DNA of 41,776 nt, from the IMG/VR virus record IMGVR_UViG_3300045988_070752; one strand, written 5' to 3'. Both the position numbers and the translations under genes were made by a program. Shown in pieces: positions 1 to 41,776 of this stretch. The notes below the pieces were generated by a model. It worked only from the letters and a program-made list of their open reading frames with translations. It was not told the origin of the DNA and did no database searches. The stretch is from a virus. Numbering within the stretch: position 1 is the stretch's first letter; each line of letters begins with the position of its first letter.

Positions 1-99
1 ATTTTTTTTTCATGTTTCTCCCTTCTGCTGTCAGAATGAGATCTTTTCTCCTTTTTTGGCCTTGTTTGCCATTTCCAAGATTTCTTCCCCGGTCATTTC
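1..99. repeat. Terminal overlap: bases 1-99 are identical to 41678-41776 (circular closure; unique length 41,677 bp)
   Basis: Direct comparison of both ends: a+T9+catgtttctccc...ggtcatttc occurs at both. The overlap cuts through the capsid start/RBS and the scaffold gene 3' end. That fits an assembly-type overlap of a circular or permuted genome, not a physical terminus. Confidence 0.95.
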
Positions 100-852
100 T
101 CCAACCGTTTTTCTTTTTGGCTCTGTGGCTGTTGTGCCCAGACCATTTTCTGACGGTCTCATTCCTCTTGCTTTTATGTCGTTTACTGTTTTTTCTACTG
201 CTTTTTTTGCGGTATAATTCATGGCTCCGCTCATGATCTCATCCTGGTGGATGACGTTAAATGCAGTCTCCACATTGACCCCTGCTGCCAGCAGACGCTC
301 AAATTCCGGGTTCGCAAGCTCCTCCCGCAGAGAAAAGTCCGGCGCTTTCTGTTTGAACTGCGCCTCCTGTCGAAGCCAACCCTCGATCTTTTCCCGCTGC
401 ATCTGTTCCTGGATGGATTCCTGCTCTCTGGCCTTGTAGGCTTTATTCTCCCGTTCCATCTGCTTCATGTATTTGAGCTGCTCTACAGTCAGACCTCTTT
501 CCATGGCTTCCTCTTCGTAGTACGAATCATCGTTCATGATGGCTTTCTGCAGGTCTTTTACATCTGACACGCCATATTTTTCTTTCAGCATGTCCAACAT
601 GGGATTCAAGGATTCCAGCTGCTGTTTGTTTTGCATGTAGTCTTTGTGTCTTGCATTGATCCCCTGCTGGAATCTTGCGTCATACTGGGCTTTATACTTG
701 CCCTTAATCAACGCTTCAAAGTCCGCATCGAGATCTTCTTTTTCCTCAGTGGCGACCTGAGTTGTATCACTGCCCGTCTGGTCAGCGGCGACCTGACCGT
801 TATCACTGCCTGTAGCTTCTCCATCAAAAAATGTTAATAATTTGCTTTTCAT
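31..852 (-). CDS. Capsid scaffolding protein (273 aa from the ATG at 852; the longest ORF extends to 882)
   Basis: Highly charged E/K/Q-rich, helix-like protein between portal/Prp and the capsid gene, which follows 17 nt later across the circular junction. The N-terminus MKSKLLTFFDG shares KLLTFF with the capsid N-terminus. Confidence 0.7.
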   Translation of the reverse strand: MKSKLLTFFDGEATGSDNGQVAADQTGSDTTQVATEEKEDLDADFEALIKGKYKAQYDARFQQGINARHKDYMQNKQQLESLNPMLDMLKEKYGVSDVKDLQKAIMNDDSYYEEEAMERGLTVEQLKYMKQMERENKAYKAREQESIQEQMQREKIEGWLRQEAQFKQKAPDFSLREELANPEFERLLAAGVNVETAFNVIHQDEIMSGAMNYTAKKAVEKTVNDIKARGMRPSENGLGTTATEPKRKTVGEMTGEEILEMANKAKKGEKISF

Positions 853-875
853 TCTTTTCGCGCCTTTCCGCATGT

Positions 876-920
876 CATACATCGTCTTTCCGAAGTGCCA
901 TACATCGTCTTTCCGAAGTG
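876..920. repeat. Tandem direct repeat, 2 x catacatcgtctttccgaagtg (22 bp, period 23)
   Basis: Copies read at 876..897 and 899..920, immediately upstream of and overlapping the 5' end of the scaffold ORF. Confidence 0.9.
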
Positions 921-934
921 TCTTTTTCCATTTC

Positions 935-957
935 GGAGGGAGGTGATGCCTCCCTCC
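935..957. other. Strong GC hairpin GGAGGGAGG-tgatg-CCTCCCTCC (9-bp stem), no U-tract on either strand
   Basis: Perfect 9-bp inverted repeat in the prp-scaffold intergenic region. The arms are SD/anti-SD-like sequences. Confidence 0.7.
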
Positions 958-987
958 TGGTGAGGGGATGATTTAAAATGGATTGTA

Positions 988-1006
988 TGACATGAGTTTC
1001 ATGTCA
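988..1006. repeat. Perfect palindrome TGACATGA-gtt-TCATGTCA
   Basis: 8-bp arms with a 3-nt spacer in the prp-scaffold intergenic region. GTATGACATG (985..994) also recurs inverted at 871..880. Confidence 0.8.
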
Positions 1007-1044
1007 ACTTCATTATTTCACACGTTTTTATTTATTTCTCCCTT

Positions 1045-1332
1045 TTACCTGTGCAATTTTACATTTTGGGGATATTTTTTTTCCAGGAGCCGATACCCTT
1101 TCTTTATCGTATCCCAGATCAGTATGTTCACCGGATTCACCGGCGCCACAATTTCCATGTATGCTTCTTTTTCATCGTACCTGGCACTTGCCCCCTCCAG
1201 GCTTTCTAAGAGCGTTCTCATGAGTATGGATTCTGCTGCGCAGACAATGTCATTCCCCGGATTGTACCCGGCATGTCCGGTCATTGTGATTCGCATATTC
1301 GTTCCTTCGCAGTTCGTTTTTATATGTGTCAT
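1045..1332 (-). CDS. prp: Prp-like (ribosomal-processing cysteine protease family, DUF464) prohead protease
   Basis: 95 aa with a GHAGY...GNDIVCAAES His/Cys motif pair typical of Prp/YsxB. RBS AGGAGG upstream. Located between portal and scaffold, as in Prp-using Firmicute phages. Confidence 0.8.
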   Translation of the reverse strand: MTHIKTNCEGTNMRITMTGHAGYNPGNDIVCAAESILMRTLLESLEGASARYDEKEAYMEIVAPVNPVNILIWDTIKKGYRLLEKKYPQNVKLHR

Positions 1333-1340
1333 GCTTCCTC

Positions 1341-3194
1341 CTACGATACGCTGGCTCTTGATGCCGTTTTTTCTTTGGCATTTGCGACTATCCCTTTTGT
1401 GTCCACCGGATCTCCCAGTGAGTTTGTTTTTGCACTTCCGGCTGTCATCTGGCCTGTGCTTGGTTCTCCCCGTCCCATTGATGCTGCCGCGTTTTGTGCT
1501 ATGGTTGATCCATTCTGGGCGTCCACGATTGTCGCAAGCTGCATTACTGTCTGCTGTAACTGCTGAATCTGCTGATACATGGTGCCGTTTTGCGATACCC
1601 TCTGTATTACCAGGTCTTTGCCGTCAAAATCCATCATCTGCAGCATGGCCAGTGCCTGGTCTGACAGCTCCGGATTAAATACACCCGCTGAATATAACTC
1701 TTTGGCCAGTTCGTTCTGCGCTACCTTGCTGTATGGTGACGCTTTTTGCGCTGATACCTTTATGTCGTATGTCGGTTTTCTTTCTCCAAATTCCACGCCT
1801 GCTATCCCTTTTTGGGCTTGTGATCTCATCATCTGGTTGGAGAATTGCGGCCATGTTGTCTCTCCATTGTCCCCGATCACCCGAAAAGTCCGCGGCTCAT
1901 TGTAAAACTGTCTGATCCTCTCTATCACCAGGCGTACCAGGCAGGAGTAGGCGTTGTATGTCATGCGGATCATATCTCTTGACAGCTTCCCGGATGCTTC
2001 CTGCAGGGCGGCAATGGCCGATGCCGCTGTAACAGATGAGGTTGTCCCCTGGGCGTAGCTTGTGTTTCCTGATGTTTCTTTGATTTCGTCTATTTTTCCT
2101 GCCAGTCGGTTGTAAACCGCCGAATCCAGCCCTGCCAACTGCTGCTGCCGTAATCTATCATCCGACACCATACCCTGGACATGTACGATCGGTCCATCTC
2201 CCAAAAACTCCTCTTCATTCAGTCCCAGCCCATCCGTCACAAACCACCTGGGCTGTGATGTCCTTTTTGCATGCCGCAGGATGATGCCGTCCATCTTGTC
2301 GATAAACATCTGCGGATCTTTCATCACGTCCAGATACCCAAATCCTGCCGGGCTTTCCTTTTCCGGGAACATTACGTCCAGTTTGATCGGATACTCATCA
2401 TTTTCATAAAATCCGTTCGCGCAATTCTCGTCATTTTCTGAGGCGTACAAAAGATGTCCCTCGATAAACTTGATATAGTGGATCACTGTCCTGCTGCCTA
2501 TTTGCTTTTTGTAATAACAATCATATACAGAGGTCTGGTTTGTCCTGTCTACATAGTCCTCGGATTCATAGTGTGTCTGCGGTGTTTCATCTGTTCCTGG
2601 CCCCTCTAAAAACGGATACTGCATCAACAGATCGTCGTTATCTTTTAGCGCTGTCACAAATATGTATTTTGACTGTTCCAGATCCCTTATTCCTGGCTCC
2701 CAGTACAGGTTCATCATGTCAATTTCTTTTACATCTACATCTCCCAGACCGTTATCTATCCCCGGATTCCAAAAAACCCCAAAGGCCGAGGTTCCTGTCT
2801 TTAGTTTGCTCCACCAACCGTCCGAATAGGCCTTTTCGTAATTGCACTTTTCCAGGATTGTCGGTACGATCTTTGACAGCATGCTTGCTGTTTCCTGGTC
2901 TGATTCCTCCTGCGGCAGCACGTTTGGAGCCGGGAAGTTGTCCATAGCATCTGCATGCTTGTTAATAAGCATGTTAAACAGATAGGCGCTTGCTGGTTCG
3001 TCCTCTTCTTTTCGCAGTTCCTTCCAGTGCTGCGCCTTATACCATGATTCTGCTGATTTGATCCTCTGGTTTAGCACCTGTTTGCCCTCGCTGTAATCCT
3101 GGAATACCTTGTAGAGCTTTTTGATATCCTCATCCGTAATAGCCCCGGTGCTTCTCGGTTGTGTGTCTACCGTCTTTTTTGTTACATCTGCCAT
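1341..3194 (-). CDS. Portal protein
   Basis: 617 aa. The start overlaps the terL stop by 13 nt. Size and position (terL -> portal -> protease -> scaffold -> capsid) are canonical. No motif-level proof. Confidence 0.75.
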   Translation of the reverse strand: MADVTKKTVDTQPRSTGAITDEDIKKLYKVFQDYSEGKQVLNQRIKSAESWYKAQHWKELRKEEDEPASAYLFNMLINKHADAMDNFPAPNVLPQEESDQETASMLSKIVPTILEKCNYEKAYSDGWWSKLKTGTSAFGVFWNPGIDNGLGDVDVKEIDMMNLYWEPGIRDLEQSKYIFVTALKDNDDLLMQYPFLEGPGTDETPQTHYESEDYVDRTNQTSVYDCYYKKQIGSRTVIHYIKFIEGHLLYASENDENCANGFYENDEYPIKLDVMFPEKESPAGFGYLDVMKDPQMFIDKMDGIILRHAKRTSQPRWFVTDGLGLNEEEFLGDGPIVHVQGMVSDDRLRQQQLAGLDSAVYNRLAGKIDEIKETSGNTSYAQGTTSSVTAASAIAALQEASGKLSRDMIRMTYNAYSCLVRLVIERIRQFYNEPRTFRVIGDNGETTWPQFSNQMMRSQAQKGIAGVEFGERKPTYDIKVSAQKASPYSKVAQNELAKELYSAGVFNPELSDQALAMLQMMDFDGKDLVIQRVSQNGTMYQQIQQLQQTVMQLATIVDAQNGSTIAQNAAASMGRGEPSTGQMTAGSAKTNSLGDPVDTKGIVANAKEKTASRASVS

Positions 3195-4612
3195 CCTTTC
3201 GCTCCTTTTCCCGGCCGCAGATCTAGGGGATCGTCGCCGTAATTATCTTTTTTCATCTCGTTTTTTCTCTGCTTGATCGGATCTGCCATGAGCACATATC
3301 TGCACTCGTCGTAAATGTGATCCTCTTGTGTTGTGTCGATATCCTCCACCTTTTTCTCGTCATATACCAGTGACGGTATTGTGCGGATAAAGTCCTTGCA
3401 TGTGTTAAAAACATAAAACATGGATTTCCCATTTTTATCAAAGGCTAACCTATAGTGATACTGCATCTTTCCGGCAATTCTTGTGTTGTCCCCAGGCTCC
3501 CAGTATACCCTCTCCTGCATCATCTGGTCTGCTACGGATTCCCCTCTTGATCTGTCAAATATGGATGGGTCTGCGATTGCCCTTATCTTCCTGCCCTTTA
3601 GGTTTTCATCGGTTTCTTCCACCTCTCGGATTCCTTTTGCGATCTCGTGCGGGTCTATCATGATTCCCGTGTTTGGCTGATTTGGTTTGCATCCGTACCA
3701 CCCTCTTATCCTGTACATGCATCCATCTGGATCCGCTGCGTACCAGCCGACGGAAAAAGGTTTTGCGTATCCAAAGTCAAACCCCCGGTAAAACCTCCAG
3801 TACGACGGCACCTGGAAGGGCTCTATGACGTGGGTGTACCTGTGATCTTCGTAATGATCTGGATCATTTACCCATTCTGTAAACACCTGACCCTCAAAGC
3901 TGTCCCAATTCCCATAGAGCAGCGCCTCTCTTTCTGCTTCCGGCTTCATGGCCAGGTCTGCCAGATATGCCGGGTTATTGTCCAGGAGCTTCTGGTTGTC
4001 GAATATCGTGGCCGGTACATAGATGCGGCTCCTCTCTACCTCTTTTGTTGATCCGTCCGGCATCCTGACTGCTGCAGTCTCCCACAGCGTTGTCATAGGT
4101 TTTGCCGGGGAGACAAATCTTTCTTTTACCCAGCCGTGTCCCACGCCCCCAGGGTTTGCCGTTGACCTGGAATATACTTCCGTTCCCGGGCCGGAGGCTC
4201 TGTTTCTCGTCAATATGTATTCGTATTGGCTTTGTGTAAAATGGGTTAATTCGTCAAATCCAATAAAATCGTACTGCTGCCCTTGATAATCATATTTGTT
4301 CTGCTCGTATTGGCAAGAGCCAAACTTTACCTTGGCACCTGACGGGAATTTCCACGTGTGCTCCTGGGTGTTGTATTTTGCTTCCGGCCACACCGGTTTG
4401 TAATATTGCTGTGACTTTTCTATCAGCTCTGACAGCTGCGGGTATGTACGCCGCAGGATCAGTCCTTTGTAATTTGGGATGTTTACCTGGCGCAGCGCCT
4501 CAATCACAAGGGCGTCCGACTTCCCGCCGCCTGCTGCCCCGCCGTATAATGCCTCATCTTCCCAGCGCTCCATGAACAGGCTCTGCTTGTACTGCGGTGT
4601 CCATATGACCAT
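3182..4612 (-). CDS. terL: Terminase large subunit
   Basis: 476 aa. N-terminal Walker A-like YGGAAGGGKSDA, a DELTHF Walker B-like segment, and a C-terminal nuclease-like acidic region. Follows terS. Confidence 0.9.
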   Translation of the reverse strand: MVIWTPQYKQSLFMERWEDEALYGGAAGGGKSDALVIEALRQVNIPNYKGLILRRTYPQLSELIEKSQQYYKPVWPEAKYNTQEHTWKFPSGAKVKFGSCQYEQNKYDYQGQQYDFIGFDELTHFTQSQYEYILTRNRASGPGTEVYSRSTANPGGVGHGWVKERFVSPAKPMTTLWETAAVRMPDGSTKEVERSRIYVPATIFDNQKLLDNNPAYLADLAMKPEAEREALLYGNWDSFEGQVFTEWVNDPDHYEDHRYTHVIEPFQVPSYWRFYRGFDFGYAKPFSVGWYAADPDGCMYRIRGWYGCKPNQPNTGIMIDPHEIAKGIREVEETDENLKGRKIRAIADPSIFDRSRGESVADQMMQERVYWEPGDNTRIAGKMQYHYRLAFDKNGKSMFYVFNTCKDFIRTIPSLVYDEKKVEDIDTTQEDHIYDECRYVLMADPIKQRKNEMKKDNYGDDPLDLRPGKGAKGWQM

Positions 4613-5330
4613 CTGGCCTCTCCTTTCTCTTTGTGATCTCTATCCGGTTTTCTGTGGCTTTTGTTTCTTTTGGCTGGTTTACCGTCAGCCACTCCAGCGC
4701 TTTTTGACTGTCCTTTAGCTGTACCTGTATGCCAAATTTTGTATTTTTTATAGATTTGATGAGTGTCCCGTCTATCTCATCCGCATCCCGCAGTATCACC
4801 ACCCCGTCTTCCAGGTTGACAAAATCTTTTATATCCGCCGTGGCGATGTCTATCTGCTTTTGCGCTATGTCCTGTATAGTAAATTCTATGTTTTCGTGCA
4901 AATCCGTTAATAGTTCGTCAATTCTTGCTTTTACATCAATATTTTTCGATAAATTAGAGGCGTTTCCGCACGCCGTTTCATATGAGCAGCTGAAAGCTTT
5001 TTGGTATGCCTTTACCTTGTTGCGGTATTTTACGTAGTACAGGCAAAAAAGCTCTCTTTTTTCTGTAATATCCAGATCGCGGTCCTTTTCCCTCTTTTCT
5101 TCTTTAATGGGTTTTTGCTTTTTCTTTTCCGAACGTTCGCTTTTTCTGGCCGAACGTTCGCCATCCCAGCCATCCTCACATTTCCACCGGCGGATCGTCC
5201 CGGCTGGCACTCCAAGTGTCTGTGCGATCTCGACAAGCTTTTTTCCTTTTTTGTACATAATCAGCGCTTCATTTTTCTTTTTTCTTGTCTCTTCCTTTGT
5301 CACACCGGCGGTCACCTCCTTCTCAATCAT
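4554..5330 (-). CDS. terS: Terminase small subunit with N-terminal HTH
   Basis: 258 aa. HTH-like KKGKKLVEIAQTLGVPAGTIRRWK, then a Terminase_2-like ELFCLYYVKYRNKVKAYQKAF segment. Overlaps terL by 59 nt. The true start could be an internal Met. Confidence 0.75.
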   Translation of the reverse strand: MIEKEVTAGVTKEETRKKKNEALIMYKKGKKLVEIAQTLGVPAGTIRRWKCEDGWDGERSARKSERSEKKKQKPIKEEKREKDRDLDITEKRELFCLYYVKYRNKVKAYQKAFSCSYETACGNASNLSKNIDVKARIDELLTDLHENIEFTIQDIAQKQIDIATADIKDFVNLEDGVVILRDADEIDGTLIKSIKNTKFGIQVQLKDSQKALEWLTVNQPKETKATENRIEITKRKERPDGHMDTAVQAEPVHGALGR

Positions 5331-5370
5331 TTTATCTGATGTTCGTTTTTTATTCTCCCTTTTACTGCGT

Positions 5371-5395
5371 AAAAAAGCAGGGAGCCTGTCCCCGC
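5371..5395 (-). terminator. Intrinsic terminator upstream of terS (minus strand GCGGGGA-caggc-TCCCTGC + TTTTTT)
   Basis: 7-bp stem (one G.U pair on the minus strand, A.C mismatch on the plus strand) followed by a T6 run on the minus strand. Lies between the small leader ORFs and terS. Confidence 0.6.
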
Positions 5396-5414
5396 TTTTC
5401 TTTTATGCTTTTTT

Positions 5415-5579
5415 CTATTCTATAAATTTTTCCAGTTCCTCGTCTGTCATTTCCTCCGCTTTCCTCCTGGCGGTGATCGGCTCCATCTCCAGCTCGCCAA
5501 TCATATAGCCGAATGCAATATCTTCCAAAATGTGCCGTCTTTCTCTATCCATAATTTTTCCTTTCTGGTCTGCCATCAT
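5415..5579 (-). CDS. Small hypothetical protein (54 aa; alternative start at 5552)
   Basis: Below the ORF-track cutoff, translated by hand: MMADQKGKIMDRERRHILEDIAFGYMIGELEMEPITARRKAEEMTDEELEKFIE. RBS AAAGGAAAA precedes the internal ATG at 5552. Confidence 0.4.
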   Translation of the reverse strand: MMADQKGKIMDRERRHILEDIAFGYMIGELEMEPITARRKAEEMTDEELEKFIE

Positions 5580-5628
5580 CAGCGCCGGGAGACCATCCCG
5601 CAGCGGACGCCCTTGCGGGCGTTTCGGC

Positions 5629-5793
5629 TTAGAGGCTTTTCACCGTTTCCCACTCGGTTATTGCCGCCGTTGTGTCCAGATATTCGATTCTCAACCTTAC
5701 TATCTCTCCTTCTCTTTCATTAATCGTGTATCTATAGTTTCTTGTGTCCACTGTTCTTTCTTTTATTACTCTTTCGTAAAATTTGTTTGTCAT
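5629..5793 (-). CDS. Small hypothetical protein (54 aa), first gene after the late promoter
   Basis: Hand-translated: MTNKFYERVIKERTVDTRNYRYTINEREGEIVRLRIEYLDTTAAITEWETVKSL. Strong RBS AGGAGGAAAAGAAC-ATG. Confidence 0.5.
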   Translation of the reverse strand: MTNKFYERVIKERTVDTRNYRYTINEREGEIVRLRIEYLDTTAAITEWETVKSL

Positions 5794-5837
5794 GTTCTTT
5801 TCCTCCTGTTTTTGTTTTTCCTGTTCTTGATGATTCT

Positions 5838-5866
5838 ATTATATTATATTTGCGTAAATATATCAA
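5838..5866 (-). promoter_or_regulatory. Sigma-A-type promoter TTGATA-17-TATAAT reading toward the packaging/structural genes
   Basis: Minus strand: -35 TTGATA (5866..5861), 17-nt spacer, -10 TATAAT (5843..5838). Overlapped by operator copy 1. Confidence 0.65.
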
Positions 5867-5929
5867 TCGGCAAAATGCACATATTTGCGTAAATATATTT
5901 GTGCAGTATGTATATTTACACAAATATAT
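5846..5929. promoter_or_regulatory. Three palindromic operator-like sites ATATTT-N4-AAATAT(AT)
   Basis: ATATTTGCGTAAATATAT at 5846..5863 and 5881..5898 (identical). ATATTTACACAAATATAT at 5912..5929. Sites 1 and 3 overlap the divergent promoters. Confidence 0.75.
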
Positions 5930-5943
5930 TATTGTGATATTAT
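5915..5943 (+). promoter_or_regulatory. Promoter TTTACA-17-(TGa)TATTAT for the RHH cassette
   Basis: -35 TTTACA 5915..5920, 17-nt spacer, extended -10 TGaTATTAT ending at 5943. 21 nt upstream of RBS AAAGGAGG and the ATG at 5965. Confidence 0.65.
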
Positions 5944-5964
5944 GTATTTAAAGGAGGTGCTTGA

Positions 5965-6153
5965 ATGTCAGGTACTACTAAAGCATCCCAGAGGGCCGTG
6001 AACAAATACATAGCCAATAACTATGATCGCCTTAACATCACGGTCCCGAAGGGGAAAAAGGATAAGTATAAATTAGCCGCAGAGGCCGAGGGAAAGAGTT
6101 TGAATGCATTCATTGTGGAGTGCATAGAAAAAAGAATGGAGGAACGGGAATGA
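5965..6153 (+). CDS. Ribbon-helix-helix (Arc/CopG-like) DNA-binding protein
   Basis: 62 aa. Beta-strand RLNITVPKG, then helices KDKYKLAAEAEG / KSLNAFIVECIEKRM, the classic RHH layout. Strong RBS. First gene of a 3-gene plus-strand operon. Confidence 0.75.
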   Translation: MSGTTKASQRAVNKYIANNYDRLNITVPKGKKDKYKLAAEAEGKSLNAFIVECIEKRMEERE

Positions 6154-6353
6154 AAAAAAGATATGTCGTAAAAGGCTATTCTTACAATCTTAAAAAAAAT
6201 ATAAATCGCACTTATTATGAAGACGAAATCTCTCAATTTGACGGAAAGTATGCGGAGCTTAATGGATCCTGTATGTGCGTTGCGAACCGGTTCCGTGATA
6301 TTCCCAGATTCAGGCAGGGCGAATTCTCGATTGAAGAGGTAAAGGAGGGTTAA
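6150..6353 (+). CDS. Small hypothetical protein (67 aa)
   Basis: Its ATG overlaps the RHH stop (ATGA coupling at 6150..6153). MKKRYVVKGYSYNLKK... No family recognised. Confidence 0.55.
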   Translation: MKKRYVVKGYSYNLKKNINRTYYEDEISQFDGKYAELNGSCMCVANRFRDIPRFRQGEFSIEEVKEG

Positions 6354-6354
6354 C

Positions 6355-6642
6355 ATGTATATCCAGGGTGTTGGAAACATTAAAAAACAGGATGCGATGA
6401 GCATCCTGACAAAAGAAGGACGCCAGGCAGTTGAGGGCGGAGAAATCACACTGGAAGAGCTCGGACAGATGTATAAGTTGGAGCTTGTCAAGAGGTCTAG
6501 CAAAATTGGCCGTTTCCCCGACACTTTCCTGGAAAGCTATAAGTGGATCCCGGAGGATCTCAGAATCCAGCTTGCGCCGAATCAGTTAGCTGCGCTTGTG
6601 GATAGCTTTCACGAATGCTACGGTGCAGGAAAGAACGCATAG
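6355..6642 (+). CDS. Small hypothetical protein (95 aa)
   Basis: RBS AAAGGAGGG, starts 1 nt after the previous stop, followed by a terminator. No family recognised. Confidence 0.6.
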   Translation: MYIQGVGNIKKQDAMSILTKEGRQAVEGGEITLEELGQMYKLELVKRSSKIGRFPDTFLESYKWIPEDLRIQLAPNQLAALVDSFHECYGAGKNA

Positions 6643-6644
6643 TG

Positions 6645-6672
6645 AAAAAGAGCAGGGAATCCTGCTCTTTTT
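6645..6672. terminator. Bidirectional intrinsic terminator AGAGCAGG-gaat-CCTGCTCT
   Basis: 8-bp perfect stem flanked by A5 upstream and T4-rich sequence downstream, so there is a U-tract on both strands. It ends the plus-strand RHH operon and the minus-strand ncRNA locus. Confidence 0.8.
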
Positions 6673-6697
6673 CTTGTTCTTAATAGTTATTGCTACC

Positions 6698-6733
6698 ATT
6701 TCAATCCGCGCCGGTAAGAATTGCTAACCGAAC
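6698..6733 (-). repeat. CRISPR-repeat-like unit 2: GTTCGGTTAGCAATTCTTACCGGCGCGGATTGAAAT
   Basis: 36 nt on the minus strand. 5-bp stem TCGGT/ACCGG at the same position as in unit 1, 11-nt loop starting TAGCAA, identical 13-nt tail CGCGGATTGAAAT. Confidence 0.6.
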
Positions 6734-6801
6734 CACAGCGCAAAGCATCTTTTGCACTGGACTTATTAAAAGCATTTCTGCTCTTAATCTTTACTGTCAC
6801 T

Positions 6802-6836
6802 ATTTCAATCCGCGATCCCCGGGTTGCTAGGGATAC
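6802..6836 (-). repeat. CRISPR-repeat-like unit 1: GTATCCCTAGCAACCCGGGGATCGCGGATTGAAAT
   Basis: 35 nt on the minus strand. 5-bp stem ATCCC/GGGAT, 10-nt loop, 3' tail CGCGGATTGAAAT. The tail resembles the GTGGATTGAAAC/T end of type I-C repeats (from memory). Confidence 0.6.
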
Positions 6837-6871
6837 CACAATACATAGCATCCAATGTATTGGACAATTTC

Positions 6872-6900
6872 TTTATATCACATTTTGTTCTTAATGTCAA
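6872..6900 (-). promoter_or_regulatory. Near-consensus promoter TTGACA-17-(TGa)TATAAA driving the ncRNA locus
   Basis: Minus strand: -35 TTGACA 6900..6895 (overlaps the stop of the 6897..7217 ORF), 17-nt spacer, extended -10 TGaTATAAA (6877..6872). Confidence 0.7.
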
Positions 6901-7217
6901 TTCTTTCTCCTGATTTTTACTTCCAGCACCTTCCCGTTTTCCATCACTGGTTTCACTTCCAGCTCGTTTTCGTCCGCTCCTTTGATTTCTTCCAGGCTTA
7001 ATGAGATTTCCTGTCCTTTCCCGATCAGCCGCTTGGCCAGCGCCGTCACGTATCGCATTGTCTCCTGGTTGACTGCTGCCGTTCTGGTAATCTCTTCCCT
7101 TGCTCCGATCTCCAGCTTCATACATTCTTTTGCTAGCATTTCCGCCGTATCAAACCTACGTTTGTAATATTTTACATTCTCTTTTTCTTTTTTCAGTCTT
7201 TTTGCAAGTGTTTTCAT
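6897..7217 (-). CDS. Hypothetical protein (106 aa), last gene of the early operon
   Basis: ORF-track ORF. Charged, coiled-coil-like. Its start overlaps the upstream stop by 4 nt. Confidence 0.55.
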   Translation of the reverse strand: MKTLAKRLKKEKENVKYYKRRFDTAEMLAKECMKLEIGAREEITRTAAVNQETMRYVTALAKRLIGKGQEISLSLEEIKGADENELEVKPVMENGKVLEVKIRRKN

Positions 7218-7423
7218 TCTTCCTCCATCAGCCTTTTTGCATGTTTGCAGTTTTTGTAGTTAAATGATTCACAAAATCTCCTGCTGTGTGTGATCCGTTC
7301 TGTCTCATTTTTAAATCCTATGGCGTTGTCTGTATCTTTGTACAGGCCCTGGCATCGTATTTCATTCTCTCTGTTTCTCTTTTTCTTGTAAAATGGGCAT
7401 ATTACAATCTCTTTGCTGTTCAT
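7214..7423 (-). CDS. Small Cys-rich hypothetical protein (69 aa from the ATG at 7423)
   Basis: MNSKEIVICPFYKKK...IRCQG...FCESFNYKNCKH, possible metal-binding cysteines. RBS GGGAG/GAGG upstream of 7423. Confidence 0.5.
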   Translation of the reverse strand: MNSKEIVICPFYKKKRNRENEIRCQGLYKDTDNAIGFKNETERITHSRRFCESFNYKNCKHAKRLMEEE

Positions 7424-7562
7424 CCTCATTCTCCCTTTCCGGCAATTTGTCAAGATATTCCTCGTCATTTCCCATGGCGACTGCTGCCGCTATCGCTCCT
7501 ATGATAAAACTTACTGTCGCTACCACCATTACCAAAGCCGCAAGCGCTACAATTTCAATCAA
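7362..7562 (-). CDS. Small membrane protein (66 aa, TTG start)
   Basis: N-terminal hydrophobic helix IEIVALAALVMVVATVSFIIGAIAAAVAMG. RBS GAGGGAGG 9 nt upstream of the TTG. Overlaps the next ORF by about 60 nt. Confidence 0.4.
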   Translation of the reverse strand: MIEIVALAALVMVVATVSFIIGAIAAAVAMGNDEEYLDKLPERENEDEQQRDCNMPILQEKEKQRE

Positions 7563-7577
7563 TCTCTCGTTCCTCCC

Positions 7578-8204
7578 TCATTCTTTTGGTTTTTCACATC
7601 GCTCAAATTCGATAACCCACACCCATGGATTTGCAGCCCACCCATAACTGTCAAAGTCGGATTTCTTGATGGTGCTGTCCCAGATTTCGGCAAATCGTTC
7701 TATTGCTGTCCGTCTCATTTTTTCTTCCCAGCCAACGTTTTTGCCATTCTTCCAGTTTGCACCCTCTGCTTTTGCTCCATCATCGGTGATATCCTGCAAC
7801 CGTTCTACCCTGACATTTGTCACCCTTAGCCAGATACGCGCCGCTTCTTTTGGCATGTGGATGGATGGGTGCCAAGCGCCTCTCCAACCTTCAGGTCGCA
7901 GATCTCCATCTGCCCTGTAATAGTAGATGGGATGTCCCCGAAAATGACCTGCTTCATTGACCGGAAGTCCGCACCATGTTTCTCTAACATAAAGGATGTC
8001 TCCCGGCTTATACGGTGAGCCTTGTTTTATAAAGTATTCTGAACATATAGGACCGCTCCATTCTCCCTTTTTCAGTACATTCCAATATTCCGCTTTCTCA
8101 TCAAATGGAATCCCGCCTTTTAAAATTCTCCTTGTACAAGTCTTCCGCCCGTCCAGAATTGCCCGCACCATCTCTCCATTAAACAAAATAGGCTTAATTT
8201 CCAT
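7578..8204 (-). CDS. ASCH-like (PUA-fold) domain protein
   Basis: N-terminus MEIKPILFNGEMVRAILDGRKTCTRRIL plus GDILYVRETW, a pattern I recognise from phage ASCH-domain proteins. Confidence 0.55.
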   Translation of the reverse strand: MEIKPILFNGEMVRAILDGRKTCTRRILKGGIPFDEKAEYWNVLKKGEWSGPICSEYFIKQGSPYKPGDILYVRETWCGLPVNEAGHFRGHPIYYYRADGDLRPEGWRGAWHPSIHMPKEAARIWLRVTNVRVERLQDITDDGAKAEGANWKNGKNVGWEEKMRRTAIERFAEIWDSTIKKSDFDSYGWAANPWVWVIEFERCEKPKE

Positions 8205-8236
8205 CCTCGTTACCCCTTTCCACTATTTGGATTGCC

Positions 8237-8524
8237 CTATCTGCCAGCCACATGTTGCTTCCACCTTTCAAAAAATCGTTCTTTCTTCTCCTGCATCTCT
8301 ATCAGATCTGTTTTTAATCCCAACTCCCTAGCGCACTGTACGACATCTGTATACTCTTCTCTTAGATTTTCCAGTGCCTCTTCTTTTGTCACCGGTGTCG
8401 GATTCTCTTTTCTGACTATCCTGGCCAGTTTCAGCGCAGCTTTTCCGAGTTCTGCGCATTCTTCTGCCAGCTGCTCCAGCATGGCAGGATAACCTATGTA
8501 ATCTACGATCTTTTTCGCCATCAT
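8237..8524 (-). CDS. MazG-like nucleotide pyrophosphohydrolase
   Basis: 95 aa. LEQLAEECAELGKAALK...EEYTDVVQ, the EExxE...ExxD four-helix pattern of small phage MazG proteins. Confidence 0.6.
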   Translation of the reverse strand: MMAKKIVDYIGYPAMLEQLAEECAELGKAALKLARIVRKENPTPVTKEEALENLREEYTDVVQCARELGLKTDLIEMQEKKERFFERWKQHVAGR

Positions 8525-8733
8525 ATCCCGCCTTTCATCTGCATCAGCGGACACCTGTTGCATTTGCTGTTATCAACAGCGTTACCATACGCAGATTTCA
8601 GGGCCTTATAGTTATGATCCGCGATGTGTAATAGTTTAATCAGTTCCGTTTTCTTCATTGCTCCCAAAGTGGAATCTGCCGGAAGCGGTTCTCCTGTTAT
8701 TCCTTCGCCAAAGCCGGTAAAGTCAATCATCAT
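8521..8733 (-). CDS. Hypothetical protein (70 aa)
   Basis: MMIDFTGFGEGITGEPL... RBS ACAGGAGAG upstream of the ATG at 8733. Confidence 0.45.
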   Translation of the reverse strand: MMIDFTGFGEGITGEPLPADSTLGAMKKTELIKLLHIADHNYKALKSAYGNAVDNSKCNRCPLMQMKGGI

Positions 8734-8764
8734 ATCTCTCCTGTCATTTTTAGATAATCGTCTA

Positions 8765-9031
8765 TTAACTCCCAAATAATTCCATGCTGATCGTTTTCGC
8801 CATACCTCTGATCTGCATTGCTGCCTCTTCATTTATTTGCGCATTTTCTATCATGCTCTCCGGTGTTTTCTCATCTTCTTGTTTTATCTCTTTTCCCTTT
8901 CCGGTAATTGTGGCGTAAATGTTTATCAATATGCATTTTGCTTCAAAAAGCGCTTCTCTTGTCTCTCTTTCATAGTCAGCAACGCACCTTTTTGGTTCCG
9001 CTTCCGCTTTGCAACATTCGTTATTGTTCAT
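8765..9031 (-). CDS. Hypothetical protein (88 aa)
   Basis: ORF-track ORF. Its start overlaps the upstream methyltransferase stop. Confidence 0.5.
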   Translation of the reverse strand: MNNNECCKAEAEPKRCVADYERETREALFEAKCILINIYATITGKGKEIKQEDEKTPESMIENAQINEEAAMQIRGMAKTISMELFGS

Positions 9032-9887
9032 TTCTTTCCTCCTCGTTTTTCATAAAATCTTCAATGTTCATCTGTGCATCCTTTTCGAATATCAGCATTT
9101 CTCTCTTTGCCCGGTCGTAAAACGTGCGATCAATTTCAAATCCATAGGCATTCCTTCCTAGCTCCGCCGCTGCCCGAAGCGTTGATCCAGATCCACAGCA
9201 CGGATCAATCACAATGTCCCCAGGATCTGTGAATATCTCTATCAGCCTTTTTAGGAGTGCTACCGGCTTTTGTGCTGGGTGAATTTTAGGGATGTCCTTC
9301 CCGTCTTTTTCCCAAGGAAACCAGTTGAATACCATCCTCCCGGTTCCCCTGATTGTCTTGCCATCCTCATCCCGCTGTGCTCCGTTTCGGAATTTTGGAA
9401 GCCTATCACGATAGAATACCAGAGCGTACTCCGTTGCCCCTACAACCCGCATATTTGCCTTTAGCACTTGTGGACTGTAATTTTTCACAAATACTAACGG
9501 TATGTAGTGTATAAATCCATGCTTGGTTGCTGCCGTTATCAGTGTCTGAAATTGCTCAAATGCACAAAACACGATCATGCACGGGCTGTCACTGCTCCGT
9601 CCCCTAACAGACTTTTTCTTGTCCTCTTTTTTCAGCATCCTGCTGCAAAAATGAAAATATTCGTAAAGATTGAAATTGAAATCTGAATTGAACGCCGCTT
9701 TCCCGGCAAGCTTGCTTTCTCCGTTTGAATTATCGCCCCCCTTATACCACATCGGATTGCTGCCATAGAAGTTGCTGCCTACGTTATACGGTACGTCCGC
9801 AATCACAAGCTGTGCTCTCGGTATCCCGTATTTTTTGTAATTTTGCATCGAATCTCTGTAAATTTCACATTTCGTCTTCATCTTCAA
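9021..9887 (-). CDS. DNA methyltransferase (N6_N4_Mtase family; N6-adenine or N4-cytosine)
   Basis: DVPYN (DPPY-type motif IV) near the N-terminus. IHPAQKP and VIDPCCGSGST (SAM-binding motif I) near the C-terminus, i.e. the beta-class order. Confidence 0.85.
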   Translation of the reverse strand: MKMKTKCEIYRDSMQNYKKYGIPRAQLVIADVPYNVGSNFYGSNPMWYKGGDNSNGESKLAGKAAFNSDFNFNLYEYFHFCSRMLKKEDKKKSVRGRSSDSPCMIVFCAFEQFQTLITAATKHGFIHYIPLVFVKNYSPQVLKANMRVVGATEYALVFYRDRLPKFRNGAQRDEDGKTIRGTGRMVFNWFPWEKDGKDIPKIHPAQKPVALLKRLIEIFTDPGDIVIDPCCGSGSTLRAAAELGRNAYGFEIDRTFYDRAKREMLIFEKDAQMNIEDFMKNEEERNEQ

Positions 9888-10206
9888 ACTCCATTCCCAA
9901 CTCTTTCATAATATCCAACCCTATCTCGTCCACAAATGCCTCATTCATCAGCCTGAAATAATCCGGATCATCCTTTACATATCCCATGCTCGGCTTTACA
10001 AAACCAATAAATTTTCTGATTCCTGCTGCCTTGCAGTTAAATTTCCGATAAAGATAATCTGCACTTATCAATGCAAAGCTTGCAAATGCTCTCATAAGAT
10101 ACTGTTCGTCATCCTGGGCCCGGCGCTTTTTATACTCCTGGCTATTCAGTATTTCTTTTGTTAGCTTCTCCACTTTTGCCCGGCGAAGCATTTCTCTGTT
10201 CGTCAT
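9865..10206 (-). CDS. Hypothetical protein (113 aa from the ATG at 10206)
   Basis: MTNREMLRRAKVEKL... RBS GGGGAGGAAC. The longer annotated ORF (to 10365) is an out-of-frame overlap with the C5-MTase. Confidence 0.5.
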   Translation of the reverse strand: MTNREMLRRAKVEKLTKEILNSQEYKKRRAQDDEQYLMRAFASFALISADYLYRKFNCKAAGIRKFIGFVKPSMGYVKDDPDYFRLMNEAFVDEIGLDIMKELGMEFEDEDEM

Positions 10207-10865
10207 CTTTTGTTCCTCCCCACTGCTCTGCCATTGCCCGCGCGATCCCAGGAAATGTCTTTGATCTGTTCTTCGCCCTATCCTTTGTAAACATTCCTCT
10301 GTATTCTTCTCCGTGTTTGCCGCTATAGCTCCCGCTTGGGCACCATGTAGCAACCGGATCAACAATGTTTGTCGGCTCCAATTTTGGCAGCCCTTTCAGC
10401 CAAAGGCAGGTTTTCTTTTTGTACGGATGTCCATATTGCCACGGTTCGATGGTTTGTGTCCTCTCCGGCATTCCGAACACTCTTGACGGGATTGGATTTT
10501 CTATGCAGATTTTTTGTATATCTGACCACCAAAACCTCATAAATAAATCTCGTCCTTTAATTCCCAGAGTAACCCTGTCAGCCTGTAACTGATGATTTTT
10601 CCACAGGTGTCTCGCTCCTGCGTTTGACAAGTATGTGCATGGTGGATGTGCTATGAGCATGTCCCATTGTCCAATCTCATGCACCGTTCCGTCCATGGTT
10701 TCTACAATCCCCCCCCTGGATGGCTTTCAGTGCATCTCCCATAATGTGCCATTCCGGGTGCCCACCGGACGGCTCCTGAACGTCGCAGGAGTAGGCTTCA
10801 TGTCCTTTTTCCCGGAAAGCCTTACATACCGTCTGGCTCTCTTCGCACGCTATCAATATTTTCAT
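10142..10865 (-). pseudogene. DNA cytosine-C5 methyltransferase interrupted by a frameshift at a G8 homopolymer
   Basis: N-part MKILIACEESQTVCKAFREKGHEAYSCD... and C-part ...WDMLIAHPPCTYLS...CIENP... lie in two frames overlapping at 10677..10716. Removing one G from the G8 run gives ...IQGGIVETMDGTVHEIGQWDMLIAHPPC in one frame. The 724-nt length is 3n+1. Confidence 0.8.
10709..10716. repeat. Homopolymer C8 on the plus strand (G8 on the coding strand) at the methyltransferase frameshift point
   Basis: Counted directly: ...tctacaatCC CCCCCCtgga... Confidence 0.95.
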
Positions 10866-11152
10866 TCCGCCACACCCTCGTAAAAGATTTCCATGCCGCG
10901 CCCCAAGGCAAACCCATATTCCCGGTTTGCCCCGCAGGACTGCTGCCAGCCTTTTAACATGTAGATCGCATCGCACTCTTCCAGCATCCACAGGTCAAGT
11001 CCGAGAAGCTCTTCCCTTGTCATTCCTTCCCCGTCAATCTCTGCTGGATTCACGACTTCATGTCCGGCTTCCTTCATTTTCTCTTCTGCGGCTTTAAAAT
11101 TCTTTTTATATCCTTCTATTCCCGCCATGGGGCCACTGATGTAGATCTTCAT
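10862..11152 (-). CDS. DUF4406-like (nucleoside 2-deoxyribosyltransferase-like fold) protein
   Basis: MKIYISGPMAGI...VVNPAE...ECDAIYMLKGWQQSCGANREYGFA matches the pattern I recall for DUF4406. ATGA coupling on both sides. Confidence 0.6.
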   Translation of the reverse strand: MKIYISGPMAGIEGYKKNFKAAEEKMKEAGHEVVNPAEIDGEGMTREELLGLDLWMLEECDAIYMLKGWQQSCGANREYGFALGRGMEIFYEGVAE

Positions 11153-11886
11153 GCTTTATCCTCCAAAAAATCATATATGTTGATTTGTGCTGCATATTCT
11201 TCAAGTCTCCCTTTTGACAGGTCATAATAATATTTGTCCTTTTCAAACCCGACATACTGCAGTCCTGCGTCATGTGCTGCCATCAAACTACTTGCACTGC
11301 CTACGTGAGTATCAAGGATCTTCATTCCGCGCTGTGCGTATCTTGCGAACAGCCAATCGTACAATGCTTTTGGCTTCTGCGTTGGGTGTATTCGCTTTTC
11401 GTTCAGTCTTTTATTCCCTTGCTGAATATGACCCTCACTGATTGACTTCCCTTGAAACATTCCATTCCACATGTACCTAAAAAGCCTAACAGAATCATGC
11501 AGACTGCAGTAAGCGATCTCGCAATCCGAAAAAACGCTATCCCCATTGCATTTATCCCAGACTATTCGCCCCGGGCCAAAATGGTAATCAAAGTAGTTGC
11601 ACCCCCATACAATCTGATTTTTCGATACCCGGAACAGTTCTCGGAAGTACTCTGCATTTGGTACGTCCCACTTTGCAATTTTTCTATATACCACCCGCTG
11701 AACTCCAATGGGAGATATCTTCCGTCCATAGCACTCTCTGCGCTCCGGGCCTGAAAAATATGGTGGATCCACCACAGCCAGATCGAAAAATTTGTTCGGG
11801 AATTCTTTCATACCGTCCATACAATCCATGTTATAATACCCAAAATCCATCATGGCATTACCCCCTGAAATCTCTGATATATCCAT
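11149..11886 (-). CDS. DNA methyltransferase (N6_N4_Mtase family)
   Basis: AVVDPPYF motif IV, IHPTQKP, and ILDTHVGSASS motif I-like at the C-terminus. The start could be 11886 or the internal MM at about 11853. Confidence 0.85.
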   Translation of the reverse strand: MDISEISGGNAMMDFGYYNMDCMDGMKEFPNKFFDLAVVDPPYFSGPERRECYGRKISPIGVQRVVYRKIAKWDVPNAEYFRELFRVSKNQIVWGCNYFDYHFGPGRIVWDKCNGDSVFSDCEIAYCSLHDSVRLFRYMWNGMFQGKSISEGHIQQGNKRLNEKRIHPTQKPKALYDWLFARYAQRGMKILDTHVGSASSLMAAHDAGLQYVGFEKDKYYYDLSKGRLEEYAAQINIYDFLEDKA

Positions 11887-11910
11887 CTGACCGTCACCGT
11901 CAAATCCTGG

Positions 11911-12096
11911 TTAAATCCTTTGTAAGCTTTTAATTTTTCCATGCTTCCTCTCCCTTTCTTTTTGATTCGATTCCGCTCTCCGTTTTATCGGGTCATACCC
12001 CAGCCTTCCATCCCATATGCAGTCCTTGTACCGGCAGGAGAAGCAATCGGGATGTGTGCAGTATTCCGGTTTTGTGTCTCTTCCCTTCTTAGGCAT
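11911..12096 (-). CDS. Small Cys-rich hypothetical protein (61 aa)
   Basis: ORF-track ORF with CTHPDCFSCRYKDC. Confidence 0.45.
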   Translation of the reverse strand: MPKKGRDTKPEYCTHPDCFSCRYKDCIWDGRLGYDPIKRRAESNQKERERKHGKIKSLQRI

Positions 12097-12277
12097 TTCG
12101 TTTCATCCTCTTCGCTTCTGCGATCGTCAGACATTCTTCGTATTCTCCCAGACGGTTTACGATATCCCCAAACACCGCCTGAGCCGCCTTGTCGCTCATC
12201 ACCCGGAATTCTCCTGCTCTTTGTAACGGAACCCGAAACGTCACGCCGTCCGGGTTTTTCTGTGTCATCCTTTCCAT
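12089..12277 (-). CDS. Hypothetical protein (62 aa)
   Basis: ORF-track ORF in the tightly packed early operon. Confidence 0.45.
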   Translation of the reverse strand: MERMTQKNPDGVTFRVPLQRAGEFRVMSDKAAQAVFGDIVNRLGEYEECLTIAEAKRMKRNA

Positions 12278-12438
12278 TTTGTCCCTCCTTGGCTTGTGTA
12301 GGCATATGCAGGTCTTTTAAACTCCTCCACCGCTTTTTGGCTCTTGTTTTTGATGTAGTCTTCATACATTCCTTCTTTTCGGTCGTGGATCTCCTGCATC
12401 ATCTGGTCTTTTTCTTTTTGTGTTTTGTTCTCTTTCAT
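12265..12438 (-). CDS. Small hypothetical protein (57 aa)
   Basis: Hand-translated MKENKTQKEKDQMMQEIHDRKEGMYEDYIKNKSQKAVEEFKRPAYAYTSQGGTKWKG. ATGA overlap with the upstream stop (12435..12438). Confidence 0.4.
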   Translation of the reverse strand: MKENKTQKEKDQMMQEIHDRKEGMYEDYIKNKSQKAVEEFKRPAYAYTSQGGTKWKG

Positions 12439-12659
12439 TTCTTCTCCTTATAGGGCTTTGGCAGCTCCATCCATGCTACCGGGTTCGGATTTTCCCACAT
12501 AGGGTATTCTCCCAGCATCCACCCTTCTTTCGGAAGATAAGATGCGATCATTATGGCTTCTTCCAGTATCGTCCTGGCGTCTGGTCTCCCGCTTATCTGT
12601 ACCAGTACAAATCTGTCTGTACCCGGTAATTTGTCCTCGACTGGTATCCATTTACACAA
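12435..12659 (-). CDS. DUF551-like phage protein
   Basis: 74 aa. WIPVEDKLPGTDRFVLV...VAWMELPKPY, the W..v.d.LP...W..LP.p pattern of DUF551. Confidence 0.6.
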   Translation of the reverse strand: MCKWIPVEDKLPGTDRFVLVQISGRPDARTILEEAIMIASYLPKEGWMLGEYPMWENPNPVAWMELPKPYKEKK

Positions 12660-13062
12660 ACGGCAATTCCTCCTCTATTCCGTCAGGGATGTTCATGAAT
12701 CCGTCCCCAACTCCCGGGGCCGGCTTTTGCTCGTTGTTTGCCGCCTTGCTCTCTGCAAACTCCATTTCCTCTACCATGATTTGCACGGCGTATACCTTAT
12801 GGCCGTCCCGATCTGTGTAGTTGTTGTTCTCAACTCTTCCGGTTATGAGCATCTTTATCCCCTTTTTCAGATATTTTTCCACAAACTCTGCCTGTCTGCC
12901 GAAGCACACGCAGTTGAAAAAGTCCGCATCCGGGCTGCCGTCTTTCTTAAACCGCCTGTCTACTGCCAGCGAAAACCGGCCAACTGCTGCCGCCTCCGGA
13001 TCCTGCGGGTATCTGATCTCCGGATCTCTGGTCAGCCGCCCCATTAAAATCACTTTGTTCAT
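12652..13062 (-). CDS. ssb: Single-stranded DNA-binding protein
   Basis: MNKVILMGRLTRDPEIRY...FFNCVCFGRQAEFVEKYLKKG OB-fold, plus the acidic C-terminal tip DGIEEELPF. Confidence 0.92.
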   Translation of the reverse strand: MNKVILMGRLTRDPEIRYPQDPEAAAVGRFSLAVDRRFKKDGSPDADFFNCVCFGRQAEFVEKYLKKGIKMLITGRVENNNYTDRDGHKVYAVQIMVEEMEFAESKAANNEQKPAPGVGDGFMNIPDGIEEELPFV

Positions 13063-13466
13063 TCGATCTCACTCACTTTCGCTATCTTTTCTTCTCTCTT
13101 GATCCTGATGTTCCCCTTTGCCCAGCCGATTGTCACCTTCGTTCGGTCATCCATCGTCAAGGCAGCCTTGTCCATCTCTTCGTCGTAGATGTGCGTGCAG
13201 ATGTTTTTCAGTGTTTCTCGGAACTGTTCCTTCTGTTCCTCAAACATCTGATCTACCTTCTTGCCGCACTTTTCCAGCACTCTTTCTCTCTTTTTCGCTT
13301 TCAAGGCATCGTCGCATGTGCATTTTTCTGTCGCCGCCTTGTCCAGCATGGCCTCCGTCCACGGCCCATCAACCTCCATCTGGTAGGTCTGTCCGCAAAA
13401 CTTGCACGCCCCCACCTCGATTCTGGTGGAATCCAGCTTTTTTTCTACAGGTACTGCTTCTGTCAT
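13059..13466 (-). CDS. Hypothetical Cys-containing protein (135 aa)
   Basis: ORF-track ORF with CKFCGQ...CTCDD. Overlaps both neighbours by 4 nt. Confidence 0.5.
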   Translation of the reverse strand: MTEAVPVEKKLDSTRIEVGACKFCGQTYQMEVDGPWTEAMLDKAATEKCTCDDALKAKKRERVLEKCGKKVDQMFEEQKEQFRETLKNICTHIYDEEMDKAALTMDDRTKVTIGWAKGNIRIKREEKIAKVSEIE

Positions 13467-14170
13467 ATCCGTAACCTCACTTTCTTCATGGTATATTGCA
13501 TATATGGATACCCGGTCACCGGGTTTATCCCTGTTATGATGCTGTCTTGATCCACGTAGTAGCCTTTGTATGGCCGTATCTTTTCTGGATCAAACCTTTT
13601 TATATCTTTCTTTATGGGCCTTGGCTCTTTTAAATTTCTGGAACAGATGTATTTCATCCGCTCCTGCCCGGTGTCTTGCTGCATGATATAAGCCGCTAAC
13701 TGTGCATATTCCCCGGAATCATCCAGCATGGTCATATGCACCCGGCCCTTCTTCCAATGCTTTCTTGCCAGGTTCGGCGTGTCAGTGATTCCATTCAGAA
13801 TCACATGGGCGTGCACTGCCCCTCTCTCCCCGATCGCCACCACGGCGATATATTTCAGCGGTTCCCCTGCCTTTTTGTAGTAGTACCGCAGCCTGTCCAG
13901 CCATTTCCTGATCTGGATCATGGCCTCTTCCATGGTGCAGCGCTCTTCCCGACGGTATGTAAGTACGAGGTGATAGTCGTTCTGGCAAAAGTTCATATTG
14001 ATCTTTCGCCGGATCCTTTTTAGCCGCTGCCTCTCATTATTTCGTTTTACTTCCTCTGGCGTTGGCTTCTGTCTCTTTCCTCTCTCCATCCCCGGGGCGC
14101 CGTACCTGCCTTTGTGGGTGATCTCCACCTCTATGCTCTGCGGCATCCTGTACTCTGTTTTTTTGTACAT
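13463..14170 (-). CDS. HUH-superfamily Rep-like protein (putative rolling-circle replication initiator)
   Basis: Three ordered motifs: YHLVLTY (motif I-like), GAVHAHVILNG (HUH motif II) and EYAQLAAYIMQ (Tyr motif III-like). Basic N-terminus. Adjacent to ssb. Confidence 0.55.
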   Translation of the reverse strand: MYKKTEYRMPQSIEVEITHKGRYGAPGMERGKRQKPTPEEVKRNNERQRLKRIRRKINMNFCQNDYHLVLTYRREERCTMEEAMIQIRKWLDRLRYYYKKAGEPLKYIAVVAIGERGAVHAHVILNGITDTPNLARKHWKKGRVHMTMLDDSGEYAQLAAYIMQQDTGQERMKYICSRNLKEPRPIKKDIKRFDPEKIRPYKGYYVDQDSIITGINPVTGYPYMQYTMKKVRLRI

Positions 14171-14280
14171 GCTTTACCCCTAAGTTTAATATCCTAATCA
14201 AGGGAGAAAATCCGGTAAAATCCCCGGAATTCCTTGCTTTTTCCCTTGCTTTGTGATATGATTTATTTGTAATTAATTAC

Positions 14281-14319
14281 AGCACCGGTCGAGTTTCCCC
14301 TAAGTACTTGCCCGGTGTT
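14281..14319. other. Stem-loop AGCACCGG-(23 nt)-CCGGTGTT with CCCCTAAGTACTT in the loop; candidate origin/nick site
   Basis: In the 150-nt gap upstream of the Rep-like gene. TTTnCCCCTAAGT recurs at 14173..14185 and 14294..14305. AAGTACTT in the loop is palindromic. Confidence 0.35.
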
Positions 14320-14321
14320 TT

Positions 14322-14528
14322 TTATACTCTCAATGCCTTTCTATAGGCCTTGACCTGGCCTTTTAAGCTTGTCACCTTATTCGAGAGCTTCACGATCGCT
14401 TTCTTGTATTCTTCTGCCTGGGAGGCGTAGGCCGCAGCCATGTTTTTGTTTTCCTCCTTTGCTTCCTGGAGCAGCGCTTTCAGCTCCCCGATTTCTTTTT
14501 TCATTCGAATCTCTTCTTTTTCTTCCAT
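14322..14528 (-). CDS. Coiled-coil hypothetical protein (68 aa)
   Basis: RBS AAAGGAG. Heptad-like K/E/A/L-rich sequence. Confidence 0.5.
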   Translation of the reverse strand: MEEKEEIRMKKEIGELKALLQEAKEENKNMAAAYASQAEEYKKAIVKLSNKVTSLKGQVKAYRKALRV

Positions 14529-14695
14529 CGTTTTCTCCTTTCTATTCCTGCGGCCAGAAACACCAAGGCTATTCCCATTCCCCGCAGGTAATCCATTGTC
14601 CCTATCGTCTCCAGCTCATAGGATTCTGTTACCGCAGCGGCAAGCAGGAAGCCCACCGCCACGCAACCCATTCTAATTGCCATTATCACTCGCAT
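14501..14695 (-). CDS. Small membrane protein (64 aa, two hydrophobic helices, basic C-terminus)
   Basis: GCVAVGFLLAAAV and GMGIALVFLAAGI segments, then RRKRWKKKKR. Confidence 0.45.
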   Translation of the reverse strand: MRVIMAIRMGCVAVGFLLAAAVTESYELETIGTMDYLRGMGIALVFLAAGIERRKRWKKKKRFE

Positions 14696-14852
14696 GTGCT
14701 CTTTCCCTTTCCATCAGTACCAATGCTGCCATGTCATGGATCTTCTGCATTCTTTTTTTCCTTTCCTCCGGTGTTAAGATCGGCCGGTGAACTCTTGCCG
14801 TCCATCCATCCCCCTTTATGGTATATGGTGGATAATACTTATCTCCCTTCAC
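14673..14852 (-). CDS. Small hypothetical protein (59 aa, GTG start)
   Basis: The GTG overlaps the upstream TGA (GTGA). VKGDKYYPPYTIKGDGWTARVHRPILTPEERKKRMQKIHD... Confidence 0.4.
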   Translation of the reverse strand: MKGDKYYPPYTIKGDGWTARVHRPILTPEERKKRMQKIHDMAALVLMERERAHASDNGN

Positions 14853-15025
14853 AGCTTCACTCTCCTTTCTACGTTGTAGGTCGCCGGGTTCAGTCTGGCG
14901 TGCATCACCGTCACAACCTCCCTGGTGTCCAGATCTATATAGGTTTCCATGTAGTCCCAATCCTTTGAGTACATCTTGGATCTTGGTGATAAGTTAAATC
15001 TTGTGATCGTCAGCTGATGCTTCAT
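14849..15025 (-). CDS. Small hypothetical protein (58 aa)
   Basis: Hand-translated MKHQLTITRFNLSPRSKMYSKDWDYMETYIDLDTREVVTVMHARLNPATYNVERRVKL. RBS GGGAGGGGAG. Confidence 0.4.
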   Translation of the reverse strand: MKHQLTITRFNLSPRSKMYSKDWDYMETYIDLDTREVVTVMHARLNPATYNVERRVKL

Positions 15026-15152
15026 GTTTCTCCCCTCCCATCATGGCTGCCATTCCCTCGGCAAGCCCGAGAACATACTCCTGCTTCTTCTCCGGTAACT
15101 TTGGGATAATCTCCCGGAAACTTTCCAGAATTTTTAATTCCATTTCACTCAT
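14994..15152 (-). CDS. Small hypothetical protein (52 aa)
   Basis: Hand-translated MSEMELKILESFREIIPKLPEKKQEYVLGLAEGMAAMMGGEKHEASADDHKI. RBS AAGGAAG. Confidence 0.4.
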   Translation of the reverse strand: MSEMELKILESFREIIPKLPEKKQEYVLGLAEGMAAMMGGEKHEASADDHKI

Positions 15153-15166
15153 TTGCTCACTTCCTT

Positions 15167-15517
15167 TCATAAATAATTCACGCCGAACTCTCTCATGAAG
15201 AGCTCGTGGCTGTATTTTTCTTCAAACATTTCCTGGGCATGCTGTTTCAGAATCAAATCCATCTCTCTGTCCCTGTGTACGCCTTTGTTTCCTTCGTGGT
15301 GTTCGTAGCAGAGCCAAGCTTTCAAGCCGTATTCTTCTGACTTTGCCCTGTTTGCCGTACCTCCAAATATATGATGCTGGTGCGCGCCCCGTGCAGGTCC
15401 CACACCCAGAAGATTGCACAACAGGCATTCCCGATCTCCCGGATCCTGCAGGATGCTTGCAGGATGGTTTTTTTTCTTTTTCTTTATCGGAGTTTTTGGA
15501 AACATCATTCCTCCCAT
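15167..15517 (-). CDS. Putative HNH-type nuclease
   Basis: CLLC...HQHHIFGGTANRAKSEEYGLKAWLCYEHHEGNKGVH, a Cys/His-rich HH...C..HH arrangement recalled from the phage HNHc family. Confidence 0.45.
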   Translation of the reverse strand: MGGMMFPKTPIKKKKKNHPASILQDPGDRECLLCNLLGVGPARGAHQHHIFGGTANRAKSEEYGLKAWLCYEHHEGNKGVHRDREMDLILKQHAQEMFEEKYSHELFMREFGVNYL

Positions 15518-16221
15518 GCTCTCTCCCCTCTCAATTCTCTTGATTTTTCCCTGATCTTCCTTGCCCGCTCATCGTATGACTGGAGAACCGACTTTTCGTA
15601 ATCTCCTGTCATCCTTGCCAGCTCCTCCGCCTCTTTTGAGATGTTTACGTAATCCAACATCTCTTCTGTTTCTTCCAGAAAATCTTCCAGTTCCTGGATT
15701 CTCTTTTCGCATTCCAGAAGCCTTTCCGCATCTGTCTGCGCGATTGAGGATCTTTTGATTACGCAAGCCGGGGCCACTCCATGCGCGGCGTCCGCGAAGT
15801 TGAAGCTCAGAGCGCCGTTCGGATTCACACGCCGGACGCTGCGGCCGTTCGTTGTCCATGGTGTACATGTCCACATACATCCCTGCAAACGCGGAACATG
15901 GTCCCTGTATCTTCTGTATTCCCAGCAGTTCAAAATGAACACCTTGCAGACATCTACTCCGTACTTCTTGTCTCCGTCATCCGCCTCAAGATTTACCGTG
16001 TGATCCAGTAAGTTCTCTTTGCCCAGCACCGGAAGGAGTTCCTCTTCCAGCTTCTTTTTCAGGGAGCTTTCCTCCCAGTTATCGCGCCTGTTTTCATCGA
16101 ACGGATATTCCTGTCCATTCCAGGTGCTGGTCATCATGGCCAGCACACCCCCTTCGGCAGTTTTGGGGTTTAATACCACCCATTCAAAACCTTTGAATTC
16201 GAATTTATCTCCTGCTTTCAT
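15505..16221 (-). CDS. DUF6273-like domain protein with C-terminal coiled coil
   Basis: FEWVVLNPK...GGVLAMM...NWEESSLKKKLEEELL...KVFILNCWEY...HGVAPACVI resembles the DUF6273 pattern. Acidic coiled coil at the C-terminus. Confidence 0.5.
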   Translation of the reverse strand: MKAGDKFEFKGFEWVVLNPKTAEGGVLAMMTSTWNGQEYPFDENRRDNWEESSLKKKLEEELLPVLGKENLLDHTVNLEADDGDKKYGVDVCKVFILNCWEYRRYRDHVPRLQGCMWTCTPWTTNGRSVRRVNPNGALSFNFADAAHGVAPACVIKRSSIAQTDAERLLECEKRIQELEDFLEETEEMLDYVNISKEAEELARMTGDYEKSVLQSYDERARKIREKSRELRGERAWEE

Positions 16222-16235
16222 TTTCTTCTCCCTCC

Positions 16236-16484
16236 TTATAACTCATAAATCATTGCAAGTGCAGTATCACCCGCAACGACTGACATCTGCGGAAAGATAT
16301 ATCTTTCCGTGTACTCGTCATATGTTTCCACGGAAAGTCCATATAACTTTCCCATATTAAATTTCGGGAAGTCGCTGAATATTGGCATTGCAATTTCCCT
16401 TTCCCGGAAGTTCTTATAAAGGGAGCAGATCTCCCTTGCAGTGCCAATGAATAGGTTTCCGGTTTTTGTTTCTATTTTTTTCAT
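16236..16484 (-). CDS. Hypothetical protein (82 aa), first gene of the early operon
   Basis: First ORF downstream of the consensus early promoter. RBS GAGTGAGGAATTGAA-ATG. No HTH recognised. Confidence 0.55.
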   Translation of the reverse strand: MKKIETKTGNLFIGTAREICSLYKNFREREIAMPIFSDFPKFNMGKLYGLSVETYDEYTERYIFPQMSVVAGDTALAMIYEL

Positions 16485-16520
16485 TTCAATTCCTCACTCT
16501 CGTTTTTGCTGGTTTATTTA

Positions 16521-16591
16521 TTTGTTATCTTTGATTACATTATATTTATCTAAGATTACTTTGTCAAGTATCCTTTGTTATCTTTGATTAC
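16521..16591. promoter_or_regulatory. Operator-like 18-bp direct repeats TTTGTTATCTTTGATTAC (x2) plus a partial GATTAC copy, flanking the early promoter
   Basis: Identical copies at 16521..16538 (abutting the -10) and 16574..16591 (6 nt upstream of the -35). Partial copy aagattacttt at 16552..16562 in the spacer. Confidence 0.7.
16539..16567 (-). promoter_or_regulatory. Consensus early promoter TTGACA-17-TATAAT
   Basis: Minus strand: -35 16567..16562, 17-nt spacer, -10 16544..16539. Both hexamers are perfect. Confidence 0.8.
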
Positions 16592-16647
16592 TTTTTTGTT
16601 GATTTTTTTTCTTCTCGGTGTTAATCTGTATTCAGGAGGTGAATTAT

Positions 16648-17016
16648 GTGACGCAAGGCGAACGTGTAAAAGAAGTGCGCAAATCTCTCGATCTTACTTT
16701 GGAAAAGTTCGGCGAACGGCTCGGTGTTACAAAGGTGGCCATTTCCAATATAGAGAATGGTAACCGTAGTCTTACCGACCAAATGCAGAAATCCATCTGC
16801 CGGGAGTTCAATATTTCGGAGGATTGGCTCCGGGACGGAACCGGCGATATGTTCGTGGATCTGTCCAGAGATCTCCAGCTGGCAAGATTCTTCGGAGAGG
16901 TGCAGATTGACGAGGGCTTCAAGAAGCGATTTATTTCTGCTCTTTCCACTATGACCGTGGATGAATGGGCTTTTATAGAGCGTAAGATGAGAGAAATTTT
17001 CGAAGAGGATGTGTAA
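16648..17016 (+). CDS. XRE/CI-like HTH repressor (122 aa, GTG start)
   Basis: TQGERVKEVRKSLDLTLEKFGERLGVTKVAISNIENGNRSLTD is a canonical XRE HTH. AGGAGG lies 8 nt upstream of the GTG at 16648. Divergent from the early operon. Confidence 0.85.
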   Translation: MTQGERVKEVRKSLDLTLEKFGERLGVTKVAISNIENGNRSLTDQMQKSICREFNISEDWLRDGTGDMFVDLSRDLQLARFFGEVQIDEGFKKRFISALSTMTVDEWAFIERKMREIFEEDV

Positions 17017-17030
17017 ACATCCTCTTTTCT
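17005..17030 (+). terminator. Intrinsic terminator GAGGATGT-gtaa-ACATCCTC + TTTT
   Basis: Perfect 8-bp stem with the repressor stop codon in the loop, followed by a T-run. Confidence 0.75.
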
Positions 17031-17102
17031 CTTGATTAGAAGTGGATTGCGTGGTACATTGGTCTTATATTAAAAATTTTATTAATATGAGGTGGGTGTA
17101 TT

Positions 17103-17375
17103 ATGTGGAAATCAAAAATTATTTCTGTTTTTCTCGTTGTTTCCTTGGCCTTATCCGGCTGTTCTTCTAATTCCAGCTCTGATAGCAAGGTCGTGTCTTC
17201 CAGCAGTTCCGAAAGCGTTTCTGATAAAGCGGAGCAGTACGTTTATCTTTCCGCCACAGGAAGCAAATATCACAGCATCCCGGATTGCGGCCGTATGGAT
17301 CCAGATAGAGCGCAGCGCGTCACCCTTTCCGAAGCCGAAAGCGAAGGATATGGCCGTTGTGAGAAATGTTGGTAA
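17103..17375 (+). CDS. Lipoprotein with a C-terminal Cys/His mini-domain
   Basis: Signal peptide plus lipobox LALSGC, Ser-rich linker, then YLSATGSKYHSIPDCGRM...AESEGYGRCEKCW (the YH..C....C..C pattern seen at the ends of secreted Firmicute proteins). Confidence 0.7.
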   Translation: MWKSKIISVFLVVSLALSGCSSNSSSDSKVVSSSSSESVSDKAEQYVYLSATGSKYHSIPDCGRMDPDRAQRVTLSEAESEGYGRCEKCW

Positions 17376-17390
17376 ATTCCGGAGGTTTCT

Positions 17391-17810
17391 ATGTTTTCTA
17401 TATTTTTTAACATCTTCAGTTTGATAGGGCGAATTGTCCTCCCGATTTGCGTCTTGTACTGCATAAATGGTCTTTCAAAATGGTTCGACGGTGATCAATA
17501 CCGCTTGTTTTACATCTGTGCCTTTTTTCTTATTGCTTGTTGTTTGGCCTTCGTCCTCGACATTACCGGTGGCGACAAAGACGAACTTGCTGCAGAATAT
17601 AGCAACGGTTACGACGAAGGCTACGATAAAGGGTATAACTCCGGCTGGTTCGACGGTAACGAAGCCGGATATGAAACCGGATACGATGATCGTGCTGCCG
17701 AAAACCGGAATGACACTTATGATAGCGGATATGATGACGGGTATAGCGATGGATATGATGAAGGATATGACGAAGGATATGATGAATGTTATTACGAATA
17801 TTCGGAATAG
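17391..17810 (+). CDS. Membrane protein with an acidic/aromatic (G-Y-D/E)n repeat tail
   Basis: Two N-terminal hydrophobic helices, then GYDEGYDKGYNSGWFDGNEAGYETGYDD...GYDDGYSDGYDEGYDEGYDECYYEY. RBS GGAGG. Confidence 0.65.
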   Translation: MFSIFFNIFSLIGRIVLPICVLYCINGLSKWFDGDQYRLFYICAFFLIACCLAFVLDITGGDKDELAAEYSNGYDEGYDKGYNSGWFDGNEAGYETGYDDRAAENRNDTYDSGYDDGYSDGYDEGYDEGYDECYYEYSE

Positions 17811-17818
17811 TGTTTTGA

Positions 17819-17844
17819 GGGGATCGTTTTTACGATCCCCTTTT
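17819..17844 (+). terminator. Intrinsic terminator GGGGATCGT-tttt-ACGATCCCC + TTTT
   Basis: Perfect 9-bp stem and a T-run on the plus strand, 9 nt after the stop at 17810. Confidence 0.8.
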
Positions 17845-17845
17845 C

Positions 17846-17950
17846 TTATCTCTTTTTCAACATTGCTTTTATATACTCACATATAATGATTAACTCCCCA
17901 AGCGTTGCCTGCTGCAGCATTTCCATAATTTCTTCTTTCTTTTCTTCCAT
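17846..17950 (-). CDS. Very small hypothetical protein (34 aa)
   Basis: Hand-translated MEEKKEEIMEMLQQATLGELIIICEYIKAMLKKR. RBS AAGGAG. Follows the OB-fold gene. Confidence 0.35.
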   Translation of the reverse strand: MEEKKEEIMEMLQQATLGELIIICEYIKAMLKKR

Positions 17951-17969
17951 ATCCTATCTCCTTTTTTGA

Positions 17970-18548
17970 TTACAGTATCACCTCGATCCGGTTCGCCGCA
18001 ATCTCGTAGGCGGTGTATACCTCCTTGTATGTTCTGGACTGCATCCGGCCCCACAGCTGCACCTTTGTCCCCACTGGTAGGCCGCCGGTTCTCCTGGCAT
18101 TCATCCCAAAGCAGATGCACGGCACGTAGGCGCTTGTCCCGCCTCCATTGCTGGCAATCATCAGGTCTGTGATCTCTCTTCCTGCCGGGGTCTTTCGGAA
18201 TATTGCGTCCTTGCAAAGCGTCCCTTCCAGGTATGCTTCATTCACCGGCGCGGCGCCAGTTGGCCTAATCTGCTCTGCCTGTATGTAGATCAGCTTCCGC
18301 CCCTGCTGCATCCTGGTTCTTACTCTTCCCCAGATCTCCACCATGCTGCCGTCTTCCATTTTTTCCGCCGCAAAGAGCGGTAAAACATCTTTCGTTCCGC
18401 TTTTTCTCTCTGTCTCCACCTTTGTCGAATATGGTTGCTTTCTGTCATTTTGTGCGTTTTCTGCAAATTTTCCGTTGATTTTTCCGATAATATGGATATA
18501 ATTTGCATTTACTATTGATTTTTCAGTTTTTTCGTTGTACTCTTTCAT
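17970..18548 (-). CDS. Tandem OB-fold, SSB-like protein
   Basis: 192 aa with two halves, each resembling an SSB OB fold (IIGKINGKF...VEIWGRVRTR and LEGTLCKDAIFRKTPAGREI...YVPCICFGMNARR...VQLWGRMQSRTY). No acidic tail. Confidence 0.45.
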   Translation of the reverse strand: MKEYNEKTEKSIVNANYIHIIGKINGKFAENAQNDRKQPYSTKVETERKSGTKDVLPLFAAEKMEDGSMVEIWGRVRTRMQQGRKLIYIQAEQIRPTGAAPVNEAYLEGTLCKDAIFRKTPAGREITDLMIASNGGGTSAYVPCICFGMNARRTGGLPVGTKVQLWGRMQSRTYKEVYTAYEIAANRIEVIL

Positions 18549-18692
18549 TATAAATCACTCCCTTATGCATCCAATTATGCACAAAGTTGTTGGTTTTGTA
18601 ATTAGTTACTCTTTATTTTTTATCACCAAAATTTTTTGATTATTTTGTCCTTCAATTTACTCAAAATTTTGTCTTGGCAAAGGGGCGATTCT

Positions 18693-19268
18693 ATGAAAGA
18701 CGTATTGGAATATACGCAGCTCACGGCCAGGGCTCTTCTTACGACCCGAGACCTGGCAGGGCACACGCAACAGTACATGGCAAGAAAGTTGTCAAAAAGT
18801 GTCGGGACTATTCAGAATTGGGAAAATGAAATTGGTGCTCCCAGTCTTCCTCTCATTCTAAAATGGTTCGAATTATGCGGCGTTGATCCCGAAAAATACC
18901 TGATGTTTATCTATAACCCCGGAAAGTATCATCTGCTTTATGAGGCTAAATCCGATGAGGATATCGACGCCGCCCTGCGGATGTATCTGGATACAGAAAT
19001 TCCGAAGCATAAAAAGATGCTGCACTACATCATCTTCGGTGACCATATCTCTCACTGGATCCCGAAGCTGCACCTTTTCACTGCGCACAGCCACATTCCG
19101 CTTCTTGACCGTGTGTCTGCTGCCGGTATTGTTATGGATATCTACCGGATGCGCCGTGCCAGAGATGAGCTTACCGGCCCCGATGACCCTCTGCCTGATG
19201 AGGATATTGTCCAAAAAGCAGTTGATTCTGGAAGAGAATCCGTGTATGTTAAAAAAGAGAATTATTAA
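18693..19268 (+). CDS. HTH (XRE-like) regulator, 191 aa, upstream of the integrase
   Basis: GHTQQYMARKLSKSVGTIQNWENEIGAPS helix-turn-helix. RBS AAGGGG before the ATG at 18693. 18 nt upstream of the integrase gene. Confidence 0.65.
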   Translation: MKDVLEYTQLTARALLTTRDLAGHTQQYMARKLSKSVGTIQNWENEIGAPSLPLILKWFELCGVDPEKYLMFIYNPGKYHLLYEAKSDEDIDAALRMYLDTEIPKHKKMLHYIIFGDHISHWIPKLHLFTAHSHIPLLDRVSAAGIVMDIYRMRRARDELTGPDDPLPDEDIVQKAVDSGRESVYVKKENY

Positions 19269-19286
19269 ACTTAGGGGGAATTAAAT

Positions 19287-20846
19287 ATGTATCGAGAACT
19301 TTCTTATCGTTCTGATGAGATCATCGAGTACCTGCGAAAATCCAGGGCCGATGATCCCAGTCTATCCGTCGAAGATGTGCTGCAAAAGCACGAATCCATT
19401 TTATCTGATTGGGCCGAAAGGCATGACTGCTGTATCCCAGCAGAAAACAAATATCGAGAGGTCGTGTCCGGGGAGACGATTGACGACCGCCCGGAATTTC
19501 TTTCCGTGCTGCGGCGGATCGAATCGCCTGCCATTAAGGCTATCTTGTGTGTCGAGGTGCAGCGTCTCTCCCGCGGCGACCTAGAGGATGCCGGGCGGCT
19601 CATCAAGATCCTTCGCTACACCCGCACGAATGTCATCACACCCAGCAAAACTTATGACCTGTCCGACGAATACGATCGGGATATCTTTGAACGTGAGCTG
19701 AAAAGAGGAAATGAATATCTGGAATATCAGAAGAAGATCATGAGCCGCGGCCGCCTGCAAGCCGTCCGTCAGGGCGATTACATCGGTTCCGTTGCCCCTT
19801 ACGGGTATGACAAGACCTTTGTCCTGGAAGGAAAGAAGAAGCATTACACGCTTTGCGTCAATCCCGCCGAAGCTTCTGTTGTCCGACAGATCTTCCGAAT
19901 GCGGGCCGTCGAAGATCTTGGCCCCTCCCGTATTGCCAAGCAGCTGAACCTCCAAGGTACTCATCCTCGAAACAATGATTCGTGGACATATAACTGCGTG
20001 AAGAGTATCCTGCAGAACCCCGTCTATACCGGAAAAGTTTTCTGGAACCGTCGGAAGGTTGTCCACTCCGTTCATAGCGGCTCCGTGGAATCCAGCCGCC
20101 CATGGAGCAGCGAATATGAGCTGCACAACGGCAGGCACCCGGCAATCATTGATTCGGAGCTGTTTGGCGCTGCCCAGAAAATCTCCGGGAAGGTCACCCG
20201 CGTCAAGGATAAGGTTAAGGTTCGTAATCCTTTTGCCGGTCTTTTCGTCTGCCGGTGTGGCCACGCCATGAGCTATCACACATACCCCAAGACTGGCCCC
20301 CGTATCCTCTGTGATATGCAGCGTGTCTGCCATACCGGTTCCTGTACTTTCGAGGAGGCGGAAGAAATCGTTGTCCGCATTTTGAAGCAGGCCATTCACG
20401 ATTTTGACGTGCAGCTCAAAGATTCTGCTGCCGCCATGGCCTCCCGGGAAGAAACACTCTCCTCGCTTCGCTTGCGGCTGGCCGCCCTGGATAAGAAGGA
20501 AATCTCTCTGTGGGATAAGTACGCCGAGGAGCAAATGCCAAAAAACGTATTCGATGAACTGAACCGGCGTGTGGCCGAAGATAAGGCCGCTGTGCAGGCT
20601 TCTATCGATTCCATTCTCTCCGAAGTTCCCACCCGGGAGGCCATTGAGGAAAAACGCGGCCGGTTCTCCGCTGCTCTCGCCGCCCTGGATGATTCAGACA
20701 TTACCGCAGAGGCCAAGAACCGTATGTTAAAATCCTGTATCGAGAAGATTTCCTATTACCGGGAGCCCCCGGTCAGAAAGGCCGGTGCCCCGAACCGTGG
20801 CTGGATTGTCGGGGATATTTCTGTTGACGCAAATTTGTGTATATAA
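19287..20846 (+). CDS. int: Large serine recombinase (phage integrase)
   Basis: 519 aa. N-terminal resolvase-like domain (YLRKSRAD..., VEVQRLSRG), recombinase domain, Cys-rich zinc-ribbon (CRCGHAMS...CDMQRVCHTGSC), and a C-terminal coiled coil. Confidence 0.9.
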   Translation: MYRELSYRSDEIIEYLRKSRADDPSLSVEDVLQKHESILSDWAERHDCCIPAENKYREVVSGETIDDRPEFLSVLRRIESPAIKAILCVEVQRLSRGDLEDAGRLIKILRYTRTNVITPSKTYDLSDEYDRDIFERELKRGNEYLEYQKKIMSRGRLQAVRQGDYIGSVAPYGYDKTFVLEGKKKHYTLCVNPAEASVVRQIFRMRAVEDLGPSRIAKQLNLQGTHPRNNDSWTYNCVKSILQNPVYTGKVFWNRRKVVHSVHSGSVESSRPWSSEYELHNGRHPAIIDSELFGAAQKISGKVTRVKDKVKVRNPFAGLFVCRCGHAMSYHTYPKTGPRILCDMQRVCHTGSCTFEEAEEIVVRILKQAIHDFDVQLKDSAAAMASREETLSSLRLRLAALDKKEISLWDKYAEEQMPKNVFDELNRRVAEDKAAVQASIDSILSEVPTREAIEEKRGRFSAALAALDDSDITAEAKNRMLKSCIEKISYYREPPVRKAGAPNRGWIVGDISVDANLCI

Positions 20847-20850
20847 TTCT

Positions 20851-20886
20851 ATCATCGTTGTACCGACGAATACGTTCCACGATGAT
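20851..20886. other. Candidate attP core: imperfect dyad ATCATCGTtG...cCACGATGAT
   Basis: 36-bp segment with 8-bp perfect outer inverted repeats, immediately 3' of the integrase and before the terminator. Position and partial dyad symmetry fit serine-integrase att sites. No further proof. Confidence 0.3.
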
Positions 20887-20896
20887 GACTATAATA

Positions 20897-20920
20897 AAAG
20901 AGGCGGTTTCCCGCCTCTTT
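20897..20920. terminator. Bidirectional terminator AAAGAGGCGG-tttc-CCGCCTCTTT
   Basis: Perfect 10-bp stem with A/T runs built into both arms, between the convergent integrase (+) and the last late gene (-). Confidence 0.85.
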
Positions 20921-21177
20921 TACATCTCATGCACCATCTGTTCTGTCTCGGCATATCTTCTCTTTACGTCTTCCGGTACTTCCCAGCCATGATTTTCGTA
21001 AATCCGCCAGAGCCTCTTCGCATGTTTCAGCTCTTCCCTGGCTGTTTCTCTTAACATGGCGGCGCACTCATGTCTTCCTTCTGCCCTTTCCACTTTTGAC
21101 ATCCGGATGTATTTGTCCACATCGTCCATTTCGTCTTCCAGGCTTTCCAATACTTTAATCTTATAATCTTCCATCAC
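20920..21177 (-). CDS. Hypothetical helical protein (85 aa)
   Basis: ORF-track ORF, last gene of the late transcript, next to the candidate attP. Confidence 0.5.
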   Translation of the reverse strand: MMEDYKIKVLESLEDEMDDVDKYIRMSKVERAEGRHECAAMLRETAREELKHAKRLWRIYENHGWEVPEDVKRRYAETEQMVHEM

Positions 21178-21524
21178 AGTTCTCCTTTGATATATTTTTT
21201 CATCAGGTCTGCATCTTCCGGTGTAAATGTAAAACTCCCTGATCCTTTAAACGGCAAGTCCACTTTTAAGTTTCCGTATTTTTCAAGTGATGCTTTCAGT
21301 CCGTCCAGAACTGCCTCTGCATCCACTTCTTTGTTGTCATTTACCGCACCAAGCATTTTTACATATGCATTGTCTCTCAGATTGCGAAATACATATTGTT
21401 TGTTTTTTACCGCCACAAACAGTGCGGTCGATGCGATGATCTGTTCTTTTAGCGGCATTTTTGTTAAGATTTCCTGATCTGCATATCTGACCAGTCCGTC
21501 CATGATTTGTTCTTCGGAGTACAT
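21174..21524 (-). CDS. Hypothetical protein (116 aa from the ATG at 21524)
   Basis: RBS GGAGAAAGGAAAAT-ATG. MYSEEQIMDGLVRYADQ... Confidence 0.5.
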   Translation of the reverse strand: MYSEEQIMDGLVRYADQEILTKMPLKEQIIASTALFVAVKNKQYVFRNLRDNAYVKMLGAVNDNKEVDAEAVLDGLKASLEKYGNLKVDLPFKGSGSFTFTPEDADLMKKYIKGEL

Positions 21525-21566
21525 ATTTTCCTTTCTCCGGTCAGCGGGGCTATTGCCCCGCATTCA

Positions 21567-22070
21567 TTAGCCGGTTGTGGTGGTCGATGTCGGCGCCGTC
21601 CAGGAATTATACCGGGACATAGGCTCCGGGCATACGCTGGTTGCCGGGATGACCACTTTTGTCAGATTGTTTAGAATGTTCTGGATGCACGCAATGCTGT
21701 TGTTGTTCGCAGCAATCGCAGAGGACATCTGCGCGTTTGCCACGGACTGATTTGCATTCCATGCCTGCTGCTCTCTCTGATCCTGATTGATGCGAGTGAT
21801 AAGACGCTCGTATACGTCAGCGATCTTTACTTCTGTGTTCTGTTCGGATTTCAGTAGTGCGATCTCTGCGTCCTTTGCGGCAATCACACTCTGCTGCTCC
21901 ATCTCAAACTTTGTGATCGGCTGATTGCATGTACCATCCATCATGCCGCCGTTCATAAGTCTTCCTCCTGCTCCCAGTGTCAGAAGACCGCTGAGAGTTG
22001 CCCCAACGATGCCCGTTGCCAGGGCACCGTTTGCTTTTGCGTTCGATGCATATTCGTATCCCATAAGCAC
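21567..22070 (-). CDS. Hypothetical membrane-anchored coiled-coil protein (167 aa)
   Basis: Gly/Ala-rich hydrophobic N-terminus (GALATGIVGATLSGLLTLGAGG), Q/N-rich coiled coil, Thr-rich C-terminus. Confidence 0.5.
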   Translation of the reverse strand: MLMGYEYASNAKANGALATGIVGATLSGLLTLGAGGRLMNGGMMDGTCNQPITKFEMEQQSVIAAKDAEIALLKSEQNTEVKIADVYERLITRINQDQREQQAWNANQSVANAQMSSAIAANNNSIACIQNILNNLTKVVIPATSVCPEPMSRYNSWTAPTSTTTTG

Positions 22071-22088
22071 CCTCCTTTCATATTTCTA

Positions 22089-22382
22089 TCATACTTTATT
22101 TTGGATTGTGCTTTTGTCCGTGTTCTGTTCGTATTTGTAACCTATCACCGCCAGCCGGAGAAGCTCTTCCATATGTCTTGATACAACAATACCCAAGAGG
22201 TATTCATATCTCCTCTTGGGTATCATAGTGTCCTGGTAATGAAATGTGCTGTCCCCGTAGTGCTTTGACATGCTGTCGATGATCTTCTTGTGATCCTCTC
22301 CAAATCCCAGGTCGTTCCTCATATGGTTTTTAAAGTTTTCCGGTAGCGGATGCATGTAAATTTCATTTACAAATGCTTTCAC
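22089..22382 (-). CDS. Hypothetical protein (97 aa)
   Basis: ORF-track ORF directly after the endolysin. No family recognised. Confidence 0.5.
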   Translation of the reverse strand: MKAFVNEIYMHPLPENFKNHMRNDLGFGEDHKKIIDSMSKHYGDSTFHYQDTMIPKRRYEYLLGIVVSRHMEELLRLAVIGYKYEQNTDKSTIQNKV

Positions 22383-22394
22383 CGCTTATCTCCT

Positions 22395-23012
22395 TTATTT
22401 TCCTAATGCTTTCCACGTCTTTTCTCCGACGATCCCGTCCGCTACAAGTCCTTTGTTGTTCTGGTATTCGATCACCGCTTTCTTCGTTGCTTTCCCGAAG
22501 ATTCCGTCTGCCGCTCCGCACGGGAAGCCCTCCTCTGTCAGCAGCCTCTGGAGTTCCTTGACATCATCCCCTCTGCTTCCGTTTTTCAGTGTTCTGTTTC
22601 CCCCGGACAGGAATAATGCTCTTTCCGCCTGTCTTCTCCTTGTCAGGCCTGCCAGAACTCTTCCTCCGGCCTTGTTGTATTCCAGAATCTTCTTTGCCAC
22701 CTGATCTTTATTTCTTCCTGATACCAGCTTTTTCAGGTTTCCATCTCCGCAGTTAAAAGCAAACGAAACAAGAGCATCGAACTGATTCTGATTCATTTCA
22801 AAAGGTGTATACCTTGTTACATTCCTTTCAAACCATGTCAGGTCTGCTTTCAGCAGTTCTTCCGCAAATCCCTGAGATATCACTTGCCCTTTTTTTACAT
22901 CGCCGGTGTGGCCGTATCCGATCGTGAGTACCCCTACGCTGTCTCTGTACGCCTGTAACCTGCATCCTTCAAAGCTTTTGATTAATGCGATCCCTTTACT
23001 GCTCGTTTTCAT
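22395..23012 (-). CDS. Endolysin: GH24 (T4-type) lysozyme plus a C-terminal PG_binding_1 domain
   Basis: IKSFEGCRLQAYRDSVGVLTIGYGHT (E/D/T catalytic pattern), then a C-terminal GSRGDDVKELQRLL...ADGIFGKATKKAV..YQ...GL.ADGIVG..TW repeat. RBS GGAGG before the ATG at 23012. Confidence 0.9.
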   Translation of the reverse strand: MKTSSKGIALIKSFEGCRLQAYRDSVGVLTIGYGHTGDVKKGQVISQGFAEELLKADLTWFERNVTRYTPFEMNQNQFDALVSFAFNCGDGNLKKLVSGRNKDQVAKKILEYNKAGGRVLAGLTRRRQAERALFLSGGNRTLKNGSRGDDVKELQRLLTEEGFPCGAADGIFGKATKKAVIEYQNNKGLVADGIVGEKTWKALGK

Positions 23013-23232
23013 CCGGCACCTCCGGAATTCCCGCAATGCTTGTCAGTACCGACACAATTCCTGTCAGCACTGCTGCGCTTACCGCCATCCCCCAGCTGAC
23101 ATCCTCCATGACAGATGCCGCTCCGATCGTAACCACTGCCGTCTGTGCCATGGTCTTCACGGCTCTTACTGCTGCCGCTTTTACCCATTTTTTTGTATCC
23201 ACAGATACTTTAAATACGCAATTTTTAAACAT
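22996..23232 (-). CDS. Holin (78 aa)
   Basis: Start at the internal ATG at 23232 (RBS GAGGAGG; 1 nt after the upstream stop). Two hydrophobic helices (TMAQTAVVTIGAA / GMAVSAAVLTGIVSVLTSIAG) and an acidic C-terminus. Directly upstream of the endolysin. Confidence 0.65.
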   Translation of the reverse strand: MFKNCVFKVSVDTKKWVKAAAVRAVKTMAQTAVVTIGAASVMEDVSWGMAVSAAVLTGIVSVLTSIAGIPEVPDENEQ

Positions 23233-23233
23233 C

Positions 23234-23719
23234 TTATACCTCCTCTGCGAAAGTCCAGTCTTCCGCCAGCATGTCTGCCTGACTTGCGAGCCATCCCATC
23301 TGTACTCCTGATGTTCCCACAAATGCGATCGCCCTGTTCCCAATGTCCTTATGTTCGCAGTTTGCAATCTCTCCTTCCGGTGTTTTGTAGGAAATTCCTT
23401 TCGCAAGCTGGATGTACTGGTTTTTCCCGTTCCATCCCTTTCTTTTTACTTTTACGCCTCGTTTTAAATATGTAATTGCATTTTCGAACCCGAAACAATA
23501 GTTATCTCTTCTTTCTCTCGGTTCCCAGCTTCCATCGAGTACATCGTCTATGAAGTTTTCAAGAGCATACCCTTTTACTTCTTCCCCTTCTCCAAGATGA
23601 CCATCCCACATGATCTTTTCGTTTTCCCTGTCGTACCAATACGTGCGTACCTTTCCGTTTTTACAAGTTACCTTTTCTCCCCTGCAAAACATTTCCCATC
23701 TTACTGCGCTAAAATCCAT
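23234..23719 (-). CDS. DUF2829 (Tad2-like) domain protein with a ~77-aa N-terminal extension
   Basis: The C-terminal ~85 aa FENAITYLKRGVKVKRKGWNGKNQYIQL...MGWLASQADMLAEDWTF fits the DUF2829 signature (A..al..Gk.v.R.GW.gk ... W..sq.D.lA.DW). Confidence 0.65.
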   Translation of the reverse strand: MDFSAVRWEMFCRGEKVTCKNGKVRTYWYDRENEKIMWDGHLGEGEEVKGYALENFIDDVLDGSWEPRERRDNYCFGFENAITYLKRGVKVKRKGWNGKNQYIQLAKGISYKTPEGEIANCEHKDIGNRAIAFVGTSGVQMGWLASQADMLAEDWTFAEEV

Positions 23720-23734
23720 CTTTTTTTCTCCTTT

Positions 23735-24031
23735 CTACATTCCAATCTGTTTTGTGATATATCCGAACACTGCGCCGATCAGCAGCGTTACGACATATCC
23801 TACTACCTTTCGCCACATTTCCCCGTCTTTTGCTTCCAGCGCTTCCAGCCGGTCATTGGCTCTTTGCTGCTCTGTCATCATGTTCTTCATGTTTACTGCC
23901 AGGTCTCGCACGGATAACGCCAGATTCTGGATCGTCTTGCTGTTCTCCTCCTGCTCATCCATTCGATGCTTTAATGATCCAATCTCTTCTTTGTGTTTTG
24001 CAAGAGAAACAGCGATCTCTTCACTTGTCAC
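23735..24031 (-). CDS. XhlA-like (haemolysin XhlA family) lysis-associated membrane protein
   Basis: 98 aa. N-terminal coiled coil and one C-terminal TM (WRKVVGYVVTLLIGAVFGYI). GTG start 8 nt after AGGAGG. First gene of the lysis cassette. Confidence 0.55.
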   Translation of the reverse strand: MTSEEIAVSLAKHKEEIGSLKHRMDEQEENSKTIQNLALSVRDLAVNMKNMMTEQQRANDRLEALEAKDGEMWRKVVGYVVTLLIGAVFGYITKQIGM

Positions 24032-24109
24032 ATCTGCGTCCTCCTTTGTGTTCCCTTTTCATCATTCTAGCAGATGTTTTTTTTCTTTTCTCCCTCTTAG
24101 GTGTGGAAA

Positions 24110-24131
24110 ATGAGCGGATTTCTCCGCCCAT
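24110..24131 (-). terminator. Probable (leaky) terminator after the giant gene
   Basis: ATGaGCGGA-tttc-TCCGCcCAT stem (one mismatch) with TTTT following on both strands. 6 nt after the stop at 24137. Confidence 0.45.
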
Positions 24132-24136
24132 TTTCT

Positions 24137-27100
24137 TTATTCCAGCCATCCTCTAATTGTTTGCGTGTCCACTCCGAAGTCTCTTAGCAAATCGGAATAC
24201 TTTTTCGTGAGCCTGTCGTTTCCTCTGCTGTTCAGATATGCTGTTTTTAATCTGGACTTCATGGAGGTTTTTATTGCGGAATCTTCTTTTCCGTATTTTT
24301 TCAACCCTTGTTCTATTTCCTTATACTTTTTGCCGTTTTTCCCTTCTGTGGATACCAGAGCATTGAACAGTGCATCGTAGCTATACTCCGTTCCCCCTGT
24401 TGCCTTAGCCTTGGCATTTTGCTCTTTTAAAAGGTTTTTCTGGAAGTCCTCCTCTTTTTCCCCGGCTTCTTTCAGCTGCTTTTTGTATGTGTTCTGCGCC
24501 TGTGTATCATTGTTTTGGGTCGCCATGTAAAGTAAGGTGTATAGTTCTGCTGTGTTGTCTTCCTTCTGCAGGTCTTCCGGCGTTACTTCTGACACTTCGT
24601 ATTCTTCTTCCTGCTTTTCCTCGTCTTCAATCTGATCCAGCGCTGTATTAATGTCTATGCCCTTGCTCTTCAATTCTTCTGACGCGGATTTGAATGTTTC
24701 CATGTCGTTGTTTTTGTATGCCTCTGTTATTTCCTTCTGCAAGCCTTCATCTGCTTCCAGCAGTCCCTCGTCCCTTTTCTTCTTCCATTTCTTGTACGCA
24801 CTGTCAAGTTTTTCTTTGGTGTTCCCGGCTTTTTGCAGATCGTTATAGATGGCTGCTGCTGTTTTGTAATCCCCCTCTTCCCTTGCTCTTCCGTAAAGTC
24901 CGATGAACATGTTTGTGTTTTTCGGATTTCCAGCTCTGTAAAATGTTTTTTTGATCTCATACTCGGCTTTCGCAGTTTCGTTCCCTGTGATCTTGCGATA
25001 GTTCCATGCAATCAAGTCCGCCAGGCTTTCAAACTCTCTGAGCGTGGAGTTTATTGGCATTCCCGACAACTCACTGATCGGTTTCATGGATTCTCTCACA
25101 AGCCCTGCTGCCGTATACTTTGATTCTCCCTGGAAGTATTTGATCCATTTCTGTAATCCCTGCACTGAATCCGTGATACCTGTCATTTCCGTTCTTTCTG
25201 CCGAGTATCCCTTCCATATCGAAGGTATCTCCTTTAAGTATGGAATGTATGTAAGCGGATTCATGTTGTCTTTGAAATTATCTTTCCATGTGTCTACATC
25301 CACCCATGCTGTTTCATCGTCATCATCTCTCCATACATCCGCCAGCGTCTGCGCCAGTGCGTTCACCGCATTTTGTATTGTCAGGATCACCAACAGCTTT
25401 GCCATGCTCTTTGCGACTTCCTTCTTCCCTCCCGGCGTGTTCATTAGCGTGTCGTAGACCATGTTGTAGGTTTTTATCGGCTCCGACATAAAGGATGTTG
25501 CCATTTTTGTTGCATTATCCTTCTGGATCATTACGCTTGACCTGTGCAGGATAGAATCCACAACCTGTGTCCGGTCGATGATTTCGGAAAACCTCTTTCC
25601 TGCTGCCTGATAGAATTCTTCCGACCCCGGTTTTAGGTCTGTTTTATCCTTCGTTTCGTACAATACCGCATTCCAGATTTTCCCCCAGGTGAAGTCATCA
25701 GCCATTCCTGCCGGCGCCATTGCCTTGTCTTTTAACGATTCTTTTCCGAGGATAACATCCTTCATCTGCCGTCCGGTGTCCATCTCAAAATATCCCCAGT
25801 CTTTCCACTGTGCTATCGGTGCATACTTCTTCATCTGGTCTCCGTCCGCTTTTTTTGCCATTCCCTTCATCAGGTACTTTGCATCAATCACCGTTGCTGC
25901 CCTCACAATCGCCGTCGGCTGCTGCAATACAACCCTTAAGTTCGCCCCGATTGCCGCGGACTTCATGTTTGATGTCAGACTTGACCATATCTGTTTTGCC
26001 GTTTCCTTCTCGGCTACTCCGTTTATTCTCCGCACTAAGGTGTCCAGATATGCTCTTCCGTTTTGTCCCATCGTTCTTGTTATGGTCTGTTTTACAGATT
26101 TTTTGTACTTCGTTATCGTAGGATCTCCTCTGTAGTTGTACCACTTCTGCAGGTCTGTTAACGGCACCACAAATGCATTGTAGCTTGCCATCTGGTCGGA
26201 CTGCCTTGCATATACATCAAAAATATCCTGTAATATGATCGGGTTTCCTGCATGCGGCACGGTCGCTTTTGTACTTCCCATGTTTTTCAAGGTCTGTACA
26301 CTTCCTTGCTGGTCTCCGCTTGCCGAATTCGTAAAACTGTTATCTGAAACGATCGGGAAATAGTTTCTTGCCATGAATTTCCTGTATCCGTACAACTGCA
26401 TGGATACTTCGTTTCCCCAGGCGGATGTTGTCGAAGTGAAGAAATCCGTGATTCCATCAGCAATCCTTTTCTGCTCCGGCGTCAGTGTGTCTATGATGTT
26501 CAGCAGGTCTTTTTCGGTTACCCGTATCGGTTCATAGTATCTTGTAACTTCTTTTTTGAGCTTCCCTGCTTTTGTTATGGTTTTTTCTGGCCTTATTCCT
26601 CCTTCCAAAATGTGTTTCTTTGCCTGGTCTCTCTGTAGCAATCTGTACAGGCTCATGACTTGTGCTGTTGTGAGTTTTAACTCTTTCCTTCCCTCGGTTT
26701 CGAATTCGTGCAGCTTCGCCTTGTCTCCCGACCACTCTGATATATCTGTTTCTCCCATCAGATTTTTGATGTAGTCGTGCGCAATTTTGATATTTCTCGT
26801 TTTTTTATCCAGCCCGTTTCTCAATGCCCCGTATATGTCCATTCCAGCTTTTCCCATGGAATTGAAATACGTTCTTGAATCCAGCATATCCAGCTTCATG
26901 AAGTTTCTTGCTGTATTTACGGTTCTGTATACACTTTCCTTTGCACTTTCTTTTTTCTCGTTTTCTTCCAGGAACTTCTCTCCCAGATCCGACACTCTCT
27001 TGTAGTTCTCTGTTGCAAGCAATGTGTTTGTGCTTTCGATGGATTTTTTCACAGCTGTTATCAACCGGTTCAGTTCCTTCATGTCCTGCACGGTCATGTC

Positions 27101-30100
27101 TGCAAGCATTACCTCTTTGTTCTTTTCCGTCAGATCGTTCAACATATTTACCAGATCCGGATCCAGATCTATAAATTGTCCCGTGTATTCTGACTTGTCC
27201 TGCGCCTTGATGATATTCTCATATGCTCTCGATAGAGCCTGCCATTTAAGCGTTCTCTGCGTAGGATTCCCGTACACGTTTACATCCTTGCTGCTTAAAT
27301 TGATGGAATTTAAGAACTCCGCCACCGGTCCCCGTAAGCTCTCCGGAACGCTGTTGGTGTTCGTTGGATTCAAAAGCCATCTGCTTAATCTGTTTGCTGT
27401 CTGTTCGATGTTTTTCGAATAGGCTTTCTTTTCAAAATTCTCTTTTCTTCTCTGCGCAAAATTCCCTCTGTACTCCTCTCTGTACTTTTTGTAATCATCC
27501 CGCATTTTCTCCCTGTATTTCTGGTATTTCAACCGCTCTTTTTCTATCACATTCTTTCTGATCGAATCAATAGAGCCTTTTCCTGCTGCAATATCAAAAT
27601 ACGACTGATAGATTTCATGCGCCAGATCTGCCGCCGCTTCATCAAGATCCATTCCAAATGCATTTTCATACTTCGGCTTTATACTCTCCATTACTTCCGC
27701 TATGTGCATGAGCTGATCCGCAGGGTTGGTGTATATAGTTTCGTCAAACAGCTCCGGGTATCTTTCTGCCAAGGACTGGTAGAAAGAATCAATGCTCTGC
27801 CCTTCTTTTCCCAGCTTTAACGTTCCGAAATTTCTCTTTCGGAATTCTGCATATCCTCCTTCCCGGTCGAAATCTCCCCTCATCTCTTCCGGCACTTCCA
27901 ACTTGATCTGTCTTACCTCTTTTGCCAGATCTTTATACTGCTCTGCGTATCTCTCGTTTACATTTACCTTTGCGTGTTCCAGGATTCCCTTTGCCATATC
28001 CGCCGTGGCTATTGCTACCTGCTCGGCATCTATGTTTTTGGATCCTGATATATACTTCCATATGCCGGTCATATTTCTTGTAAATGTATCCAGATTATAA
28101 TCTGAGTTATAGTCTTTCAGAATTTTCTTTCCGACCTTCTTTATTGCCTCCTGATCCGGTTCTATTCCCTTTGTGGCCTTTATCATCCCTCCCAATATGC
28201 TGTTTAATTCTTTCAGGTCCTTGTTTTCCGCTTTCAGTGTATCGTAGTCTACTTCGGATGTGTCCTCCATCTGGTATCGCAGATCCTCTTTTCCGTCTTC
28301 CTGCATGGAAAATTTCACATCTTTCAGGCTGTTCAAGATTTCTTTTCTCTGGTTCTCATTTCCTTTCTCGTATTCAAGAATCTGTGCATTTCCGGATACT
28401 TTTTCAATATTCCTTCTCGTTGTCTCCGATGTAGAATCCGGAACCACCCAATATGCCACTTCATCGTATCCGATCACGCGCTGCGGCTTCGCTTCAAACA
28501 TATCTACAGGCATCTCTTTGACGCCTTTTATTATGTTCGAAAATTCCTTCGCCTGTGCATCTGTGATTTCCCATCCGTTTTTCTCAAAAACCTTCTTCAC
28601 ATTTCCCTGTGTCGGATTTTTTGACGCATCAAGGATCGTTTCTCCTATGCGGTTCATGGCATCCGCATGATTGAACAGATCCTTCTCTTTCCCCGCAACT
28701 TCTTCCATCGTGGATGCTAATCTGCTTTCCAGTGCGTTCAGTTCTTTTCTGTATCCTTCCGCATCCGTGCTCTGCAGCCTGCTTCTGCTCCTTTTGATAT
28801 CATCTATGCTCTTAAATTCATCTGCTGCCGCTGCTCTTACAGTTTTGATTCCAAGGAATCCGATTGTATTTTTTACATCGTCCGATTGTGCAATCATTGC
28901 CTTTACAATGTTCTCTGCATTGTAAGCATAATGGGTAGAATCGAAGCTCCTTCTGTTTCCCGAACGCGTAAACGGATCCTTTCCGTTCCACAGGCCAGAT
29001 TTTTCCTCGATTCCAGAAAAAATGTCCCTTACCCATTTTTCATAATCAGATTTATTTATTCTGTCATCTGTTTTCTTATTTGTTCCTGTCCAGTCTTCTT
29101 CCCTTTTTACCTCTATTCCGCCATTCTCTTTGAAGTTTCTTGCTTTTCTTACCTGACTTGCGATTTCAAATCCGGTCGTTGCATCTACTACAGATTTTGC
29201 GGTTTCCTCACCTATCCCCTGCTCCAAGTAGTAATCCATCAATGCTTTCCTGATCTGGTCTCCGTATTTCGAAACCATTTCTGACTTTTTCTCTTTTGCA
29301 ATATTATCAATATCATTTCCGAAAACATCTATCAGTTTTTGTGATATCTCTCTATCAACCTCCTTCATTTCCGTTCGTGTTTCTTTGTATTCTACGTCTA
29401 CACTCTCTCCTTTATCCGTCAGGTATGCTGCTTTCATATTGTTATCCCGCAGCGCTTTTTGTACCGTTCCCTCATATCCTCCGTAGTCATCCAGATTGTA
29501 TTCCAGGCCAGCTGCAAACGATTTAACTTTTCTTCCGATTTCCGGGTTCATTTTATCTGCGATCCCGTTTATCCTGTCCTGTGCTTTTCTTGCGGCTTCA
29601 TAGTTTGCTTCATATTCGATTCGCGGGAATGTTGGCGTCCAAGCATCCGCAGAATACACCTTGTTCTTTTTGTTCACCGGATCAATGGTATCTTTCGTGA
29701 ACACAACAGAAATGTCGCCGAAATCGCTATGTCCTATGTCCGTTTTTGTTACGGCTATGGAAATCATAGGGAATCCTTCTAATTCCAGCTGCTTATTTAA
29801 TTTATCTTCCGTGATATTGTGCACGGCAATTAAATCTTTTGTCTCTTCCACGTCTTCCTTTAGACTAAAGGATTTCTTGATTTCGCCACCGGTCACAGAA
29901 TTCGCCGGTGTTTTCTGCCCTGCCCGCCTTGCATCCTGCATGGCTTCCAGCCAGATCTTCTCCGCTTTCTGTGCCGCTTCCAGGCTCTCATTGAGCATCT
30001 GGGCCTCTTTGCTCTTTGGTTCGTATCCTGTGAGCATTTCTTTCAGGTTCGAAATGAACTCCTTGAAGAAGTCCAGAATCTTTTCTCCGATTGATTTGTT

Positions 30101-33100
30101 TTCTTTTACCAGCTGCTGTACTGCTGATTCATCCGTCAGGAACATTTCGCTTGCATTTGCCACGATTTCGTCCATGGCTTCTTCTCTGGAAATCTGGCGA
30201 CCTGCATTCTCGTAATTTGACATGTGTCTTTCAATCAAACCGTCCAATGGCATGTTTTCTTTTTGCATCAGATAGTTGATGACCTCTTTCTTGTACTCAT
30301 CATAAATTGGTGAATACTGCTGCAGGTAGTGCGTCAGTTCGTGGTTTGCCACCACACTTATCGGGCTTGTTGCGTCCGCTGCAATGTGGATCGTTCCGTT
30401 ATTGTCGTAGTAGCCGTTCGCATACCGTCCGTTTCCCGCTGAAATCGTCTCATCTACCACCACGTTTGCCCCGGACATCTTTGCATATGCTTTTAATATT
30501 GTCTGGTTTTCCTTCGTCAGGTTTCTGAAAGCGTCATTTTCTAGTACCTGCGATCCTGCTGTCTTGGTCGCACGCGCCACTTTTAAGTTTTCATACCTTT
30601 GTTCGAAATTAAGGTCTGTTTCGCCAGCTGCATACGCCGCTGCTTTTTGTTTTTCCGTAAGCATGTTTCCGTATACACTGTTCACTTTTCTCATCGGGAT
30701 CCCTACAGTCGCTGCATCGTAATATGCATTGAATCCTTTTTTGTACGCTATCAAGCTTTCTCCGTTGTACTCCATCACGAAATTTCTTGCTCCGGCATTT
30801 TTGTATCCTTCCGCCGTTTGGTAGAGTGCCTGTGTGATAGCATTGTCGAAGTTTAAGTTGCTTACCGGCTGCACGATTGTTGCATCCCCTGTGTTTACCC
30901 GTGCATATATCTTTCCGTTTTCTACCCGGTCGATTCCTTCAATATCTCCCTGTAGACCTTTGTAATTTACCCCTTCTACGCTTCGCTGTGTGCCCGTTTC
31001 CGGCTCTTTTTCTCTTTGTCGTACATTTTCCTGCACCACCTTCTTTTCTTTTGCCTGTTCGTCAATCTGTGGTTCCTGCAAATCCTCTGCCGTCAATTCT
31101 ACCGGCTTTGCTTCCTGTGCAATTTCCTCCCCGGTCTGTGCATCTTCCGTCTCATTCTGTGCAATTTCCTGCGATGGCGTGTATTTTCCGTCCGAATCCT
31201 GCAAAATCTGGTTGAACAGTTCTGCTCTCTGCCTGTCAGAAAGTTTTCCTTTCCTTTCGTAGTATTCTGCCAGATCCGCAGAATTTGTTCCGGTCATAGC
31301 CTTTCCGTCTCTGATGAGCTGTGCATCACTAAAATCTTCGTAGCTGTTTAATTCTCTTCCCAGGTATCCTCCCTCGACATAACCGCTTCCATAGGCTCCT
31401 GCTGCCATGATTCCACCAGACAGTGCCCCACCTGCAAATGAAAGTGCCATATTCTTGATTCTGTCTTTCATCGCCAGATCTTCTGCCTGTCTTCTTGAAA
31501 TGTGTTCCCCTGTCATTGCATTCGGTGTCATGTACCGTTCAACAGCCCGATTAAAATCTGAGTTTTCCTGCATGATCGCGTCGTTGGCAACGTTGTTTAC
31601 GATGTCCGAAACAACTTCTTCCAGACCTTCCGGGATTGCACCTTCTGCGATGATCTTGTGCACTGCCCTCTTTACGGAATTTACACCCTGGCTTGATAAC
31701 TTAGAGAGATTGTCGATTCCCAGCCTCTCCGTTACCATTTCCGCCGCTCCTGCAATCAACCCCAGCTGCATAGCCTGATCGTTGGTTCCTCCATTCTCGA
31801 TCACTTCTTTTACTGTCTGGGACATTGCTCCTGCGCCCATGATCGGAAGTGATGCGTTCTTCGATATCGTCGCTGTGATCTGTGCTGCCCTCTCTGCAGA
31901 TGCTCCGGCAAGAGATGCAGCTTCTCCTGCAAATCCTCCCACTAATGCTCCTGCTGCCGCCTTTGCCCCAAAATCTGCCATAGACATTCCGGTCTGGTAC
32001 AGGAATCTCTTTAAGGCTTTTACATCTTCGCTTCCCTGGAAGTTTTCCATCACAGTGTTTCTGATGGTGCTTTGAGCATTTATCGGTCTGAATGGCTTCG
32101 AATTTATATCTACCGGTGCATTGTTTCCTGTTAGGACGTTCTCTGCGTTTTGGCGCATAGTCTCCAAAGCTCCGAGGCCTGTTGCAAATCCTGCTGCCAC
32201 CGATGATTCCGATGATAGTGTCGGGTGCTCCGTTGCGTACTGTTTCATTTTCTCTGTGTAAGCTTCGTTCTGCCTCTTTGTGATATCCCTCTTTATGGTA
32301 TTTAAGTATTCTTTTGCTTTCTGTACTCCTTCTGTGGCCAGATAGTAATCAAATACATCCTTCTCTGTATCTGTCATGTCCTGGTACTGTTCGTACTCTG
32401 TCTGGTTCTTGAAAATATCAGGGTATGATTTGTCCTCGTTCTGGTATCCTGCCAGCATATCAGCATTGTATACTGTCTTTTTTTGTGCGATCTGGCTTCC
32501 TTTTTTTGCCGCTGTTTCAAATCCCTTTTCATCCAGAACCTTTTCCAGCTCTTTCCGCTTTTCTCCCATCTTCTGATCGTATTTGTCTCGGTCGATTTGC
32601 CCCTGGGCATTTTCCAGCATCTGGTAGGCATCTGTCTGTGATACCTTCTTTCCGGTTGCGTTTGAAAAGCTTTTGGAAAGGTCGGAAAGCGTCTTTGAAT
32701 CCCCGGTGATCTGTTCTGTCATGATGGTTCTTTTTAATTTTTCAAGCGCTTGTCTTCTGGTGCTTGCGTCCATCTGGGAATCATCTGTCAGAAGCCTTTT
32801 GTAATACTGTGTGTCTTTTTCAAGTGCATCCTTTTCGGCAGTGCTTTTTTTCATTCGATCCAAAGCTACGGCTCTTTCCAGTCTCTCTGAACCGATCCTG
32901 TCTCCCTTGACGCCCATTGACCTTTGTATTCTTTCATCCAGCGCCTGTCCTACGCTTCCTATCCTCTTTACTTCTTCCGCATTATCTGTTCCTACGATCC
33001 TCTTGTATTTATTCAGCGCTTCCTGTCTTATTCTTCTTTCTTCTGCTGACTTCCTCAGAGCATCCAGTCTGCTTGTGTTGCTTCCTATGGGTTTTCCTTT

Positions 33101-33250
33101 GATGGTTTCCAGCTTTCTTCTTGCCACTTTCATCGGATCTTCATCTTCCGAATATGAAGTACGGGAAGAGTATTCTTCCTCTTCCTCTTCCCGTTTTTTC
33201 CTTATATCCATCAGTTTTTCCCTTGCTTTTATCTGTGCCTGCGATGCCAT
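24137..33250 (-). CDS. Giant (3,037 aa) multidomain virion-associated protein with an HExxH zincin-like motif
   Basis: Single uninterrupted ORF, 21.9% of the genome. Charged coiled-coil N-terminus. Gly/Ala-rich hydrophobic segments at about aa 440-640. VANHELTHYLQ at aa ~968-977 (30329..30343 encodes HELTH). K/E-rich C-terminus. Lies between the tail genes and the lysis cassette. Confidence 0.7.
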   Translation of the reverse strand: MASQAQIKAREKLMDIRKKREEEEEEYSSRTSYSEDEDPMKVARRKLETIKGKPIGSNTSRLDALRKSAEERRIRQEALNKYKRIVGTDNAEEVKRIGSVGQALDERIQRSMGVKGDRIGSERLERAVALDRMKKSTAEKDALEKDTQYYKRLLTDDSQMDASTRRQALEKLKRTIMTEQITGDSKTLSDLSKSFSNATGKKVSQTDAYQMLENAQGQIDRDKYDQKMGEKRKELEKVLDEKGFETAAKKGSQIAQKKTVYNADMLAGYQNEDKSYPDIFKNQTEYEQYQDMTDTEKDVFDYYLATEGVQKAKEYLNTIKRDITKRQNEAYTEKMKQYATEHPTLSSESSVAAGFATGLGALETMRQNAENVLTGNNAPVDINSKPFRPINAQSTIRNTVMENFQGSEDVKALKRFLYQTGMSMADFGAKAAAGALVGGFAGEAASLAGASAERAAQITATISKNASLPIMGAGAMSQTVKEVIENGGTNDQAMQLGLIAGAAEMVTERLGIDNLSKLSSQGVNSVKRAVHKIIAEGAIPEGLEEVVSDIVNNVANDAIMQENSDFNRAVERYMTPNAMTGEHISRRQAEDLAMKDRIKNMALSFAGGALSGGIMAAGAYGSGYVEGGYLGRELNSYEDFSDAQLIRDGKAMTGTNSADLAEYYERKGKLSDRQRAELFNQILQDSDGKYTPSQEIAQNETEDAQTGEEIAQEAKPVELTAEDLQEPQIDEQAKEKKVVQENVRQREKEPETGTQRSVEGVNYKGLQGDIEGIDRVENGKIYARVNTGDATIVQPVSNLNFDNAITQALYQTAEGYKNAGARNFVMEYNGESLIAYKKGFNAYYDAATVGIPMRKVNSVYGNMLTEKQKAAAYAAGETDLNFEQRYENLKVARATKTAGSQVLENDAFRNLTKENQTILKAYAKMSGANVVVDETISAGNGRYANGYYDNNGTIHIAADATSPISVVANHELTHYLQQYSPIYDEYKKEVINYLMQKENMPLDGLIERHMSNYENAGRQISREEAMDEIVANASEMFLTDESAVQQLVKENKSIGEKILDFFKEFISNLKEMLTGYEPKSKEAQMLNESLEAAQKAEKIWLEAMQDARRAGQKTPANSVTGGEIKKSFSLKEDVEETKDLIAVHNITEDKLNKQLELEGFPMISIAVTKTDIGHSDFGDISVVFTKDTIDPVNKKNKVYSADAWTPTFPRIEYEANYEAARKAQDRINGIADKMNPEIGRKVKSFAAGLEYNLDDYGGYEGTVQKALRDNNMKAAYLTDKGESVDVEYKETRTEMKEVDREISQKLIDVFGNDIDNIAKEKKSEMVSKYGDQIRKALMDYYLEQGIGEETAKSVVDATTGFEIASQVRKARNFKENGGIEVKREEDWTGTNKKTDDRINKSDYEKWVRDIFSGIEEKSGLWNGKDPFTRSGNRRSFDSTHYAYNAENIVKAMIAQSDDVKNTIGFLGIKTVRAAAADEFKSIDDIKRSRSRLQSTDAEGYRKELNALESRLASTMEEVAGKEKDLFNHADAMNRIGETILDASKNPTQGNVKKVFEKNGWEITDAQAKEFSNIIKGVKEMPVDMFEAKPQRVIGYDEVAYWVVPDSTSETTRRNIEKVSGNAQILEYEKGNENQRKEILNSLKDVKFSMQEDGKEDLRYQMEDTSEVDYDTLKAENKDLKELNSILGGMIKATKGIEPDQEAIKKVGKKILKDYNSDYNLDTFTRNMTGIWKYISGSKNIDAEQVAIATADMAKGILEHAKVNVNERYAEQYKDLAKEVRQIKLEVPEEMRGDFDREGGYAEFRKRNFGTLKLGKEGQSIDSFYQSLAERYPELFDETIYTNPADQLMHIAEVMESIKPKYENAFGMDLDEAAADLAHEIYQSYFDIAAGKGSIDSIRKNVIEKERLKYQKYREKMRDDYKKYREEYRGNFAQRRKENFEKKAYSKNIEQTANRLSRWLLNPTNTNSVPESLRGPVAEFLNSINLSSKDVNVYGNPTQRTLKWQALSRAYENIIKAQDKSEYTGQFIDLDPDLVNMLNDLTEKNKEVMLADMTVQDMKELNRLITAVKKSIESTNTLLATENYKRVSDLGEKFLEENEKKESAKESVYRTVNTARNFMKLDMLDSRTYFNSMGKAGMDIYGALRNGLDKKTRNIKIAHDYIKNLMGETDISEWSGDKAKLHEFETEGRKELKLTTAQVMSLYRLLQRDQAKKHILEGGIRPEKTITKAGKLKKEVTRYYEPIRVTEKDLLNIIDTLTPEQKRIADGITDFFTSTTSAWGNEVSMQLYGYRKFMARNYFPIVSDNSFTNSASGDQQGSVQTLKNMGSTKATVPHAGNPIILQDIFDVYARQSDQMASYNAFVVPLTDLQKWYNYRGDPTITKYKKSVKQTITRTMGQNGRAYLDTLVRRINGVAEKETAKQIWSSLTSNMKSAAIGANLRVVLQQPTAIVRAATVIDAKYLMKGMAKKADGDQMKKYAPIAQWKDWGYFEMDTGRQMKDVILGKESLKDKAMAPAGMADDFTWGKIWNAVLYETKDKTDLKPGSEEFYQAAGKRFSEIIDRTQVVDSILHRSSVMIQKDNATKMATSFMSEPIKTYNMVYDTLMNTPGGKKEVAKSMAKLLVILTIQNAVNALAQTLADVWRDDDDETAWVDVDTWKDNFKDNMNPLTYIPYLKEIPSIWKGYSAERTEMTGITDSVQGLQKWIKYFQGESKYTAAGLVRESMKPISELSGMPINSTLREFESLADLIAWNYRKITGNETAKAEYEIKKTFYRAGNPKNTNMFIGLYGRAREEGDYKTAAAIYNDLQKAGNTKEKLDSAYKKWKKKRDEGLLEADEGLQKEITEAYKNNDMETFKSASEELKSKGIDINTALDQIEDEEKQEEEYEVSEVTPEDLQKEDNTAELYTLLYMATQNNDTQAQNTYKKQLKEAGEKEEDFQKNLLKEQNAKAKATGGTEYSYDALFNALVSTEGKNGKKYKEIEQGLKKYGKEDSAIKTSMKSRLKTAYLNSRGNDRLTKKYSDLLRDFGVDTQTIRGWLE

Positions 33251-33263
33251 ATGTTACCTCCTA

Positions 33264-34481
33264 TTATTTTTTGGTTTTTGCGTACCCCGGTGTGTATCCC
33301 CCTATGATTTCGTTGTACAATCTTGTGTACATCGAATCTGTTACTTGCCCGTTGTCGTGCAATTTATTCACATAGCTCAGTTGGGCTGATGTCCCTGTTC
33401 CTTTCTTTTTTGCCCCTGAAATTGCCTCGTTGTATGTCACCGGATCCTTTTTCTTTGATGAACTTCCAGATGATCCGCTTCCTGATGCCGCAAGCTTTTT
33501 CAATGCCAGCTGATATTCTCTGTCCGCCTGTGCTACTTCAAAATCATAGTTCCTGTCTGTGTTGTACTGGCTGAGATCTGACTGGTACTTGTCCCAATCC
33601 TCCCCGTACAGCTGCTGATACAGTGCTCTTGCCGCTTCCAGGTCATTGTAATAATCACTTACTGTATCCCTGTACTGCCCGTATTCGTTGTCGTACTGTG
33701 TATTTACCTTGTCTGTCAGGTAATTTCTGTCTGTGTACCAGTCGTTTACTGTATCTCGGTATCTTCCGTAATCCGTGTCATCCGCCGTCCGGAGTGCCGA
33801 CATTTTGTTGTTTAGATTGTTCATTTCGCTGTTGTACTGCTGCAAGGCCATGTTGTAGTAGTCCGTTGCCCGGTCTGCCCACTGCTGCATGTAGTCATCA
33901 TACGCCTGTTGCCCCGCTGTTGTCGCGTAGGAAGAGCCATACCCTCCCGTCATGGCTGCTGCGCTTCCCATGGTATCCCTCATGGCTTTGTTTCCTTTTA
34001 CCCTGTATTGGTCTGCCATGGACTGGTAGAGCTGGTCTTTGTTTGGATCCCAGTTAAAGTCCCCTTTGCCTAAGATCTGCCCCAGAATATCATCTATTTG
34101 CGTTTTGTATGCACTCTGATAATCTCCCGGTTTCTTTGTTTCAAAATCTTCTAACTGCTTCCTTAAATCTCCCAATGTTTGGGATTCCTGGTATGCATTT
34201 GGTTTGTTGTTCTGTGCTGTCTGATATTTCTCATAAGCTTCATTTGTTCGGTCTGACGGCGCGTATGCCGGTTTTCCTCCTGATGATGAGGAAGAATATG
34301 ATACGCTGCTTGATGATGTACTTGTCGCCCCGCCACCCCCTGGAATTGTCAGCGTTGCCCCTGCGCTTATTTTGTTCGGGTTGCTGATTCCGTTGGCAGA
34401 GGCAATATCTCCCACCGATACGCCGTACTGCTTCGCAATTCCTGAAAGTGTATCTCCTTTCTTGATCTGATATGTTGCCAT
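33264..34481 (-). CDS. LysM-domain structural protein (405 aa from the ATG at 34481)
   Basis: YQIKKGDTLSGIAKQYGVSVGDIASANGISNPNKISAGATLTIP is a LysM domain. Then a Ser-rich linker and a Tyr/Asp/Asn-rich region with repeated Y(G)xYRDTVxDWYxD(R)NY. RBS AAGGAGGG. Confidence 0.75.
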   Translation of the reverse strand: MATYQIKKGDTLSGIAKQYGVSVGDIASANGISNPNKISAGATLTIPGGGGATSTSSSSVSYSSSSSGGKPAYAPSDRTNEAYEKYQTAQNNKPNAYQESQTLGDLRKQLEDFETKKPGDYQSAYKTQIDDILGQILGKGDFNWDPNKDQLYQSMADQYRVKGNKAMRDTMGSAAAMTGGYGSSYATTAGQQAYDDYMQQWADRATDYYNMALQQYNSEMNNLNNKMSALRTADDTDYGRYRDTVNDWYTDRNYLTDKVNTQYDNEYGQYRDTVSDYYNDLEAARALYQQLYGEDWDKYQSDLSQYNTDRNYDFEVAQADREYQLALKKLAASGSGSSGSSSKKKDPVTYNEAISGAKKKGTGTSAQLSYVNKLHDNGQVTDSMYTRLYNEIIGGYTPGYAKTKK

Positions 34482-34492
34482 GCTGTCCCTCC

Positions 34493-35470
34493 TTAATTTT
34501 GCTCCAAACCGTCGTAATAAACAATTCCGTGCACAACCACATTTCCCCATACTTCAACATCTGGGTAGACTGCTGCGCTTGGATCTTTTGTTATTGTTAT
34601 ATTCCCATGTATTTCCGGTATTATTTGCACCCCCGTTGTGTTTTTGTATCCCACGAGCAGTGTTCCTCCTGCGGCGTTCGACGCCACGTTTCCGTTTCCG
34701 TAGTCCTGTATCAGCATGTTGTCCCCGTACCTTGTCGCCAGTCCTGACCCAGAACCTACAAATATGCCCCCTCTGAAATCTCCGTATCCTTTCGTATATG
34801 CGTTTTTCCCGTACAATGCATCTATTGTCCCATCATCCTTCGAAAAGGCGAATCCGTCCGTGCTCATGCTTGCTACAATGTCGTCGAAATGTACCGCAAT
34901 GTCTCCGGGCTTAATGCCTGTCATTAACGTGTGCACTCCATCTTTGTAGTTCAGCCCCAGGACATCATATAGTTTTGTATTTGTGTTGATGTTCAAACGG
35001 AAGTTTTTTCCCGCTGTCAGTTCTCCGTCCAGATTTATTTTCTGCGCCTGTATTAAGACCTGTTCTGCTGACTGGTTTATGGCGGATATGATCCCGTCCT
35101 TTGACACCTTTGATGCGATCCCCTCTGCAGTTACCTCCAGGGCCGCGCTTAGTTTTCCTTCCGCCGCTGATGCCCGCTCCGCTTCCAGCCTTATCTTTTC
35201 TTCTGTCTGCTCGATGAGTGTTCTGTATTCCGTTCCGTCCTTTCCTAGCTTCTTTACTTCTGATTTCAACCCGTTGTAGGATGCAAGCGCTGCTTTGTCA
35301 AAATTCTCTTCCGGATCCAGATTGTACATTGCAAACCTTATGTTTCTGTCGATCAGCTGTAGCTGCTGCATTATCATGCTTATCTTTTTTTCGTTCAGCA
35401 GGTCGTCTGATTTTATATCCGGTATGTCAATGCCGCCCCATGTTGACACATGCATCACTTCCCATCTCAA
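34493..35470 (-). CDS. Tail fibre/spike-like protein
   Basis: Coiled-coil EQTEEKIRLEAERASAAEGKL...SAINQSAEQVLIQAQKINLDG (a motif common in Firmicute phage tail fibres) and a Gly-rich beta C-terminal region. Confidence 0.55.
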   Translation of the reverse strand: MRWEVMHVSTWGGIDIPDIKSDDLLNEKKISMIMQQLQLIDRNIRFAMYNLDPEENFDKAALASYNGLKSEVKKLGKDGTEYRTLIEQTEEKIRLEAERASAAEGKLSAALEVTAEGIASKVSKDGIISAINQSAEQVLIQAQKINLDGELTAGKNFRLNINTNTKLYDVLGLNYKDGVHTLMTGIKPGDIAVHFDDIVASMSTDGFAFSKDDGTIDALYGKNAYTKGYGDFRGGIFVGSGSGLATRYGDNMLIQDYGNGNVASNAAGGTLLVGYKNTTGVQIIPEIHGNITITKDPSAAVYPDVEVWGNVVVHGIVYYDGLEQN

Positions 35471-37016
35471 ATTGCTTGTCTATGCCGTAGATCCAGCTTT
35501 TTCCTCGCCCTGACAGCTTTATTCTCAGCCTGTCGCATCTGCGCGGCATAACCGGAATGTCGTAGGCTCTGTGCTTCCTAGCTGTTATCGTTGTTACCCT
35601 GGTCCATGTTTTTTCATTGTCGTATTGTACCCAGACTTCCAGCGTTGCCCTCTCTTCCAACGTTGCCCTTATATTAATCTTGCAGAGATATTTTCTGTTG
35701 TACGCCATCATGATCTCTCCTGAGATCGCTTCCCACTGGATGTTCTCATCGTCCTCTCCTGTGATGGTTTTTAAATACCCTTCTTCATCTATGTAGTATA
35801 GATTGTTTCCCAGTGTCGTCATGAAGAGCGCCTGTGTTTCATCTTCCTTTGTCCACATTCCTTTGCTTTCATCGTAGCAGAACAGATAATATTTTTCTCC
35901 CTGTTTCATGGAACAGTAGTATTTGTTTCCCAGATACCCCGCCACAGCATCTTTGTACTGTACCGTTCCCATATCTGAGGCTATGGACGTTGCTGATGTT
36001 CCCTGGTATGCTACGATTCCGGTTCTCGCTTTGTAATATAGCGTCTCGTTTACAATCACCGGTGAAAGCTCCGAGCCTTTCTCTATTCCTCTTCCCTTGG
36101 ATCCCTGTACCTGGTAATTGGCCGGTTTGTTTCCCATGACCGTGTGGATGGTGTCTTCCTTGAAAAACAGGACGTACCCCATGTAGGTTGCCGCTCCCGT
36201 GAAGTCCCCATCTGATCCGATCGTTACCGCGTAGGAATCTGTTGACAGGTTTTCAAATGCGTTCCAGTTTGTCGGGTCCCCGATTTTGCATGCATATAAT
36301 TCATGATTCTTTGAAGAGCATCCCCATAACCGGTTTTCTGATTCCGTGAAAAATTCCATGTCCGGCACTTTTCTTTCCAGGGTGATCGTCATCTGCTCTT
36401 CTATCGTCTTTTCTACGGATCCAATCACCAGTACGGAATCATCCGCCACTTCCCATAACACTTTCGTTGCATTCAGATCTTCCTGTGAGATTCCGGATAT
36501 GGATACACCGTCGTACTGTTTAAACCCTTTTCCTATTCCTGTTGCTGTGATCCTCACATACGATGTGTAGTCCGTTGTTGTTTGCTGGGAATCCGAGATA
36601 TTGGCCTTTTCAATCTTTACCGTCCCTGTAAATTCCGTTTTGTTTTCCAGGTTTGTAACAGTGCCATCAAACGTGTTGTACATGATCTTGTCCGGCCACA
36701 CCAGGATATAGGCTCCCATGGATGCAAACTGCTTTTTGCTGTCCGTCACCTGTGCGATCAGTTCGTCTCCGTAATAAAGATTTGTCCCATCTGCATATAC
36801 GATTTTGTTCTTCGCAAATAATCCGTTTGGTTTATTTAGTTTTTTTATTGTTCCGCGCGGCTGGCGCTGTGTCAGTACCGGATATTCATCCAGCGTCAGG
36901 TTTCTCATGTCATAAAACTGGTTGTCGTCAATTACCAGGTTGTGGTTATATCCCCTGAAATCAGATACCGACTGCACCGTCCTTGAAGATGCCGTAAGGC
37001 TTGGCAGTGTCTCCAT
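35427..37016 (-). CDS. Large structural (tail) protein, 529 aa
   Basis: Position within the tail module. Beta-rich sequence with repeated Y/G/T motifs. No family recognised. Confidence 0.45.
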   Translation of the reverse strand: METLPSLTASSRTVQSVSDFRGYNHNLVIDDNQFYDMRNLTLDEYPVLTQRQPRGTIKKLNKPNGLFAKNKIVYADGTNLYYGDELIAQVTDSKKQFASMGAYILVWPDKIMYNTFDGTVTNLENKTEFTGTVKIEKANISDSQQTTTDYTSYVRITATGIGKGFKQYDGVSISGISQEDLNATKVLWEVADDSVLVIGSVEKTIEEQMTITLERKVPDMEFFTESENRLWGCSSKNHELYACKIGDPTNWNAFENLSTDSYAVTIGSDGDFTGAATYMGYVLFFKEDTIHTVMGNKPANYQVQGSKGRGIEKGSELSPVIVNETLYYKARTGIVAYQGTSATSIASDMGTVQYKDAVAGYLGNKYYCSMKQGEKYYLFCYDESKGMWTKEDETQALFMTTLGNNLYYIDEEGYLKTITGEDDENIQWEAISGEIMMAYNRKYLCKINIRATLEERATLEVWVQYDNEKTWTRVTTITARKHRAYDIPVMPRRCDRLRIKLSGRGKSWIYGIDKQFEMGSDACVNMGRH

Positions 37017-37025
37017 ATATCCTCC

Positions 37026-37403
37026 TTAATGCAAAAATACCGGCGGGCGCTTTGTCTGCTTCGGCATGTGTTCCCTCCGGTATTTTGCCGCAAAGCTACT
37101 GTATGATGCATTGTACATGCTCATGTTATTGTTGTAGGAATCCAGTTCCTTGTTCCAATAGTCGATTTTTGCTGCAAGATAGTAAATATAGATCTCCGAA
37201 TAAGGATCCGGTATCATCAACTCTTTTTCTTCGTCGTCTTCGTAGGAATATTTCACCGGCGGAAAGTCGTTTCCTTCCGCCCGATTAAATACGCTCTCGA
37301 TGGCATAGTTTTCCAGTTCCGACAGCCACTCTGACATGTTTTCTTCGCTGTATACGTTTGCTTTCAGTTGATTTGTCTTTTCTATTGCATCCTTAACTTT
37401 CAT
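37026..37403 (-). CDS. Structural protein, possible head-tail adaptor (125 aa)
   Basis: The call rests on position and size only. Acidic protein with a Tyr/Asn-rich C-terminus. Confidence 0.35.
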   Translation of the reverse strand: MKVKDAIEKTNQLKANVYSEENMSEWLSELENYAIESVFNRAEGNDFPPVKYSYEDDEEKELMIPDPYSEIYIYYLAAKIDYWNKELDSYNNNMSMYNASYSSFAAKYRREHMPKQTKRPPVFLH

Positions 37404-37496
37404 CGTATTCCTTCTTTTCGCTTTCCTCTATTTTTTTCTCTGCCGAAACATTGCCCGTCTTTGCATTGCGCTTATATGTTGCTTGCAAGTTTCTTT

Positions 37497-37937
37497 TTAT
37501 TGACTTTCTGCTGCCTTGTGCCTCCACATGCAATAATGTGGTTTTTCCCTTCCCCAAATTCCGAATTTTAAATAATCGTCCGTGAATATCCCAGCCAGTG
37601 ATACCGGAATCCATAACACCGTATACTGCGGGCATATCTGTCCCAGGACGTTCCCCGGCATCTCGCTGTAGTCCCACACATTCCATCCCAGTGCCAGATT
37701 GACAATGCAGCCGGTCACAAATTCCAATGATGTGATAATCCCAGTCCCGATTAATGTCTGCTGCCAGAGTGGCATGCACCATGGTATCAGCTCATTGATC
37801 AAACCGATCAATACAAAGCACAGGCCTCCCAGAAAGAACATCGTCCAGTGCGTTCTCCCTCTCCAAATCATTTCCAATGCTATGTATATTGCTCCGCCTA
37901 TCCACGACAATATCAGCTCTTCTACATACCATCTCAT
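37497..37937 (-). CDS. Polytopic membrane protein (146 aa, ~4 TM), DUF1113/'putative ABC-transporter type IV'-like
   Basis: MRWYVEELILSWIGGAIYIALEMIWRGRTHWTMFFLGGLCFVLIGLI...ITSLEFVTGCIVNLALGWNVWDYS. RBS AAGGGAGAG before the ATG at 37937. Family assignment is from memory. Confidence 0.5.
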   Translation of the reverse strand: MRWYVEELILSWIGGAIYIALEMIWRGRTHWTMFFLGGLCFVLIGLINELIPWCMPLWQQTLIGTGIITSLEFVTGCIVNLALGWNVWDYSEMPGNVLGQICPQYTVLWIPVSLAGIFTDDYLKFGIWGREKPHYCMWRHKAAESQ

Positions 37938-37950
37938 TTCGTTCTCTCCC

Positions 37951-38646
37951 TTATTTTGCGCTTGCCGCAATCTTGGCCAGATAATCTTTCAGCACTTCGG
38001 ACTGATGCTCTGCGGGCACATCTGCGCCATAATAAATCTCCTGTAAGACATCTTTATCCGCTGCGGCCTGGATCCACATATTGATGCTATTACAATACGT
38101 CCTGTGATATCCGATCCAAAACATTGTCTGCTGCACGATAAGACTAATCTCTGTTGGTGTGTAATACCGGCACGGTTTGCCATCCTCATGGTATGCGATC
38201 TGCTGCTCACCGGCAGCAACCGCAGCTTGACTTCCAATTAGGTTAATCTGGTCATTAGCGGTCAAAGAAAAATGCTCCACGCCGCCCGGAAGCTGCACAT
38301 CAACACCCTTTGCAATGGTCTGCTCGCAGGCAGCACTCACTTCCTGCTTCTTGGCCGTTTTAAGCTCATCAAGGGTAAGTTCATAGACCGGCTCCGGATC
38401 CGGCTCTGCTGGTGGCACGTACACACTGCCGTCATTTGACAAGATGTAGCCATTTTCGATTGTTCGATAAATGGTGTCATATCCCGTTCCATCAAAAAGC
38501 AGTTCCCCGCTTTCTCTTACTACTTTCAATTCTTTTATTTCTTCTTCTGTCGGCACGATATCCGGCAGTTCGATTTTGATTAAGTTTTCATTTATTCTTT
38601 TACATGTTCCGGCTATTGGTGTGCCGGTTCTTAATTCTATGTGCAT
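37951..38646 (-). CDS. Structural-module hypothetical protein (231 aa from the ATG at 38646)
   Basis: RBS AAAGGAG before MHIELRTGTPIAG... The ORF-track start (38727) is an alternative codon with no RBS. Confidence 0.5.
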   Translation of the reverse strand: MHIELRTGTPIAGTCKRINENLIKIELPDIVPTEEEIKELKVVRESGELLFDGTGYDTIYRTIENGYILSNDGSVYVPPAEPDPEPVYELTLDELKTAKKQEVSAACEQTIAKGVDVQLPGGVEHFSLTANDQINLIGSQAAVAAGEQQIAYHEDGKPCRYYTPTEISLIVQQTMFWIGYHRTYCNSINMWIQAAADKDVLQEIYYGADVPAEHQSEVLKDYLAKIAASAK

Positions 38647-38728
38647 TTTTTCTCCTTTCTTTTCGCAACGAAACACGAAATTATCTGCGGTATCAAAACA
38701 GTATACCGGGGGATTATTGGCTGGCACG

Positions 38729-38995
38729 ATGTATGCTGACAGAATCGGAAATACTGTATCAGTGAATTATGGAGGCGATATCACAAAGGCTCCTGCTGGC
38801 GAAACAACTATTGCCACGTTGGATGCGCCCTTCCGGCCGATTCGGCGCAACATTGTTGTATCTACACGCAATTCCAACTATCAGATCAGTGTGGATCCAG
38901 ATGGGCGAGTGACCTTATACAATTACGGTTCTGCTTATAGTGGAGCCTCTATTTGCAGGTTTAGTTTTACCTATTTAACGGATTCTTCATTTTAA
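38729..38995 (+). CDS. Opposite-strand ORF (88 aa) resembling a fibre-tip beta domain; no RBS
   Basis: [40 protein letters not shown]...[24 protein letters not shown]. Its stop (38993..38995) overlaps the fibre gene stop (38992..38994) tail-to-tail. The frame stays open upstream to 38471. Confidence 0.3.
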
Positions 38996-40311
38996 TACAC
39001 ACCATATACGGTTAAAGCGCGACCTGTGGTTCCGGACACTCTAGTTGCCTGCAGCTGTGTTTTACCTACCCATCTCAACTGGAAACGATCTGTTGTCAGC
39101 CAAGAATTATATCCAGTATTGCAGGATAATCGAAATAATTCTATTGGTACAAAAGCTTGTCTGTATATAGACACGCCATCTGCATATTGTTCTACAACAT
39201 ACAAGTATCGATATTTGCTCATGTCTGATACTGTGTAGCTTGACTGTTCGGTGCCGGAGTAGGACAGCAACTTATCATAAGTTCCATGCTTGTCAATATT
39301 CGTGTTTAGCTGCGTAAGGCTATCCTTTACATCTTTGGCATCCGCCAGATATCCTCTCTCTGATATTGCGGCGCTCCATTCTTCTTCGGACAGGATTTTG
39401 CTTGCATTGATCTTGAGCGCCAGGCCCGCAAACAAATCTGCCAGTCCCTTCGTCACTCTTCCCATAAATGTTTTTAACGTGATTCCAGGCTTTGGTTCTG
39501 TGTACGATTGTGGTATCGTGTATTCAACCGTTCCCGTCTCCCCGTCTCTTGCATCCGACAACGCTTTCTGCGCTTTCCCAAGCCACGTTTTTAATTTGTC
39601 TCCGCTATTCGGCAGCGCGTACTGTGATTCTGCAGTATATTCTGTCACTGCATCCATCAGGCCGTTCAAGCTCCCGGGATCTCCCTTTTCTCCTTTTATC
39701 CCCTGTGGACCCGGATCTCCTTTGTCTCCTTTTTCGCCTTTTATCCCCTGTGGACCCGGATCTCCTTTCAGCCCTGTTTCTCCTTTTACTCCCTGTGGAC
39801 CCGGATCTCCTTTGTCTCCTTTTTCTCCTTTTACTCCCTGCGGGCCCGGGTCTCCTTTCAGCCCTGTTCTTTTCAGTTCTTCGACCTCGCCCAGCGCATT
39901 TTCTACTTTTTTCTGCAGTGCCTCATAGTCCGACAATTTCCCTGATGCGTCCGGTTCTTGCAGATTCTGTTCTACGTAAAAAGCGCCCGTGAACGAATTC
40001 CAGCGCACTTCTCCCTGTTCGTCAAACGCTTTGATCTGTGCCAGCAATGTCCCGCTCGTTCCCACGTCCGACGGCAGGATTCCCCATGTCAGATGTATCT
40101 CGTTTTCTGATACAGCCTTTTCCAGATACGCTTCGTTTGGATTATCGTTTTCGTCTCGCAGGATCAGTTTAAATGTAAGTGCTGACAGGTCTGGCGTCCC
40201 TTCTTCTCTTTCGATGACAAATACGCGGGATTCTGAATTGCTGTCATTCACCGTCCCTATGTATGCCTCATCTTTCGGGATGTACATCGTCCTTCTTTTG
40301 ATCTTGACCAT
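38992..40311 (-). CDS. Collagen-like repeat fibre protein (BppU_N-like N-terminus, 21 G-X-Y triplets, globular C-terminus)
   Basis: aa 150-213: [25 protein letters not shown]... The N-terminal ~110 aa resemble the Ig-like BppU N-domain pattern. The C-terminal ~220 aa are non-repetitive. Confidence 0.75.
39673..39864 (-). repeat. Coding tandem repeats (collagen G-X-Y region; ~45-nt units repeated at the DNA level)
   Basis: ggacccggatctcctttgtctcctttttc...-type units recur several times. They encode GDPGPQG(V/I)KGEKGDK. Confidence 0.85.
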
Positions 40312-40358
40312 GTTTCTCCTTTCTGAAAAAGGCGGTACTTTCGCACCGCCTCCCTCTT

Positions 40359-40661
40359 TTATACCTCGTTATTGATGTGTGCCAGCTGATATCTTCTGGC
40401 TGCTCTCTGCTGCTCTTCTGCATCTTTGATCGCCTGGACGAATTTTCGTTCCAGCATCACCGGTTCGTCAATGTCTCTTTTGATTACCCGGTTTTCTCCG
40501 TTTACTGCTACGTAGATGTCGTCCTTGTAAAACGCCCCGTCATAAAACGGTTTGTATTGGATCTTCTCGTCCCAGTATCCCGGATCATTCGGTGTCAGCT
40601 TCTTTGCTTCTTCGACTTTTGCTTCTTCGACTTTTGCTTCTGTCTTTGTTGGCATCTTCAC
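40359..40661 (-). CDS. Hypothetical protein after the capsid gene (100 aa), possible head decoration/accessory
   Basis: Starts 7 nt after the capsid stop. N-terminal [12 protein letters not shown] repeat. Confidence 0.5.
40603..40640. repeat. 15-bp tandem repeat x2.5 (tttgcttcttcgact), coding for (AKVEE)n
   Basis: Read directly at 40603..40617, 40618..40632, and a partial copy at 40633..40640. Confidence 0.85.
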
Positions 40662-40667
40662 CCCTCC

Positions 40668-41690
40668 TTAGTTCGCTGCTGCTTTTGAGTACTGGGATGC
40701 AGAGCTCTCGATTCTCACCATGTACTGCTGCACAAGCAGCACGGCTGTCTTTAACGCTTTCCAGCCTACGGTTGATCTCTGGTCCAGCGGGTCTGCCGCG
40801 CCAGAGCTTCCCAGCGGTTTCACGATGTGCTGCAGGCCGCCTCCCTCTACTTCTGTAGTGCCATATGCGTTCTTCCCGATCACCAGTGTGGAGAATACAG
40901 ATACCCCGTCTCCGGCCAGGTTCCAGATCTTCGCTTCTGTGGATTCCACGAATCTCACATTTGAGAACTTTCCGATCTCTCCTTCGTACATCGGCTTTGC
41001 GTTTGTGTACTTGAAAATTTCTTTATATTCCTCGTCCCTCATGAGATCAAGTGCTACATACGGGTGGAGGACTGCTACAAAACTGTCCCCTACCGGTTTT
41101 GCGTTCTGCCCTTTCAGGGTTGTCACGGCCTTCATGACTTCCGCAACATTCAGCACGTTCGCTGCTGTAATTGCGCTTCTTGCTGCAGCACCTCCCGCAT
41201 ACTGGACATTTGTTCCGGCATTGATAACCTCTCTCGTGATGGTGTCAAGCGTTTTTCCTGCCTGCTCTGCGATCTCCTCCGTTGCCTCCACAACAATCGG
41301 GTCAATGGATGTCATCTGGATCACGTCAGACAGTAAAATGTAATCTCCATACTGGGATACTTCTGCTGTGATGTCTGTTACGGACATCTTCTTTCCCTTC
41401 GGGGTCACGCCCTCTGTCAGAGGTGTTAATGCTTTCGGGAGTGGATCAAATTTTCTAAATTCAATCTTTTTGCCTCCGTTTTTGGGGATGTTTCTCTTCT
41501 GGGCAAACTGATCGTGTACCAGCGCAGGGCCTGTCAGCTTGATGAGCAGCTTGTCGTAGTATGTTTTCATCTCCGGCGTCAACGTGTCTGTTGTCGTCGC
41601 ATTGATGTCTGTCGTTGTGTTTTCTCCTGTTGCAAAAAATGTCAGGAGCTTTTCCGGTGTTCCGTTAATCAAAAATAATTTTTTTTTCAT
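40668..41690 (-). CDS. Major capsid protein (N4-gp56-type family)
   Basis: 340 aa. YYDKLLIKL...VHDQFAQKRNIPKNGGKKIEFRKF..L...TPLTEGVTPKG...VSQYGDYILLSDV matches the pattern I recall for the N4-gp56 capsid family. RBS AAGGGAGAAAC. N-terminal ...EKLLTFFATGE propeptide-like motif. Confidence 0.85.
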   Translation of the reverse strand: MKKKLFLINGTPEKLLTFFATGENTTTDINATTTDTLTPEMKTYYDKLLIKLTGPALVHDQFAQKRNIPKNGGKKIEFRKFDPLPKALTPLTEGVTPKGKKMSVTDITAEVSQYGDYILLSDVIQMTSIDPIVVEATEEIAEQAGKTLDTITREVINAGTNVQYAGGAAARSAITAANVLNVAEVMKAVTTLKGQNAKPVGDSFVAVLHPYVALDLMRDEEYKEIFKYTNAKPMYEGEIGKFSNVRFVESTEAKIWNLAGDGVSVFSTLVIGKNAYGTTEVEGGGLQHIVKPLGSSGAADPLDQRSTVGWKALKTAVLLVQQYMVRIESSASQYSKAAAN

Positions 41691-41776
41691 GTTTCTCCCT
41701 TCTGCTGTCAGAATGAGATCTTTTCTCCTTTTTTGGCCTTGTTTGCCATTTCCAAGATTTCTTCCCCGGTCATTTC
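41678..41776. repeat. Second copy of the 99-bp terminal overlap; 41708..41776 duplicates the 3' end of the scaffold gene
   Basis: Identical to 1..99 by direct reading. Position 41690 (capsid ATG) corresponds to position 13. Confidence 0.95.

Follow-up and report, generated by a model that had tools for sequence, protein, structure and literature searches.

A portable ribbon-helix-helix-led accessory cassette with three palindromic operators and a convergent CRISPR-repeat-like RNA in a phage of gut Clostridia, a candidate for counter-defence

The locus lies in a 41,776-nt stretch of phage DNA that was analysed as a whole and is called the window here. The source phage is temperate and its host group is gut Clostridia. 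At the locus, a three-gene cassette on the plus strand is flanked by a divergent transcript on one side and by a convergent structured RNA on the other, with the following features:

5415-5579, minus strand: second small ORF of the divergent transcript, probable true start at 5552
5564..5629, minus strand: type II hammerhead ribozyme (59.9 bits; gathering score 37)
5629-5793, minus strand: 54-aa ORF, the first of the divergent transcript
5838..5866, minus strand: divergent promoter, TTGATA (5866-5861), 17-nt spacer, TATAAT (5843-5838); near-consensus with 11 of 12 matches
5846..5863, no strand: predicted operator O1, ATATTT-GCGT-AAATAT plus AT; takes up the spacer of the minus-strand promoter and reaches its -35
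5881..5898, no strand: predicted operator O2, same sequence as O1; between the promoters, about 50-65 bp upstream of either inferred start
5912..5929, no strand: predicted operator O3, ATATTT-ACAC-AAATAT plus AT; over the -35 of the cassette promoter
5915..5943, plus strand: cassette promoter, TTTACA (5915-5920), 17-nt spacer, TATTAT (5938-5943) with TG extension; 10 of 12 matches, conserved in relatives
5965..6153, plus strand: RHH62 gene, 62 aa, pI 9.4, SD AAAGGAGG; ribbon-helix-helix (RHH) by profile matches
6150..6353, plus strand: p67, a basic ORFan of 67 aa; its start overlaps the RHH stop (ATGA), translationally coupled
6355..6642, plus strand: p95, a conserved ORFan of 95 aa; starts 1 nt after the p67 stop
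6644..6673, no strand: bidirectional intrinsic terminator with a 13-bp stem, common to the cassette and the convergent RNA
6645..6865, minus strand: convergent structured RNA, two tandem units at about 6802-6863 and 6698-6760
6872..6900, minus strand: promoter of the convergent RNA, TTGACA-17-(TG)aTATAAA; conserved in two relatives (L003, L004)

The palindrome reads ATATTTGCGTAAATATAT at 5846-5863 and 5881-5898 and ATATTTACACAAATATAT at 5912-5929. With up to one mismatch, ATATTT-N4-AAATAT occurs three times in the window, all within this 82-bp region; a shuffle control gave an expectation of 0.18, and three sites were reached in 0 of 100 shuffles. The three palindromes that the initial annotation had placed at 5846, 5881 and 5912 are confirmed as the sole such sites in the 41.8 kb, and so is their arrangement, with O3 on the -35 of the cassette promoter and O1 on the spacer and -35 of the divergent TTGATA-17-TATAAT promoter. 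Centre to centre, O1 and O2 are 35 bp apart and O2 and O3 31 bp. Each palindrome measures 16 bp with half-site centres 10 bp apart, as read from the sequence. Across five relatives (L001-L005) the half-sites stay the same, whereas N4 at the centre is variable. The -35 of the divergent promoter is likewise invariant in relatives, and its -10 is TATAAT or TACAAT. The statement that this is the only plus-strand operon outside the lysogeny module can be kept in part: a plus-strand ORF at 12553-13047 is spurious because SSB is encoded there on the minus strand, and 14170-15167 is ambiguous.

RHH62 matches PHROG 13890 (4.5e-16) and the Arc-like PHROG 3178 (2.8e-6). Its Pfam matches to HicB, TacA, Arc and RHH_5 are all sub-threshold, its homologues match PF10723 and PF07878, and its best PDB matches, to Mnt (E 0.15), CopG and AmrZ, are weak. 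This profile of beta-strand, helix and helix, together with repeated sites whose half-site centres lie about one helical turn apart, points to an RHH protein of minimal type with a conserved N-terminal segment, which ends right after helix 2 and has no C-terminal tail. The assignment of an Arc/CopG-type gene at 5965..6153 followed by two translationally coupled small ORFs therefore stands. The closest non-phage homologues (63% identity) head Fic and zeta-like operons in chromosomal islands. These operons resemble toxin-antitoxin modules, and the Fic-linked homologues bear extra acidic C-terminal tails. All three cassette genes are under purifying selection, with pN of 0.06-0.23 against pS of 0.38-0.80.

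The two proteins behind RHH62 differ strongly in their distribution. p95 has 281 homologue clusters with a mean column identity of 84% and stays more than 60% identical across phages that differ in genome type and size, while p67 is rare, with three homologue clusters and one copy of 65-67% identity in a further locus (L042). For p95 a confident all-helical model with an N-terminal beta-hairpin was obtained; Foldseek against PDB and BFVD returned nothing credible (best E 0.16), and neither did a PDB profile search nor Pfam, PHROGs, NCBIfam and PADLOC. A DUF3887 label carried by some p95 homologues in nr is not reproduced by Pfam at E<=1. For p67, no family was matched in Pfam, PHROGs, NCBIfam or PADLOC and no sequence in PDB; the Foldseek search against PDB, also without a match, is uninformative because its query was a poor model (pLDDT 58.7). 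Of the structure checks suggested for the cassette proteins, profile matches back the RHH fold, and Foldseek adds nothing for p95 and p67. Relatives of the p95 domain are fused to HTH or RelB-type RHH domains, and these fusion proteins are found in loci that have no convergent RNA.

On the other side, the divergent promoter reads into the 54-aa ORF and the hammerhead ribozyme, followed by a further small ORF and, beyond it, the genes of the small and large terminase. The ORF at 5629-5793 has no match to RHH or any other family in Pfam or PHROGs. The divergent operon of seven relatives (L001, L002, L004, L006, L009, L016 and L021) has the hammerhead as well, and positions 5300-7300, searched at the nucleotide level, matched the phage collection in the hammerhead segment alone.

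The convergent RNA is predicted to be transcribed from its own promoter, outside the cassette transcript. This promoter was read directly from the sequence; its -10 ends in A, and the promoter scanner missed it for that reason. In each unit, hairpin A (loop UGGAUGCU) is followed by GUGGU, then by hairpin B (loop AGCAA...) and ...GGAUUGAAAU. Of the 10 pairs of hairpin A, 8 show compensatory changes, and read on the minus strand the hairpin has many G-U pairs. Published CRISPR repeats are matched by the GTGGTA motif and by the 3' 10-14 nt. Similar published repeats are GTTGAAGTGGTACTTCCAGTAAAACAAGGATTGAAAC, listed under type I-B for C. thermocellum, and ...GCGTGGATTGAAAT of type I-C. At E<=10, Rfam gave neither a CRISPR-DR nor another family for the RNA, and no cas-like gene was found among the ORFs examined. 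The RNA promoter (6885-6895) and the segment after unit 1 (6674-6684) share 11 identical nt, which is compatible with chance.

To place the locus, about 130 related loci were compared; 50 loci were anchored on p95, and 25 on the RNA in a reverse search. Units ending in GGATTGAAA[CT] (GGAUUGAAAY in the RNA) are found in 44 of the 50 p95 loci, always antisense and directly after the cassette. In the reverse direction, p95 is present in 20 of the 25 RNA loci, and the remaining five still carry an RHH- or HTH-led cassette. The linkage of cassette and RNA holds in either direction of search. The cassette has its own promoter and terminator and is oriented opposite to the flanking genes; the whole module is sometimes inverted relative to the terminase genes. 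Hosts are Lachnospiraceae and Ruminococcus MAGs and one Selenomonadaceae bin.

Regulator and cargo are exchanged in these loci. The leading gene of the p95 loci is an RHH gene in 26 of 50 and an HTH_26 gene in 22 of 50. Each regulator family has its own motif, present in 2-8 copies in the upstream 220 nt and missing upstream of other families, so that over the 50 loci regulator family and motif correspond one-to-one, and motif copies lie on both divergent promoters. In loci with a gap between regulator and cargo, the gap holds extra copies of the same motif. In near-identical phages, p67 is exchanged for genes of 82 and 79 aa or of 92 and 79 aa, and the RHH gene and p95 are retained; the same RHH protein precedes unrelated genes in L003-L005; and near-identical p95 is found behind unrelated RHH or HTH regulators. 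This shuffling involves more than 20 cargo families, 11 of 19 with a pI below 5, and p95, frequent yet dispensable, is the commonest cargo gene of this cassette type. About 20 cargo families were without a match in Pfam, PHROGs, NCBIfam or PADLOC; PDB sequence searches with p67 and the cargo replacing it gave nothing real; matches to designed proteins had no significant stretch. An integron-like reading was dropped, as the structured element stands only at the end of the array and not after every gene. As judged by this comparison, the locus is a copy of a widespread, portable and self-contained accessory module of gut-Clostridia phages. It combines a bidirectional promoter-operator, a putative repressor gene in first position, exchangeable ORFan cargo and a terminator used from both sides with a convergent CRISPR-repeat-like RNA.

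The predicted repression of its own cassette by RHH62, together with control of the divergent promoter, is well supported, because the half-sites are fixed while N4 varies and because regulator family and operator motif co-vary one-to-one. Both the autoregulation through the three palindromes and the reach over the divergent promoter, as proposed in the initial annotation, gain from these comparisons, the latter from the invariant half-sites and from the motif copies over both divergent promoters. The arrangement known from autorepressed acr-aca operons, a small DNA-binding protein encoded in the operon and inverted repeats over the operon promoter, is present at the sequence level. The sequences show the anatomy, the conservation, the co-variation of regulators and operators, the shuffled cargo and the linked RNA; DNA binding and repression, the timing of expression and any anti-defence activity are inferred, as follows. 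On phage entry, host RNA polymerase would fire the near-consensus cassette promoter and yield RHH62, p67 and p95 from one coupled mRNA. Accumulated RHH62 would then bind the three 16-bp palindromes, whose 10-bp half-site spacing fits two RHH dimers per site as for Arc and Mnt. Occupancy of O3 would block the -35 of the cassette promoter and close a negative feedback, occupancy of O1 would block the spacer and -35 of the divergent promoter running towards the terminase genes, and O2 probably adds cooperativity. p67 and p95 would be the effectors, most likely for host interference or counter-defence, supplied as a pulse that is early and limited in dose, like the products of Aca-controlled anti-CRISPR operons.

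We lean, with modest confidence, towards an Aca-like autoregulated accessory operon of this kind with p67 and p95 as counter-defence effectors. The cassette probably has a role in counter-defence and is a good candidate for it, with anti-CRISPR activity unproven. The acr/aca-like reading of the initial annotation fits in its architecture, namely a strong promoter with predicted autorepression, hypervariable ORFan cargo and a linked RNA; what it lacks is an Acr homologue. Searches of Pfam, PHROGs and NCBIfam gave no such homologue for p67, p95 and about 20 cargo families, PDB sequence searches gave none for p67, p95 and two cargo proteins, and Foldseek gave none for p95 (PDB and BFVD) or p67 (PDB). 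Further points weigh against this explanation: p95 is unusually conserved for an Acr, the regulator gene stands first and not last as aca genes usually do, the RNA is convergent and not co-transcribed with the cassette, the nearest non-phage homologues of RHH62 head operons that resemble toxin-antitoxin modules, and the model offers no obvious release of the repressed strong promoter that faces the terminase genes. By analogy, the neighbouring RNA is a candidate decoy of the Racr/Cracr type. More tentatively, cassette and RNA could together form an undescribed portable anti-CRISPR island, in which a repeat-mimic RNA with an added 5' hairpin is combined with interchangeable inhibitor families including p95 and p67, exchangeable RHH or HTH repressor-operator sets and a gated, hammerhead-containing divergent operon.

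Much of this architecture, with its own promoter, its own terminator and an orientation opposite to the flanks, is equally predicted for a cassette that has nothing to do with defence, a generic moron or early host-takeover unit. Its cargo would block or divert host processes such as transcription, replication, division or repair, RHH would do no more than limit the dose and the RNA would be functionally independent. Small acidic ORFan cargo also fits inhibitors of UDG, RNAP or nucleases, and no cargo matches a known Acr. We regard this as unlikely given the tight linkage of cassette and RNA, whose orientation is fixed in both search directions even where the module is inverted relative to the terminase genes, and given the extreme cargo turnover, more typical of arms-race loci. 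The same co-occurrence in both directions could mean that p95 is a protein partner of the RNA that binds, stabilises or delivers it and is no independent effector; its unusual conservation would be expected beside a conserved RNA. The idea of p95 as an obligate partner is weakened by the five loci that have RNA and cassette without it, the p95-domain fusions occur where there is no RNA, and Foldseek of the model against PDB and BFVD detected no RNA-binding fold, which makes such a role very unlikely.

The RHH gene in first position, the overlapping genes and the palindromic operators would also suit a prophage toxin-antitoxin, abortive-infection or superinfection-exclusion module with RHH as antitoxin and p67 and/or p95 as toxin or exclusion factor. 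The sub-threshold matches of RHH62 to the HicB and TacA antitoxin families and its homologues ahead of Fic and zeta-like genes point in this direction. RHH62 lacks, however, the acidic tail of the Fic-linked proteins, its partners are not fixed, with unrelated genes after the same RHH and p95 behind unrelated regulators, no toxin or defence family is matched in Pfam or PADLOC, and fusion of p95 to DNA-binding domains is not expected of a toxin. The toxin option of the initial annotation is thus not supported, and we consider it distinctly improbable. Its immI-like option fares worst. In an antirepressor switch of this type, p95 or p67 would bind the prophage repressor, for which HTH proteins encoded at 16618-17016 and 18636-19268 are candidates in this phage, and RHH would hold p95 and p67 off like Arc and Mnt. 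An RHH protein with palindromic operators at divergent promoters beside late genes is in line with it, as is Mnt as the best, weak PDB match of RHH62, and small antirepressors are known. Against it, there is neither a protein with an Ant, KilA or BRO domain nor a second, divergent RHH repressor gene, the downstream genes are swapped among near-identical phages, p95 is missing in 5 of the 25 RNA-anchored loci, and its conservation across differing phages is unexpected for the partner of a specific repressor. We hold this to be the least probable of the explanations weighed here. Across all of them, neither p67, p95 nor the roughly 20 cargo families matched a known Acr, toxin, antirepressor or defence protein.

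Independent of the function of the cargo, the loci represent a natural orthogonal repressor-operator set of at least eight regulator families with their own motifs on the same promoter scaffold, useful for studies of cassette exchange in phages and as parts for Clostridia genetics. A putative regulator over a strong terminase-facing promoter raises the question of how this phage times the transcription of its packaging genes. Should the module be a counter-defence island, abundant human-gut phages would provide p95, p67 and at least 20 other candidate inhibitor families, plus the RNA. To our knowledge, hardly any anti-defence biology has been established by experiment for their Lachnospiraceae and Ruminococcus hosts.

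Among known systems, P22 immI (arc-ant/mnt) has RHH repressors that bind palindromic operators as dimers of dimers, at divergent promoters near late genes. Its Ant homologue and second repressor gene are absent here, and here the cargo is freely exchangeable. Type II toxin-antitoxin modules with RHH antitoxins (CopG, RelB, HicB, TacA) share the leading RHH gene, overlapping genes and palindromic operators; they differ from our locus, where RHH62 has no neutralising tail, no toxin is recognisable and partners are not fixed. In acr operons under Aca control, the aca gene is usually the last one. As here, a small DNA-binding protein encoded in the operon, inverted repeats over a strong promoter and small variable ORFs come together; here, in contrast, the regulator gene is first, three operators cover two divergent promoters and there is no validated Acr. 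The fusions of the p95 domain to HTH or RHH domains parallel self-regulating Acr-Aca fusions. Similar to the inferred role of RHH62, Aca14 (WP_005725436.1, compared here by its description) is an RHH regulator that represses its own and a neighbouring operon (bioRxiv 10.64898/2026.07.27.740549). AcrIIA22 is a retained gene amid the turnover of small ORFans in hypervariable islands of clostridial prophages (PMC8545432). Those islands share with our loci the gut Clostridia hosts and one kept gene amid shuffled ORFans of uncharacterised role. p67, p95 and two swapped-in cargo proteins had no sequence similarity in PDB, a set assumed to include AcrIIA22, and our loci add a dedicated regulator-operator set and the linked RNA. 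This RNA resembles Racr and Cracr RNAs, of which Cracr RNAs are linked to AcrIF24 (CracrIF-AcrIF24) and RacrIC1 to AcrIC5, in being a CRISPR-repeat-like phage RNA with its own strong promoter, adjoining small protein genes and, as in some of them, tandem units. Whereas RacrIC1 is co-transcribed, the RNA described here is convergent with its own promoter; its units have a conserved additional hairpin at the 5' side, and a loop of 10-11 nt interrupts their repeat-like part.

The window looks like a complete genome of a temperate siphovirus-type phage (~41.8 kb), whose hosts appear to be Lachnospiraceae and Ruminococcus. Nearly all of its genes lie on the minus strand. About 1 kb (14170-15167) holds no convincing gene; neither its 199-aa plus-strand ORF (TTG start) nor its 95-aa minus-strand ORF matches a family, and the stretch may represent either an origin region or a second gene on the plus strand. 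The cassette, a plus-strand operon for RHH62 (62 aa), p67 (67 aa) and p95 (95 aa), lies at the junction where the early/replication block ends and the leftward packaging block begins:

3182-4612, large terminase gene
4554-5330, small terminase gene
5564-5629, minus strand, type II hammerhead ribozyme (59.9 bits versus a gathering score of 37)
5846 and 5881 (starts), palindromic operators O1 and O2, ATATTTGCGTAAATATAT
5866 to 5838, minus strand, divergent promoter TTGATA-17-TATAAT (11/12 consensus matches, promoter scan)
5912 (start), palindromic operator O3, ATATTTACACAAATATAT
5915 to 5943, plus strand, cassette promoter TTTACA-17-TATTAT with TG extension (10/12 consensus matches, promoter scan)
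5965-6153, plus strand, RHH62 gene, good Shine-Dalgarno
6150-6353, plus strand, p67 gene, good Shine-Dalgarno, ATGA overlap with the RHH62 gene
6355-6642, plus strand, p95 gene, good Shine-Dalgarno, 1-nt gap after the p67 gene
6644-6673, terminator directly after the p95 gene, 13-bp stem, U-tracts on both strands
6900 to 6872, minus strand, near-consensus RNA promoter TTGACA(6900-6895)-17-TGaTATAAA(6877-6872)
6897-7217, minus strand, last ORF of the early/replication block
12-14 kb and 18 kb, SSB and replication genes
16.6-20.8 kb, plus strand, HTH repressor candidates and large serine recombinase

The three palindromes over divergent promoters and the RHH-led three-gene cassette described in the initial annotation were all recovered by coordinates, promoter scan and ORFs. 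With at most one mismatch, the 16-bp pattern ATATTT-N4-AAATAT occurs at three sites in 41,776 nt, all within one 82-bp stretch; shuffled sequence gives a mean of 0.18 and never reached three. The divergent and cassette promoters are the top two promoter-scanner matches of the region. O1 occupies the spacer of the divergent promoter and touches its -35, and the -35 of the cassette promoter lies under O3. Nonsynonymous differences of 0.06-0.23 per site versus synonymous differences of 0.38-0.80 per site show that purifying selection acts on all three cassette genes.

By its matches, the leader protein RHH62 is an RHH regulator. Its PHROG matches are 13890 (4.5e-16) and several Arc-like repressor families; in Pfam, its HicB, TacA, Arc and RHH_5 matches are slightly sub-threshold, and PF10723 and PF07878 are present in homologues of ~60% identity. 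Its best PDB sequence matches, Mnt, CopG and AmrZ, are all weak. The half-site centres are 10 bp apart in each operator, as in the sites bound by Arc and Mnt tetramers. In five IMG/VR phages that have the RHH gene at 86-98% identity, none of the six intergenic half-sites changes, and the central four operator bases vary (GCGT, GTGT, GAGT, ACGC, AAGC, ACAC). Invariant half-sites with a variable centre are the signature of recognition by a symmetric protein.

Among 50 viral loci with p95 homologues, the leader gene encodes an RHH protein in 26, from several unrelated sequence families, and a Cro/C1-type HTH protein in 22. A short motif specific for the regulator family is present in 2-8 copies in the 220 nt upstream, and in no family was the motif of another family found there; examples are TTAAGCACTAA, TAAGGCACTTAT, TCACT-N-AGTGA, AATTGAGTA, ATTGCAAT, GCATAGTT and TGATATCA. 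In comparison loci L006, L010, L014, L019, L021, L022, L035, L037 and L044, the regulator gene is followed by a gap of ~100 nt that holds extra copies of this motif; their placement exactly in the regulator-cargo gap implies that the cargo has a second promoter under operator control. The window lacks such a gap, its three genes being coupled. The divergent strand of L006-type loci has an extended -10 promoter, and a copy of the motif lies immediately next to it. Half-site conservation, the pairing of regulator and motif, and motif copies at promoters argue for autorepression by the leader regulator and control of the divergent promoter. This regulation is well supported by sequence, and we consider it highly probable; the initial proposal that RHH62 is an autoregulator also reaching the divergent promoter is borne out at sequence level by the invariant half-sites and family-specific motifs. 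The proposed model offers no mechanism by which the terminase-facing promoter, once repressed, would be released.

Phages almost identical on both flanks keep the RHH gene and p95 and carry unrelated genes (82+79 aa or 92+79 aa) in place of p67. p67 itself is rare, with three clusters of 81-99% identity; a further copy of 65-67% identity stands behind a different RHH gene in L042. The predicted structure of p67 is poor and uninformative. Across all loci, more than 20 small ORFan protein families are shuffled before and after p95. The pI is below 5 in 11 of 19 cargo families; none of the families matches Pfam, PHROGs, NCBIfam or PADLOC, and no Acr homology was found for the cassette cargo.

p95 is the commonest but dispensable cargo of the module (281 homologue clusters, 84% mean column identity). 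Its confident AlphaFold model (pLDDT 89) has an N-terminal hairpin and then six helices, and neither solved structures nor predicted viral structures include a credible match. An exhaustive profile search revealed distant relatives that are fusion proteins, with an XRE-type HTH or RelB-type RHH domain N-terminal to the p95 domain (P0128, P0137, P0139, P0201, P0202, P0210; also L062 4001-4489), resembling self-regulating Acr-Aca fusions (bioRxiv 10.64898/2026.07.27.740549). Repeated CAATGT motifs mark the L062 fusion gene's own promoter, and no repeat-like RNA lies nearby. In L065, a reverse-transcriptase gene (3225-4481, minus strand; RVT_1, weak match) is located ~1.6 kb downstream of an HTH-p95 fusion gene.

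The module is divergent from the terminase genes in the window; in 55-60-kb phages it is co-oriented with a following conserved ORF of ~224 aa (family F2), which has no Pfam or PHROG match and is read as putatively terminase-small-like. Provided that F2 is the packaging gene, the two phage groups carry the module in opposite orientations with respect to packaging genes, and it would behave as one portable unit. Relatives of 55-60 kb also have tRNA gene arrays (1-5 genes) downstream of the cassette and the F2 ORF (L006, L009, L011, L016, L021, L026, L035, L037, L043, L047, L058), mostly 3-5 kb downstream of p95 and within ~0.6 kb in L043. The hammerhead ribozyme, with predicted cleavage after 5606, sits between two small ORFs of the divergent-promoter transcript running towards the terminase genes. 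It is also present in L001, L002, L004, L006, L009, L016 and L021, and the different, 55-60-kb phage group has the same ribozyme in the divergent operon beside the cassette.

A minus-strand RNA of ~200 nt (window 6645-6900) converges on the cassette and ends at the terminator common to both. It comprises two tandem units, each consisting of a hairpin (loop UGGAUGCU), GUGGU, a second hairpin (loop AGCAA...) and ...GGAUUGAAAU. Over 22 distinct units from different phages, compensatory changes keep pairing in 8 of 10 pairs of the first hairpin, whose many G-U pairs support minus-strand transcription; the stem of the second hairpin exists in at least six different sequences. Rfam gave no match for this RNA. 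Published CRISPR repeats resembling its 3' end are GTTGAAGTGGTACTTCCAGTAAAACAAGGATTGAAAC of C. thermocellum (listed under I-B) and ...GCGTGGATTGAAAT of type I-C (PMC3737339). RNA units are found in 44 of the 50 p95 loci; every one of them is antisense to the cassette and immediately follows it, with none elsewhere in those loci. A reverse search by RNA pattern alone placed p95 upstream, in the same relative orientation, in 20 of 25 RNA loci with enough flank, and the remaining five have an RHH- or HTH-led cassette with other cargo. This linkage in both directions indicates that the RNA belongs to the cassette module. The 11-nt TTGTTCTTAAT occurs twice in the window, in the RNA-promoter spacer (6885-6895) and immediately past the handle of RNA unit 1 (6674-6684), which could be chance or a self-targeting pseudo-spacer.

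The initial interpretation is partly supported: sequence evidence favours regulation by RHH62, and the immI-like option fails. The cassette has neither an Ant-type protein nor a second repressor, and p95 is common to phages of different types. A toxin-antitoxin module has one real point in its favour, as RHH62 homologues of 63% identity lead Fic and zeta-like operons. At L071-L075 (3501-5168), such a homologue (63%) comes first in an operon whose other products are a Fic-domain protein, a protein resembling zeta toxin and one of 64 aa; in bacterial contigs this operon adjoins an integrase fragment and looks like a toxin-antitoxin island. However, RHH62 lacks the C-terminal tails of the Fic-linked homologues, the cassette contains no recognisable toxin, and the gene partners are not fixed.

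We lean slightly towards an early accessory operon under its own control, with cargo that most likely interferes with host defence; the counter-defence function by itself is tentative and falls just short of an even chance. Against this reading stand the lack of Acr homology, the unusual conservation of p95, the position of the regulator gene first in the operon and the convergence of the RNA with the cassette. The locus is best described as an operon for accessory or anti-defence functions that is gated by a repressor and linked to a repeat-like RNA, and it offers untested effector families from gut phages. The autoregulated accessory operon with anti-defence cargo is favoured by its likeness to Aca operons, Racr/Cracr clusters and AcrIIA22 islands. 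Aca-controlled anti-CRISPR operons are the closest functional analogues. One of their regulators, Aca14, is an RHH protein repressing its own and a neighbouring operon (bioRxiv 10.64898/2026.07.27.740549). Racr and Cracr RNAs are found clustered with acr genes. In clostridial prophages, AcrIIA22 islands likewise keep one gene amid ORFan turnover (PMC8545432).

What the first reader, a model, noticed from the sequence alone, without database searches (positions are those of the whole stretch)
6645..6900. Self-contained ncRNA locus with two diverged CRISPR-repeat-like modules (type I-C-like ...GCGGATTGAAAT tail) in a phage that has no cas genes
Seen in the sequence:
- A near-consensus promoter TTGACA-17-TGaTATAAA (6900..6872, minus strand) fires into about 220 nt that end at a bidirectional terminator (6672..6645).
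- The transcript holds two paralogous ~105-nt units.
- Each unit ends in TGTGGT + 5-bp stem + loop starting TAGCAA + CGCGGATTGAAAT.
- Unit 1 is GTATCCCTAGCAACCCGGGGATCGCGGATTGAAAT (6836..6802). Unit 2 is GTTCGGTTAGCAATTCTTACCGGCGCGGATTGAAAT (6733..6698).
- All five stem pairs differ yet stay complementary (ATCCC/GGGAT versus TCGGT/ACCGG), while the flanks are identical.
- An upstream hairpin in each unit also covaries (ATACAT/ATGTAT at 6860..6841 versus GTGCAAA/TTTGCGC at 6757..6738) with a conserved GATGC loop.
- The conserved bases sit in different reading frames in the two units, which argues for conservation at the RNA level rather than the protein level.

Established knowledge, from memory:
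- Type I-C repeats and many I-B/III repeats end in GTGGATTGAAAC/T. That end becomes the crRNA 5' handle bound by Cas5/Cas proteins.
- Phages are known to carry solitary repeat units/RNA anti-CRISPRs (Racr) and mini-arrays.

Inference: this could be a Racr-like decoy for a host type I-C-like system. It could instead be a hijacking mini-array whose two repeats bracket an atypically long 68-nt 'spacer' (6801..6734). It is convergent with, and shares its terminator with, an RHH-regulated small-protein operon, which together resembles an anti-CRISPR locus.
Basis: partly seen in the sequence, partly recalled or inferred. Interest (0 to 1): 0.9.

Follow-up and report, generated by a model that had tools for sequence, protein, structure and literature searches.

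The report
Pseudoknotted CRISPR-repeat-like phage small RNA
This gut-bacterial phage carries two copies of a previously undescribed, tightly folded 65-base RNA whose two ends copy the ends of a type I-C CRISPR repeat, so it is probably a new form of RNA decoy against bacterial CRISPR immunity, although that function has not been tested.

Summary
Window 6865-6802 and 6762-6698 (minus strand) are two copies of a discrete 64-65-nt RNA unit, transcribed from a near-consensus promoter and ended by a bidirectional terminator. The unit belongs to a large family with more than 90 distinct sequences. It occurs in over 150 viral contigs and in prophages or MAGs of Dorea, Blautia and other Clostridia. 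It is absent from Rfam 15, from GenBank phages and from the searchable literature.

Covariation supports a compact fold. Hairpin P1 starts at nucleotide 1, hairpin P2 abuts it, and the two loops pair with each other (91-92% of cells paired, against 70-73% in shuffles). An invariant single-stranded tail, (GGA)UUGAAAY, follows. The 5' GUCGC and the 3' GGAUUGAAAY match both ends of published type I-C repeats.

It is not a mini-array. Many loci hold one unit, the inter-unit segments are conserved and structured, and they match no target. In 75 of 79 protein-anchored loci the RNA lies convergent to an orphan protein (p95, sometimes fused to an HTH domain), within a hotspot of small orphan genes.

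The best reading is an expanded type I-C repeat mimic acting as a Racr-like decoy (confidence about 0.4). No Cas interaction or host link has been shown.

The parts
6872..6900 (-). Promoter: -35 TTGACA (6900-6895), 17-nt spacer, extended -10 TG-n-TATAAA (6880-6872). The predicted start is at or next to G6865.
   Evidence: Sequence read. Equivalent -35/-10 boxes lie 6-8 nt upstream of the GTC of the first unit in all family lineages.
6802..6865 (-). RNA unit 1 (64 nt). P1 pairs 6865-6855 with 6846-6835, loop L1 UGGAUGCU at 6854-6847. P2 pairs 6834-6830 with 6819-6815, loop L2 UAGCAACCCG at 6829-6820. Linker CGC at 6814-6812. Tail GGAUUGAAAU at 6811-6802.
   Evidence: Covariance-model hit of 70.2 bits, E 1.9e-17. 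The structure is supported by family covariation. The centroid fold recovers P1 and P2.
6763..6801 (-). Inter-unit linker (39 nt): 13 nt single-stranded, then a 10-bp hairpin with a GAAA loop (6788-6765). It is paralogous to the segment after unit 2 and is not a spacer.
   Evidence: Fold z-score -4.35. Paralogy shown. Family-wide conservation of the post-tail segments shown. No match elsewhere in the window.
6698..6762 (-). RNA unit 2 (65 nt). P1 pairs 6762-6752 with 6743-6732, L1 AAGAUGCU at 6751-6744. P2 pairs 6731-6727 with 6715-6711, L2 UAGCAAUUCUU at 6726-6716. Linker CGC at 6710-6708. Tail GGAUUGAAAU at 6707-6698.
   Evidence: Covariance-model hit of 66.1 bits, E 2.6e-16. L1 carries A and L2 carries U at the loop-loop pair that is G-C in most members, a compensatory change.
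6644..6697 (-). Post-tail segment (6697-6674) and the bidirectional intrinsic terminator (6673-6644) shared with the convergent p95 operon.
   Evidence: perfect 13-bp stem. Fold z-score -6.45.
6355..6642 (+). p95, a 95-aa all-helical orphan protein and the conserved convergent partner of the RNA.
   Evidence: A homologue lies downstream of and convergent to the RNA in 51 pattern-selected loci. The RNA is present in 75 of 79 loci selected by p95 alone. The protein has no Pfam or PHROG family. The AlphaFold model has pLDDT 92.5 and no structural neighbour. It is fused to an HTH_3 domain in three lineages.
5965..6353 (+). The first two genes of the p95 operon: a 62-aa Arc/RHH-type DNA-binding protein (5965-6153) and a 77-aa orphan protein (6120-6353).
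   Evidence: weak Pfam hits to HicB, TacA and Arc. (phrog_13890 at 4.5e-16 and Arc-like repressor families). The 77-aa protein matches no family.
5846..5927 (.). Three copies of the 16-bp palindrome ATATTTGCGTAAATAT in the divergent promoter region of the RHH operon. This is probably its operator. It is absent from the RNA promoter.
   Evidence: 6 strand-matches against 0.4 expected, and 0 of 100 shuffles reach that number. Sequence read.

Best explanation
The locus encodes a small structured RNA that is highly likely to be constitutively transcribed. It belongs to a large, previously undescribed family carried by temperate phages of gut Clostridia (Lachnospiraceae-type hosts). Each 65-nt unit looks like a type I-C CRISPR repeat that has been expanded.

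The unit keeps the repeat's 5' GUCGC and its 3' crRNA-handle sequence (G)GAUUGAAAY as a single-stranded tail. The simple repeat hairpin is replaced by two abutting hairpins whose loops pair with each other, giving a rigid pseudoknotted core. About 20 nt of AU-rich sequence and a hairpin or terminator follow each unit.

The most likely mechanism is inferred, not shown. The RNA would act as a Racr-like decoy. The handle-like tail and the adjacent hairpin would be bound by the host's handle-recognising Cas proteins (Cas5c, Cas7 and Cas8c of type I-C Cascade). This would titrate them into dead-end complexes and protect the phage or prophage from CRISPR interference. It would work alongside the neighbouring p95 operon and its variable small-protein cargo as one anti-defence locus.

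Shown: the RNA family, its fold, its strand, its transcription signals, its repeat-like termini and its gene linkage. Inferred: Cas binding, anti-CRISPR activity and the identity of the cognate system.
For: 1. Real family. The covariance model separates more than 200 units (33-87 bits) from all chance pattern hits.
2. Fold. RNAalifold finds both hairpins on its own, and all 10 of its predicted pairs carry double changes. For the full model with the loop-loop helix, 91.9% of cells are paired against 73.3% in shuffles (0 of 500 shuffles reach it) and 33-53% in slid controls. An independent protein-anchored sample gives 91.0% against 69.6%. The loop-loop pairs covary: CG 49, GC 16, UA 1, UG 1 with none unpaired, and GC 52, AU 9, UA 2, GU 2.
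3. Strand. The G1.U and U2.G wobble pairs are present in almost all members and would be mismatches on the other strand. Promoters and terminators agree with this strand.
4. Repeat mimicry. 42 of 62 distinct units start with GTCGC, and 57 of 62 end in GGATTGAAA(C/T). Published type I-C repeats are GTCGCTCCCTGTGAGGGGAGCGTGGATTGAAAT (Roseburia hominis, a Lachnospiraceae, PMC4645204), GTCGCACTCTTCATGGGTGCGTGGATTGAAAT and GTCGCACCCTGCGTGGGTGCGTGGATTGAAAC. In 95 metagenomic I-C arrays the repeat termini are the same.
5. Precedent. RacrIC1, a solitary type I-C repeat next to acrIC5 in a prophage, inhibits type I-C interference. Racrs have their own promoters and cluster with acr genes (PMC10651486).
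6. Context. The phage is temperate, with a serine-recombinase integrase. The neighbours are RHH or HTH regulators, an orphan protein and at least 12 unrelated families of small, often acidic orphan proteins shuffled between p95 and the RNA.
7. A canonical solitary I-C repeat in a metagenome locus (L319) has a TATAAT box 8 nt upstream of its GTC, the same promoter-to-GTC geometry as this family. This is a single anecdotal case.
Against: - No Cas protein, cognate host CRISPR system or interference phenotype was tested or could be tested here.
- The unit is twice the length of a type I-C repeat. The linker between hairpin and handle is 3 nt, where the repeat has 1-2 nt. Whether Cas5c would bind or cut it is unknown.
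- In diverged members the tail drifts to GGGUUGAAAA or GUGUUGAAAU. The invariant part is therefore UUGAAA, which is shared by several CRISPR types, not the I-C-specific GGA.
- None of 2,242 I-C spacers from a random sample of arrays matches the window or about 200 related phage loci.
- The near-obligate linkage to p95 (75 of 79 loci) could instead mean that the RNA works with p95 in something unrelated to CRISPR.
- The strong conservation of the loop sequences and of the AU-rich post-tail segment is not explained by a simple decoy model.
Confidence: 0.4

Rival explanations
1. The RNA is the partner of the p95 module and has nothing to do with CRISPR. One version is that p95, alone or fused to or paired with an HTH or RHH DNA-binding domain, binds the folded RNA. 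The RNA would then act as a regulator, an antitoxin-like inhibitor or a cofactor of p95 in a prophage-encoded switch or exclusion system. The resemblance to repeat termini would then be convergent or vestigial.
For: Gene-RNA linkage is near-obligate and the convergent orientation is fixed: 75 of 79 p95-anchored loci and 51 pattern-anchored loci down to 37% protein identity. The spacing is 39-67 nt in the most diverged lineages. p95 is fused to an HTH_3 domain in three lineages, which suggests a regulatory role. The loop sequences and the tail are conserved more strongly than base pairing requires, as expected for protein recognition.
Against: The RNA also occurs without p95 in two genome copies (L125 and L137). 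In many loci up to 1.5 kb of unrelated cargo genes separate the two. The RNA promoter lacks the operator palindrome of the p95 operon. p95 has no recognisable RNA-binding or nuclease fold. This reading does not explain why both termini copy a type I-C repeat.
Confidence: 0.25
2. The RNA is a crRNA-like guide, either a hijacking mini-array or a Cracr. Host Cas proteins would process the transcript at each unit, and the segment after the handle would guide Cascade to a target such as the host cas promoter, a CRISPR-guarding toxin or a rival phage.
For: The layout is array-like, with 1-4 units separated by 26-56 nt. Viral Cracr arrays, including nine two-spacer type I-C arrays, are documented (bioRxiv 10.1101/2024.10.29.618823). 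The post-tail segment is conserved across lineages, as would be expected for a conserved regulatory target.
Against: 28 of 75 loci have a single unit with no downstream repeat. The inter-unit segments are conserved, AU-rich and hold their own hairpin, unlike spacers. They do not match the phage within 6 mismatches in 24 nt. Against 1.27 Mb (both strands) of type I-C locus sequence they give 49 hits against 53 for reversed controls, and none has a TTC PAM. The units are 65 nt, not 32-33 nt.
Confidence: 0.08
3. The RNA is a decoy for a different host RNA-recognising defence, for example a mimic of a type III toxin-antitoxin RNA antitoxin (in the manner of pseudo-ToxI) or of another nuclease substrate.
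For: Phages do carry tandem-repeat RNA mimics of type III antitoxins (PMC3475682, listed). Type III antitoxins are pseudoknotted, and the CptIN family comes from Lachnospiraceae (PMC4627078). The invariant A-rich tail UUGAAAY-AAUA could be an endoribonuclease site.
Against: CptI and ToxI are 36-45-nt H-type pseudoknots in directly abutting repeats with single-stranded 5' and 3' ends. Here the unit is 65 nt, it forms kissing hairpins, its 5' end is buried in P1, and the units are separated by structured linkers. Many loci hold a single unit. No Rfam family matches, even at E<=10. This reading leaves the double match to type I-C repeat termini unexplained.
Confidence: 0.1
4. The RNA is a new self-cleaving ribozyme or other catalytic or processing RNA of the kind that clusters with hammerheads in phage genomes.
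For: A type II hammerhead lies 1.1 kb away. The RNA is compact and pseudoknotted, with invariant nucleotides in loops and junctions, and occurs in tandem units.
Against: No match to any ribozyme family. The invariant tail is single-stranded with no conserved pairing partner. The hammerhead is not linked to the RNA in related loci, since only 2-3 loci share those flanking genes. Nothing points to a cleavage site.
Confidence: 0.04

Closest known systems
RacrIC1 and other RNA anti-CRISPRs (solitary repeat units; Camara-Wilpert et al. 2023, PMC10651486)
   Same: It is phage or prophage encoded and lies outside any CRISPR-Cas locus. It has its own promoter. It carries the type I-C repeat 5' start and the 3' handle sequence. 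It sits beside small orphan genes and DNA-binding regulators, as racr genes sit beside acr and aca genes.
   Different: Racrs are single repeats of normal length whose sequence and hairpin closely copy the cognate repeat. This unit is 65 nt, with two hairpins locked by a covarying loop-loop helix and a 3-nt linker before the handle. It is followed by a conserved AU-rich segment and often occurs as 2-4 tandem units. Anti-CRISPR activity is untested.
Viral crRNA-like RNAs and Cracr arrays (Liu et al., bioRxiv 10.1101/2024.10.29.618823), and virus-borne mini-CRISPR arrays
   Same: Repeat-like elements occur in tandem in phages under a single promoter. Type I-C examples exist.
   Different: Cracrs have normal-length pseudo-repeats that flank short spacers matching host cas or toxin promoters. 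Here many loci hold a single unit, and the inter-unit segments are conserved, structured and have no detectable target.
Type I-C CRISPR repeat (32-33 nt; for example Roseburia hominis GTCGCTCCCTGTGAGGGGAGCGTGGATTGAAAT)
   Same: The first 5-7 nt (GTCGC[A/T]C) and the last 10 nt (GGATTGAAA[C/T]) are identical. A hairpin lies immediately upstream of the handle.
   Different: The unit is twice as long. It has a second hairpin and a pseudoknot, 8-10-nt conserved loops in place of a tetraloop, no diverse spacers and no adjacent cas genes.
Type III toxin-antitoxin RNA antitoxins (ToxI, CptI) and phage pseudo-ToxI
   Same: They are small, tandemly repeated, pseudoknotted RNAs involved in phage-host conflict. 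CptIN is found in Lachnospiraceae.
   Different: Those RNAs are 36-45-nt H-type pseudoknots in abutting repeats with free 5' and 3' ends, and a toxin gene lies downstream on the same strand. None of these features holds here.
Aca regulators and the AcrIIA1-type HTH-Acr fusion (comparison for p95)
   Same: A conserved small gene with an HTH (fused) or RHH (adjacent) DNA-binding module anchors a locus of variable small orphan genes.
   Different: p95 has no sequence or structural similarity to any known Acr or Aca protein. The comparison to AcrIIA1 rests on my own knowledge of that protein, not on a test made here.

Membership tests
Racr (RNA anti-CRISPR / solitary repeat unit) | Sequence and predicted secondary structure closely resemble the full CRISPR repeat of the cognate subtype | tested here: not met
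   Only the termini match: 5-7 nt at the 5' end and 10 nt at the 3' end. The unit is 65 nt and has a two-hairpin pseudoknot, whereas a type I-C repeat is a 32-33-nt single hairpin.
Racr (RNA anti-CRISPR / solitary repeat unit) | Encoded on a virus or other mobile element, outside a CRISPR-Cas locus | tested here: met
   The window is a temperate phage with terminase, portal and integrase genes and no cas domain in the ORFs tested. More than 150 viral contigs carry the family.
Racr (RNA anti-CRISPR / solitary repeat unit) | Promoter within 250 bp upstream | tested here: met
   The window has TTGACA-17-TGnTATAAA ending 6 nt before the unit. Conserved -35/-10 boxes are present in all lineages.
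Racr (RNA anti-CRISPR / solitary repeat unit) | Co-localisation with anti-CRISPR (acr/aca) genes | tested here: inconclusive
   RHH or HTH regulators and many small orphan proteins lie adjacent, but none matches a known family.
Racr (RNA anti-CRISPR / solitary repeat unit) | The host encodes the cognate CRISPR-Cas subtype | not testable with these tools
   The hosts are Dorea, Blautia and other Clostridia. One Lachnospiraceae, R. hominis, has a type I-C-like repeat. The genomes that carry the RNA could not be searched for cas genes beyond 8-kb flanks.
Racr (RNA anti-CRISPR / solitary repeat unit) | Binds Cas proteins and inhibits CRISPR interference | not testable with these tools
   This needs an experiment.
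CRISPR mini-array / Cracr array | Two or more repeats flanking spacers of typical length that are diverse or match a target (cas or toxin promoter, or a rival element) | tested here: not met
   28 of 75 loci hold a single unit. The inter-unit segments are conserved and structured. There is no target in the phage or around I-C loci above control level.
Type III TA antitoxin RNA (ToxI/CptI/TenpI) | Directly abutting 34-45-nt repeats that form an H-type pseudoknot with free ends, with an endoribonuclease toxin gene downstream on the same strand | tested here: not met
   The units are 65 nt with 26-56-nt linkers. They form kissing hairpins and the 5' end is paired. The next gene is convergent. The CptI features come from PMC4627078.
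Any Rfam 15 family (including hammerhead, twister, pistol, hatchet and CRISPR direct-repeat models) | Covariance-model score at or near the gathering threshold | tested here: not met
   No hit overlaps the units, even at E<=10 with permissive filters.
CsrA/RsmA-sponge sRNA | Multiple invariant GGA motifs exposed in loops or single strands | tested here: not met
   The GGA in L1 is paired to L2 and covaries away to AGA, UGA and similar. The GGA of the tail varies (GGG, GUG, GUA, GAA), while UUGAAA is invariant.

The most novel reading that the evidence does not exclude
The family would be a new class of RNA anti-CRISPR: a CRISPR repeat that phages have re-engineered by inserting a second hairpin, which locks onto the first through a kissing interaction. 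The result would present the crRNA handle on a rigid, probably uncleavable scaffold that traps Cas5c or Cascade subunits. It might work as a ribonucleoprotein with the orphan protein p95, which is linked to it in about 95% of loci. If so, RNA mimics of CRISPR repeats evolve elaborate tertiary structure and dedicated protein partners, and repeat-similarity searches miss them entirely.
Probability: 0.25. Interest if true: 0.9.

Novelty: new variant of a known kind. Interest (0 to 1): 0.78.

Why it matters
RNA anti-CRISPRs were discovered only in 2023, and they are found by searching for near-exact solitary repeats. This family would not be caught that way, because only about 15 terminal nucleotides resemble a repeat. 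Yet it is abundant in human-gut phages, has a fold well supported by covariation, and sits in what looks like an anti-defence hotspot.

If it does target type I-C systems, it extends the Racr concept to structurally elaborated mimics. It also provides a conserved RNA marker and a conserved protein marker (p95) for finding new anti-defence genes in Lachnospiraceae phages, a group with almost no experimental anti-CRISPR knowledge. It could further yield a compact inhibitor of type I-C editing tools.

If it does not target CRISPR, it is still a new, widespread, pseudoknotted phage RNA with an obligate orphan protein partner whose function is open. Either way it deserves an Rfam entry.

Tried and rejected
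- Rfam at the gathering threshold and at E<=10: nothing on the units.
- tRNA and tmRNA scan: none.
- GenBank phage collection by blastn with the window locus and with the commoner GC-rich array: no relatives. p95 by tblastn finds one unannotated faecal fragment.
- Literature search for the family's core sequences: no paper.
- Guide or spacer idea: no second site in the window. No excess of matches and no PAM-flanked match in 1.27 Mb (both strands) of type I-C loci.
- Targeting of this phage group by type I-C: 0 of 2,242 spacers match. This is a weak negative, because the arrays were a random sample capped at 120 loci.
- Looked for a canonical solitary repeat in place of the RNA in p95 loci that lack it: the promoter and array are simply deleted.
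- p95 function: no hit in Pfam, PHROGs, PDB sequences or Foldseek against PDB and BFVD.
- Cargo proteins: no Pfam or PHROG hit.
- Host identity through contigs encoding a p95 homologue: only unnamed metagenomic contigs.
- CsrA-sponge idea: rejected because the GGA motifs are not invariant.
- Resemblance of the tail to the tRNA-Phe anticodon arm: considered from memory and dropped, because no closing stem follows the tail.
- An earlier idea that UGUGGU pairs with the CAC linker to extend P2: dropped in favour of P1 starting at nucleotide 1. Second-unit sequences form a continuous 11-bp P1, and position 4/28 covaries.
- Coding reading: a 52-aa ORF (6693-6851, minus strand) spans the units, but the indels and compensatory stem changes across the family are incompatible with protein conservation.
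Full report
**1. What is in the window.** On the minus strand, a near-consensus promoter precedes the RNA: TTGACA at 6900-6895, a 17-nt spacer, then TG-n-TATAAA ending at 6872. Two paralogous units follow, then a perfect 13-bp bidirectional terminator at 6673-6644. The -35 box overlaps the stop codon of the upstream 106-aa ORF (6897-7217). The terminator is shared with a convergent plus-strand operon: an RHH protein (5965-6153), a 77-aa protein (6120-6353) and a 95-aa protein, here called p95 (6355-6642). The window is a temperate phage. It has large and small terminase subunits, a portal, SSB, a replication protein, two methylases and a serine-recombinase integrase. None of the larger ORFs tested carries a cas domain.

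**2. It is not a known RNA.** Rfam 15 gives nothing on the units at the gathering threshold or at E<=10. The only true Rfam hit in the window is a type II hammerhead at 5564-5629. No tRNA or tmRNA is present. GenBank phages hold no relative of the locus. The family's core sequences appear in no searchable paper.

**3. It belongs to a large family.**
- A strict pattern found four sister contigs. Two of them carry only one unit between the same promoter and terminator.
- A relaxed pattern hit more than 119 viral contigs. About 90 of these carry a discrete 64-66-nt element: GTC(G/A/C)CA, hairpin 1 with loop (U)GGAUGCU, UGYGGU, hairpin 2 with loop AGCRAUYCC, a 3-nt linker and GGAUUGAAAY.
- The single genome scan added diverged copies in Dorea, Blautia, two Clostridia/Bacilli MAGs and one bin labelled Selenomonadaceae. 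The other 45 hits were chance matches, mostly in coding sequence.
- A covariance model built from 20 diverse units scores family members at 33-87 bits. It gave only one marginal hit (L011, 21.3 bits, E 0.007) among the chance-hit loci, and finds exactly two copies in the window, at 70.2 and 66.1 bits.

**4. Structure.** RNAalifold found both hairpins without guidance, and all 10 of its predicted pairs carry compensatory double changes. Second-unit sequences such as GUCGCGUGCAG...CUGCGCGUGGU show that hairpin 1 (P1) begins at nucleotide 1. G1.U, U2.G and C3-G are nearly invariant. Position 4/28 appears as G.U, A-U, G-C or U-A. P2 follows with no intervening nucleotide, and every one of its pairs covaries.

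The two loops can form a helix, L1 GGA.GCU with L2 AGC...UCC. On 62 distinct units the full model (P1, P2 and the loop-loop helix) has 91.9% of cells paired. Column shuffles give 73.3% (0 of 500 reach the observed value) and slid controls give 33-53%. An independent sample selected through the neighbouring protein gives 91.0% against 69.6%. In that sample the two informative loop-loop pairs read CG 49, GC 16, UA 1, UG 1 with none unpaired, and GC 52, AU 9, UA 2, GU 2. Window unit 2 itself carries one of these compensatory changes: A in L1 paired with U in L2.

The conserved G.U wobbles fix the transcribed strand, in agreement with the promoters and terminators. Folding energy of a single unit is not exceptional (z about -0.4). 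The linker hairpin and the terminator are exceptional (z = -4.35 and -6.45). The case for the core fold is therefore comparative.

**5. Resemblance to type I-C repeats, checked against publications.** Three published type I-C repeats are:
- GTCGCTCCCTGTGAGGGGAGCGTGGATTGAAAT (Roseburia hominis, a Lachnospiraceae)
- GTCGCACTCTTCATGGGTGCGTGGATTGAAAT (Bacillus halodurans)
- GTCGCACCCTGCGTGGGTGCGTGGATTGAAAC (Bacteroides coprophilus)

The twelve most common repeats in 95 metagenomic arrays have the same termini. Of 62 distinct units, 42 start with GTCGC, 24 of them with GTCGCAC, and 57 end in GGATTGAAA(C/T). The window's own units start GTCCA, a derived form lacking one base. The family therefore copies both ends of a type I-C repeat, about 15 nt in the right order and orientation.

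The middle is very different. It is 65 nt rather than 32-33 nt, it has two hairpins with large conserved loops and a pseudoknot, and 3 nt rather than 1-2 nt lie between the stem and the GGAUUGAAAY. In the most diverged units the tail becomes GGGUUGAAAA, GUGUUGAAAU or GUAUUGAAAC. The invariant core is thus UUGAAA. From my own knowledge, this is the part of the handle shared by several type I and type III repeat families.

**6. It is not a mini-array.**
- Units per locus are 1 (28 loci), 2 (46 loci) or 4 (1 locus) in the protein-anchored sample.
- Inter-unit segments are 26-56 nt long, but they are conserved within lineages. Across lineages they share an AU-rich consensus, about AAUARYAUUUUYnRUAAU, followed by a small hairpin. 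After the last unit the same kind of segment runs into the terminator.
- The window's 39-nt linker is paralogous to the segment after unit 2 and folds into a significant hairpin.
- Neither window segment has a second site in the phage within 6 mismatches in 24 nt. Shuffled 24-mers reach 6-8 mismatches.
- Against 1.27 Mb (both strands) of type I-C loci from the metagenome scan, 58 distinct post-tail 18-mers gave 49 hits with at most 3 mismatches. Reversed controls gave 53. None was flanked by a TTC PAM.

**7. Genomic context.**
- A homologue of p95 (37-100% identity) lies downstream of the RNA and convergent to it in 51 pattern-selected loci.
- In the reverse test, 75 of 79 viral loci selected by p95 alone carry the RNA, always on the opposite strand. 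One of the four exceptions is truncated. In two others (L191, L206) the promoter and array are cleanly missing.
- The gap between p95 and the RNA is 39-67 nt in some lineages and 0.15-1.5 kb in others. In the longer gaps it is filled by at least 12 unrelated families of small (58-119 aa), often acidic proteins with no Pfam or PHROG match.
- p95 itself has about 280 relatives, all unannotated. It matches no Pfam or PHROG family. Its all-helical AlphaFold model is confident (pLDDT 92.5) but has no structural neighbour in the PDB or BFVD.
- In three diverged lineages p95 is fused to an N-terminal XRE-type HTH domain, with HTH_3 scoring above the Pfam cut-off. In the window, a separate Arc/RHH protein opens the operon.
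- Three copies of a 16-bp palindrome lie in the operon's promoter region, against 0.4 expected. This palindrome does not occur at the RNA promoter.
- Two genome copies of the RNA (L125, L137) lack p95 and are not next to cas genes.

A conserved DNA-binding anchor with shuffled small orphan genes is the pattern known from anti-CRISPR (acr-aca) loci. Racr genes are reported to cluster with acr genes (PMC10651486).

**8. Interpretation.** The shown facts are the family, the fold, the strand, the transcription signals, the repeat-like termini and the near-obligate linkage to p95 inside an accessory-gene hotspot of temperate gut phages. The inference I favour (confidence about 0.4) is an expanded structural mimic of a type I-C repeat. 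It would present the crRNA handle on a rigid pseudoknotted scaffold and titrate handle-binding Cas proteins, making it a Racr-like decoy. RacrIC1 is the precedent.

It fails the defining Racr criterion of full-length similarity to a repeat. I therefore file it as working like a Racr, not as a member of that class.

The main rival (about 0.25) is an RNA-protein module with p95 that is unrelated to CRISPR. That reading explains the linkage and the loop conservation better, but it does not explain the double match to the repeat termini. The remaining rivals are less likely:
- Guide or mini-array reading: about 0.08.
- Mimic of a type III antitoxin or another nuclease substrate: about 0.1. CptI is a 45-nt H-type pseudoknot in abutting repeats with free ends.
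- Ribozyme: about 0.04.

Evidence that would link the phages to type I-C hosts was sought but not obtained. None of 2,242 spacers matched, and host names could not be recovered for the long contigs.

**9. Verdict.** The finding is a new, abundant, covariation-supported RNA family with a specific and experimentally testable link to CRISPR biology. Its function remains to be demonstrated.

Noticed in passing
window 5564-5629 (minus strand): A type II hammerhead ribozyme (Rfam RF02276, 59.9 bits against a gathering score of 37). It lies between two 54-aa ORFs, just upstream of the small terminase gene and about 1.1 kb from the RNA locus.
   Followed up: partly
window 5846-5861, 5881-5896, 5912-5927: Three copies of the 16-bp palindrome ATATTTGCGTAAATAT, against 0.4 expected by chance, in the divergent promoter region between the RHH operon and the minus-strand small ORFs. 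This is probably the operator of the RHH repressor. It also explains the spurious microRNA-like Rfam hits there.
   Followed up: partly
window 6885-6895, 6674-6684 and 6782-6791 (shown as minus-strand ATTAAGAACAA / ATTAAGAGCA): The 11-mer ATTAAGAACAA occurs in the spacer of the RNA promoter and again after unit 2, with a variant after unit 1. It may mark the end points of the duplication that created the second unit, or it may be a binding site.
   Followed up: no
L025, L082 and L168 (p95 homologues); protein sequences: In three diverged lineages the p95 domain is fused to an N-terminal XRE-type HTH_3 domain, giving proteins of 147-150 aa. This suggests that p95 acts together with a DNA-binding function.
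   Followed up: partly
L149 142-304 and 467-728: One genome bin labelled Selenomonadaceae carries two separate arrays of the RNA (2 and 3 units) back to back. Each has its own promoter-like region and terminator, giving five units in 600 nt.
   Followed up: no
L319 436-468 (minus strand), also L261 and L296: Candidate true solitary type I-C repeats in metagenome contigs. L319 has a TATAAT box 8 nt upstream of the GTC of the repeat, the same promoter-to-GTC geometry as the RNA family described here.
   Followed up: no
window 24137-33250 (minus strand): A single 3,037-aa ORF, unusually large for a 42-kb phage. It is presumably a tail or tape-measure fusion protein. It was not analysed.
   Followed up: no
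window 6915-6995 (plus-strand coordinates, inside ORF 6897-7217): Short direct repeats with a period of about 33-36 nt (TTTTACTTCCAGC...) lie within the 106-aa ORF upstream of the RNA promoter. This suggests an internally repetitive protein.
   Followed up: no
L137 1490-2218: In a Clostridiales MAG, a lone RNA unit with no p95 sits next to a gene for an AP2-domain protein (with a weak CapR-homology match), among ordinary chromosomal genes (fumarase, a histidine kinase and a LytTR regulator). This may be a minimal mobile island.
   Followed up: partly
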